Origin: a virus
Taxonomy: Duplodnaviria; Caudoviricetes
DNA: 41,747 bases
Virus record (IMG/VR): IMGVR_UViG_3300001866_000188
Span: 1 to 41,747 of that record
Direction: 5' to 3' (one strand)
Shown in pieces: positions 1 to 41,747 of this stretch. Position 1 is the stretch's first letter. The number at the start of each line of letters is the position of its first letter. Made by a program: the position numbers and the translations under genes. The notes under the pieces were generated by a model. The model saw only the letters and a program-made list of their open reading frames with translations, was not told where the DNA came from and searched no databases.

Positions 1-2
1 CC

Positions 3-575
3 GTCTGTGCATATTTACAGGGACAAGCATCTTTGGCCCCAATTAAACCCACTGACTACCAGCGCGGGCGATCCGGAGATAGCATACCGGATTTTTCCGA
101 TGTCAAAGGCCAGGAAATGGCCAAAAGAGCTCTGCTGGTAACCGCCGCCGGCCTGCATAATCTGCTGCTCATCGGCCCGCCCGGGAGCGGCAAGACCATG
201 CTGGCCCGCCGGGTCCCCGGTATTATGCCGGAGATGAGCCGAGAGGAGGTATTGGAAACCACTCGCATTTATTCGGTTGCCAATCTGTTAAATCCCGATT
301 TTCCTCTGGTGGATGTTCGTCCTTTTCGCGCCCCTCACAAAAACGCCTCATCCGCCAGCATAATCGGCGGCGGGAAAATTCCCCGCCCAGGAGAAATAAG
401 CCTGGCTCAGAACGGGGTGCTGTTCCTGGATGAATTCCCCGAGTTCAACCGCGACCTTTTGGAAGCCCTGCGTCAACCTTTGGAAGACAAGGTGGTAACC
501 GTGGCCCGTGCTCAGGCCACCCATACTTACCCGGCCAATTTTGCGCTGATTACCTCAATGAATCCGTGCCCGTGC
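3..575 (+). pseudogene. comM: ComM/YifB Mg-chelatase-like AAA+ ATPase, 5' part (starts before window; interrupted by prophage)
   Basis: DFSDVKGQ, Walker [39 protein letters not shown] and [10 protein letters not shown] motifs. Similarity stops right after MNPCPC. The frame is open from position 3. Confidence 0.93.
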
Positions 576-578
576 ATA
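558..578. other. Probable attL junction of the prophage within comM
   Basis: ComM normally continues MNPCPCG..; here ATGAATCCGTGCCCGTGC is followed by unrelated, more AT-rich sequence. The exact core needs attR. Confidence 0.75.
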
Positions 579-617
579 CCTAAAGTACAAGAAAGCTGTT
601 TCAAGGTGAATGTAAAT

Positions 618-1025
618 ATGAAGGAAAACTATCCCGAGGATACCTTTGGACAGAGGCTCCGAAAGGCACGGTTGTATAAAAATTTGCAAGTGCAGGAACT
701 GGCAGTTAAAGTAGAGTTGGAGCCACACACGATAAGCAACTGGGAGAATGACAAGTACTATCCCAGGCAATTTGACAGGGTGAAGCGGGTTGCAGATGTA
801 CTGGAAGTCACAACGGATTATATAATTGGCCCACTGCCTGAGGATTCTAATTTTGGAGAAAGGCTCGTTTACTATCGCAAATGTAGGGGCTTAAGCCAGG
901 TTGCCATGGCTGAGCTTCTTGAGGTCGTTCGGGAGACTGTTGCAGATGCCGAGAAGGGAAAGGCCAAACCATATATCAAAGCTAAACTAAAGGAATTAGA
1001 CCCTGAGTATTTCGGGGATGTTTGA
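618..1025 (+). CDS. XRE-family protein with two tandem HTH domains
   Basis: [22 protein letters not shown] and [32 protein letters not shown]-like AAGGTGA at 603-609 precedes ATG 618. In frame with the comM fragment. Confidence 0.85.
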
Positions 1026-1035
1026 CTCCAACATT

Positions 1036-1215
1036 TTAGTCAGGATGCCGTTCCAATTGTTCAATGTGCCACAACTGAAGATACTGTAATTCCATAAGCA
1101 TAACCTGCATCCGCTTCTTATTCCGCCGATCTGCGGCCAGATCGATCTTTTCTTTCAGTTGATAGATTTCCCGTTTCGTCTCCTCGATGGCCCGCTCTAA
1201 TTCTTCCCGTGTCAT
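1036..1215 (-). CDS. Small coiled-coil hypothetical protein (MTREELERAIEET...)
   Basis: ATG at 1215 is coupled to the upstream stop (TAATG); 59 aa; charged helical. Confidence 0.65.
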   Translation of the reverse strand: MTREELERAIEETKREIYQLKEKIDLAADRRNKKRMQVMLMELQYLQLWHIEQLERHPD

Positions 1216-1520
1216 TACCGCCACCAGAAGAGAGAAGCGATGGTGAACCCGTTTGCATGCACCACCCCATAGGCCAAGGCTAACCATACAATGACACTAA
1301 GGCCAATACCCCAACGGTCAGATCTTGTTAGTTTACGCCAAGCCAATAATAAATAAAGTAAGACTATCAGGGATGCCAGGGCTAACGCTATCAGCATTAC
1401 GAAAAAAGCCAGTGACCCCTGCGGATTTAGCATACAAATTACAACAATGATAGCCAGGATGATAGAGACAGTAGATAGCACCGAAAGGTCTTTGTTTAGC
1501 AGTTGCCAGAGCTTACTCAT
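1215..1520 (-). CDS. Small membrane protein (about 3 TM), moron
   Basis: Hydrophobic segments; GGTGA SD upstream. Confidence 0.65.
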   Translation of the reverse strand: MSKLWQLLNKDLSVLSTVSIILAIIVVICMLNPQGSLAFFVMLIALALASLIVLLYLLLAWRKLTRSDRWGIGLSVIVWLALAYGVVHANGFTIASLFWWR

Positions 1521-1675
1521 TCATGATCACCAACCTGATTTGTTGCTTCTTATTAATACTACATGGGATTTGGTAATTCCTGCATGAGCAAAAAAGGCTA
1601 TGGCATTCCCATTCGACGTGGCCGCGATGGCCTGCTGGAGCTCTTCGCGGTTCATATCATCACCTAATATTTGTT

Positions 1676-2191
1676 TTAGGTCTTTTTTTTCTGTTTCACG
1701 AGAACTTTTGCTTTAATACGGATCAAATATTTATCATCTTCTTCACCTGGAAGCCTAATGCAGTTCATATCGTTTCCCATTTCTTCAATTTGCGAAGTAT
1801 TAGGAATACGTTCGTTTTCTTGAAACCATTTTAATGTCTTTGCTTTGCCATTTGAATATAAATAGGCAATATATTCTGGGAGATAATACTTTCTTGCCAA
1901 CATGTATAACATAATAATTACTATTGTTGCTGCTATTGTAAAATAAATAAATACTCTATTCACAGTGATAGGTTTTATATAGAATTGAAGTAATTGAAAA
2001 ACAAATCCTAATAATATTAGAAGTAACCCATACATATTGGTAAAACGTGTTTCTCCGACATCCTGATAATCTATGGCTCCATAAGGTGATGGACCCCTTA
2101 CTTTTTTAAATATTGACCAAAAAGCTATTATTGCTGCTCCAATAGTCGTTAATACTGTTCCATAAATCGCACAGAACTTGGCACCTTCCAT
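1676..2191 (-). CDS. AT-rich membrane protein (3 TM plus soluble C-terminus), moron
   Basis: AGGAGG SD, TATAAT at 2214-2219, three hydrophobic segments, low GC; lies downstream of the lysis terminator. Confidence 0.75.
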   Translation of the reverse strand: MEGAKFCAIYGTVLTTIGAAIIAFWSIFKKVRGPSPYGAIDYQDVGETRFTNMYGLLLILLGFVFQLLQFYIKPITVNRVFIYFTIAATIVIIMLYMLARKYYLPEYIAYLYSNGKAKTLKWFQENERIPNTSQIEEMGNDMNCIRLPGEEDDKYLIRIKAKVLVKQKKKT

Positions 2192-2247
2192 TAAAACACC
2201 CCTCCTTTTCCATATTATACAATAGATATTTATTTAGCCTAAACCAC

Positions 2248-2271
2248 AAAAAGCCGGGGTCTCCCCCGGCT
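2248..2271 (-). terminator. Rho-independent terminator ending the lysis/late operon
   Basis: Minus strand AGCCGGGG-GAGA-CCCCGGCT followed by a T-run. Confidence 0.8.
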
Positions 2272-2304
2272 CATTTCTTCGATCTGTATACTGCGCGACC
2301 ATCC

Positions 2305-2628
2305 CTATTCCAGTTTCTTGGCCTTGGCCGCTTCAGAGACTGCCTTTTCAGATATAGACTTATCTCGCAGCTTCCCGGCTGCAGCCGCAACCAGGAATGA
2401 GTTGCAAAAGGACAGCGCATAGGTGCGCCAGTCGGTCGGATTGGCCCCCGCTGCAATGTTGGCCACGGTCAAAATACCAAAGCCGACCAGTGATGCAAAT
2501 AGATCCGTTCCCCACTTCCACCATGATTCAATCAGTCTCCCGGTATAGAGCACGATCAGAAACGTCAGCATGGCCGCGCCGCCCAGGGTGATGAGTGTCG
2601 CCCATGTAAAAAGGGTATCTTCTGCCAT
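2305..2628 (-). CDS. Holin-like membrane protein
   Basis: 107 aa, about 3 TM segments, charged C-terminal tail, directly after the endolysin. Confidence 0.7.
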   Translation of the reverse strand: MAEDTLFTWATLITLGGAAMLTFLIVLYTGRLIESWWKWGTDLFASLVGFGILTVANIAAGANPTDWRTYALSFCNSFLVAAAAGKLRDKSISEKAVSEAAKAKKLE

Positions 2629-2668
2629 CGTTTTTCACCTCCCCTACTTAAGGATCGCTTTGAAATTC

Positions 2669-3472
2669 CTATTCAACTACTGCCGTGTTACTGTCTGCAT
2701 CCCAGGTAACTCCGAGCCCTAAAACATCTGTAATTGCCCGGACAGGAACATAAGTATGGTTGTTGAGCACCAGGGGAATTAAAATCTTACTGGCAACTGC
2801 CACCTTAACATACTCAGTTTTAACTACGTCGGCGGTGACAGGCAATATCTTGGCCGTGTTGGTATCGCCATCCCATTCCACTACATGCCCCAATGCTTCA
2901 CCAAAAGCGCGGACCGGAGTGAACGAGGAACCGTTTACGCTTATGCCGGCCAGGACAATATCTCCGACCCGAACATTCAGGGGCGGATATAGCAGGTCGG
3001 CAAACAACCTCGACCAGGGGAAGTCCGGCCCAGGATCGTTCGGTCGATTCATCCCGTCTATGCGGCAGTGACCGATAATATGATTCCAGTCAATAGGAAT
3101 GCCACATTTTTCAACCAGCTGCCTGATCAGCCAGAGGCCAGCCTGGTATTGTTCCTCGGTCAGTTCTCCGCCTGATACGCATTCGAACTCAATTCCGATC
3201 GTATACCGGTTCGGATTTGTTCCGTCGTAAAGGTCCCACGTCGGATTAGCTACTGCCCCCGCGTGCCAGGCAGTGTTTTCATCTGCCACAAGCTGATAGA
3301 CCTCCCCGAGCTTGGTCACTAGGTAGTGCGCACTGGCCTGGGCTGCAGAGTTGCATAGCCAGTTCAGGCAGCCGCCCATTAAGCCGGCTGTGATATGCAA
3401 AACAATCGCCTCGGGCACTCTGCCCCTGCGGCCAGTTGAGAAATTCGGGCTTAAGTTTTCTAATATTTCCAT
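2669..3472 (-). CDS. Endolysin: N-acetylmuramoyl-L-alanine amidase (Amidase_2) with two C-terminal copper-amine-oxidase-N-like repeats
   Basis: IVLHIT, SAHYLV, AWHAG, IGIE, IIGH and DPG motifs; C-terminal PVRA..LG..V.WD repeats. Confidence 0.92.
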   Translation of the reverse strand: MEILENLSPNFSTGRRGRVPEAIVLHITAGLMGGCLNWLCNSAAQASAHYLVTKLGEVYQLVADENTAWHAGAVANPTWDLYDGTNPNRYTIGIEFECVSGGELTEEQYQAGLWLIRQLVEKCGIPIDWNHIIGHCRIDGMNRPNDPGPDFPWSRLFADLLYPPLNVRVGDIVLAGISVNGSSFTPVRAFGEALGHVVEWDGDTNTAKILPVTADVVKTEYVKVAVASKILIPLVLNNHTYVPVRAITDVLGLGVTWDADSNTAVVE

Positions 3473-3483
3473 GATCTTCCCTC

Positions 3484-4506
3484 CTATTTATAGAACCGGA
3501 TCTGCGTCGGGTTCTCGGGGAGCCACTCCACCACATAGCCCATGTTCTGGGATATAAAGCGGAACGGCACCAATATGCGGTTAGTTTCGGGATCAGTCAC
3601 CGGGGCACAGTCCAGTTTGACCTCCACTCCATCCACCAGGGCCACGGTCTTGTCCAGCCATAAAAACCCCTCTTTGCAGCCGACCGGAGCAATGATTATA
3701 TCGGTACCGGTCCAGGCCTCGTAGACGTACCAGCCGCTGTCAACATTCTTCGTGGTTAACCACTCATAGGGCAGGTAGGCATATCCGTTTTCGCCCCAGC
3801 CTGTACCCCAGGAATTGCGCAGGATAAGCCTGTTCTTCTCGGGCTGATCCCCAACTATGCCTACTGCATGGCCGCCGCGGATAGTGCCATTTGGCAGGGG
3901 CAGGTTCCCGTCGGCATCCGGCTCGAAGTTTTCACACACCAGCAGGGCCATGACGAAGGGGCCTGCTTTCAGAGCCAGTCGCATGGCTGCCAGGGCCTGA
4001 CTCCGGTTGGCATCAGTTCTCGCGCATATGCGGGCGTAGGACGCTATCTTGTACGTCTCCGCATTTGCCTTGGCATCGTCACTCACAGACGGGACCTTCC
4101 CTTCTGGGAGGCTGGCCAGCGTTGAGTACGGCATGACTTTCTCGGTGCATACACCGTACTTCTGCAATATCTGCATGGCCGCCTTGATCGAAGTCCCTTC
4201 GGTGGAGGGCAGCCCGTCGACCTGTTTGCACATGCTGTACAGGAATGCAGCGGATAATCCTCCTTCGGGGTAGTCAGACTGTGCCAGTTCATGATAGGTT
4301 TTCAGCGTCCAGGCATCAGCACAGGCCACACAGCTTCCCCTTTGCCCCTGGTCAAAAACGTCCGGCATCATAGGCCGGTAGTCTATTTCCTTCGGTTCGG
4401 AGTCCGCCGCAATTCCTGCGCAGGCAAACAGTTGAAAAATGTTGTAATCCCGAGCATCGTATCTCGATGGTTGACAGTTAAGTTTATGTCCTTTGAATTC
4501 TCCCAT
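3484..4506 (-). CDS. Papain-family (C1A) cysteine peptidase with C-terminal copper-amine-oxidase-N-like domain
   Basis: DQGQRGSCVA (catalytic Cys), GGHAV (His), RNSWGTGWGENGY (Asn); C-terminal RILVPFRFISQNMGYVVEW. Confidence 0.9.
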   Translation of the reverse strand: MGEFKGHKLNCQPSRYDARDYNIFQLFACAGIAADSEPKEIDYRPMMPDVFDQGQRGSCVACADAWTLKTYHELAQSDYPEGGLSAAFLYSMCKQVDGLPSTEGTSIKAAMQILQKYGVCTEKVMPYSTLASLPEGKVPSVSDDAKANAETYKIASYARICARTDANRSQALAAMRLALKAGPFVMALLVCENFEPDADGNLPLPNGTIRGGHAVGIVGDQPEKNRLILRNSWGTGWGENGYAYLPYEWLTTKNVDSGWYVYEAWTGTDIIIAPVGCKEGFLWLDKTVALVDGVEVKLDCAPVTDPETNRILVPFRFISQNMGYVVEWLPENPTQIRFYK

Positions 4507-4521
4507 AATAAAACCCTCTCC

Positions 4522-4800
4522 TCACTTTCCTATTAAGACAAACATGACGAGACCGGTCAAAAGGGCCGACCCTATGCTGCCAACCACCAGCGCCCATTTG
4601 GGTACGCCGGTGGCCTTTTCTATCTTCGTGTTCATGCAAGAACGGCAAGCGGTACGGGTTTCCTCGCACTCTTTACGGCTCGGTGGCGAATTCTCAACCA
4701 GCTTATCCAGCCTTTCGTGAATGCGTTTAATAGCCTCGCATTGCTCAGCCCTAAATGTTGAAATAGAATCCATTATGGATGCATATACGTCCGGTGGCAA
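4522..4800 (-). CDS. Coiled-coil protein with single C-terminal TM (XhlA/holin-like)
   Basis: RIHERLDKL coiled coil plus C-terminal hydrophobic helix; lysis region. Confidence 0.6.
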   Translation of the reverse strand: MPPDVYASIMDSISTFRAEQCEAIKRIHERLDKLVENSPPSRKECEETRTACRSCMNTKIEKATGVPKWALVVGSIGSALLTGLVMFVLIGK

Positions 4801-4857
4801 TCACATCCCCTCCCCCAATAAAATAGCCGCCCCGAAGAGCGGCATTAGTGCCAATTA

Positions 4858-5163
4858 TTATGATGATCCTTTCCTGATAAGCGCTACAATTATTGCTGTA
4901 AATGCAATAAGCCATGTTATGACTTGGTAGATATTGAGCCGATTGTCCTTTTTTGTTTCCTCCTTGATGCTACATTTAGTATGATGTTGAGCGACCATGC
5001 TCTTTAGTTCCACAACATCTTCACGTAGCCCATTATAATCGCGAATTAACACCTGCGTTTTGCTGAGTTCAGCGTTCGTTCGTTCTAGTCCTTTGCTTAG
5101 CTCAAGCATCATTTCATATAGTTCTTTATTAGAATACCAATCCCCCTTTGTCTCTTCACCCAA
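4858..5163 (-). CDS. Coiled-coil protein with single C-terminal TM (holin-like)
   Basis: WYSNKELYEM..IRDYNGLRE coiled coil plus C-terminal TM. Confidence 0.6.
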   Translation of the reverse strand: MGEETKGDWYSNKELYEMMLELSKGLERTNAELSKTQVLIRDYNGLREDVVELKSMVAQHHTKCSIKEETKKDNRLNIYQVITWLIAFTAIIVALIRKGSS

Positions 5164-5254
5164 GCAGCATCACTCCCCTACAGAGTAAATGTAGCAACAC
5201 TCAAAAAGCAGTATTAGAAATGGAATTTTTGTTTATGAAGTCCTCGCCTTACCA

Positions 5255-5491
5255 TTATATGGTTGCTATCGAACAAGGGTTACTAGGAACTATTATTTCT
5301 CTCTCTCTTCTCTCCATCTGCTTAGCCATTTCTTTGATGTCTGCTCCAGCCTTCTCCTCTGATATAGGCCGCGACAATGCATCGCAGACCTCATTCATGG
5401 CCATGCGGGCTTGGTGACCCTGGATAGGCACCTTGTCCAAGAATACCCCTAAGTTTCTTACGACCTGGTCGCTTAGTTCATACTTTGCCAA
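5255..5491 (-). CDS. Hypothetical phage protein
   Basis: GGAGGG SD; lies at the end of the tail module. Confidence 0.55.
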   Translation of the reverse strand: MAKYELSDQVVRNLGVFLDKVPIQGHQARMAMNEVCDALSRPISEEKAGADIKEMAKQMERREREIIVPSNPCSIATI

Positions 5492-5504
5492 TTTGATCCC
5501 CTCC

Positions 5505-5837
5505 CTATATGTCGATTGCGTCTTGGAATTCGGCCAGGCTCTTCAAGAATTCATAGGCCTGGTGGACTACGTTCCCGCCAGCGTCCATTGCCGCGCAGGA
5601 GAAATACTCGTCAAATACTGGACTGGGTAAATCCGGGGGGGCCATCTCAATTGCTACCCCATTGTAGTTTTGAATTTGAAGTGGGCTCTTGCCTGCGTCT
5701 CGGGCGGCCTTGGTTAGGTATACTCCAACCGCAACGTTAAAGGTTTTATTGGTGTAGTCCAGTCCAACCGCTAAAACCTTGTAATACGCGGTTGTTTCCA
5801 GTCCCGAATCAAAGGTGATTTCTTTTTGTAAAGCCAT
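5505..5837 (-). CDS. Tail-associated hypothetical protein (possible fibre assembly factor)
   Basis: AAGGAGG SD; MALQK..QAYEFLKSL.EF.DA.D pattern typical of genes after tail spikes. Confidence 0.65.
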   Translation of the reverse strand: MALQKEITFDSGLETTAYYKVLAVGLDYTNKTFNVAVGVYLTKAARDAGKSPLQIQNYNGVAIEMAPPDLPSPVFDEYFSCAAMDAGGNVVHQAYEFLKSLAEFQDAIDI

Positions 5838-5849
5838 AATGTCCTCCTT

Positions 5850-8246
5850 CTACACTGCCGTCCAATTCGTTCCATCGCTTGATTTTTCTAAGACGCCGGT
5901 GCTGCTAGTCCTCAGTAAATTATAGTAAGTGCCTGTTGAATCCCATATTTTGTAGTAGTAGCCTCCGAGAGATGGCACCCAGCCCCAGCCATTCACAAGA
6001 AGTGGCCAGTTCGCATTTGGATCTACTCCTATTCCTACGTTACCATTTAGTTTTGTGTTACCTTCAACGTGGAGAGGAAAGGACGGATTTGTTTTTATGC
6101 CTACATTGTCATTAATCTCCACATTAGAATCTGCTTCGATCACGATGTTACCAAACTTCTTAAGAACAATTTTTGTATTATAGCAAGTCAAATATAGGCC
6201 CATGGGAGATTCACTGAATCCAAGTCCAGCTTGTGCAGCACCATAAGTGGTGTCCAGAAACCACATAGCAGCACCATAGGTAGGGTCTGCCCAAATGTTC
6301 ATACGAGGTTTTCCATTACTATCGTTGACCGTTAAGTCACCAGTCATTTTAGCCAGGCCACCTTGTGTTACTCTAAACGGCGCGGTCGCCCTATTGGCAT
6401 AGGTAGCCCCGGCCCAGAATCGGACGTCAGTATCCGCGCTACCAGTTCCGCTGATTCCTGCAGTGTTGGTTCCACTCCCTACGGTTACTGAACCGAGGAA
6501 ATTACCGGCATTGCCGGTTATAATCGGCGACTCAACGGATGCCCCAGTGATTAAGGTTGTTGATATATAGGCGCTTCCAGCAGAACCTGCGCTTCCCGCG
6601 CTGTTTGCATATCCAGAATTGGTGGCCCAGTCAATAGTGCCTGTAAGGTTTACCCCCGTTGCAGTCAAAACGCCTGCCGTACTCACCCGAAACGGCGCTA
6701 TTGTTGGCACGCTCGACCCAGCATAAAACGCTATATCTCCCGTGGCAATTCCCCTGGTGTTCCCCGCGAGGCCTAGTTTGAGCCCATTTGTACCGTCTAT
6801 CGTCCAGCCGCCGATCGTGCCTGAGTTTGCTTTCAGCGCCCCGGTCATGTCCACGGAGAATGGAGCCGCTGCAAATCCGGCGTTACCCAGGTGGATTCCA
6901 GACGTGCTGGCCTTGAAAACGGAGTCATCAGCCCCGATGGTCATCTGGACACCCTTCAGGGTGCCAGCTGTAACCAGGTCTGCCGTGAATCCGCTACCTT
7001 TGCCAAAGGTGCGCCAGTCCCAGACGCCTCCATCCTTGTGATCGGCTATAGCCAGTATCCCCGGCCCCAGGTACAGCGCGCCGTAGTCCGGGCTATCCGC
7101 TTGTACATTTTCAAACAGCAGTCCCTTGCCTTCGACAACCTGAGCCGTGGCATATGCTCCAGAGGCCACCACCTGGTTTTTCAAGGTATCGATAACGCCG
7201 GACAACCAGTATGTGTTCAGGTTCCCGGATGGGGTCGTCACCTTTTCCACGGTCTTCTGTGTACTCGTGAAGCTGGCCAGCAGGTCGCTGGTGTCGGCCT
7301 GGACATTGGCCAGTGTGACTGAGCTCCTCCATGGCTCATATGGGTATTCGCTATACTTTGTGATTCGGACTTTTACGTCGATTCCCAGAACTTCGTCTAC
7401 GACGGTGATGTCGTCCCCCAGGGCGAACTCCTCCAGGTCCCCGTATTCGGTGAGGGACTTCAACTCGACTACGTCCAACTCGTAGCTAGCCGCCGGGATG
7501 TCGACTGTGGGCAGATATTCCTGGGCCTTGGCCAGCAGCTCATTCTCGTCCTCGACTTCCGACCAGCGAACTATGCCCACCTTGGGGCGGCGATAGAGGT
7601 CGATATACTGGCTATCGATGTGTTTTTTCCCGGTCGGATTGACCAGGATGATATCGATATCATCTACGCCATACGGGATCAGCCGCGTGATCATATCTTT
7701 CGTAGACACGTTCCGCGCGATGCTTTTGATATTTTTGCCATAGCGGAACTGCACCCCGGTGTCCGACCCGCGCCGGTTGAGCAGGTGGATCGTGAAGTTG
7801 TCGCGGTAGAGCTCCCCTCCGCACTGGCTTATGATCTCAGTTATGACTTCGATCGGGTTCGTGTCGTCCAGCTGAATGTAATCGGCCAGCGTGGTCGGTT
7901 CCACTGTCCCGATCGTGAACTCGCAGCCGGATATATTTATGGCAGCGGCCAGTGCATCAGCGGGCGTGTCCCCCTCCAGTTCAATGGTCTCGATATATTC
8001 GTCCAGCAGAGCATAGAAGATATGCTCGCAGCTGACATTCAGCAGCGCCTGGTCGTCATGGTTGGCCTGGATCTCTTTGATGACGAACAGTTGCCCCCCG
8101 GGGGCCTCTATGATATTCTCCACGACCACGTCGCTCACTTTAGGGTCGGTCGCGGCTATTGAGAATGTCAGGGTATATGCTCCATTGATTTCCTCTGTGA
8201 GGCAAACATCCAACGCGTTTTCGAGTAGTCCGAGTCCGTAGCTCAA
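5850..8246 (-). CDS. Tail spike / Tal (prophage tail endopeptidase family) with beta-rich C-terminal extension
   Basis: EEINGAYTLTF, GGELYRDNFTI, FRYGKNIKSI, TRLIPYG, LGDDITVVD and WDWRTFG motifs; three APF(R/S)V repeats; GNVGIG. Confidence 0.88.
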   Translation of the reverse strand: MSYGLGLLENALDVCLTEEINGAYTLTFSIAATDPKVSDVVVENIIEAPGGQLFVIKEIQANHDDQALLNVSCEHIFYALLDEYIETIELEGDTPADALAAAINISGCEFTIGTVEPTTLADYIQLDDTNPIEVITEIISQCGGELYRDNFTIHLLNRRGSDTGVQFRYGKNIKSIARNVSTKDMITRLIPYGVDDIDIILVNPTGKKHIDSQYIDLYRRPKVGIVRWSEVEDENELLAKAQEYLPTVDIPAASYELDVVELKSLTEYGDLEEFALGDDITVVDEVLGIDVKVRITKYSEYPYEPWRSSVTLANVQADTSDLLASFTSTQKTVEKVTTPSGNLNTYWLSGVIDTLKNQVVASGAYATAQVVEGKGLLFENVQADSPDYGALYLGPGILAIADHKDGGVWDWRTFGKGSGFTADLVTAGTLKGVQMTIGADDSVFKASTSGIHLGNAGFAAAPFSVDMTGALKANSGTIGGWTIDGTNGLKLGLAGNTRGIATGDIAFYAGSSVPTIAPFRVSTAGVLTATGVNLTGTIDWATNSGYANSAGSAGSAGSAYISTTLITGASVESPIITGNAGNFLGSVTVGSGTNTAGISGTGSADTDVRFWAGATYANRATAPFRVTQGGLAKMTGDLTVNDSNGKPRMNIWADPTYGAAMWFLDTTYGAAQAGLGFSESPMGLYLTCYNTKIVLKKFGNIVIEADSNVEINDNVGIKTNPSFPLHVEGNTKLNGNVGIGVDPNANWPLLVNGWGWVPSLGGYYYKIWDSTGTYYNLLRTSSTGVLEKSSDGTNWTAV

Positions 8247-8261
8247 TATGATTCGCCTCCT

Positions 8262-8801
8262 TTAAAATGAAGTGGCCTTCTTGTCGAAGACCTTGAGATA
8301 GACTCTGCTTTTTGACTTGTGGAGCGCTTTGGCGTTTCCGATTACTGTTGCCGCGCCCAGGATATTAGCCGCTGCCGGTAGCCTGAATAGCGCTCCCGCT
8401 GTAACGGTTGCCATGGCGGTTATTCGTACCGCAGTATACTTCCGGAGAAGGCTATCCGAAGACACACTCCCCTGTCCAGTTATACTCCCGGATGTGAATT
8501 TCCGCTGTAGGGTGGATGCCTCGACGATGGCAGTTCCCTTTATGTCCGCCTGGACCAGCTTGGCTTTGATGGCATTAGCTTCTACATTAGCACTCCCGGC
8601 GACATTGGCCCCAGCCTGTACACGAAATTTTGTCTCCCCGGTCAAAGTAGCGGTTCCCAGAATAGAAGCAGTTCCCAGGATCGCAATTGAAGCATTGGCT
8701 CCCAGGATCGCGCTATCTTGTATATCGGCGGCAATGGGTACCCCTATCTCATTAAACTTGATGCCAGTATTAAATTTTAACCGATGATTAAACTTAGCCA
8801 A
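8262..8801 (-). CDS. Minor tail protein with FN repeats and Ala/Gly beta-repeats
   Basis: KFNHRLKFNTGIKFN N-terminus; periodic A.I.G.A motifs. Confidence 0.7.
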   Translation of the reverse strand: MAKFNHRLKFNTGIKFNEIGVPIAADIQDSAILGANASIAILGTASILGTATLTGETKFRVQAGANVAGSANVEANAIKAKLVQADIKGTAIVEASTLQRKFTSGSITGQGSVSSDSLLRKYTAVRITAMATVTAGALFRLPAAANILGAATVIGNAKALHKSKSRVYLKVFDKKATSF

Positions 8802-8822
8802 AAAATACCCCCTTTCTGGAAG

Positions 8823-10001
8823 TTAAACCAGTGTTGTTATTGGAACTTTGCCGAATTTATAAATAGTTACGTATAAACTACCGTCATGAGCAACTGCTAA
8901 ATAATTCCCATCAGGACTAAATGTTACTCCAAAGCCCGCGTTAGTAGGCGAAGTTGCTGGATTTAATAATTTCGTAAATACATTCCCGCTTCTAGAATAA
9001 ATGGCTATATAAGGGAAAGAAATATGAGCAACTGCTAAATAATTCCCATCAGGACTAAATGCTGCTCCGTAACCTGTTCCAGTAGGCAAAGTTGCTGGAT
9101 TTGAGAGTTTCGTAAATACATTCCCGCTTCTAGAATAAATGGCTATATAAGGGGAAGAAGTATGAGCAACTGCTAAATAATCCCCATCAGGACTAAATGT
9201 TACTCCATAGCCCGTGTTAGTAGGCAAAGTTGCTGGATTAGAGAGTTTCGTAAATACATTCCCGCTTCTAGAATAAATGGTTATATAAGGGGAAGAAACA
9301 TGAGCAATTGCTAAATAATTCCCATCAGGACTAAATGCTGCTCCGAAACCTGTTCCAGTAGGCAAAGTTGCTGGATTTGATAATTTTGTAAAAACATCTC
9401 CACTACGAGAATAAATAGTTACATATGGACTTGTATCATGAACAACTGCCAAATAATTCCCATCAGGACTAAATGCTGTTCCAAAGCCTATTCCAGTAGG
9501 CAAAGTTGCTGGATTTGATAATTTTGTAAAAACATCTCCACTACGAGAATAAATAGTTACATATGGACTTGTATTATGAGCAACTGCTAAATAATCCCCA
9601 TCAGGACTAAATGCTGCTCCGTAACCTGTTCCAGTAGGCAAAGTTGCTGGATTTGAGAGTTTCGTAAATACATTCCCGCTTCTAGAATAAATGGCTATAT
9701 AAGGGGAAGAAGTATGAGCAACTGCTAAATAATCCCCATCAGGACTAAATGTTACTCCATAGCCCGTGTTAGTAGGCAAAGTTGCTGGATTAGAGAGTTT
9801 CGTAAATACATTCCCGCTTCTAGAATAAATGGTTATATAAGGGGAAGAAACATGAGCAATTGCTAAATAATTCCCATCAGGACTAAATGCTGCTCCACGC
9901 CCCGTGTTAGTAGGCAAAGTTGCTGGATTTGATAATTTCGTAAATGCTTTTACTAACATTCCCCTTAATCCATTTGAAAGCGTTCTTTTTCCTAACTGCA
10001 T
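8823..10001 (-). CDS. 8-bladed WD40-like beta-propeller tail protein (candidate receptor-binding protein)
   Basis: Eight 46-aa repeats containing FSPDG(N/D)YLA; TAATG-coupled start; tail module. Confidence 0.85.
   Translation of the reverse strand: MQLGKRTLSNGLRGMLVKAFTKLSNPATLPTNTGRGAAFSPDGNYLAIAHVSSPYITIYSRSGNVFTKLSNPATLPTNTGYGVTFSPDGDYLAVAHTSSPYIAIYSRSGNVFTKLSNPATLPTGTGYGAAFSPDGDYLAVAHNTSPYVTIYSRSGDVFTKLSNPATLPTGIGFGTAFSPDGNYLAVVHDTSPYVTIYSRSGDVFTKLSNPATLPTGTGFGAAFSPDGNYLAIAHVSSPYITIYSRSGNVFTKLSNPATLPTNTGYGVTFSPDGDYLAVAHTSSPYIAIYSRSGNVFTKLSNPATLPTGTGYGAAFSPDGNYLAVAHISFPYIAIYSRSGNVFTKLLNPATSPTNAGFGVTFSPDGNYLAVAHDGSLYVTIYKFGKVPITTLV
8859..9944 (-). repeat. Eight tandem 138-bp coding repeats, including a 300-bp exact duplication (9045-9344 = 9597-9896)
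   Basis: Direct comparison of the repeat units. Confidence 0.92.
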
Positions 10002-10309
10002 TAGGCATCCACCTCAATTCCCCAAATGGAATAATCCATATCGTCAGTAACTTCTCCAAGTATTTTTATTGTTTGGGTAGCAGACACAGGTATTTCCAAA
10101 CCAGAATTAATTATTGCGTCATGTGTTGGTACAGTTGTTTGATATGCTAACCGTTTGTCATTTAGTTTTAGCGTGAAGTATTTGTCTACGCTATTGGCAT
10201 TGCTTGCCCAAAACCCTTGCAGGATCAAGCATTTGCTAGAAGGCACCGTATAAACTGTAGTCTCGCTCGTTGTAAGTGTCCCGTCCCATTGTTTAAGAGT
10301 ATCAGCCAC
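10001..10309 (-). CDS. Small tail/baseplate protein
   Basis: LTTSETTVYTVP..SIWGIE jelly-roll-like pattern common in phage tail regions. Confidence 0.65.
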   Translation of the reverse strand: MADTLKQWDGTLTTSETTVYTVPSSKCLILQGFWASNANSVDKYFTLKLNDKRLAYQTTVPTHDAIINSGLEIPVSATQTIKILGEVTDDMDYSIWGIEVDA

Positions 10310-10709
10310 TATATCTCACCCCCATTAAGTTGCGTAGATTGATTTTTCCAATGGTTCCTGACTGCCCTTTCACATAGGTAAAGCTTGCCGTGACCGCATC
10401 CGTGGAGGTAAGCCGGGGACTGAAAACTACAGCGCCGCCGCCATAGTCGATTGTAAACCCACTTGATATTACCGAGCCGTTTTTCTTGATCACGGGGGCC
10501 GGGTCAGCTACCCAGTTCCGTTTCCCAGCTATTTGATATATTCGGTATCGGTCTGAGTCGGATATATTGACCTCGGTCAAGGCCTGGTCGGTAACGGCAA
10601 CCACTTGCATGTCCAGGACGGTTTCCATTTTTCCTACCGCTTCCTGGAGGCCGCTGATCAAATATGAATCTATATCACCGGATACAGGGTCTTGCCAGTT
10701 TGTTTTCAT
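10302..10709 (-). CDS. Minor tail protein
   Basis: KTNWQDP N-terminus; IDYGGGAVVF..VTASFTY; AGGAGG SD. Confidence 0.65.
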   Translation of the reverse strand: MKTNWQDPVSGDIDSYLISGLQEAVGKMETVLDMQVVAVTDQALTEVNISDSDRYRIYQIAGKRNWVADPAPVIKKNGSVISSGFTIDYGGGAVVFSPRLTSTDAVTASFTYVKGQSGTIGKINLRNLMGVRYSG

Positions 10710-10721
10710 GGCTCATACCTC

Positions 10722-11144
10722 CTACGCCAGCGTCACGGTCAGTTGCGCCGCCTTGAAAATCAGCTGCGTTCCGGCATCAACTGCCCGCGCCGTGGTGAGC
10801 TCCCCATGGAAGAGCATATTCCCCGAGCCCTCAACGTCGCTGTCCATGATCCCGATGTGGGTCACAGTCCCCCATGCTGCCCCGGCCTCTGGGAATTCGA
10901 TCTGGGCTGAGTTTGATGCTTGCCCGGTGGTCTCTGTGGTCAGGGCGGTGAACGCCACTGCCTGCCGGGCATAGAGGGTGCCGCCTGCGGTAGCCACCTC
11001 GTTGGTAAGGTCGCCCGTGTCCGTGGGGTCCGCTGTGAAAAGGGCCACATGCACCGTTTCCGGTGGAGTGTAAGGAGTATTCTTTAATACGTGGTTCGCT
11101 ATTTTTCTCTCAAGATAATCCGTCATCCCCATGGTTATAACCAC
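10722..11144 (-). CDS. Conserved tail protein (annotated family 'phage tail fiber protein')
   Basis: MTDYLE..YTPP..VALFTADPTD..YARQAV..FP.A...WGTVTH.GI.D motif. Confidence 0.8.
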   Translation of the reverse strand: MVITMGMTDYLERKIANHVLKNTPYTPPETVHVALFTADPTDTGDLTNEVATAGGTLYARQAVAFTALTTETTGQASNSAQIEFPEAGAAWGTVTHIGIMDSDVEGSGNMLFHGELTTARAVDAGTQLIFKAAQLTVTLA

Positions 11145-11860
11145 CTCTCCCTATATTTGATTTGCAGGCTGCAGCCCGTGCTCATTGTCACTTCGTTTTC
11201 ACCCGGGTATAGCACCGGCCAGTCACCGGACACACTCCCCAGGGCGTTTACTCCCGTGATCGTGGCCTGGTAGGTTTCGCAATTGATCACCAGGCTCTGA
11301 CCGGCTGCCAGGGTGCCCGTGTAGATCAGGGTCTTGTCCTCGACCGTGATAGATGGATTTGTCATGTCGCTGGTCGCCGTGATCGTTATGACCGGCAGCG
11401 CCTTGTACGTTCCGGCGTAGGTGATCGTCTCGGGAGCCGTGGTCACCGTCTTGCTGAAGGTGCTTTCCGCGACTGAGTAGGCCAACGGTTCACACCGGAA
11501 GTCGACGGTGAATTTCCCCAGAGCCGCCGTCTGCTCCAGGTCCAGCTGGTTGGACACCCTTGCCATATAGTACAGGCCGGGCTCATCGTCGAACACCAGA
11601 GCCTGCCGGGTGGCCGAATAGAGCCAGGCCGCTATCCTCCGCGCCAGTATTCGCAGCTCTGGAAGTGTATTTGCTAGCGCTGAAAACTCCACCTCTATGG
11701 TTCGATCTTTCATAGCACCCGCAAAAAGAATGCTGCCGTCCCGGCCGGGAATATCTACATATTCGTCGGCGGTTTCCGGCAGCAGGACCCGGTTTTTCGA
11801 GAGCATGACCAGGCCAATATCGTTATAGGAGTGGATATTCTTGTATTTGAGCCCGTACAC
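11135..11860 (-). CDS. Distal tail protein (Dit)
   Basis: IPGRDG, IAAWL, LVFDDEP..YY.A, F.CEP.AY, L.PGENE motifs; follows the tape measure gene. Confidence 0.88.
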   Translation of the reverse strand: MYGLKYKNIHSYNDIGLVMLSKNRVLLPETADEYVDIPGRDGSILFAGAMKDRTIEVEFSALANTLPELRILARRIAAWLYSATRQALVFDDEPGLYYMARVSNQLDLEQTAALGKFTVDFRCEPLAYSVAESTFSKTVTTAPETITYAGTYKALPVITITATSDMTNPSITVEDKTLIYTGTLAAGQSLVINCETYQATITGVNALGSVSGDWPVLYPGENEVTMSTGCSLQIKYRERWL

Positions 11861-14800
11861 TACTTTTTCACCCCCTTCGACCGCCAGGCGTTCTGGGCCA
11901 GGCTGTATATCTCGCGGCTGATGCTCTTTATGTCGGTATCATCCCTGACGCTGATCGGCCCGGAGAAGGTGAAACTGAAATTTACTTCCTGATTCCCTAC
12001 TCCTGCCGAGGCTCCCGCCAGGGTAGCCTGAGGTATGACCGGAATTTGGATCGCGGGAAGCTTGTTCAGGCTCTCCAGCAAAACATTCGGCAACACTTGT
12101 AATGCGGGAAGCCGGTTGAAAGTTTCCATAATGATGTCTGGCAGTTTCGTCAGCGGGATCAAGGCCTCGGGCTCTTCTTCTGCGAAAATTCCCAAGGTAG
12201 GTTCGACAGCGACTCCGCCTTTCGCAGCCATGGTCACGCTCGGCAGCGAACTCCAGGCAGTGGTGACATCCGCCTGGGCTTCCTTCACGGCCTTCTGTTT
12301 GTCGGCATCAGTTGCATAGGTTTTGGCCAGCACTTCTCCGTAGCTGGTCAGGGTGTCCGTGACATCTTGTAGTCCTTCCATGTAGGCCTGTGCAGTTTCT
12401 AGGGTCGCATTGGCCGTCGCCAGTTGGGTAGTGAGACTGTCCACCTCCCCCTTCGTGGATATATAGCCCGCTATTATGGCAGCCGCCGACATCTCATTTG
12501 TCTCGCTGCGAGCTGTATCAACCGTGTGCTGCTGGGCGCCTATAGTGGTGCTGTATTCCAGTGCGGCTATATTGGACTCTTCCTCCAGGGCCTCTTTTTG
12601 TTTCTCCAGCTTGCGGATGCGGCTCTTATAGCCGGTCGTTTTATTTTGCTCCTCCAGCGCTATTTGCAGGTCGATCTGGTCAGATTGGAGGCTATATTGG
12701 TACTGGGCCTCCGTGTAGGCCGCCGTCCCAGTGACGTTTGCATCTGCATATTTTTGATGGGCCTCTGTGGCCTTTTCCAGTTCCGTCGTGAGCGATGCCA
12801 CTTTTGCCTTTGCCTCTGTGTATGCCGCGGTGGCAGCAGTCAGCCTTGTCTCGGCATCGGATAGAGCCGTGTTATTTTCGGTTATGGAGGCGGTATAGTT
12901 CTTCGTTTGCGTGTTGAGGTCTGCCACCTTGGCGGTCTGTACAGTGATCTTGTTGTTCACAGCCGCCAGGTCATTCTCGGATATTTTGAGCTGGTTTTCG
13001 ATGCCCTTGGCAATATCTGAGTTTTCTCCGTAGGTGTACCTGGCCTTTTCCAGCGCATCCTTGTACGCGTCCACTACGGCACTCTTTTGGGTACGTTCGA
13101 CGTTGAGGCGGTCCAGTTCCCCCTGCTCCTTCGTCAGGTCGGAGGTAGTATCGTCCCACTTCGCTTCTGCCACGTCCAGCACGGAATTAGCTATGTCCGC
13201 AGCAGTATCCGCCTTTTCTTTAGCATCGCTCAGCTGGGTGTTTATGTCGCCAATCAGGGTGCCGCCCGAATTGATCGGGAGCTCAGTGCCGTCGGTGGTT
13301 GTGTTTGTCGTATCTGTTGTGGTAGTACCGGTGCCCGAGGTTGTGGTTGTGGTACCGGTATCGGTGGTAGTGTCGGTATCGTCAGTTGTGGCCGTGGTTG
13401 CCGCTGTCGTAGTGGCATAGTGAGCATCTATTTCTTCTTGTGAGGGTGCAGACCCTACCGCTATTAGTCCTTTGGTATCGGCCCAGTAAAATTCATAGTA
13501 TTTGGCCCTAGAAGCAATATCAGAAAGATGACTGCCCGCTACTAAGCTTCCACTAGAATTAGCACTCCATGCCATACCGTCAGATTTTATATACACGGCG
13601 TATCTGTATTCTCCGGCCCGCTTAGTTTCACCATACTGAGAATACCCCGTTCCTTCAGCATAGCTGCGATGTGCAAGGAGCTCCTCGGTTTCTTTATGAG
13701 GAATAACAGTATCTCCTTTTTTCAACTTGACCATCTTAGCCCCAGTATTATCGCCAACGGTTATTTTTCCGTCAGACGATTTGATTATTTCCCGGCCCTC
13801 CTCGTCGACAATAGCATCCATGTCGTCAGGGACGTAGTTGGTACCTTTTGCATAGACATATACCTTGTTGTTTGCGGCATCCCATTCCACGTCCTTTTTC
13901 AAAGCCGTTTCATATAACCCCCGAATAGACCCCCAGCCCTTGCCGTCCGATATAATAGTAGCCACGGAGTGTCCATCGATCTTCATCTGCTGGGCGTCTG
14001 CGTTCCATCCCACTGTATGGCTGAGCGCTTCCCAAAAGGCGCGGCTTCCGTAATAAGTGCCGTTGCTTAGGGTTACGTCGCTGGTGGCCAGATCAATTAT
14101 GACCGAGGGTGTTTTGATACTAGTCCCGCCAGTCACAGCCGTGCCTGTACCCGAAGAAGAAGAGCCAGTATTTGCATCGGTATTCGCTCTTCCCGTTGTC
14201 CCGGTGCTGACCCCGGCAACCATGTCCGTGGCACTCTTCGCAGCCTTCTCCATTTTCGCCAGCTTCCCGGTCACGGTGTCGATGGCCAGGCCCAGGCTGG
14301 CATAGTAGGTGTCCGCAGCGGTCTTGGCACTTGCGTAGTGCTCCTTGGCAGCAGCCAGGCCCAGGTCGTAGCGCCTCTTCTCTGCTGCCAGTTCATCGTC
14401 AGCCGCATCTATGACCGTGTCCCGCTGATCAGCGGCCAGCTTTTCGGCATCATCATAGGAATCCTTGGCCGCCTGGATCTTCGCGTTCAACTTTTCTTTT
14501 TGGATCCGGATCTCTTCGTCGTGCTCCCATTCGGCCAGGTCTTTTTGGGCCTCAGCCTTTTCTTTCGCGGTAGTAGCGCTCTTGATTTTATCCAGGATGG
14601 TTTGTCTGGACTCTTCTCTATCCCGCTCGCTTTCGGCTTCATCGATGGCATCCAGTTGGTCCTGATATATGGCTACTTCTTCATCGCGGGCTTCTGCTGC
14701 TGCGGAGACCGTTTCCTCATAGGCGTCTTTGGCAGCGGAGACTATGCCGTCGTACTTTTCCTTTGCAGCATCGTAGGCATCCTGGTAGGTTTCTTCCTCT

Positions 14801-17352
14801 TCTTCTTGGGCCCCCTTGGCTGCGGACAGGCGCTCGTCGTAGCCAGACTGGGATATTTCCAGCATCTTGGCATTTGCCTCTGCCGTGGCCTCCTCTAAGG
14901 CTGCCCCTATGGCCCTGGCCGTCATTTGCGCGTCTTGCCCGGCCATTGTGTTCACCGTCGAAAGCGCCGTCCCTAAAATAGCGATCATGTCCTCCCATGC
15001 AGCTTGGGAGCCGTCCATGACCACTCCGTTGACCTGAGTCAGTGCCGCCTGCAACTGCTGTGGGATAACCCAAAATCCCGGCACGGCCCCTGCCGTCTTG
15101 GTTGTCGATTCTATCAGGGCCTCAATGCTGTGCTGGAGTTCCAAGAGCTTGGTCTCGGTCCCCTCGCCGATATATCCGGGAATGGCTTTCAGGACCTGTT
15201 CTATGGAAGAACCGGCCTCCTGGTATGCTTGAGCCAGTTCTTTGGCCTCTTTGGACGCTTTACCAGTTGCGGTAGCAACATTATTCATGCCATCAGCAGT
15301 GCCGCTAGCCATGGATTCCAGGCTGCTCTGTTTCAGGAGAAGATCAGTGACCTGGCTCGTGAGCTCTTTTATCGCTTCTTGTGTGGATACATTTTTAACT
15401 TTATCTATTGCTTGTTGGGCTCTTTCGTTTGATTTTTCTAAATCATCAAGCATAGCCCTATTATTGCCAAATAGCTTCCCCCATGGGGTGTTCAATGAAT
15501 CCTTGATAGATTCTATCATCTTGTTGTTGGAATTTATGCTCGCTTGGTATACTGAGACTTGCGCTTGGCTCCATAAGCCAATGGCCTCAGACTCTTTTTC
15601 CAAAGCTTTTATTCTATTGGCGGCTTGTATTATCATTTCGTTTGTGCTTTTTAAGCCAACTTCAGCCGCATTTTTAAGACTTGCCTCTAATTGCGTTGCA
15701 GTAGCTCTGCGTGCTTCTAATGCGACCTGGTACGCTTGCGACACATCCTGTGAATTCCGGATATGGGCCTCCGCTTCCACTCCTATTGTATCGGCCAGTT
15801 TGCCGCTGACAACGATCATTTCCCCTTTAGTCTTGGTAGCATCTCCGCTATTTTGGGATTCATCGGCCTGAGCTTTCATGGTCGCGCGAATACTTTGTTC
15901 TACCATGCCGCCAATTGCCACTGCTTCTTCCTGAGCTTGGTTAAGCTCCTTACTGCGCGCCTCATGACCCTTTATTGCCAAGGAAGCCTCTAGGTATTCC
16001 TTTTGTAGAGACTGCATTGTTTCAATCTCTGACTCATTGGATGCTATTTTAGCCTCTATTACTTTGATGTTCGCATCAGTCTGGGTGGTTGATTTTTTCT
16101 GGGCATCTATTAGTTTTTCGGTTTCCGATTTGGCCGTAACTAAATAAGCCGCAAGAGCACCCAACAACACTATTGCGGCACCTATCCCAGTTTTTACTAA
16201 CGCTATTTTAAATTCTGTGGCAGCAACGGCAGCGGCTCTTGAAGTTTCTGCAAAAGCGATGTTAGCGGTTTTTGCGGCAGCCATCAAGGACGTGTAAGAT
16301 TCAACGGCTCTCCCGGCCGTGATAGCCTCATATACTCCCTTTTGTCCCGTTGCTACCGTTTGGAGTGTCAGCGCAACTGCGGATCCAGCACTCCGCAAAC
16401 TTTCATAAGCTTTTACTGCTGTATTTATCGCTTGAGGAGCGGCCCCTATAACTCTAAGCGTATTTTCTAATGCTCCTGCAAGACTTCCGGTAACCAATAT
16501 GGCCGGACCAATTGCCGCAGTAATGGCTGCAATTGTTAATATGTTTTTCTGTGTGCCGGCATCTAACTTTGAAAGTTGTTGTACCCATTCGTTTAACTCA
16601 GTTATCATGGGAGTAATTATAGGTAATATGTTTTGTCCGACAGTTGAGCCTAGTTCTTTTAAGCTTTCATTGAAGACCCTCATCTGATTGGCAGCTCCAG
16701 CACCTGTTCTAACAAAATCCCCCTGGGCATTCGTCGTTTTCGCCAGTACATAGTTGTAGCGTAGTTGAACCTGCTCGGCCTGAGACATGTCCTCTATCTT
16801 CGTCTTGATGCCCTGCGAATAAGCATACTCCTGCAGGTTGGCCTGGGTCATAACGATACCAAGCTGTTTTAAAGATTCAGTTTCGCCGGTGAACACTCCG
16901 TTTAAGGCCGTATTAGCGATATCAATACTGATGTTTTTAAATGACGCGAGGTCGCCGGCAAGGCCAACCAATTTGGTGCTCATTTCCGCTGCAAGCGCAG
17001 TGTTCAAGTCCATGCTGGTAGCCATATCCCCAAAGGTGGACGCCATATCAAGAGCCGTCCCTTTAGCTATTCCAAAGCTCTTGAGGGTTGTGCCGCTCCA
17101 TGTCTCAACTTGTTTGGCGTTATTTTTAAAAGCAACTTCAACCTTGTTAATGCTTTCATTCATATCCGAGGCAAATTTTGCGGATGCAGTCCCAGCAGCC
17201 ACAATAGGAGTAGTCAAAGACAGACTCAGACTTTTCCCTATATTTTTCATCTTATCGCCAGCCGCATTTAACTGGCTTTGGGCATCATTCAGGCCTTTAA
17301 GGAAATCCTTCATATCAAGGCCAAGTTTGGCCCACAGTTCTCCGACTTGCAT
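11860..17352 (-). CDS. Tail tape measure protein
   Basis: 1830 aa; VGELWAKLGLD start; LAGDLASF.N and GETESLKQLG motifs; long Ala-rich coiled coils. Confidence 0.93.
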   Translation of the reverse strand: MQVGELWAKLGLDMKDFLKGLNDAQSQLNAAGDKMKNIGKSLSLSLTTPIVAAGTASAKFASDMNESINKVEVAFKNNAKQVETWSGTTLKSFGIAKGTALDMASTFGDMATSMDLNTALAAEMSTKLVGLAGDLASFKNISIDIANTALNGVFTGETESLKQLGIVMTQANLQEYAYSQGIKTKIEDMSQAEQVQLRYNYVLAKTTNAQGDFVRTGAGAANQMRVFNESLKELGSTVGQNILPIITPMITELNEWVQQLSKLDAGTQKNILTIAAITAAIGPAILVTGSLAGALENTLRVIGAAPQAINTAVKAYESLRSAGSAVALTLQTVATGQKGVYEAITAGRAVESYTSLMAAAKTANIAFAETSRAAAVAATEFKIALVKTGIGAAIVLLGALAAYLVTAKSETEKLIDAQKKSTTQTDANIKVIEAKIASNESEIETMQSLQKEYLEASLAIKGHEARSKELNQAQEEAVAIGGMVEQSIRATMKAQADESQNSGDATKTKGEMIVVSGKLADTIGVEAEAHIRNSQDVSQAYQVALEARRATATQLEASLKNAAEVGLKSTNEMIIQAANRIKALEKESEAIGLWSQAQVSVYQASINSNNKMIESIKDSLNTPWGKLFGNNRAMLDDLEKSNERAQQAIDKVKNVSTQEAIKELTSQVTDLLLKQSSLESMASGTADGMNNVATATGKASKEAKELAQAYQEAGSSIEQVLKAIPGYIGEGTETKLLELQHSIEALIESTTKTAGAVPGFWVIPQQLQAALTQVNGVVMDGSQAAWEDMIAILGTALSTVNTMAGQDAQMTARAIGAALEEATAEANAKMLEISQSGYDERLSAAKGAQEEEEETYQDAYDAAKEKYDGIVSAAKDAYEETVSAAAEARDEEVAIYQDQLDAIDEAESERDREESRQTILDKIKSATTAKEKAEAQKDLAEWEHDEEIRIQKEKLNAKIQAAKDSYDDAEKLAADQRDTVIDAADDELAAEKRRYDLGLAAAKEHYASAKTAADTYYASLGLAIDTVTGKLAKMEKAAKSATDMVAGVSTGTTGRANTDANTGSSSSGTGTAVTGGTSIKTPSVIIDLATSDVTLSNGTYYGSRAFWEALSHTVGWNADAQQMKIDGHSVATIISDGKGWGSIRGLYETALKKDVEWDAANNKVYVYAKGTNYVPDDMDAIVDEEGREIIKSSDGKITVGDNTGAKMVKLKKGDTVIPHKETEELLAHRSYAEGTGYSQYGETKRAGEYRYAVYIKSDGMAWSANSSGSLVAGSHLSDIASRAKYYEFYWADTKGLIAVGSAPSQEEIDAHYATTTAATTATTDDTDTTTDTGTTTTTSGTGTTTTDTTNTTTDGTELPINSGGTLIGDINTQLSDAKEKADTAADIANSVLDVAEAKWDDTTSDLTKEQGELDRLNVERTQKSAVVDAYKDALEKARYTYGENSDIAKGIENQLKISENDLAAVNNKITVQTAKVADLNTQTKNYTASITENNTALSDAETRLTAATAAYTEAKAKVASLTTELEKATEAHQKYADANVTGTAAYTEAQYQYSLQSDQIDLQIALEEQNKTTGYKSRIRKLEKQKEALEEESNIAALEYSTTIGAQQHTVDTARSETNEMSAAAIIAGYISTKGEVDSLTTQLATANATLETAQAYMEGLQDVTDTLTSYGEVLAKTYATDADKQKAVKEAQADVTTAWSSLPSVTMAAKGGVAVEPTLGIFAEEEPEALIPLTKLPDIIMETFNRLPALQVLPNVLLESLNKLPAIQIPVIPQATLAGASAGVGNQEVNFSFTFSGPISVRDDTDIKSISREIYSLAQNAWRSKGVKK

Positions 17353-17354
17353 TT

Positions 17355-17594
17355 CTAATTCACCACCTTAAACCCAAATTGCATCATATCGGACCGCGTG
17401 AAGGTCTTAAACTTGCCTAGCGGACCGCCATCGTCAGTCCATTCATGCTTAGCGCGTTGTTCTCCCGTTTCCTCATCATCTGTCAGACTTGCAACTATCA
17501 GCAAATCGAAGAAGTCCTCAAGGTCTTCCCGGTCGATTTCACTCGGGAGCTTTTGAAACGTCCTGCCAAATTGCAGATACTGGTACATTACCAA
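17355..17594 (-). CDS. Tail assembly chaperone, -1 frameshift extension (gpT-like)
   Basis: KLPSEID..D...FFDLL motif; the frame is open back to the slippery site. Confidence 0.78.
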   Translation of the reverse strand: MVMYQYLQFGRTFQKLPSEIDREDLEDFFDLLIVASLTDDEETGEQRAKHEWTDDGGPLGKFKTFTRSDMMQFGFKVVN

Positions 17595-17611
17595 TTGATA
17601 ACCCGACAGGT

Positions 17612-17944
17612 TTATTTCCCTGCCGGCCGTAGCACGTTTGGGAATTGCATCATTTTCCCATTAACCATATTGGTAACCTCTTGGCTAATGAAGCTAAAGA
17701 CGTTGCCCAATTCCTCAAAGTCAATATTCTCCTCAATAACTTCCTTGGTAATTTCAGCATTGTTGAAAGCGATTGCCACTATATCGATAATTTCATCCAG
17801 TACTTTTTCTCCGTCCAGTTCGCCACTTGCCTGTGATTCGCTGAATTTTATGAGATGTCTCCACAGTTTTATCTTAGGTTTGGGCATCGTGTATTTCTTA
17901 TTTTTAATGGTGATGGACGGTGCCGGTGTGGTTGTTGTTCCCAT
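17612..17944 (-). CDS. Tail assembly chaperone (gpG-like)
   Basis: AAGGAGG SD before ATG 17944; between the major tail and tape measure genes. Confidence 0.82.
   Translation of the reverse strand: MGTTTTPAPSITIKNKKYTMPKPKIKLWRHLIKFSESQASGELDGEKVLDEIIDIVAIAFNNAEITKEVIEENIDFEELGNVFSFISQEVTNMVNGKMMQFPNVLRPAGK
17636..17642 (-). promoter_or_regulatory. Programmed -1 frameshift slippery site C CCA AAC
   Basis: X XXY YYZ in the correct register; the -1 frame reads PKRATAGREINLSGYQLVMYQ into 17355-17594. Confidence 0.8.
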
Positions 17945-17997
17945 GTTAATACCTCCTTTTTTAATAGGTATGGGCGGCACTAAGGCCGCCCGCTAAA

Positions 17998-18858
17998 TTA
18001 CGCTCCGGTTGTAAAGTTAATAATACTCGGACTTGCGAGAACATTTCCGGCAACATCGTGAACGCCGGTGATGACTAATAAATAATCGGTCGACGCGTCA
18101 AGGTCGCTGGTCGGATTAATGCTTACAATGGTATTAGTCGGAGCATTAAGTGTCAGAGTTGTTGCAACTGCAACTCCCGCATCTGTGGTCAGAATAAAGT
18201 GATCAGCGGTAACGTCACCCGCCTGAATAGCTTCGCTGAAAGTAACTGACAGGTTGGCAGTTTTGCTTATGCCGGTAGCCGCATCCGCAGGAACGGTGCT
18301 TGAAATAGTCGGCGGAGTAGTATCCGGAGTTACGGTTAACGCGATAGCGGTTTCGTTGAATTCTATGACGGGCTGATCTTGAATCCAAACATCGAGGGTG
18401 ATAGACACATAATCCCCGTATTTGGCCCCGATCTCATACGTACCAGGCTTTACCCGGCAATTTGTAAGGGTGACATGGGCATCGCCCAGGCCATCATCAA
18501 CCTTTGTCATTTGACCGGCCAATTTAAACAGAGGGAGAGTAGTTCCCCTGGGTGCAAAAGTATAGCTTACCTGTTGACTCGGAGTAGTACCGCTATCCGC
18601 GATTGTCCCGCCCATCACTACAGAAAGCACATTCATTGGAATCTTGTTGAAGGCCAATTTCGCACCATACCCCTTGACATAGGAATATTGATCTTCGGTG
18701 TCATCGCCCTCCAGCATCTTGCCTCCAATTTCTACACTCGGCGCATACTGGGTAATTTTCGGTACATCATAGCCGGTACCCCATCCGCCGCTTCCATTGG
18801 TCGGGTACACCTTAACATCATTAAGTCCAAATGCCGCTGATTCACGTGCCAATGTCAT
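17998..18858 (-). CDS. Major tail protein with C-terminal Ig-like (Big_5) domain
   Basis: FGLNDVK, LEGDD; C-terminal DTTPPTI..P...ATG..VTFSE..DVAGN.L..FTT. Confidence 0.85.
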   Translation of the reverse strand: MTLARESAAFGLNDVKVYPTNGSGGWGTGYDVPKITQYAPSVEIGGKMLEGDDTEDQYSYVKGYGAKLAFNKIPMNVLSVVMGGTIADSGTTPSQQVSYTFAPRGTTLPLFKLAGQMTKVDDGLGDAHVTLTNCRVKPGTYEIGAKYGDYVSITLDVWIQDQPVIEFNETAIALTVTPDTTPPTISSTVPADAATGISKTANLSVTFSEAIQAGDVTADHFILTTDAGVAVATTLTLNAPTNTIVSINPTSDLDASTDYLLVITGVHDVAGNVLASPSIINFTTGA

Positions 18859-18875
18859 TTGTTATTCCTCCTTTA

Positions 18876-19262
18876 TTAATCCCTGGAAGTTCTTATTTCC
18901 AGGTTGAACACAAAAACAACGCGATTGCTCGCGTCAGTTTCAAGTTTAAATGGTGTTTGTAGTGCCCTCACCCATGCACGCCGCCCATTCATTGTAAGTG
19001 TCCGGGCATCCGGCTTATCTAAGGCTCCATGTATTGCCCAGGCTTTGGCCCGGGCAGTTGTATAGCTCTTATTTCTCACCAGGATCTGAATCCTGCGAGA
19101 TAAGTCGTCCTGGATGTCGGATGGTTCGCCGGCATATTCAAAGACACATATGAGGTTATCCGGCGTATCTGGTCGCACATCCAGGAATATATCCGTGCCG
19201 ATGGTAGTGACCTGGCCCTGAGTTATCAGGTAAGCGGCGACATCTCTTGTTAACTCAGGCAT
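18876..19262 (-). CDS. Tail terminator (minor capsid family)
   Basis: PDTPD..EY.G, QILVR, LETD.SNR..F.FN. Confidence 0.8.
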   Translation of the reverse strand: MPELTRDVAAYLITQGQVTTIGTDIFLDVRPDTPDNLICVFEYAGEPSDIQDDLSRRIQILVRNKSYTTARAKAWAIHGALDKPDARTLTMNGRRAWVRALQTPFKLETDASNRVVFVFNLEIRTSRD

Positions 19263-19755
19263 TCACAACCACCACCTCCCCGTTAACTAAAATTCTTTTG
19301 GGTGCATTAGGAAAAGCGCAATGTATCTTAGAATGGTCAGAATGCAAAATAACCACCAAATTTAATGGGTGGTTATTTAATGTATCGCCATCTAAATGAT
19401 GTACATGTTCGTGCCTCTTAAGTTTTCGTCCCAATATATTCTCCATAACATAACGATGCTCATATACCCATCTACCATCATCACGCTTTATTAGCCAATA
19501 TATTAGGCCATCTCGCGAAAGGTGTTGTCTTCGCGTTCCCGGCGGCACCCATTTTGCACTGTTTTCCCCAGTATGCTTGGCGCGAGTCTCGGAGTTTTTC
19601 ATTGGGTTATGAATTCTAGCCCAATGTCCTTGTTTAAACCGTTTTAACTTGCCGTCTTTTGCCCCGATCACCATTTCCCCACAACCACACGCACAAAGTC
19701 TTGGGATATGAAGCTCTGGTTTGTAGCGTGGATGGTTAATACCCAATAGTGGCAT
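19255..19755 (-). CDS. Free-standing HNH endonuclease
   Basis: CACGCG N-terminal motif; YEHRYVME..LGR..EHVHHLDGD.LNN.P.NL. Confidence 0.88.
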   Translation of the reverse strand: MPLLGINHPRYKPELHIPRLCACGCGEMVIGAKDGKLKRFKQGHWARIHNPMKNSETRAKHTGENSAKWVPPGTRRQHLSRDGLIYWLIKRDDGRWVYEHRYVMENILGRKLKRHEHVHHLDGDTLNNHPLNLVVILHSDHSKIHCAFPNAPKRILVNGEVVVVNA

Positions 19756-19770
19756 TTACATCATTCCTTA

Positions 19771-20124
19771 TTATTTTGAATTGAGGGTATTTTTGATACA
19801 GGTTTCTACTGACTTCATAATCTTTGGTGCCAAACGATTAAATGGGTCTTCCAGATATTTAGGTTTTCTGCCCTTGGGGTGATTTAAGCTTAGATCCTCG
19901 TGCATTTTAACTGCATAAGGAGTATTGTACGAAATATATACCGCATTCTCTGTTGGAACATCAGTAACAGTCCCGCTGCGCATGAGAGTGCCAGAATCGT
20001 GAGGTACCTCGTCGTGGCTTTCGGTCAAAACAGCCTCAGCCCCTGTATGCAAAGCCTCCATGGCCGCCGCCTTTGCTATTTGCTCCGCTAGGTCTCCGCG
20101 CCAAATAAGCTCAGACATCAGCAA
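19771..20124 (-). CDS. HK97 gp10-like head-tail protein
   Basis: VPHDSGTLMRS, YNTPYA..HE, KYLEDP. Confidence 0.82.
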   Translation of the reverse strand: MLMSELIWRGDLAEQIAKAAAMEALHTGAEAVLTESHDEVPHDSGTLMRSGTVTDVPTENAVYISYNTPYAVKMHEDLSLNHPKGRKPKYLEDPFNRLAPKIMKSVETCIKNTLNSK

Positions 20125-20411
20125 GCCACCTCCCTATACAGTACCTGGCCACCCATGTCCGGTGTTTCTGATACCGCAATAACTGGCCATTCCCTATCGC
20201 CAAATGTCATAATATCTCCTGGTTGAACAGCTTCCTTACAATACACCCGGGCTTCACTTACAACTTCCTGGCCTTGCTGGTTACGAACCATGCGCCTCTT
20301 GCCTTCCCAGCGAACCCGGATATCTGTATCAACAGTATCCGGCTCCCCGTATTCATCTTGCCCGGTCTTTCTTTTCCATGTAGCTGCCTGATTGAGCATT
20401 CCTTCAATCAT
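20118..20411 (-). CDS. Head closure / head-tail joining protein
   Basis: DEYGEP, G.EVVS.A.VY; position in the neck module. Confidence 0.75.
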   Translation of the reverse strand: MIEGMLNQAATWKRKTGQDEYGEPDTVDTDIRVRWEGKRRMVRNQQGQEVVSEARVYCKEAVQPGDIMTFGDREWPVIAVSETPDMGGQVLYREVAC

Positions 20412-20947
20412 CTGATCATCACGCTCCCCGACAGATAAGACCGGAGTAACTCCCGGGCTTCAGGGCAGAGTATAGTTGTCCGCCGATTGCTTTGGGCCTG
20501 ACTCTGCCCTGCATATTCATTGGCGCTGCCAACTGAACCACCGACAATACCTAGAACATGCTGCTTGTTGCGGTGCCGCTCATAATCCGTCAGCCCTAAC
20601 AAGAAAAGAGCCTGTTCGCAACAGGCGTTTTTTACCACCTGGGGTATATCGGTGTCGCAAACCCATCCATCTGCCATGGGTTCAGGAAGATTGCCCACGT
20701 ATTCGACCATGCTGATCAGGTCACCCGGGTAACAGCGCGGGAACTGCAGCGTTTGCAGCGAGAACTGTTTTTTGCGACCTTTTAAGGTCAGCCTGTCTAT
20801 ATGCTTGGTGGACATGATCAGTGCCCGGGCTTGGTCATCTGCACTTGCAGCAGTCCAGGCATCGGCATGCAGACGATCGTTAAAATAGGCTGTCGCTTCC
20901 GCCAAAGTGGCATATATGTTTATTCCGACAGTTAGGGTTACTGTCAC
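20408..20947 (-). CDS. Head-tail adaptor (DnaT-like family)
   Basis: Y.TLAEA..YF, Q.LQFPR, IP..VK.A.CEQA. Confidence 0.78.
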   Translation of the reverse strand: MTVTLTVGINIYATLAEATAYFNDRLHADAWTAASADDQARALIMSTKHIDRLTLKGRKKQFSLQTLQFPRCYPGDLISMVEYVGNLPEPMADGWVCDTDIPQVVKNACCEQALFLLGLTDYERHRNKQHVLGIVGGSVGSANEYAGQSQAQSNRRTTILCPEARELLRSYLSGSVMIR

Positions 20948-21274
20948 TTACATCACCTTCGCTCGCAACGCCTCCAGCAAGGCATCTTTGTTCATCTTGT
21001 TAAAACCCTCGATTCTATCCTCCTTGGCCTTTTCTTTGAGTTCGGCCACTGTCATTTCTTCCAGTTGGTCCATTTCGGGACTGCCGACATCTGTTGCCTG
21101 GGTGTTGCCGGTCTCCTCTTCTGGGGGGTCCATGTCAGCTACAACCTGTTCCTCTATCTGTTCTGCAATCCCACAGTTGATCCAACGTTTTGCGGTAGAA
21201 TTATCAACCTCAGTTTCATCCCCGACCTTTAAGGCCTTTCCCCAGAATGTAGGTTTAATCATCCTCATTTTCAT
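20948..21274 (-). CDS. Small head-associated protein with Rho-N/HeH domain
   Basis: C-terminal LEEMTVAELKEKAKE..I.G..KMNK..L. Confidence 0.75.
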   Translation of the reverse strand: MKMRMIKPTFWGKALKVGDETEVDNSTAKRWINCGIAEQIEEQVVADMDPPEEETGNTQATDVGSPEMDQLEEMTVAELKEKAKEDRIEGFNKMNKDALLEALRAKVM

Positions 21275-21293
21275 GGATTATTCCTCCTGACTC

Positions 21294-21911
21294 TTATGCC
21301 TTCAAATAAACATCCACTACGGTTCCATTCAGGGCGCTATTAAGATCCACGGTATTGCTTTCAAATGCTGTCGTGCTAGTAGCCACCGTTGGGGCCGTGC
21401 CCTCTAAAACATTGTTTAAGTATGCCTTGTCAACCGTATTGTGAGCCAGTTTAAACGGCAGGCCCAGCTTTTCGCCGAAGCCAATGGCGGTAGTGGCCCC
21501 GGTGCCATCGTGAGCAGGAATAGTAATGCTCGTAACGGTTTTAAAGGCCTTGCTTCCCGTGACAGTTCCGGCGGTATCAGCGGTGAACGCGGGCAAGGTC
21601 TCGGTAATCGCTTCATCAGCATAGTTGGTGCCGGCAATAATCACCTGAACAGCTTTGATGTCTGCAGCTGTGCCTCCTGCGGTAGCAGTAATATTCCGGG
21701 GTACACTCGGCTGAGTAATTCCGGTGCTAATCACCTGTTGGGCACCAGTATCGGTTACTGCAGTATGAATGCCATCAGTATCGGCTGCTGTAGCATTGGC
21801 TGCACTAATCTGGAAATGTGCATCGAAGGCTCGGTCAACAGTGACGCCTTCGATGCCTGTTTGCATAACTTGTCCCAGGTTGGGGTTAAAGGGATAAAAG
21901 CCACTCATCAA
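21294..21911 (-). CDS. Putative head decoration protein
   Basis: Thr/Ala/Gly-rich beta protein directly after the major capsid gene; AGGAGG SD. Confidence 0.6.
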   Translation of the reverse strand: MMSGFYPFNPNLGQVMQTGIEGVTVDRAFDAHFQISAANATAADTDGIHTAVTDTGAQQVISTGITQPSVPRNITATAGGTAADIKAVQVIIAGTNYADEAITETLPAFTADTAGTVTGSKAFKTVTSITIPAHDGTGATTAIGFGEKLGLPFKLAHNTVDKAYLNNVLEGTAPTVATSTTAFESNTVDLNSALNGTVVDVYLKA

Positions 21912-21976
21912 ACATTCCTCCTTTAAAATAGGCGACCCCAGAGACTAATCCCCCCTGAGGTCAAACAACGTCGGCA

Positions 21977-22966
21977 TTATGGTCTTAAAATTGCGAATGG
22001 ATAGCGGCTCGCTTCAACCGGCTGCAATGCATTGATCGGATTGGGCAGCTGCCAGCCCAGTCTCATAACAGCCCGCAGAGCAACCATGTCCTGCTGAGCT
22101 AGGTTATAAACGATATTTCCAGCGGCGTCTTGGATAACCGCTTCGGTCAACACTTTGTAGGTAATATCCTGACGAATGGCATATACCAGTTGCTGCCAGT
22201 CACCAGATATCAGCAGGCTCTGGGATGCATCTATAGACCCATTCTTCGGTAAGACCATGTCTTCTCCATCCAGGGTATAGCGGGTCTTTTCCTGCACTGA
22301 GCTGTTGAATATCGGTACGCCATTTGCATCGCGCAGGCCACGCAGTTTGGCTTTCATGGTCATGGCAGCCACATGGCCGGTTACCCCGTAGCCATCAGCT
22401 TCAACCAGAGCCAGTACGCCAGATTCACCCATAATATCGTCATAAACATCTACTCCGGTACCCAGGACAACTGAATTTCCGGCTGCTAATGCTGCGGCCA
22501 GAATATTGATCGGCCAGGTTGCCGGGGCATTGGTACCGTAGAGAACAGCCTGGTCATAAGCTTTGCCAAAGGCCTCCGTCATTCTGGGTTTTACCTCTCC
22601 CCAGATATCATAATCGGCATCATCAAGTACCGCCTCGGGTATAGGCACGATAACCGCAAGTTCTTCAGCAACAATAGACTTGTTCCCCCAGGCCAGTTCT
22701 GCGGTCTGTTTCAGGCCTCCGCCAGATGATCCTGCTTCACCATTCACAAAATAGGCAGTCATCAGTGCGGCCAATATCGGCAGTGTCCGCTGTCTTCTAC
22801 TCATATTGGGTAGCTGGCGAGAAAGACTCATTACCGCACTATTCTGGGGGACGTTCTGGATTATTTCTTTGCTAACCTCCGTTGGGATGAGGGCTTCCGC
22901 GTCAGAACGGGAAATAATATCGTTGTATGCAAACCTCTGTAAATCGATATTGAAATATGATTTCAT
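21977..22966 (-). CDS. Major capsid protein (HK97 fold)
   Basis: LIP.EVSKEII, EELAVIVPI.E.VLDD, GDWQQ, NL.QQDMVALRA.MR. Confidence 0.92.
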   Translation of the reverse strand: MKSYFNIDLQRFAYNDIISRSDAEALIPTEVSKEIIQNVPQNSAVMSLSRQLPNMSRRQRTLPILAALMTAYFVNGEAGSSGGGLKQTAELAWGNKSIVAEELAVIVPIPEAVLDDADYDIWGEVKPRMTEAFGKAYDQAVLYGTNAPATWPINILAAALAAGNSVVLGTGVDVYDDIMGESGVLALVEADGYGVTGHVAAMTMKAKLRGLRDANGVPIFNSSVQEKTRYTLDGEDMVLPKNGSIDASQSLLISGDWQQLVYAIRQDITYKVLTEAVIQDAAGNIVYNLAQQDMVALRAVMRLGWQLPNPINALQPVEASRYPFAILRP

Positions 22967-22986
22967 TTAGTCACCTATCCTTTCTC

Positions 22987-23625
22987 TTACCTTCCGGCCA
23001 TTTTCCGGATAAAGTCGTTCATTCCACTGGTTGCGTTGTTCTTGGTCCCTCCTCCACCTGCCGGGTTGCTGCCGCTGCCAACTTTGTTATTGTCGGGTTG
23101 CCCCTTTAGATAGGGCTTGTCTTTTAGAAGAGCCTCCAGGGCTTCCTTTGCGCCTTCCACGTCACCAGAATCATTCACTTTGACCTTGCCCTTGTCCATC
23201 AAGGCCAAGGCTGCATCGGAGTCAATAATTCCTAGCTGAGCAGATATCACTTTGACCTCGGCTTTGATCAGTCTCTGATTGGCTTTTTCCTCGGCCTCCT
23301 GGGCCTTCTTGTTGGCATCTGCCAACTGCTGTTCATAGTTTTTGTTCGGGTCGGGCTCCAGGCCCAATGCTTTGAGTACCTTGGCCATTGTTTCCTGGGA
23401 TGCACCAGCAAGCTTCTGTTCCAGGTCTTTGACTTTGGTTCTATGACCAGCGGCCTCATCACGGAGCTTTTTGACATAGGCTTCATCATAGGTTTTTTGG
23501 GGGTCTCCTCCGCCCTGGCCTCCACCGTCTCCGCCTTCTCCTCCAGTTCCGGCACCACCGTTACCGGCTCCGCCATCACTGTCCATCATGGGTTGTCTAA
23601 ACCCCATCCACCATTTGAGCATCAA
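22987..23625 (-). CDS. Capsid scaffolding protein
   Basis: Gly-rich N-terminus, YVKKLRDEAA..R coiled coil, L..KPYL; precedes the major capsid gene. Confidence 0.85.
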   Translation of the reverse strand: MMLKWWMGFRQPMMDSDGGAGNGGAGTGGEGGDGGGQGGGDPQKTYDEAYVKKLRDEAAGHRTKVKDLEQKLAGASQETMAKVLKALGLEPDPNKNYEQQLADANKKAQEAEEKANQRLIKAEVKVISAQLGIIDSDAALALMDKGKVKVNDSGDVEGAKEALEALLKDKPYLKGQPDNNKVGSGSNPAGGGGTKNNATSGMNDFIRKMAGR

Positions 23626-23951
23626 GCTCCCTCCTCCTTCTCTGGCTCCTGGCCAACGTTAAATAAATTTGGATTATCTAAGATAACCTGAAGAAAGCCG
23701 GTTGCTAAAGCATCGACCGTCTTCTCGGTGTTATCCTCCCTCAGATCGATGTAATGCTCCCTCACAATCGCATGTACTATCTCATGCGCCAACGTCTGCA
23801 GTTTTTTCATTGGCGCCCGGTCTTTCAATATTTCAATTTTCAAATCATCATAAACAACTACTCCATCGCATTCCCGTCCGTTTAACACGATTGGGCCATC
23901 GACTTCAGATATCGTATACGTAAAAATCCCTACTTTAACCTTATCTTTCAT
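23622..23951 (-). CDS. Small HExxH zincin-like (ImmA/IrrE-like) protein
   Basis: TLAHEIVHAI..E..V..LA.G; AAGGAGG SD before ATG 23951. Confidence 0.72.
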   Translation of the reverse strand: MKDKVKVGIFTYTISEVDGPIVLNGRECDGVVVYDDLKIEILKDRAPMKKLQTLAHEIVHAIVREHYIDLREDNTEKTVDALATGFLQVILDNPNLFNVGQEPEKEEGA

Positions 23952-23977
23952 GCTGACCTCCTTATGTTTTTTTGGTA

Positions 23978-24021
23978 TAAAAAAACACCCTGGTAAGCTA
24001 AAATACTTACCAGAGGTGTTT
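23978..24021 (-). terminator. Long hairpin / rho-independent terminator
   Basis: Minus strand AAACACCTCTGGTAAG..CTTACCAGGGTGTTT plus T-run. Confidence 0.65.
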
Positions 24022-24023
24022 AT

Positions 24024-24371
24024 ATGGACAAACCTATTATTGATCCTGAGTGGACTATTGAGAATGATCGCCAATCTGTGACGGTCGGAATAAATACCCG
24101 CCTGTGGATTCTTCGCCAGGAAAACAAAACTCCCACCCTGATCCGCTTGGGGAAAGAACATTCCCGTCTATTTTGGAAACAGCGTGGCGTTGACTACATC
24201 CCTAACAAGCCAATCAAATTGATATCGGGTGACGTCTTCTGGGATGAAGAACGCCGCTGCTGGTGCTACTCCAAACGGATGATTCCTATGCGCTTTAATG
24301 ACCATCAAATTATTGGTATTGCTGCAGAGGGGATACCTAAGCCGGAAAAGGGCAAAAAGAAAAGCACCTGA
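24024..24371 (+). CDS. Hypothetical protein on the opposite strand (moron-like)
   Basis: 115-aa ORF filling the gap between two hairpins; GAGGTG SD. Confidence 0.55.
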   Translation: MDKPIIDPEWTIENDRQSVTVGINTRLWILRQENKTPTLIRLGKEHSRLFWKQRGVDYIPNKPIKLISGDVFWDEERRCWCYSKRMIPMRFNDHQIIGIAAEGIPKPEKGKKKST

Positions 24372-24384
24372 TTTCCCAGGCGCT
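24354..24384 (-). terminator. Rho-independent terminator after the toxin-immunity pair
   Basis: AGCGCCTG-GGAAAT-CAGGTGCT followed by TTTCTTTTT. Confidence 0.6.
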
Positions 24385-24399
24385 GGATTCTTGTGACGA

Positions 24400-24678
24400 T
24401 CAGCTGTTTATCGCCCTTAAGTAAGCCTTTCGAACCTCATTTTTTTGGTCGGTTGTTAGTTTGTAATCATATTGCTCCAGTTCCTCAGGTTTAAACGCAT
24501 CAATATCCATAATCTCAAAGGCAACAACTTTTTCAGTTCCCTTATCTAGCATTTGCATGTCGGCAAAGACTTCATCCGGGCCGTCCTCTCCCACTCCAAC
24601 GCATTGTTCATAATCTTCAAAGACAATGAGTAGCGACCGGCCTGTTTTATCAATATTCACTAATCCTTTTTGGACCAT
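24400..24678 (-). CDS. Putative immunity protein (DUF2283-like)
   Basis: Small, acidic, VVAFEIMD motif; overlaps the 3' end of the MuF toxin gene. Confidence 0.65.
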   Translation of the reverse strand: MVQKGLVNIDKTGRSLLIVFEDYEQCVGVGEDGPDEVFADMQMLDKGTEKVVAFEIMDIDAFKPEELEQYDYKLTTDQKNEVRKAYLRAINS

Positions 24679-26897
24679 AATAAATCACTCTTTCGGATTT
24701 TGCTTCTCGGGTATAAAGCTTTAACGAAGTTTACCGGATGCTGGGGCTGTAATCTTAGCACCATCACGACATATTTGCCTGCTGAATATTCTTGTATAGG
24801 CTTATCAAGTTCATCGTTAAAAGCAATAACCCTAACAGTATCATTACGCTTATTGCGTTGGACAAATGCAGCATTTCTCATAATATCATTAACAATATCC
24901 GGAATATCGCCGCTAAGTTCAGGATGTCCTACAGAAATATGTTCCTGTGTATCCTGACTAAGGGTTAATGCTGCATCCTTTATCCCATATGCTTCTTTAA
25001 GTACATTATACACTTCTGGCTGCATTGTGCTAATCTCTTTGAATTGCCTTTTTACTGCTTGATCAAATGAACTGTTCTCCTGCCCATTTGTCTCTCCATC
25101 GTTTTGCCCGTTCTCTAAATCGATATACAACCCATATGCATGCTTACAATTATGGGTTATAATAGAATTACAAGCATACCAACCATCTGTAGTTTGGAGG
25201 TTGTAAACATGCCCCGAAAAACTCCTCAACTGAACGCCAATGATCTCATCAGGCGTTATACTGCCGGAGAGTCCCTCTATCAACTCGCTACCGCTTTGCA
25301 TGTCGGTAAAGCTTCTATTAAAACCATCTTGGAGCAAAACGGAATTGAGATTAGGAATCTCCAAGAAGCTCGCATCAATCGCAGGATACCACTCGACAAC
25401 TCCGACATCCACCGACGATACTCGGCAGGGGAAACCAAGAAGGCTATCGCTAAAAGTCTTGGCGTGAATCAAGCCACGATTCAACGCCGTCTTAAAGATT
25501 TTGGTATTGATACCGCTCCGGATAGGTCTGTTGCAATGAGCACGCGTCTTTCCAGAATGACCGCCGAAGAACGGCAAGCGTTGACTGAAGCTGCTCATGA
25601 CGCTGTTCGCGGCACAAAACAGCCTCTTGAATATAAGATACACCATGCTCAATGCATCCAGGCCCGCGGCAAATTTGGCAGTGCTGCTGAACAAATCCTT
25701 ACTGGTTGGCTTATGGAAAGAGGCATTAATGTTATTCCCCAACAAGCCATCGGCATATATAACGCAGACATCGGAGCCTTTCCCATCGCCGTGGAAGTCT
25801 TCGGGGGAAACTGGCACGCTAATGGCAGACATGCCCTTAGACTGCCCGAAAGAACGCACCACATCCTCAATTCTGGATGGAATTTGGTCTTTGTGTGGGT
25901 CAGTGCCTTGTATCATCCCCTGCTCCCCCAATTGACGGATGACATAGTCGCCTTCTACGAGTTGTCCCGCCGCGACCCATCCTTTAGGGGTCAATATCGG
26001 GTGGTTTGGGGTGACGGGCAATTCTATTCCGCTGGCAGTGTGCAAGATGATGAGTTCACCATCATACCATCTGGAAAAAACCGCCAATGGCGGAGGCCCA
26101 CTGACTAAAACGCCAGCTGGAAAACACCGGGGATGGAAGAGCCCGGCATCCTTAGCCTCTTGCAGCGTCGGATAGCCTTCCGTCTTGCCCGACAAGGATA
26201 ATATTTTCCCCTCCCACGGTCGACACTTTTCGCATGCCCCTATATGAGTGCTGACCTTCACCAGATCGTGCCCGTGTTCTAAAAGTCGGTTAGCAGTACC
26301 CTGTAGATGGGCCTCCATAGTCGTAGTTCTAGCCACCGTTTCTGCATATGTCCGCATGTTCCATTGTCTGCCCTTACGGTCCTTAAACCCTGTTATCCCC
26401 TGTTCGGCCAACTGCTCTCGGAAGTTTTTCGCCACCTGCTGCCAGCTTTTATAACCAACCACCGAACCCTTAATATTTTCCAAAGCCAGGGTTCGGTAGA
26501 TATCATCGACCCGGCGGCCTATGGTCGTAGCCACATCATCAAACCGATTATAGGCGGTCTCGGCCAGCACCTGGGCAGCCTGTTGGTGGATGGCTGCAAA
26601 ACCAACCTTGACCTCAGTGCCCATGGCTTTCATCTGAACATCAGCAGCCTTGGCGCCTTCCGTGTAAACCCGGGGAATAGCTTCTTCGCACCAAGTACGA
26701 GATCCCTCCCGCAAGTCCTTCAGGATAGCCTGAACATTGGTTTTCATAGCGTTTAGATATTCAGTCTTGTTTTCCCTGAGCAGAGCTTGGTTAATATCAT
26801 TCAGGATCTCGCGCTCAGCGTCAGTATAAAATTGTATCAACCGCCGAGCTTCGTCCTCACTGAAACGTATGAGCTTTTCATCGGGAGACTTTGCCAT
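24660..26897 (-). CDS. MuF-type minor capsid protein with intein and C-terminal BECR-like nuclease toxin
   Basis: G..W.M.TYAE...RT, C..C.PWEGK, YPTL.EA...GLFHPR|C.H; C-terminal EHI..GHPE..NFVKALYP..LLW. Confidence 0.85.
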   Translation of the reverse strand: MAKSPDEKLIRFSEDEARRLIQFYTDAEREILNDINQALLRENKTEYLNAMKTNVQAILKDLREGSRTWCEEAIPRVYTEGAKAADVQMKAMGTEVKVGFAAIHQQAAQVLAETAYNRFDDVATTIGRRVDDIYRTLALENIKGSVVGYKSWQQVAKNFREQLAEQGITGFKDRKGRQWNMRTYAETVARTTTMEAHLQGTANRLLEHGHDLVKVSTHIGACEKCRPWEGKILSLSGKTEGYPTLQEAKDAGLFHPRCFPAGVLVSGPPPLAVFSRWYDGELIILHTASGIELPVTPNHPILTPKGWVAAGQLVEGDYVIRQLGEQGMIQGTDPHKDQIPSRIEDVVRSFGQSKGMSAISVPVSPEDFHGDGKGSDVCVIYADGLLGNNINASFHKPTSKDLFSSTAKFAAGLDALSMVYLIFKRLFCAANSVMSSFSQRLPFFGGHSGKTRAHCNRPIRSGINTKIFKTALNRGLIHAKTFSDSLLGFPCRVSSVDVGVVEWYPAIDASFLEIPNLNSVLLQDGFNRSFTDMQSGSELIEGLSGSITPDEIIGVQLRSFSGHVYNLQTTDGWYACNSIITHNCKHAYGLYIDLENGQNDGETNGQENSSFDQAVKRQFKEISTMQPEVYNVLKEAYGIKDAALTLSQDTQEHISVGHPELSGDIPDIVNDIMRNAAFVQRNKRNDTVRVIAFNDELDKPIQEYSAGKYVVMVLRLQPQHPVNFVKALYPRSKIRKSDLLWSKKD
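25158..25211 (+). promoter_or_regulatory. Putative -10 box (TATAAT 25158-25163), SD (GGAGGT 25196-25201) and ATG (25209) of the antisense endonuclease
   Basis: Consensus elements in sensible spacing; the -35 match is weak. Confidence 0.6.
25209..26108 (+). CDS. HTH-HTH plus Vsr/DUF559-like endonuclease encoded antisense inside the intein
   Basis: Two RRY.AGE....A..L.V....I...L...GI repeats; S.AE..L...L..RGI...Q..IG.Y.AD..IAVEVFGGNWH..R...I...GW.LV.VW; strong SD. Confidence 0.87.
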   Translation: MPRKTPQLNANDLIRRYTAGESLYQLATALHVGKASIKTILEQNGIEIRNLQEARINRRIPLDNSDIHRRYSAGETKKAIAKSLGVNQATIQRRLKDFGIDTAPDRSVAMSTRLSRMTAEERQALTEAAHDAVRGTKQPLEYKIHHAQCIQARGKFGSAAEQILTGWLMERGINVIPQQAIGIYNADIGAFPIAVEVFGGNWHANGRHALRLPERTHHILNSGWNLVFVWVSALYHPLLPQLTDDIVAFYELSRRDPSFRGQYRVVWGDGQFYSAGSVQDDEFTIIPSGKNRQWRRPTD

Positions 26898-28345
26898 CAG
26901 ACCTCACCGCCCTGATCGCTCCCCTGCAGTGTTACGCGGGGCTTGTTAGTGACCTCCGGTACGCCCGAGCCCTGTTCTTCCTTAATTCTGTCTATCTCGT
27001 TCTGAAGTGCGTCCCCCTCCAGCCCGTCCAAGCGCCGCAAGCTGCTTTCCAGGCTGGTTAGCCCGGCACCTTTTCTCTGTACCTCAATCTGTGTCTGCTC
27101 GGTATCATCCTGAGGTAAACCGTCGAACCAATCGATATGGATGTTCTCCAGTCTAACTGCCCCCCCGGCTCCCTGGGCTACTTCAAGAGCAGCGGCCAGC
27201 TGTAAAACCTTCTTCAAGGCCGGGTCAAACTCCATCCGAATACGGCCAACCTTGGCAAGCGGTGCCATCATCAACCGACGAAGCGCGCTACCCGATTCCG
27301 CCAGGCCGGACTTGAGTTGTCCAAATGCAGCCGGCGAAGTCTCAGAAAGAAAATAAAGCTGCTCCATCAGCAGATCTATCTCACGAAATGCCGCCTCAAG
27401 CTGACCGTCCCATACAACATACCCCGGGGGGTTGTCCTCAGATGTCAGTGGAAAGTATTTGCCACCGGCTCTAAATGTTGCTTGACCGGTTAAAGGGTCC
27501 ACTTCCAGAGCACTATCCGGGCCGTACATATTGGGGTCAGAATGCTTGTCCAGTATTCTGCTTATCTGGGCAACCCTAATCTCAAGCTCCTGGATGATAC
27601 CGTCAAGGTCAGAGTAATCATCTATCCCGGTAGCCCGGTCGGTCGTAATAAGATTACTGATCTGTACTACCAAGAAATCATCAACGCCAGTCTCCTGTAC
27701 ATTTTCTTCTTCCGCTAACTCGCCTATCTTCTGACCCTGGTTGATTAGCCTGTACACCCGGGTTGTAATCTTCCCCTTCTCATGAATCTCAGCCTTAAGA
27801 AACTGTTGCTTACGGTTCCCGGCACCCAGGAGCAACGGAGAAACTTCATCATAGATCCAGGCCAGGACGTGGGCGGTAATGTCCTTTATATTGTCCTTTG
27901 CTACAACCGGGAACCAAACCAGCGGTGTTTGCCCCTCTATAATGGCACGGCCATCGTAACGCACCTTGATCAGGCCATCACCAAAACGACTGACGTCCAG
28001 AGCGACTTCATAGGCCCGTTTAACGAGTCGATTATTGTTAATAAGATTGTCTGCCTCCGCCTGTTCCGCAGTGCCTTTATCGCCCACTGATATCCTCGGC
28101 GGTTCTCCAAGCAGCAGGTTGCCCCATAAGGTAGACAGACGTTTATGCCAATTGAGGATCAACTCCAGAGTTGCCCTCTTATCCTCGCGCAGAAGCCGTA
28201 TCCAGTCCCTGTAAACCAGTTCATGTTTGCCTTCGAAAAGGTTCCGGTTTGCCTGGTATGTTTTTAATCTTTCCAGTTCGCTTTCCGGTGGCCACGGCTG
28301 ACCCGGATTCAACCAGTCTAAATTTGTTAACACATTAATCACCAT
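26897..28345 (-). CDS. Portal protein (SPP1/A118-like)
   Basis: WPP..E.ERL..Y..NR.LFEG.H, G.DDYSDL, AESG.AL; follows the terminase. Confidence 0.88.
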   Translation of the reverse strand: MVINVLTNLDWLNPGQPWPPESELERLKTYQANRNLFEGKHELVYRDWIRLLREDKRATLELILNWHKRLSTLWGNLLLGEPPRISVGDKGTAEQAEADNLINNNRLVKRAYEVALDVSRFGDGLIKVRYDGRAIIEGQTPLVWFPVVAKDNIKDITAHVLAWIYDEVSPLLLGAGNRKQQFLKAEIHEKGKITTRVYRLINQGQKIGELAEEENVQETGVDDFLVVQISNLITTDRATGIDDYSDLDGIIQELEIRVAQISRILDKHSDPNMYGPDSALEVDPLTGQATFRAGGKYFPLTSEDNPPGYVVWDGQLEAAFREIDLLMEQLYFLSETSPAAFGQLKSGLAESGSALRRLMMAPLAKVGRIRMEFDPALKKVLQLAAALEVAQGAGGAVRLENIHIDWFDGLPQDDTEQTQIEVQRKGAGLTSLESSLRRLDGLEGDALQNEIDRIKEEQGSGVPEVTNKPRVTLQGSDQGGEV

Positions 28346-29619
28346 CCTGCTGGTTTGCCGACTGTTACTCCAACGGTGCGGCTAAATATGGTATGAAGGA
28401 TATACCTTAAGGCATCGAGTGCGTGATCGTTTGCCTTTATTGGTTTATCTTCGCCCTTCTCCTGGGCTTTCGGGTTCCACACATAATTCGTTATTTCCTT
28501 GAGCAAGTTCGGACACTTCTTTCCGTAAATAAAGAGCCGTTGCTCTCCGAAGAAGGAGGCAACGGTTCTTATTCCGTTTATTACGCTGTTGTCGGCTTTT
28601 CTTAATCCAGCCACTCCATCTTTCCGCAGTTGCAGGATGAAACTGGCTGCGCTCGGGTCAATGCAAATCGCCTTCGGGTACCGGCCTTTAATAAACTCCT
28701 TTAGATCCCGGCTGTATTCGATGTCGGTCTTTTGCCGGCCTTTCTTGGAACTATCCCAGTAATACTCATCGATAACATACAAGTTCTTGCCGGACTGACC
28801 GATAATCAAAATCACGGTTGGATTACCGGTCCCGTAGTCCACGCCCGCATAATAAGCATCGAACTTAGCCGGCAACTGGTCAACCACATGGATTGATTCA
28901 TCGAACATATCATAGATGACGCCCTCGGCCAGCACCCAGAGACCCAGGATCATGCGCTTAAACCAGAGGCCGGTAAACCGCTTATAGCGTTCTTTTGTCT
29001 TAGGCGATAAGCTCAAGTTATCATCCAGGGTAAAATGAAGGCGCAAAACCTTCATTTCCTTGGCTTTATCTATGTATTCCGTTTTAATGTAGTGGAACGG
29101 TCCTTCCGGATTGCAGTTCATCCAGACCTTTGACCCTTCCACTGAGCAGCGGCCTATCATCTGCTTGATAAAGGACTCCGGGAAAAGAGCAGCTTCGTCT
29201 GCATAAGCGCCAGCTGCAGTTAACCCCTGAAGGACATCCTGGGACGCCTCGTTATTGGCACCAAACAGGTAATAAGTATTGCTGCCTATTTCAACTCGGG
29301 TATCGGAGCCTGATCTGATATACCGGTAAAGAATTCCTTTGGCATTCAGGATCTGAAACATGGGCTTCAGGACGTTGCGCTTCAGGGCTCCCATGCTCCG
29401 GCCAGCCAGAATAAAGTTCTCGTTTTGGAATGTTGCCAGTGACCAGGTTAAAAAGCCATCAATCATTGCAATGGTTTTCCCTGCCCTAATAGACCCGTCG
29501 CATATAATCATGTCGTAGTCTTTATACGGGCTGGGGTCCATCCACCATGTTAAAACCTTCTTTTGTTTCATGGAGAACGGCTGAAACTTAAAAACTGCAG
29601 CAGTTTGTGCCTTGGCCAT
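28339..29619 (-). CDS. terL: Terminase large subunit (PBSX family)
   Basis: DGSIRAGKT, QGLT.AGAY.DE, NCNP.GP.H, GVDYG..NP, IDPSAASF, DHA.DA.RY. Confidence 0.95.
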   Translation of the reverse strand: MAKAQTAAVFKFQPFSMKQKKVLTWWMDPSPYKDYDMIICDGSIRAGKTIAMIDGFLTWSLATFQNENFILAGRSMGALKRNVLKPMFQILNAKGILYRYIRSGSDTRVEIGSNTYYLFGANNEASQDVLQGLTAAGAYADEAALFPESFIKQMIGRCSVEGSKVWMNCNPEGPFHYIKTEYIDKAKEMKVLRLHFTLDDNLSLSPKTKERYKRFTGLWFKRMILGLWVLAEGVIYDMFDESIHVVDQLPAKFDAYYAGVDYGTGNPTVILIIGQSGKNLYVIDEYYWDSSKKGRQKTDIEYSRDLKEFIKGRYPKAICIDPSAASFILQLRKDGVAGLRKADNSVINGIRTVASFFGEQRLFIYGKKCPNLLKEITNYVWNPKAQEKGEDKPIKANDHALDALRYILHTIFSRTVGVTVGKPAGW

Positions 29620-30416
29620 TATTCATCAGCCTCTCCTTCATCGCCCTCCTTGTCTCCAGCTTCTTCATCTGCCCAGACTTCCTTAGCAGTAGGTTTAAGC
29701 GCGTCAACGTAACTGGTCATATCTGCTTCGGGCGTTGGGTTCTTAATCTTATCCAGTTCGGCCTTCAGCTTATCGATCCGGAGTTTTTGTTCTTCAGTAT
29801 CCAGGTCTTTCAGTAATAGCTCTTCATATCTAGCGATCAACCTTTCCAGGGTTTGTATGGCTCGGCTTTGGGCCTGAAGGAAGTTGGCATGTTTGTCCCA
29901 GGCATGCTGCACTTCCCATTTTTCGCCTATGATTTTACCCTTCTGATATCCGACTTTCTCAATTGTTTTATCTTGCTGGTCCCGCACCCACATCAGCTTC
30001 TGCGCCCGGGCAATGGCCGTGTATTGAATGACTATGTTTTCCCATAGCATATCCAGTGGGCTCTTAATCTGAATCTCCTTAACAATGGCCAGGGTTTCTT
30101 CGTCATCAGGGAATATTCGCGAAAAAAAACCATGCTTCTCAGCATGATGATTTCCTGGAGGGGCACCATGGCCACCCTTATTTCCTAAAGCGTTTTTGCT
30201 GCCGAATGGGGCGCCACGTTTTTTGGTTGTTTCTCTTTTTATGTTTTGGGTGCACCCTTTTTCTGGTTTAGGTGCACCCTTTTTTCTTGCCCATTTGAAT
30301 CTCTTTTGCCATGACTTAACTGTGTTTATGCTCACGCCATGCTTTTCGGCGATGTCCTTATACTTCATTCCGGCCTCGTAATCTCGCTGGGCCTCAATAT
30401 GATCTTTTGCTGCCAT
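29619..30416 (-). CDS. terS: Terminase small subunit
   Basis: N-terminal HTH YKDIAEK.GVS.NTVKSW, GAP.GN.NA repeats, KHGFFS. Confidence 0.92.
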   Translation of the reverse strand: MAAKDHIEAQRDYEAGMKYKDIAEKHGVSINTVKSWQKRFKWARKKGAPKPEKGCTQNIKRETTKKRGAPFGSKNALGNKGGHGAPPGNHHAEKHGFFSRIFPDDEETLAIVKEIQIKSPLDMLWENIVIQYTAIARAQKLMWVRDQQDKTIEKVGYQKGKIIGEKWEVQHAWDKHANFLQAQSRAIQTLERLIARYEELLLKDLDTEEQKLRIDKLKAELDKIKNPTPEADMTSYVDALKPTAKEVWADEEAGDKEGDEGEADE

Positions 30417-30520
30417 TTACACGGCTCACCACCTCCCGGATGGACTATTTTAATTAAAATGAATAATATTAAGCTAATCTGTAAACAATAAATTCAGCAA
30501 ATTAATAAGGGGGGCTTACA

Positions 30521-30616
30521 TTGAAATGGGTCCTGCTGTCTTTTATAGCAGGGCTGATAATTCTAAATTTGTTGGACAGAATTATATTGATAATTCTGAT
30601 CCTTAAATATAAATAG
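30521..30616 (+). CDS. Candidate 31-aa hydrophobic peptide MKWVLLSFIAGLIILNLLDRIILIILILKYK
   Basis: AAGGGGGG SD, TTG start, hydrophobic core with basic C-terminus; hairpin at 30621-30656. Confidence 0.45.
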   Translation: MKWVLLSFIAGLIILNLLDRIILIILILKYK

Positions 30617-30689
30617 AATTATTGTCCCTGGGGGCGGTTTCGCTCCTAGAGACAATAAAAATATAATATAAAGATGAAGTAAATTTGGC

Positions 30690-30902
30690 CTATAAAATCG
30701 CATCAAAAAATCCCCCGAAGGGGCTTATGAGTGCGTTAATCAAATCTGTTTTTATATCTCCCGGTACCACTCCAATAATTTGATCGCTAAATAATGTAAA
30801 CAAATTAGTTCTTAGAATTCGTTGCCCGGAGTAATTATAAATTTCCACATCGCTAAGTTCGATAGATTCCGCATCATGGTTAGGATTGCCGTTATTTTCA
30901 TT
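30690..30902 (-). pseudogene. Possible 5'-truncated gene remnant
   Basis: About 70 stop-free codons (..IELSDVEIY..LFSDQIIGVVPG..) with no start codon or SD, directly behind a terminator. Confidence 0.35.
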
Positions 30903-30905
30903 GGC

Positions 30906-30942
30906 AAAAGAACAAACCCGCCGCTTATGTGTAGCGACGGGT
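30906..30942 (-). terminator. Rho-independent terminator at the end of the early/middle operon
   Basis: ACCCGTCGCT-ACACATA-AGCGGCGGGT plus TTGTTCTTTT. Confidence 0.7.
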
Positions 30943-30976
30943 AGCTATTTTGATTTTAGCATCTTTTACCAGGTTG

Positions 30977-31378
30977 TCAAGATAATAAATGTCTCTGGCT
31001 AAGTACCTGGGGCATAGCCCTCTGCTTCTTATGTTTCCTCCCACCACTGGACTTTGCTCCCTTCTTACCTCGGCGAATATCGGCTAAATAAGCTAATCCC
31101 AACCCATAATAGCCTCGGGGCTCCGCCTCCTCTTCTTCATCACTCTGATCTTCAGGTGGCCAAAATTCACTATCACAGCCAGAGCAGCGGTAATAACCAG
31201 GGGCTACATACTTCATGGGCCGGCCGCATCCTGGGCAGGTCATTTTGCTATCTTTCGGCCAGAACTGACCCTTACACTGGGGACACTGGTAGAAGTTATC
31301 CTCATTGTTGAACTGCATTTGTTGTTTACACGTCGGGCAAATCACTCCCAAAGTTACTGCCTCTGAATTTTGAGCCAC
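30977..31378 (-). CDS. Double zinc-ribbon protein (possible late-gene regulator)
   Basis: Two CP.C..M...Y.C..C...FWP repeats, then acidic and basic tails. Confidence 0.75.
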   Translation of the reverse strand: MAQNSEAVTLGVICPTCKQQMQFNNEDNFYQCPQCKGQFWPKDSKMTCPGCGRPMKYVAPGYYRCSGCDSEFWPPEDQSDEEEEAEPRGYYGLGLAYLADIRRGKKGAKSSGGRKHKKQRAMPQVLSQRHLLS

Positions 31379-31436
31379 CTCTCACCCCTCCTAATCTTTT
31401 CCCCCGCCTTAGTTCGTTTAATAGTTGAACTGCGCA

Positions 31437-31652
31437 CTAAGCAACTACGCCCTGTGCCCAATTAGCAAAACATTTAATTTCCATTGAAACATCATTTTTC
31501 CCTAAATGAGATTCCTGATAGTGCTTCATTCCCTTTACTGTTTGAAAAGACAAAATACCCACCCGACTGATAAAATTAACTTTGCGTTCAGTTCCTTCGC
31601 CATTAAAATAGGTTTTACCCACCATTATTTCGGATTGTTTCAAGCCTCTCAC
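31437..31652 (-). CDS. Hypothetical protein
   Basis: I.VGKTY.N..G..RKV..FANWA pattern; SD present. Confidence 0.6.
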   Translation of the reverse strand: MRGLKQSEIMVGKTYFNGEGTERKVNFISRVGILSFQTVKGMKHYQESHLGKNDVSMEIKCFANWAQGVVA

Positions 31653-31688
31653 TCCTTCCCCGCAGCGGGATTTTTATTGAAATGCGCA

Positions 31689-32129
31689 CTATCGCATTGC
31701 AGCATAGCGCTCTGCACGTTCCTTGGCATCCAGCTTTTCAAAAGCATTGCGGGTGTCTTTGACAACCCCGTTCAGTTCGTCAAGTTCCTCCTGTAATTCT
31801 TTAATCGTTCCCTTCCACATATCGCGGATTTCTCTTAGGTTTTTTCGGTGCCGCTCAATGAGAGACAACTGTCTTTTGCGGTCTTCTCGACCATCAAAAA
31901 ACTCAAGGCCCTCTTTGTACTCTTCTTCCGTGAGTTCGGCGTAGCCATATAAATCCTGCAATTCGCGGGTATCATCGCACCCTTTGTATTTTTCATCCCG
32001 GATTTTTTCGGTCCGTGCCTGTTCAGCAGCAAGAGCCGCCTTGGCATACTTTTTAAAAATTTTATCAATATCCGCGACCATCATTTTTGCAAGTTCTATT
32101 TCTTGCTCAATTTCAGATATTGTGCTCAT
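31689..32129 (-). CDS. Hypothetical coiled-coil protein
   Basis: AAGGAGG SD; charged helical. Confidence 0.7.
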   Translation of the reverse strand: MSTISEIEQEIELAKMMVADIDKIFKKYAKAALAAEQARTEKIRDEKYKGCDDTRELQDLYGYAELTEEEYKEGLEFFDGREDRKRQLSLIERHRKNLREIRDMWKGTIKELQEELDELNGVVKDTRNAFEKLDAKERAERYAAMR

Positions 32130-32141
32130 TTATATCCTCCT

Positions 32142-32621
32142 TCACTGTCCGCAGTCGCTTGGGGCCAGGCAACATACTTCCCAGATGGTCTTTTGTTCTG
32201 TCGGATATTTATCTGGCATCACCCTTGGCCTGCTCGGTACGTCCCAACCTTTAGGCTTATACTCGGTTTGACCTATTACTTTCCACCCTGCAGCCTTTAA
32301 ACTGGTTCCTGGTTCGGATTTCAAGGTATAAGTTATAAGCCGCTTATATCCTAAGTTCCTGGCTACCCTCCACGCAGCTGCGTAAAGTTTGCTGCAGGCG
32401 TTTGGATAACCCTCTAATACGCATACTCTCAATACCTCAAGGGTTAAGCCATCGTCTTTATATCTGGAAATCGGCCTACCCACAACGGCTACGCCTATAA
32501 CCGTCTCACCATCGTTTAGCCCAATACTGTATTTATGACCTACAGGGGCTATATTGTGCCGGTGGTATCTATTTACAAAGTCTTTTGCCTCCTGCAGTGT
32601 TATTGGTTGTAATTCCAGCAC
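32142..32621 (-). CDS. XF1762-family protein
   Basis: EA..FV.R.HRH..P.GHK, GRP.SR..DDG.TLEV.R.C, NACS.LY, ITYTL..E.G.SLKAAGW. Confidence 0.82.
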   Translation of the reverse strand: MLELQPITLQEAKDFVNRYHRHNIAPVGHKYSIGLNDGETVIGVAVVGRPISRYKDDGLTLEVLRVCVLEGYPNACSKLYAAAWRVARNLGYKRLITYTLKSEPGTSLKAAGWKVIGQTEYKPKGWDVPSRPRVMPDKYPTEQKTIWEVCCLAPSDCGQ

Positions 32622-32638
32622 TCAAAATACCCCCCTCC

Positions 32639-32869
32639 TTACGTCGCATAATCAAAACCTACTGGCGCTATGTCTATAAAGCGTTCACCTGCTATTTCAC
32701 CTGCATTGGCATTAATCCACGAATCATCTTTGCCGAGTTTGTTTAATACCGCCCTGGTTTCATCATCAACCGGAACATGAACGTAATAACAGGTTTCTCC
32801 GTCAGCATCATGGTCAATAACCTTGGCGCTTAGGGTGTTTATTAGATCAACCTTTTCCTGCTTATTCAC
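32639..32869 (-). CDS. Hypothetical protein
   Basis: AAGGAGG SD before GTG 32869. Confidence 0.55.
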   Translation of the reverse strand: MNKQEKVDLINTLSAKVIDHDADGETCYYVHVPVDDETRAVLNKLGKDDSWINANAGEIAGERFIDIAPVGFDYAT

Positions 32870-32925
32870 TAATAACTTCCTCCTTCCCCGCCCCAGCGAG
32901 GGGCAGGATATATTTGAACTGTTCA

Positions 32926-33189
32926 CTAAGCCCTATTACATATAGGGCAATTTTTCTTTTTGATCTTTTGAAACGTGCATTGTTCTATAACATCAGATGG
33001 ATCTATGCAGCATCCAATTGGCGAATTGGTATAATTGCCAATAATTAGGTAATGTGGTTTAGGCAGCGTTATCTTAATTACAATCATTGGAATAGGACAG
33101 ATATAAACGGTTCTATTGGGCTTATCGATATAAGCACCTACCCAAAGGTCGTACCATTTGAGCTGTAGCTTAATATTCAAACCTCTCAC
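32926..33189 (-). CDS. Hypothetical protein
   Basis: WYDLWVGAY.D..YICP.P motif seen in small phage proteins; GTGA coupling. Confidence 0.6.
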   Translation of the reverse strand: MRGLNIKLQLKWYDLWVGAYIDKPNRTVYICPIPMIVIKITLPKPHYLIIGNYTNSPIGCCIDPSDVIEQCTFQKIKKKNCPICNRA

Positions 33190-33374
33190 CCCTTCCCCGC
33201 CAGGCGGGATTCATCTAAATAACAACTTCCGTCTCTGTCGTGGATTCCCACCAAACAATAACTGTTCTTTAATCTGAATTCTCTTTTGTAAGGGTGTTTG
33301 TCATTAACTATCCTCATAAATACATCCAGAGGACCTATTGCCTTGTAAAATTCATCTTTGGTCACTTTTTTCAT
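33186..33374 (-). CDS. Hypothetical protein
   Basis: AAGGAG SD; 62 aa. Confidence 0.55.
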   Translation of the reverse strand: MKKVTKDEFYKAIGPLDVFMRIVNDKHPYKREFRLKNSYCLVGIHDRDGSCYLDESRLAGKG

Positions 33375-33400
33375 TTGTAATCTCCTTCCTCGGCGGGATT

Positions 33401-33544
33401 TTATTGCTCCATGTATCTATCTGGAAGTGATTCATATTTTTCTTTGTCTGTATCGATATAACATCGCTTACATTTCGTACAAGCACATTTATCATCCGAT
33501 GGCTCATTATGTTTACATCCTTCACAAACGCAATATCTATACAC
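33401..33544 (-). CDS. Small Cys-rich protein (47 aa; not in ORF track)
   Basis: GGAGG SD, GTG start; MYRYCVCEGCKH..CACTKCKRC. Confidence 0.55.
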   Translation of the reverse strand: MYRYCVCEGCKHNEPSDDKCACTKCKRCYIDTDKEKYESLPDRYMEQ

Positions 33545-33586
33545 TTTATTTCCTCCCCTTACTGCGCATAATTAACAGACTGTTCA

Positions 33587-34543
33587 CTACCACGCTTCCG
33601 GTAAATCCGCGTTCAATATATCCTTGACTAGCCCTATAGTCGCCCTGGCCGGTGCATTATGGCGGTATGCTACACATATCAACTCCTCGATAAGGCTCAG
33701 TCTGAAGCTATCCGGGTTAAACTCCGGCGGCTGCACCAATGGAAAGTATGGGATCGGCTCATCGTCCTCAGGCCCAAAACCGTCCTCGCGTGGCATTTCC
33801 TGACCTATGGGCATAACCATGGGCGGTGTTGGATTAAATGCCTGTTCGTCAGAAGGTGTTCCCGTGCGAAGCTCAACACCCGCGCATTGTGGGCAAAGCC
33901 ATCCATCGTGGTAGAATCTTTTCTCTCCCAGCACGGCTCCGCAATGGCGACATACTTTTTTCCAAATCGACGGGTCGGGCGTTGGATCCATTACCCCACC
34001 TGGCGCATACCGGGAGTCTGGTTTACGGCTTTCATCCTGGGTTTTCGGTTCTGGTTGCGATATACTTGATGTTGCAGACTCCTCTTCCCCCTGATCCGGC
34101 TCCTCGCTGCCAAACGTGTCCGGTTCGGGGGTCGGGGTCTGCAATATCGGCACGCCCTCGGCGGTGATTATGTTTTGCTCAACCAGCCACCGTTTTATCG
34201 TTGCCCAGCCAGCTCCGAATTCCTTCATGAGCGGGTCAGTTTTGCCACTATGTTTTTCGAATGCCTCTAATAGTTCCGCTCTGGGTGGTGCTTCTCTCTT
34301 TGTAGGTGCCACTTCACATTCCTCCCCCTTTAATTTTGTTATCTTAACCTTGGCCAATATTAGGTCGTTGATTAGGATGCTGTCCGGGTACAGTTTTCCT
34401 TTGATAGCTATATGCTTACCTGTAACCTGGATAACCTTCCCCATTCTGATCTTTGGCGGCGCTTGTACTCCGCCGGTTGTATGACTATTCACTTCATACT
34501 CAATTTCGTCCCCCGGCCTGATCTCGGCCAAATCTATTACCAT
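33587..34543 (-). CDS. Hypothetical multi-domain protein (SH3-like N-terminus, HTH-like segment, zinc finger)
   Basis: GKVIQVT..I.I..YPDSI, FG.GW.TIKRWL, C..C..LCP.C; Pro/acidic linkers. Confidence 0.65.
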   Translation of the reverse strand: MVIDLAEIRPGDEIEYEVNSHTTGGVQAPPKIRMGKVIQVTGKHIAIKGKLYPDSILINDLILAKVKITKLKGEECEVAPTKREAPPRAELLEAFEKHSGKTDPLMKEFGAGWATIKRWLVEQNIITAEGVPILQTPTPEPDTFGSEEPDQGEEESATSSISQPEPKTQDESRKPDSRYAPGGVMDPTPDPSIWKKVCRHCGAVLGEKRFYHDGWLCPQCAGVELRTGTPSDEQAFNPTPPMVMPIGQEMPREDGFGPEDDEPIPYFPLVQPPEFNPDSFRLSLIEELICVAYRHNAPARATIGLVKDILNADLPEAW

Positions 34544-34551
34544 AGTTCCCC

Positions 34552-34689
34552 TCACTTCCTCCCGAAATATACTAACGCCAGCACCCCGCACATCAGGCCA
34601 GTCGGGTCGAGGTTTGTATAATAAGCAACTGCGCTGCCGACAAATGCCGCTGCGGAAAATATAAACAAATGCTTAATCCCTGTCGGCAT
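34552..34689 (-). CDS. Small membrane peptide (45 aa; not in ORF track)
   Basis: MPTGIKHLFIFSAAAFVGSAVAY..GLMCGVLALVYFGRK; GAGG SD. Confidence 0.5.
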   Translation of the reverse strand: MPTGIKHLFIFSAAAFVGSAVAYYTNLDPTGLMCGVLALVYFGRK

Positions 34690-34694
34690 AATCC

Positions 34695-34873
34695 TCACGC
34701 CTCCTTTTTGCTACTCCCGTACCACTGCAAGTGCTTACAAAGTCCATCCGGGTTCTTCTGCTTCTCTGGATCCGTGCAGCCCTTTTCGTTCAGTGCCCGC
34801 TTCGACAGGTCAATCCCCCTTAACCAACAGTAGGCCACCGGCGGCGGTATTTTAGGCTGAATTATCCCGGCAT
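34695..34873 (-). pseudogene. Frameshifted small Cys/His protein
   Basis: AAGGAGGTG SD followed by ATG CCG GGA TAA. Adding one base at each of two G-runs gives MPGIIQPKIPPPVAYCWL.GIDLSKRALNEKGC..CKHLQWY. Confidence 0.45.
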
Positions 34874-35077
34874 TTGCAACACCTCCTTGCTGGTTTTTAA
34901 GTCCGTTTTGTCATCCCTACCCCCCCCCTGCTTTTCTAAGCAGACGCACCCAGTACAAGAAGAACTCCCACATTCCCTGCAAAAAGTACCATCAGGATGC
35001 CACCCTAAACCTTCACTGTGTACGCCTCCGAGTTCGTCGGTATAAATTTCTCTGCCATCATCATCTTTACCCGTCAT
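34862..35077 (-). CDS. Small Cys-rich hypothetical protein
   Basis: AAAGGAG SD before ATG 35077; G.GW.PDG.FC.EC...C..C. Confidence 0.6.
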   Translation of the reverse strand: MTGKDDDGREIYTDELGGVHSEGLGWHPDGTFCRECGSSSCTGCVCLEKQGGGRDDKTDLKTSKEVLQMPG

Positions 35078-35091
35078 AACTAGCTCTCCTT

Positions 35092-36474
35092 TTAAGCCAC
35101 CCGGCACTTATCGATGCGGACCTTAAGTGTTTGCATTAATCGCTCCTGAGTATTCCCGTTGTATTGTAAAACTTCTAAAATGTCCTCGTCGCGTCCACCT
35201 TCCACTATCAATCGATGCACAATAACCTTTTTCGTTTGCCCCTGCCTATCTAATCTCTCAATCGCCTGTAGATACAATTCCAGGCTCCAGGTTAAGCCAA
35301 ACCAAACTATGTGATTGCCGCCATCTTGGAGATTTAAGCCGTAGGCGCTGCTGGCGGGATGCGTAAGTAATACATCCACATTGCCTGCGTTCCACTCATC
35401 TTCATCCGCTACCGTTTTTAACTCCCGCACCTTCAAGCCTGTACCTGCCAGGGCGGCTTTAAGCCTCGGTACATCATGCCGAAAACCATAGAATACTAAC
35501 GCCGGTTTCCCGTTTAAGCTCTCTATTAGCTCCATAAAAGCTTCGACCTTACAGTTATGGATTTCATGTACTCCTCTATTCTCGTCATAGATAGCCCCAT
35601 TACAAAGCTGTTGAAGTTTATTAGATAAGGCTGCGGCACTCGGTGCAGCGATAATGGTTCCAGGGTCTACCTCTAAAAGCATTTTCCGTTCCATTTCCTG
35701 ATAAGCCTTTTGGGCTTTAGTATCCAAAATTACTGAAATATCGTTGTATGTGACGCCCGGTAATTCTAAGTAGTCCTCTTTTTTCAAAACCACGCATATA
35801 TCACTAATTAAAGCCATAATCGCTTCTTCTGCGCCGGGTTTCGGGGTATAACTAAAACCGTCATAACCGCGTTCAAAATATCTCTCCCGATATCCGCTAA
35901 ACGTTTTTCCTAAACGTTTACCACCGTCAAGGAGATATATCTGTGCCCATAAGTCCAATAGGCCTTTAGGCGAAGGCGTTCCTGTTAATTCAATAATTCG
36001 TTTTTCCCAAGGTTTTATCCAAGTAAGTGCTTTAAATCGCTTTGCCGAAGGATTTTTAAAGCTTGTAGCTTCATCAAGAACTAATTCATGAAACGGCCAA
36101 GCGTTGCGATAATAATCAACAATCCAACAAACGTTTTCCCGGTTGATTATATATAAATCTCCTGGGGTATTAAGGGCTCTAATTCTTCGCTTTTCGCTTC
36201 CCAACACCTGGATTATTCGTAAATTCTTTAAATGCTCCCATTTTTGCTGTTCTTTATTCCAAGATGATTCAGCTACTTTTTTGGGCGCTACTACCAATGT
36301 TTTACCAACTAAAAACCGATTATATTTTAAGTCGTTTAATGCTGATGCCGTAATAGACGTTTTTCCTAACCCTGGATCAAGCCATAATGCTAAAGCATTA
36401 TCGGTAATCGCGCGCTGTATACAATATCTTTGGTAAGCGTGTGGTTCGTATTTCACTATTTCACTCCCATGCAC
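35092..36474 (-). CDS. SNF2-like DEAD/DEAH helicase (likely start GTG 36456)
   Basis: PHAYQ, GLGKT, VLDEATSFK, LTGTP, GLNLQ.GG, RL.RQGQ. Confidence 0.92.
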   Translation of the reverse strand: MHGSEIVKYEPHAYQRYCIQRAITDNALALWLDPGLGKTSITASALNDLKYNRFLVGKTLVVAPKKVAESSWNKEQQKWEHLKNLRIIQVLGSEKRRIRALNTPGDLYIINRENVCWIVDYYRNAWPFHELVLDEATSFKNPSAKRFKALTWIKPWEKRIIELTGTPSPKGLLDLWAQIYLLDGGKRLGKTFSGYRERYFERGYDGFSYTPKPGAEEAIMALISDICVVLKKEDYLELPGVTYNDISVILDTKAQKAYQEMERKMLLEVDPGTIIAAPSAAALSNKLQQLCNGAIYDENRGVHEIHNCKVEAFMELIESLNGKPALVFYGFRHDVPRLKAALAGTGLKVRELKTVADEDEWNAGNVDVLLTHPASSAYGLNLQDGGNHIVWFGLTWSLELYLQAIERLDRQGQTKKVIVHRLIVEGGRDEDILEVLQYNGNTQERLMQTLKVRIDKCRVA

Positions 36475-36740
36475 TGAAAAATAAAATCGTCAACAGCGCT
36501 TTTACTGTCCAGAATTAAAACCTGAAATCCCATTTCCCTAATTCGCCGTTGCTGCAGCTCTTGTAAGGGCGTGAATTTCTTCCCCGGGGCTTTTAACTCA
36601 ACGAATGCAATCATTCCACCGGGAAACATTACTATCCGATCTGGCACCCCTGAATTGCCTGGTGAAACGAATTTATATGCCCTGCCGTTAAATTCTTTAG
36701 CTCTATTCCGGAGATATTCTTCGATGGTTTTTTCCCTCAC
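36456..36740 (-). CDS. VRR-NUC nuclease
   Basis: EK.IE..L, KFVSPG..GVPDR, FVELKAPG...LQ. Confidence 0.92.
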   Translation of the reverse strand: MREKTIEEYLRNRAKEFNGRAYKFVSPGNSGVPDRIVMFPGGMIAFVELKAPGKKFTPLQELQQRRIREMGFQVLILDSKSAVDDFIFQCMGVK

Positions 36741-36982
36741 GCGGCTCCGCCTTCTTTCGGCATAAACCAATACTGTATGCCGTTTCTGTCTTCGGAAATG
36801 ATACCAAGCTCTTTTCTTGCGTCCTTCATAGCTCTTTTATTCAACCCTTGGTCACGTCCAATTATCAAAAGGGTTTTAACATTTACACCGTTTGCGGCTT
36901 CAGGAGATTGTAATAAATTTTTAAGTAATACCCTTGCAATATTGGTTTTATCTTCTTGCGTGAGAAAAGGTCCTGAACTCAT
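36737..36982 (-). CDS. Hypothetical protein
   Basis: 81-aa ORF coupled to VRR-NUC; ARKELGI..W winged-helix-like pattern. Confidence 0.55.
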   Translation of the reverse strand: MSSGPFLTQEDKTNIARVLLKNLLQSPEAANGVNVKTLLIIGRDQGLNKRAMKDARKELGIISEDRNGIQYWFMPKEGGAA

Positions 36983-37016
36983 TGCCGCTCATCATCCCTC
37001 TCTTAAAAATTTTGGC

Positions 37017-37273
37017 CTGTTACATTCTCGGGATTTTTCCTTATGTGCTTCTGTATTAGGTATATTAGGGTATATCTATATCCCCTATTTCCTTTATTTT
37101 TATTATCTCTATAGAAAGAATGTAACAAATGTAACAGTAGGTCTTTATCCCGCTACGCACCGGACTTTGAAGTCGTTACATTGAATGTATCAAATGTAAC
37201 GAATGTATCAATTTTTGTTACATTCTCTGTTACATTCTCGGAGAATGTAACAGGAGTTTGTAACAAATGTAAT
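37017..37273. repeat. Cluster of about 12 AATGTA(A/T)C / GTTACATT motifs; putative replication origin
   Basis: Direct and inverted copies, a perfect 13-bp palindrome at 37227-37253, and an AT-rich stretch near 37060-37115. Confidence 0.7.
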
Positions 37274-39666
37274 AGCCTTGAATAACCTCTTTGTAAACCG
37301 TAAGCTTTCCCGAATTGTCGGCCATTGCGGTCCTTCTTCCAGCCTTTCAGGTTATCCAGTATGTTATTGATTTCTACGGCGTCTGATCTACGCATCATAC
37401 TGATATCTTTGTAAAAACACTCGCACCAGACTTCTGCAGCACATATTCTATCCCGTAAAACAGTATCGGATTTTGTTTTCTCAAACTCACCAGACCAGTA
37501 CATACGTCGTTCATTTACAGACCGGCTGGCCCAATTCGCAGGTATTTCCCTGTCCACGAACTCGCGTATGATGCCCTCTTTCGCATTGCTCTCCCTGTGC
37601 GCTTCCTGTTCCTGTAAGGAAATTGCTTCCGCTTCTCCTGTAAGATATAAAGGCTCTCCCAGTTGCCAGTATACAAAGGCTTCTGCCCATATTTGATTAA
37701 CCTCGCCTTCTAATTGAGTAAAAATGTTTTTTGTAGGCGGCTGCAGGCCAACGTCCACCGGCCAGAATCTTCTATTGCCCGTACGGTCCCTAAGGAATTC
37801 ACTGTCATTGGTGGTTCCGAAGAACACGCAGCGGCGCGGGTAAAGATTAGTATGTCGTCCATACGGCTCTCTGAAAATGTCCTCCGTACGGCTTAAGAAC
37901 TGCTTCACGGCATTTGTTTCTGACCGGGACATGCCGCTAAGCTCACCCAGCTCATTAATCCATACGCCCTGGATCATTTCCGCAGCTTCCTTGCCCTCAA
38001 ACGTCTGCAGGCTATCGGAGTACCAACGACGGCCTAACAGACGTAACAGGGTGCTTTTGCCTATCCCCTGCGGTCCGGCTAATATTGGCATGTAGTCATA
38101 TTTAACCCCTGGGGTCATAGCGCGGGCCACGGCTGCGGCCAGGCTCTTGCGTATTACTGCCCGGGAATAAACATTATCTTCAGCCCCCAGGTAGTCTATA
38201 AGCAGAGTGTCCAGGCGTTTAACACCGTCCCAGTGTAAGCCAGTCAGGTATTCCTGAACATCGTTAAATTTATTTTTATGGGAACAGAGGGTCATGGCGG
38301 CGTACATGCGCTTATCGGCTATCTGGATGCCGTAGACGTGCTCCAGGTGGTGAAGCATACCGGCGTCGTCCGGATCACCCCATACCCGTCTTTCCGTCCT
38401 GCTGTCCCACGGCAGCGCACCCAGGGCCAGGCCCCTGTTGGCGAACTCGTCAAAGGCCAGCTTACCTTTAAGCAGAGGATCGTTCTCCAGGATCACCAGG
38501 ACGTTGTTAATAGTTTTGGTAGGAACGCCTGTAGTAGAACTGACCTGCAGTTTGCTTATCCAGTTTGCAGTATAAGTCGGGTCGGTGTTAAATTCCTGCG
38601 TGGCCTTCTCATAACGCTCCTGGTTGAGCAGCGCGGCGATGTAGGTATCTGATACTACAAATTCACACATAGCTAGGTAGGACGGTAGCTTATTTGTTGG
38701 AGTATCCGGCTTGGCATCGTCGTCTTTATCGCTGAATTTATGAAGCCGGATAAGATCAAAAGCGTTAACCAGTTTGCCGCCTGCCGGGTCCGTTGCGTGG
38801 TGGCTGTAAAGGAATTGCCCGTTATCATAAATCACTGCGCCGCCTACTGTGCTACCTTTGGTATAGGTAAACCGCCCCGGGTCGTTTTCACAAGGCTCGT
38901 ATATCCCAGGGAGGAAAGTGTCCATAGCCTGGTAGATATCGTACGTCTTGCAAAACGCTCCCACGATACCGGACTTGGCCGTAGGATCGCCTTGTTTGTC
39001 CGCCAACCTTTGATTGTTTTGGGCTCCAGGCACTTCCGGCCACTCTGCCACGTTGCGCCAGTTCGTATACATACCCAGGATGCCGTCAGTGTCCAGGAAA
39101 GCTTTGTCCCCGTACTGATACACATATTGGCTGTCAGCGCTGCAGCTGGGCCAGTACATAAGTCGGTGCGTCTCGAAGGTCGTAGGGTCGCATAGCTCAA
39201 TGCCTATAATGCTGGCCAGTTTACGAGATAAAGGTTGATATTCGTCCGCTGTGGCTGTCCTATTCAACGGTACCAGGATACGTAAGCGCGGCCTGGCCTC
39301 TTCATGCTTCCGAGTGGAGTACACGGCGTAGGCGCAGCCCAGGCTTTCTATCCGGCGTAAAATGTTTTGCGTGTCGCCCGGCTGAATGTTGTCTAAGTCC
39401 AGAGTGATAACGTCCCTGCCGGTAACGTTGCTTACCTTACGCCGGTTATTAAGCAGTGTGCCTGCTACAAAGCCCCCCACGTCCTTTAGATCGTCCTGTT
39501 TGGACTTCGGAAAGCGCAGGTATTCGGCTAATGTCTCCGTCCCTCTGGCCGGGGTCTTAAGACGATCTACCAGCTCCGACCAATAAAGGGTCTGAGTAGG
39601 CCAACGCGTGGCCTTACGGCTATTTCCGTATGAGATCGATATCTGTCGGTCATTATTTATGAGCAC
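37153..39666 (-). CDS. Virulence-associated E (VirE/VapE) family primase-helicase
   Basis: KDVGGFV.G, TLDLD, YSTRKH, HHATDP, G.QGIGKST, GTTN..FLRD.TGNRRFWP. Confidence 0.92.
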   Translation of the reverse strand: MLINNDRQISISYGNSRKATRWPTQTLYWSELVDRLKTPARGTETLAEYLRFPKSKQDDLKDVGGFVAGTLLNNRRKVSNVTGRDVITLDLDNIQPGDTQNILRRIESLGCAYAVYSTRKHEEARPRLRILVPLNRTATADEYQPLSRKLASIIGIELCDPTTFETHRLMYWPSCSADSQYVYQYGDKAFLDTDGILGMYTNWRNVAEWPEVPGAQNNQRLADKQGDPTAKSGIVGAFCKTYDIYQAMDTFLPGIYEPCENDPGRFTYTKGSTVGGAVIYDNGQFLYSHHATDPAGGKLVNAFDLIRLHKFSDKDDDAKPDTPTNKLPSYLAMCEFVVSDTYIAALLNQERYEKATQEFNTDPTYTANWISKLQVSSTTGVPTKTINNVLVILENDPLLKGKLAFDEFANRGLALGALPWDSRTERRVWGDPDDAGMLHHLEHVYGIQIADKRMYAAMTLCSHKNKFNDVQEYLTGLHWDGVKRLDTLLIDYLGAEDNVYSRAVIRKSLAAAVARAMTPGVKYDYMPILAGPQGIGKSTLLRLLGRRWYSDSLQTFEGKEAAEMIQGVWINELGELSGMSRSETNAVKQFLSRTEDIFREPYGRHTNLYPRRCVFFGTTNDSEFLRDRTGNRRFWPVDVGLQPPTKNIFTQLEGEVNQIWAEAFVYWQLGEPLYLTGEAEAISLQEQEAHRESNAKEGIIREFVDREIPANWASRSVNERRMYWSGEFEKTKSDTVLRDRICAAEVWCECFYKDISMMRRSDAVEINNILDNLKGWKKDRNGRQFGKAYGLQRGYSRLLHLLQTPVTFSENVTENVTKIDTFVTFDTFNVTTSKSGA

Positions 39667-39680
39667 GGAGCATAACTCCT

Positions 39681-40499
39681 TTAACTGTTTATAGCAGCTT
39701 TTTTCTTTCTGCTGCGTTTGCTTTTACGTTTTTGTTCATTAATTTTGTTGTATAAATCAGCAATTATAATACCTGTCCTGGTCAATTCGGCGTCGTTCTG
39801 AATTAAATGCTGTTGATTTAACCTGGCCAGTTGCGCACGGGAAACTGGAATTAAATTATCTAAATCAAAATTACGGTGATTTCCATCCCCGAATATAATC
39901 ACATGCCCTTTGGGTACCGGGCCATTGACAGTCTCCCAGATTAATATGTGCTTGGCTTTCCAGTTCTTGTTCAATTTGCCGTCCGCAATTTTTAACTCTG
40001 TATACCCATCCTTGCTTATTCTTTCGGTCCCGATCGGCACCCAGTTGTGTGACTTATTGCCCTTCTTAAACTGGGTGGCTTTGCATCCTTCATAGGTAAT
40101 CCCCTTTTTACCTTTGTTAAAAGGGACATTGCCTTTGGGGAAATAGCCGGTAATTCCGCTGTTTAGCTTATGCCGGCTGTACCATGCTTTCATCTGTGAA
40201 TGCGTGTAATTTGTCCCGAACGTCTCATTTAGTTTTGTTGCCATTTCCTTTGGGCCGACTCCGGCATAATTTTCTTTGATGAAGTTTTTAATTTTATGAG
40301 GATATATCCAGGACGGTCTTCCAACCGTAATACCGCGGCGCCCGCTTTTTAATTTATGGTTCGCTTTATAGCACTTCATTTTGTCCTCGGTAAAGTCTGT
40401 ACCGAACCTATCATTGACTAATACAGCAAGGTCTCTGTTGGTAATCCCGCGAACATTCTCAGCTATAAACCTTTTCACTTCTTCGGAATATTTTTTCAC
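39681..40499 (-). CDS. HNH endonuclease with repeated N-terminal DNA-binding units
   Basis: Two N..FGT..T repeats, FKKG repeats, KH..IWE..NGPVPKGH..IF.DGN..N..LDNL. Confidence 0.88.
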   Translation of the reverse strand: MKKYSEEVKRFIAENVRGITNRDLAVLVNDRFGTDFTEDKMKCYKANHKLKSGRRGITVGRPSWIYPHKIKNFIKENYAGVGPKEMATKLNETFGTNYTHSQMKAWYSRHKLNSGITGYFPKGNVPFNKGKKGITYEGCKATQFKKGNKSHNWVPIGTERISKDGYTELKIADGKLNKNWKAKHILIWETVNGPVPKGHVIIFGDGNHRNFDLDNLIPVSRAQLARLNQQHLIQNDAELTRTGIIIADLYNKINEQKRKSKRSRKKKAAINS

Positions 40500-40508
40500 T
40501 GGCTATCC

Positions 40509-40763
40509 CTACTCCCCACAAAAGGCTGCGCGTAACATCGGGGGCATTTTTTTATCGTCGTTATTTCCGTCGCCGTACTCATACATAAGAGACTTTGCTT
40601 TTAATACCAATGATCCGTTTGAAATAATTTGAGTTGCAATATCTGAAATAGCTTTTGCCCTGTTAATCTCCGCAGTAAGCTTTTCGCCGGTCAAATCTTC
40701 CTCCCCCAAGCGTTCAAGCTGTGCGAATAAATGGTTATTTAAGTCACCTAAAGTGTTTTGCAT
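40509..40763 (-). CDS. Conserved phage protein preceding HNH
   Basis: MQNTLGDLNNHLFAQLERL..EI.RAKA...A..II.NG.L. Confidence 0.75.
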   Translation of the reverse strand: MQNTLGDLNNHLFAQLERLGEEDLTGEKLTAEINRAKAISDIATQIISNGSLVLKAKSLMYEYGDGNNDDKKMPPMLRAAFCGE

Positions 40764-40780
40764 ATACTCGCCTACTTTCT

Positions 40781-41372
40781 TTAAGAGGTCTTTGCATCTG
40801 GTATATCTCGCCAACCTACTCCAATGTAATCAAGAACCTCTCCCCAGCCATACTTTCTACCGGTTTTCTCGTTGGTAACGCAAGCATACATCCAGAAGTT
40901 CCATTCTTTTGGATTATCCTGCCGTAATCTATCAAATCGGTGAGGTCTTTTTTCAATGTGGATACCAAAACCGCACATCGTACAGCCTGTCCTCTGTGCT
41001 CTCGTAGTTCTTAAGGCACCGTTAGGATCCCGAACAATTTTTCCGTATATCTCAGGAACTGGTACTTTTAGATCCAGGGCCAATTGTAAAATATCCTGAC
41101 GATTGAAGATTGCAAAGGGACACGATCTAATTACGGTTTTTCCATAATAGTTACGATGCTTTTATCTTCGAGGCTTGATACCGACACCCCGGGAATGTTT
41201 TTACTAATGAATTTTCTTAAGAAAATTAATAGGGTTATACTGTCTAATCCACCTACGCTACAGAACACGTCCCCCCCATGTGATTATAGAATTCTCGGGC
41301 TTTTATCTCAGCGTGCCGCACCTTGGCTTCATAAGGCAAACTTTGCTTTTGCCTAAATTCATAAGGTTCCGT
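40781..41372 (-). pseudogene. PAPS-reductase-like phage gene, degraded
   Basis: QSLPYEAK, SVGGLDS and RTGC.MCGFG..RF..L...NPK fragments lie in three frames. ACG occupies the expected start, there is a G7 frameshift, and an apparent internal deletion near 41154. Confidence 0.75.
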
Positions 41373-41401
41373 TTTTAACAACTCCTTTCTTGAATCGGTC
41401 T

Positions 41402-41747
41402 TTATCTATTAGCTTTGAAAAAAGCTTGGGCAAAGCCCGGTGGCGTAATTGCTCTTAAAGCAGCTCTGTTTAAACCTAATCCCCGGTATTCTTCTGGTAC
41501 TATTGGTGCAGAATAGGCCCTGCCATTTGAGCGGCCATTAGGAAATTTTTTGATTAAATCATCTGGTTTATTGAGTACTGTTTTGATGGGTTCTTTAAAA
41601 TAGCCCCATATATCCGTAGGCTTTATCCCTTCATCTCCGAATTGCCATTGTTCAAACGTATAATGTGGTATACCTAAAAACTGCCTTAGGAAGCCTTTCG
41701 GATTTTCTAACGCCCAAAACTTTAACCCCCCCCCCCCGCAATCTACA
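41402..41747 (-). CDS. DNA cytosine-methyltransferase-like protein, 3' part (starts beyond window)
   Basis: FWALENP (motif VI-like), K.T.IWG.F and C-terminal RAITPPGFA.AFF.AN. Confidence 0.65.
   Translation of the reverse strand, partial: VDCGGGGLKFWALENPKGFLRQFLGIPHYTFEQWQFGDEGIKPTDIWGYFKEPIKTVLNKPDDLIKKFPNGRSNGRAYSAPIVPEEYRGLGLNRAALRAITPPGFAQAFFKANR

Follow-up and report, generated by a model that had tools for sequence, protein, structure and literature searches.

The window, which is the whole virus record of 41,747 bases, contains a capsid-gene intein whose opposite strand carries, in codon register, a gene for a protein with two HTH modules and a Vsr-type nuclease domain. This protein is likely the homing endonuclease of the intein, and the intein itself is likely to splice out of the capsid protein; we put the probability of this reading at about 0.85. 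The element was originally predicted to have one strand that splices and another that encodes a homing nuclease under expression signals of its own, and this much is supported by fold, conservation, selection, start signals and the existence of empty alleles. The claim that it belongs to no described class does not stand, because Gosselin, Arsenault and Gogarten (2025, bioRxiv 10.1101/2025.01.02.630785) report antisense VSR-like HEN inteins. Compared with the relevant passages of that preprint, one point is new: the nuclease active site is predicted to overlie a conserved segment of the intein.

The head module is encoded on the minus strand and includes a terminase, an SPP1-type portal, a 745-aa Phage_min_cap2 protein, and scaffold-like and major capsid genes. 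The 745-aa gene has the portal (PF05133) on one side and the scaffold/major capsid genes (PF05065) on the other. The features of this gene and its insert are:

24660..26897, minus strand: host gene, phage minor capsid precursor, 745 aa (Phage_min_cap2 PF06152, E 4.6e-35)
26127..26897, minus strand: N-extein, 257 aa, ending in His-Pro-Arg
25149..26126, minus strand: intein, 326 aa, with class-1-type motifs (C1, T39/H42, block F, H325, N326, C+1)
25923..26126, minus strand: N-terminal splicing part, residues 1-68, dual-coded with nuclease residues 239-299
25752..25892, minus strand: segment 79-125, constrained in the intein frame and antisense to the nuclease core; contains I86-E87-D88, and F111-H112-G113-D114-G115 at 25782-25796
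25272..25751, minus strand: residues 126-285, behaving as passive filler without stops, a shadow of the HTH modules and linker of the nuclease
25149..25271, minus strand: C-terminal splicing part, residues 286-326, with blocks F and G
24660..25148, minus strand: C-extein, 162 aa, first residue Cys, with a variable tail (PBECR-like as a lead only)
25209..26108, plus strand: antisense gene, 299 aa, with two HTH modules (about 10-97), a helical linker and a Vsr-fold nuclease (about 156-277)
25158..25163, plus strand: candidate -10 box TATAAT, within the intein block-G codons
25196..25201, plus strand: Shine-Dalgarno sequence GGAGGT, 7 nt before the ATG

All of the motifs first recognised at 25149-26126 are present, namely C1, the block-B TxxH (T39, H42), block F, the penultimate H325, N326 and C+1, which makes this a class 1 intein by motif. 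Four of these residues (C1, T39, H42 and N326) are invariant among 138 aligned inteins. The intein model, made with 138 sequences, matches Hint domains (1at0 with Z 12.1, rmsd 1.9 and 107 aligned; 2imz with Z 12.0), and 22 chains reach Z >= 8 with Hint domains in the top rows. Within the model, residues 81-120 are confident (block pLDDT 93, 85, 80 and 73), and pLDDT is below 50 over residues 177-272. The intein corresponds to residues 258-583 of the precursor, and ORF coordinates and length arithmetic agree that 745 aa minus the 326-aa intein leaves the predicted product of 419 aa.

On the plus strand, the open reading frame spans 25140-26108, the conserved start is the ATG at 25209, and the stop codon lies antisense to codon 7 of the intein. 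Fold and profile matches confirm that 25209-26108 encodes a 299-aa Vsr-like protein with two HTH modules. The AlphaFold model (49 sequences) has a mean pLDDT of 89 and shows both modules. Residues 156-277 match Vsr (1cw0, Z 11.3, rmsd 2.2, 113 aligned), and the model matches I-Bth0305I (3r3p) with Z 9.3, the latter also being top-ranked by Foldseek (E 0.005). A phmmer search of the nuclease sequence against the PDB gave nothing significant, whereas profile and fold searches did match, and the HMM or structure search proposed for both translations has returned a Hint domain for one strand (Z 12.1) and a Vsr domain for the other (Z 11.3). The predicted key residues of the nuclease are E161, D187, E196 and H203. 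D187 and E196 are found in 165/165 sequences, E161 in 161 of 163, and H203 in 149 of 165. Two nuclease homologs from the protein search, P0047 and P0050, carry extra Pfam domains (PF07167/PF00561 and PF01653/PF22745, respectively), and fusions or assembly chimeras are suggested as alternatives.

A known related architecture is that of the EDxHD enzymes, i.e. HTH/NUMOD repeats together with a Vsr-type domain, and the window nuclease has it too. As described in parts of PMC3239194, I-Bth0305I has its repeats at the N-terminus and its Vsr-type domain at the C-terminus, like the window nuclease, and its E170, D196 and H213 correspond to E161, D187 and H203 when mapped by spacing and not by superposition. 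Its D222 has no conserved counterpart: the 165-sequence alignment contains no conserved Asp at nuclease positions 211-217, where the last Asp of the EDxHD motif would be expected, and the window family has the invariant E196 and R215 (163/165) instead. The EDxHD enzymes in the parts of PMC3239194 and PMC2677866 considered here are intron-encoded, or are encoded on the same strand between split-intein halves, whereas the window nuclease is antisense within an intein.

Selection was compared by frame in a set of 165 sequences with less than 90% identity, for which z-scores treat related sequences as independent. Over intein residues 126-285, a comparison of the window with five relatives gives pS of 0.72-0.85 and pN of 0.26-0.39 in the nuclease frame, and pN about equal to pS in the intein frame. 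Selection over this stretch favours the nuclease frame, and the dN/dS-type test proposed for each frame has found a synonymous excess in the nuclease frame, and not in the intein frame, over 160 codons. Over intein residues 8-68 both frames are constrained: the block-B His42 is invariant, and nuclease Y263 is kept in 156/165 sequences vs 38 expected from the intein residue. The roughly 230-aa middle of the intein is free of stops, as first noted, but it is not all filler. Residues 126-285 behave as filler in the alignments, and about 47 residues (79-125) are conserved in the intein frame and confidently modelled. If a column is called constrained when retention of the intein residue exceeds what is expected from the nuclease residue and codon usage, 16 of 47 columns are constrained in 79-125 vs 1 of 151 in 126-285 (0/55 in 126-180; 1/96 in 181-285). 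As an example, H112 is kept in 158/165 sequences vs 30 expected. In line with such constraint, the codon of E196 is GAA in 157/165 sequences, and that of E161 is GAA in 83/163. A conserved folded domain in the middle had been named as a finding that would speak against the original prediction; this applies in part, through the conserved residues 79-125, and it refines the reading without refuting it.

The codons of segment 79-125 are the reverse of nuclease residues 182-228, that is, of the catalytic core with D187, E196 and H203. The splicing unit around the segment is atypical. Downstream of block A, the family is missing some 25-30 residues of the canonical Hint domain, and TIGR01445 matches the window intein only at profile positions 50-83 of 83. 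The distance from C1 to the block-B His is 40-44 residues in 132/134 family N-termini vs 57-97 in 68 control inteins, and the canonical-length N-terminal region (about 60-95 residues from C1 to the block-B His) is thus absent here. In hhalign there is a 22-column gap at the missing Hint segment. Among 255 unique intein DNAs, the shortest five are 183-210 aa long and come from four lineages; all of their deletions fall within 127-300, FHGD or FHDD is kept in each, and the nuclease is crippled (E161 or His203 lost, or stops). A protein search for shorter intein forms returned one fragment only. The middle is only partly filler because segment 79-125 is constrained in the intein frame and the shortened inteins keep it; we infer that the segment serves the intein, and it likely belongs to the splicing unit.

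It is also conceivable, though clearly the less probable option, that the segment is kept as a DNA or RNA signal or by nuclease constraint alone, outside the splicing domain. At V195 and E196 conservation at the DNA level is indistinguishable, because both frames fix all three bases. Furthermore, the hhalign match of the segment is weak (residues 78-95 fall on the missing Hint segment with a probability of 2-6% and E 0.006-0.02), and a pre-chosen covariation block test is not significant after realignment (rank 1709 of 10440), although an earlier version looked stronger. The individual covariation pairs 16-90 (z 5.3) and 5-87 (z 4.2) are seen in the intein frame only, with z ignoring kinship. 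Against a nucleic acid signal, the intein-silent base varies at D114 and G115 while the intein residue stays (HEN 193 GTC/ATC; HEN 192 CCC/TCC/GCC/ACC), and the FHGD/FHDD motif persists in three loci (L232, L233 and L440) whose nuclease is interrupted by stops or no longer has His203. In five further loci (L051, L081, L226, L285 and L325) some 45 additional residues are inserted precisely at the position of the missing canonical Hint segment, and FHGDG is still kept in the three of them that were inspected.

If the segment does belong to the splicing unit, the splicing and nuclease genes are likely interlocked. In the form that we consider slightly better than an even bet, the Hint domain has been rebuilt: the missing piece of 25-30 residues would be replaced, possibly by permutation, by the reverse of the nuclease active-site codons, so that splicing would need the DNA of the catalytic core, the interlock would extend over about 120 codons, and the decay route to a mini-intein would be broken. 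The permutation of Hint is unproven from the alignments. The splicing unit would then consist of residues 1 to about 126 together with about 286-326, and therefore the codons of the nuclease core could not be deleted without harm to splicing; the nuclease could nevertheless be inactivated, through stops or by losing the half that binds DNA. Such an arrangement would break the usual decay to a 135-aa mini-intein and would help to explain why one architecture is found across many phage lineages. It would also show how a selfish gene can render the DNA that encodes it indispensable, and would yield a new intein scaffold that is small, at about 165-185 aa. Neither the shortened Hint domain nor the FHGD motif is mentioned in the passages of bioRxiv 10.1101/2025.01.02.630785 considered here.

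The nuclease gene has its own start signals. Its ATG lies antisense to the codon of His306 in block F; a start codon is present there in 131/165 sequences, with an SD-like word upstream in 122/165 vs a background of 8%. The candidate -10 box TATAAT is exact in 47/165 and within one mismatch in 92/165, vs 0 and 2 in a control set of 13 inteins only. No good -35 element is found near TATAAT, where matches are poor both in the 165-sequence set and in the window, and the site is absent from the output of a promoter scan that reports only sites with a -35 match.

Taken together, the element would work as follows. Translation from the late operon would give the 745-aa precursor, which would be spliced by the class 1 route (C1, H42, N326, C+1) to the 419-aa protein, restoring the His-x-x-Cys motif of the host protein. 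A -10 box of the sigma70/sigmaA type, the Shine-Dalgarno sequence and the ATG, all within blocks G and F, would drive a convergent antisense transcript independently of the late operon. The nuclease would bind an empty allele, carried by a co-infecting phage or a prophage, through its HTH modules and would cut or nick it close to the junction; subsequent repair would copy the element into the empty allele.

Empty alleles do exist. All ten non-self relatives of the N-extein (10/10) are intein-free at this site, with identities of 70% for L238 and 60% for L237, which identifies the intein as an in-frame insertion. In a tree of the exteins (47 rows with E under 1e-10, out of 147 compared), alleles with the intein are interspersed with empty ones. 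In the four closest filled relatives the identity in the nuclease frame is 59-64% vs 59-69% for the exteins, and no recent jump is seen in the window lineage because nuclease identity tracks extein identity; the patchy occurrence could reflect loss. In one locus (L028) a nuclease identity of 51% stands vs an extein identity of 25%, figures that suggest an older transfer.

The element has many relatives. A protein search with the nuclease gave 51 homologs, and tblastn against annotated phages gave 121 records, which include phages of Salmonella, Klebsiella, Vibrio, Pseudomonas, Escherichia and Edwardsiella. Sequence scans supplied the best 80 viral, 80 metagenome and 50 genome loci of 557, 414 and 51 confirmed stretches, and about 800 viral and 1200 metagenome stretches are estimated to fit the search patterns. 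The nearest filled relatives of the window phage include a Firmicutes MAG. In total 236 loci were collected (with duplicates and the window), of which 178 are unique. Both intein ends are found in 176/178 unique loci and Cys1 in 173/178, and the nuclease frame is open from the start region through the core in 171/176. Since most of these loci had been selected by nuclease similarity, a second set of 80 loci was chosen with only residues 1-68 of the intein as the criterion. Five of these were incomplete and six were duplicates; in this set an antisense homolog is present in 69/69 unique complete inteins and has full length in 66. The proposed check in homologous inteins thus finds the antisense ORF and its catalytic-type residues conserved, with 0 stops in 236/236 loci and with D187 and E196 in 165/165 sequences. 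In all 23 phage records examined, the gene annotated across from the match is a head, minor-capsid or hypothetical one; the antisense ORF itself is annotated in only one of these records (PK1). The class thus appears far commoner than the actinophage survey suggests, with its nuclease gene almost never annotated. In two cyanobacterial genomes (L223 and L233) a second intein seems to end shortly upstream, at a Cys-x-x-Cys of the same head protein.

These relatives also bear on the improbable alternative that the nuclease is selected for another job, such as degradation of competing phage or host DNA, repair or regulation, with the intein as a passive vehicle. Vsr/DUF559-type folds do serve in repair and restriction as well, and no recent transfer is seen within the window's own clade. 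Most VSR-like cases looked vertical or were singletons according to the parts of bioRxiv 10.1101/2025.01.02.630785 considered here. On the other hand, the register is the same in 236/236 loci, and 176/178 unique loci are within inteins that interrupt different head proteins at an equivalent position, nearly always a His-x-x-Cys motif across PF06152, PF04233 and PF25310 hosts. HTH modules with a Vsr domain are the architecture of the homing endonuclease I-Bth0305I, and the identities in L028 also speak for homing.

The intein and nuclease frames are, as first noted, aligned codon to codon on opposite strands, in exact register. The codons TTA, CTA and TCA, whose reverse complements are stops, do not occur in either of the two frames, vs 8.1 and 10.8 expected from the codon usage of the window phage (P about 1e-4 and 6e-6). 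For comparison, 12 other genes of the window and both exteins have 4-44 stops in their antisense frames of the same register. Across the region of the nuclease match, none of the 236 loci has a stop in the antisense frame that is in register, while stops occur in both remaining antisense frames of every locus. The alternative that the antisense ORF is no gene but an overlap artefact, shadowing the intein frame, is refuted computationally: ordinary genes of the window do hold in-register antisense ORFs of up to 279 codons, but they leave unexplained the confidently modelled Vsr and HTH folds, the invariant catalytic-type residues, the frame-specific selection and the conserved start signals. 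The antisense gene in its intein is then a natural case of two proteins, both with predicted folds, that are selected on opposite strands.

A literature search on this architecture gave bioRxiv 10.1101/2025.01.02.630785 as its only match, and the parts of PMC11855218, PMC10914365 and bioRxiv 2023.04.10.536325 considered here contain nothing on this element. According to the sections of the preprint that were available, 63 of 784 inteins have non-canonical HENs, including anti-sense VSR-like ones, and the minor-capsid inteins of actinobacteriophages are exclusively non-canonical. The VSR-like model of Gosselin et al. matched 1CW0 (Z 10.6) and 3R3P, and these sections describe no activity test. 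Like those inteins, the window element is contiguous, is hosted by a minor-capsid gene and has its Vsr-fold ORF as a separate gene on the other strand. It differs in that its host is a PF06152 minor capsid protein and in that its family extends beyond actinophages. Homologous actinophage minor-capsid inteins with the antisense ORF are found by tblastn in the Gordonia phages Malisha, Vivi2, Fosterous, Affeca and Angelicage (32-37% match), the antisense ORF of Vivi2 having 33% identity to the window nuclease. The Gordonia phages Angelicage (L005) and Sedona (L017) have MuF inteins with an antisense ORF homologous to the Vsr-like nuclease, and both are named in the endonuclease VII paragraph of the same preprint; there may be a second intein elsewhere, or clusters may be mixed in the preprint text.

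In a similar example, which the available sections of the preprint credit to Gorbalenya 1998, inteins carry an anti-sense LAGLIDADG gene. The MuF inteins of the Gordonia phages Sitar and Nordenberg are like the window's in having an antisense nuclease gene in the same register. They differ in the nuclease, in the canonical length of the Hint N-terminus (TIGR01445 matches the Sitar intein at 3-83) and in being without the FHGD motif. The codon register of these two LAGLIDADG genes (L327 and L328) is that of the Vsr-like genes, which suggests that antisense nucleases in inteins favour this register.

Some observations concern the surroundings of the element. The tail of the C-extein (24660-25148, minus strand) resembles PBECR2/PBECR3 nuclease-fold clusters by language-model features (0.92), a Pfam search of the C-extein gave no match, and the tail differs between the relatives L002, L237 and L238. 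It is followed by a 92-aa ORF (24400-24678, minus strand), and as a lead only, the two may possibly be a polymorphic toxin/immunity pair of the MuF type. Within the minus-strand head module there is a small plus-strand gene (24024-24371) with terminator-like hairpins on its flanks; it is without Pfam match and has a counterpart at the same place in L002 (358-780, plus strand). Finally, an ORF at 23622-24161 on the minus strand, also without Pfam match, contains an HExxH motif and may encode a small metallopeptidase similar to ImmA/IrrE.
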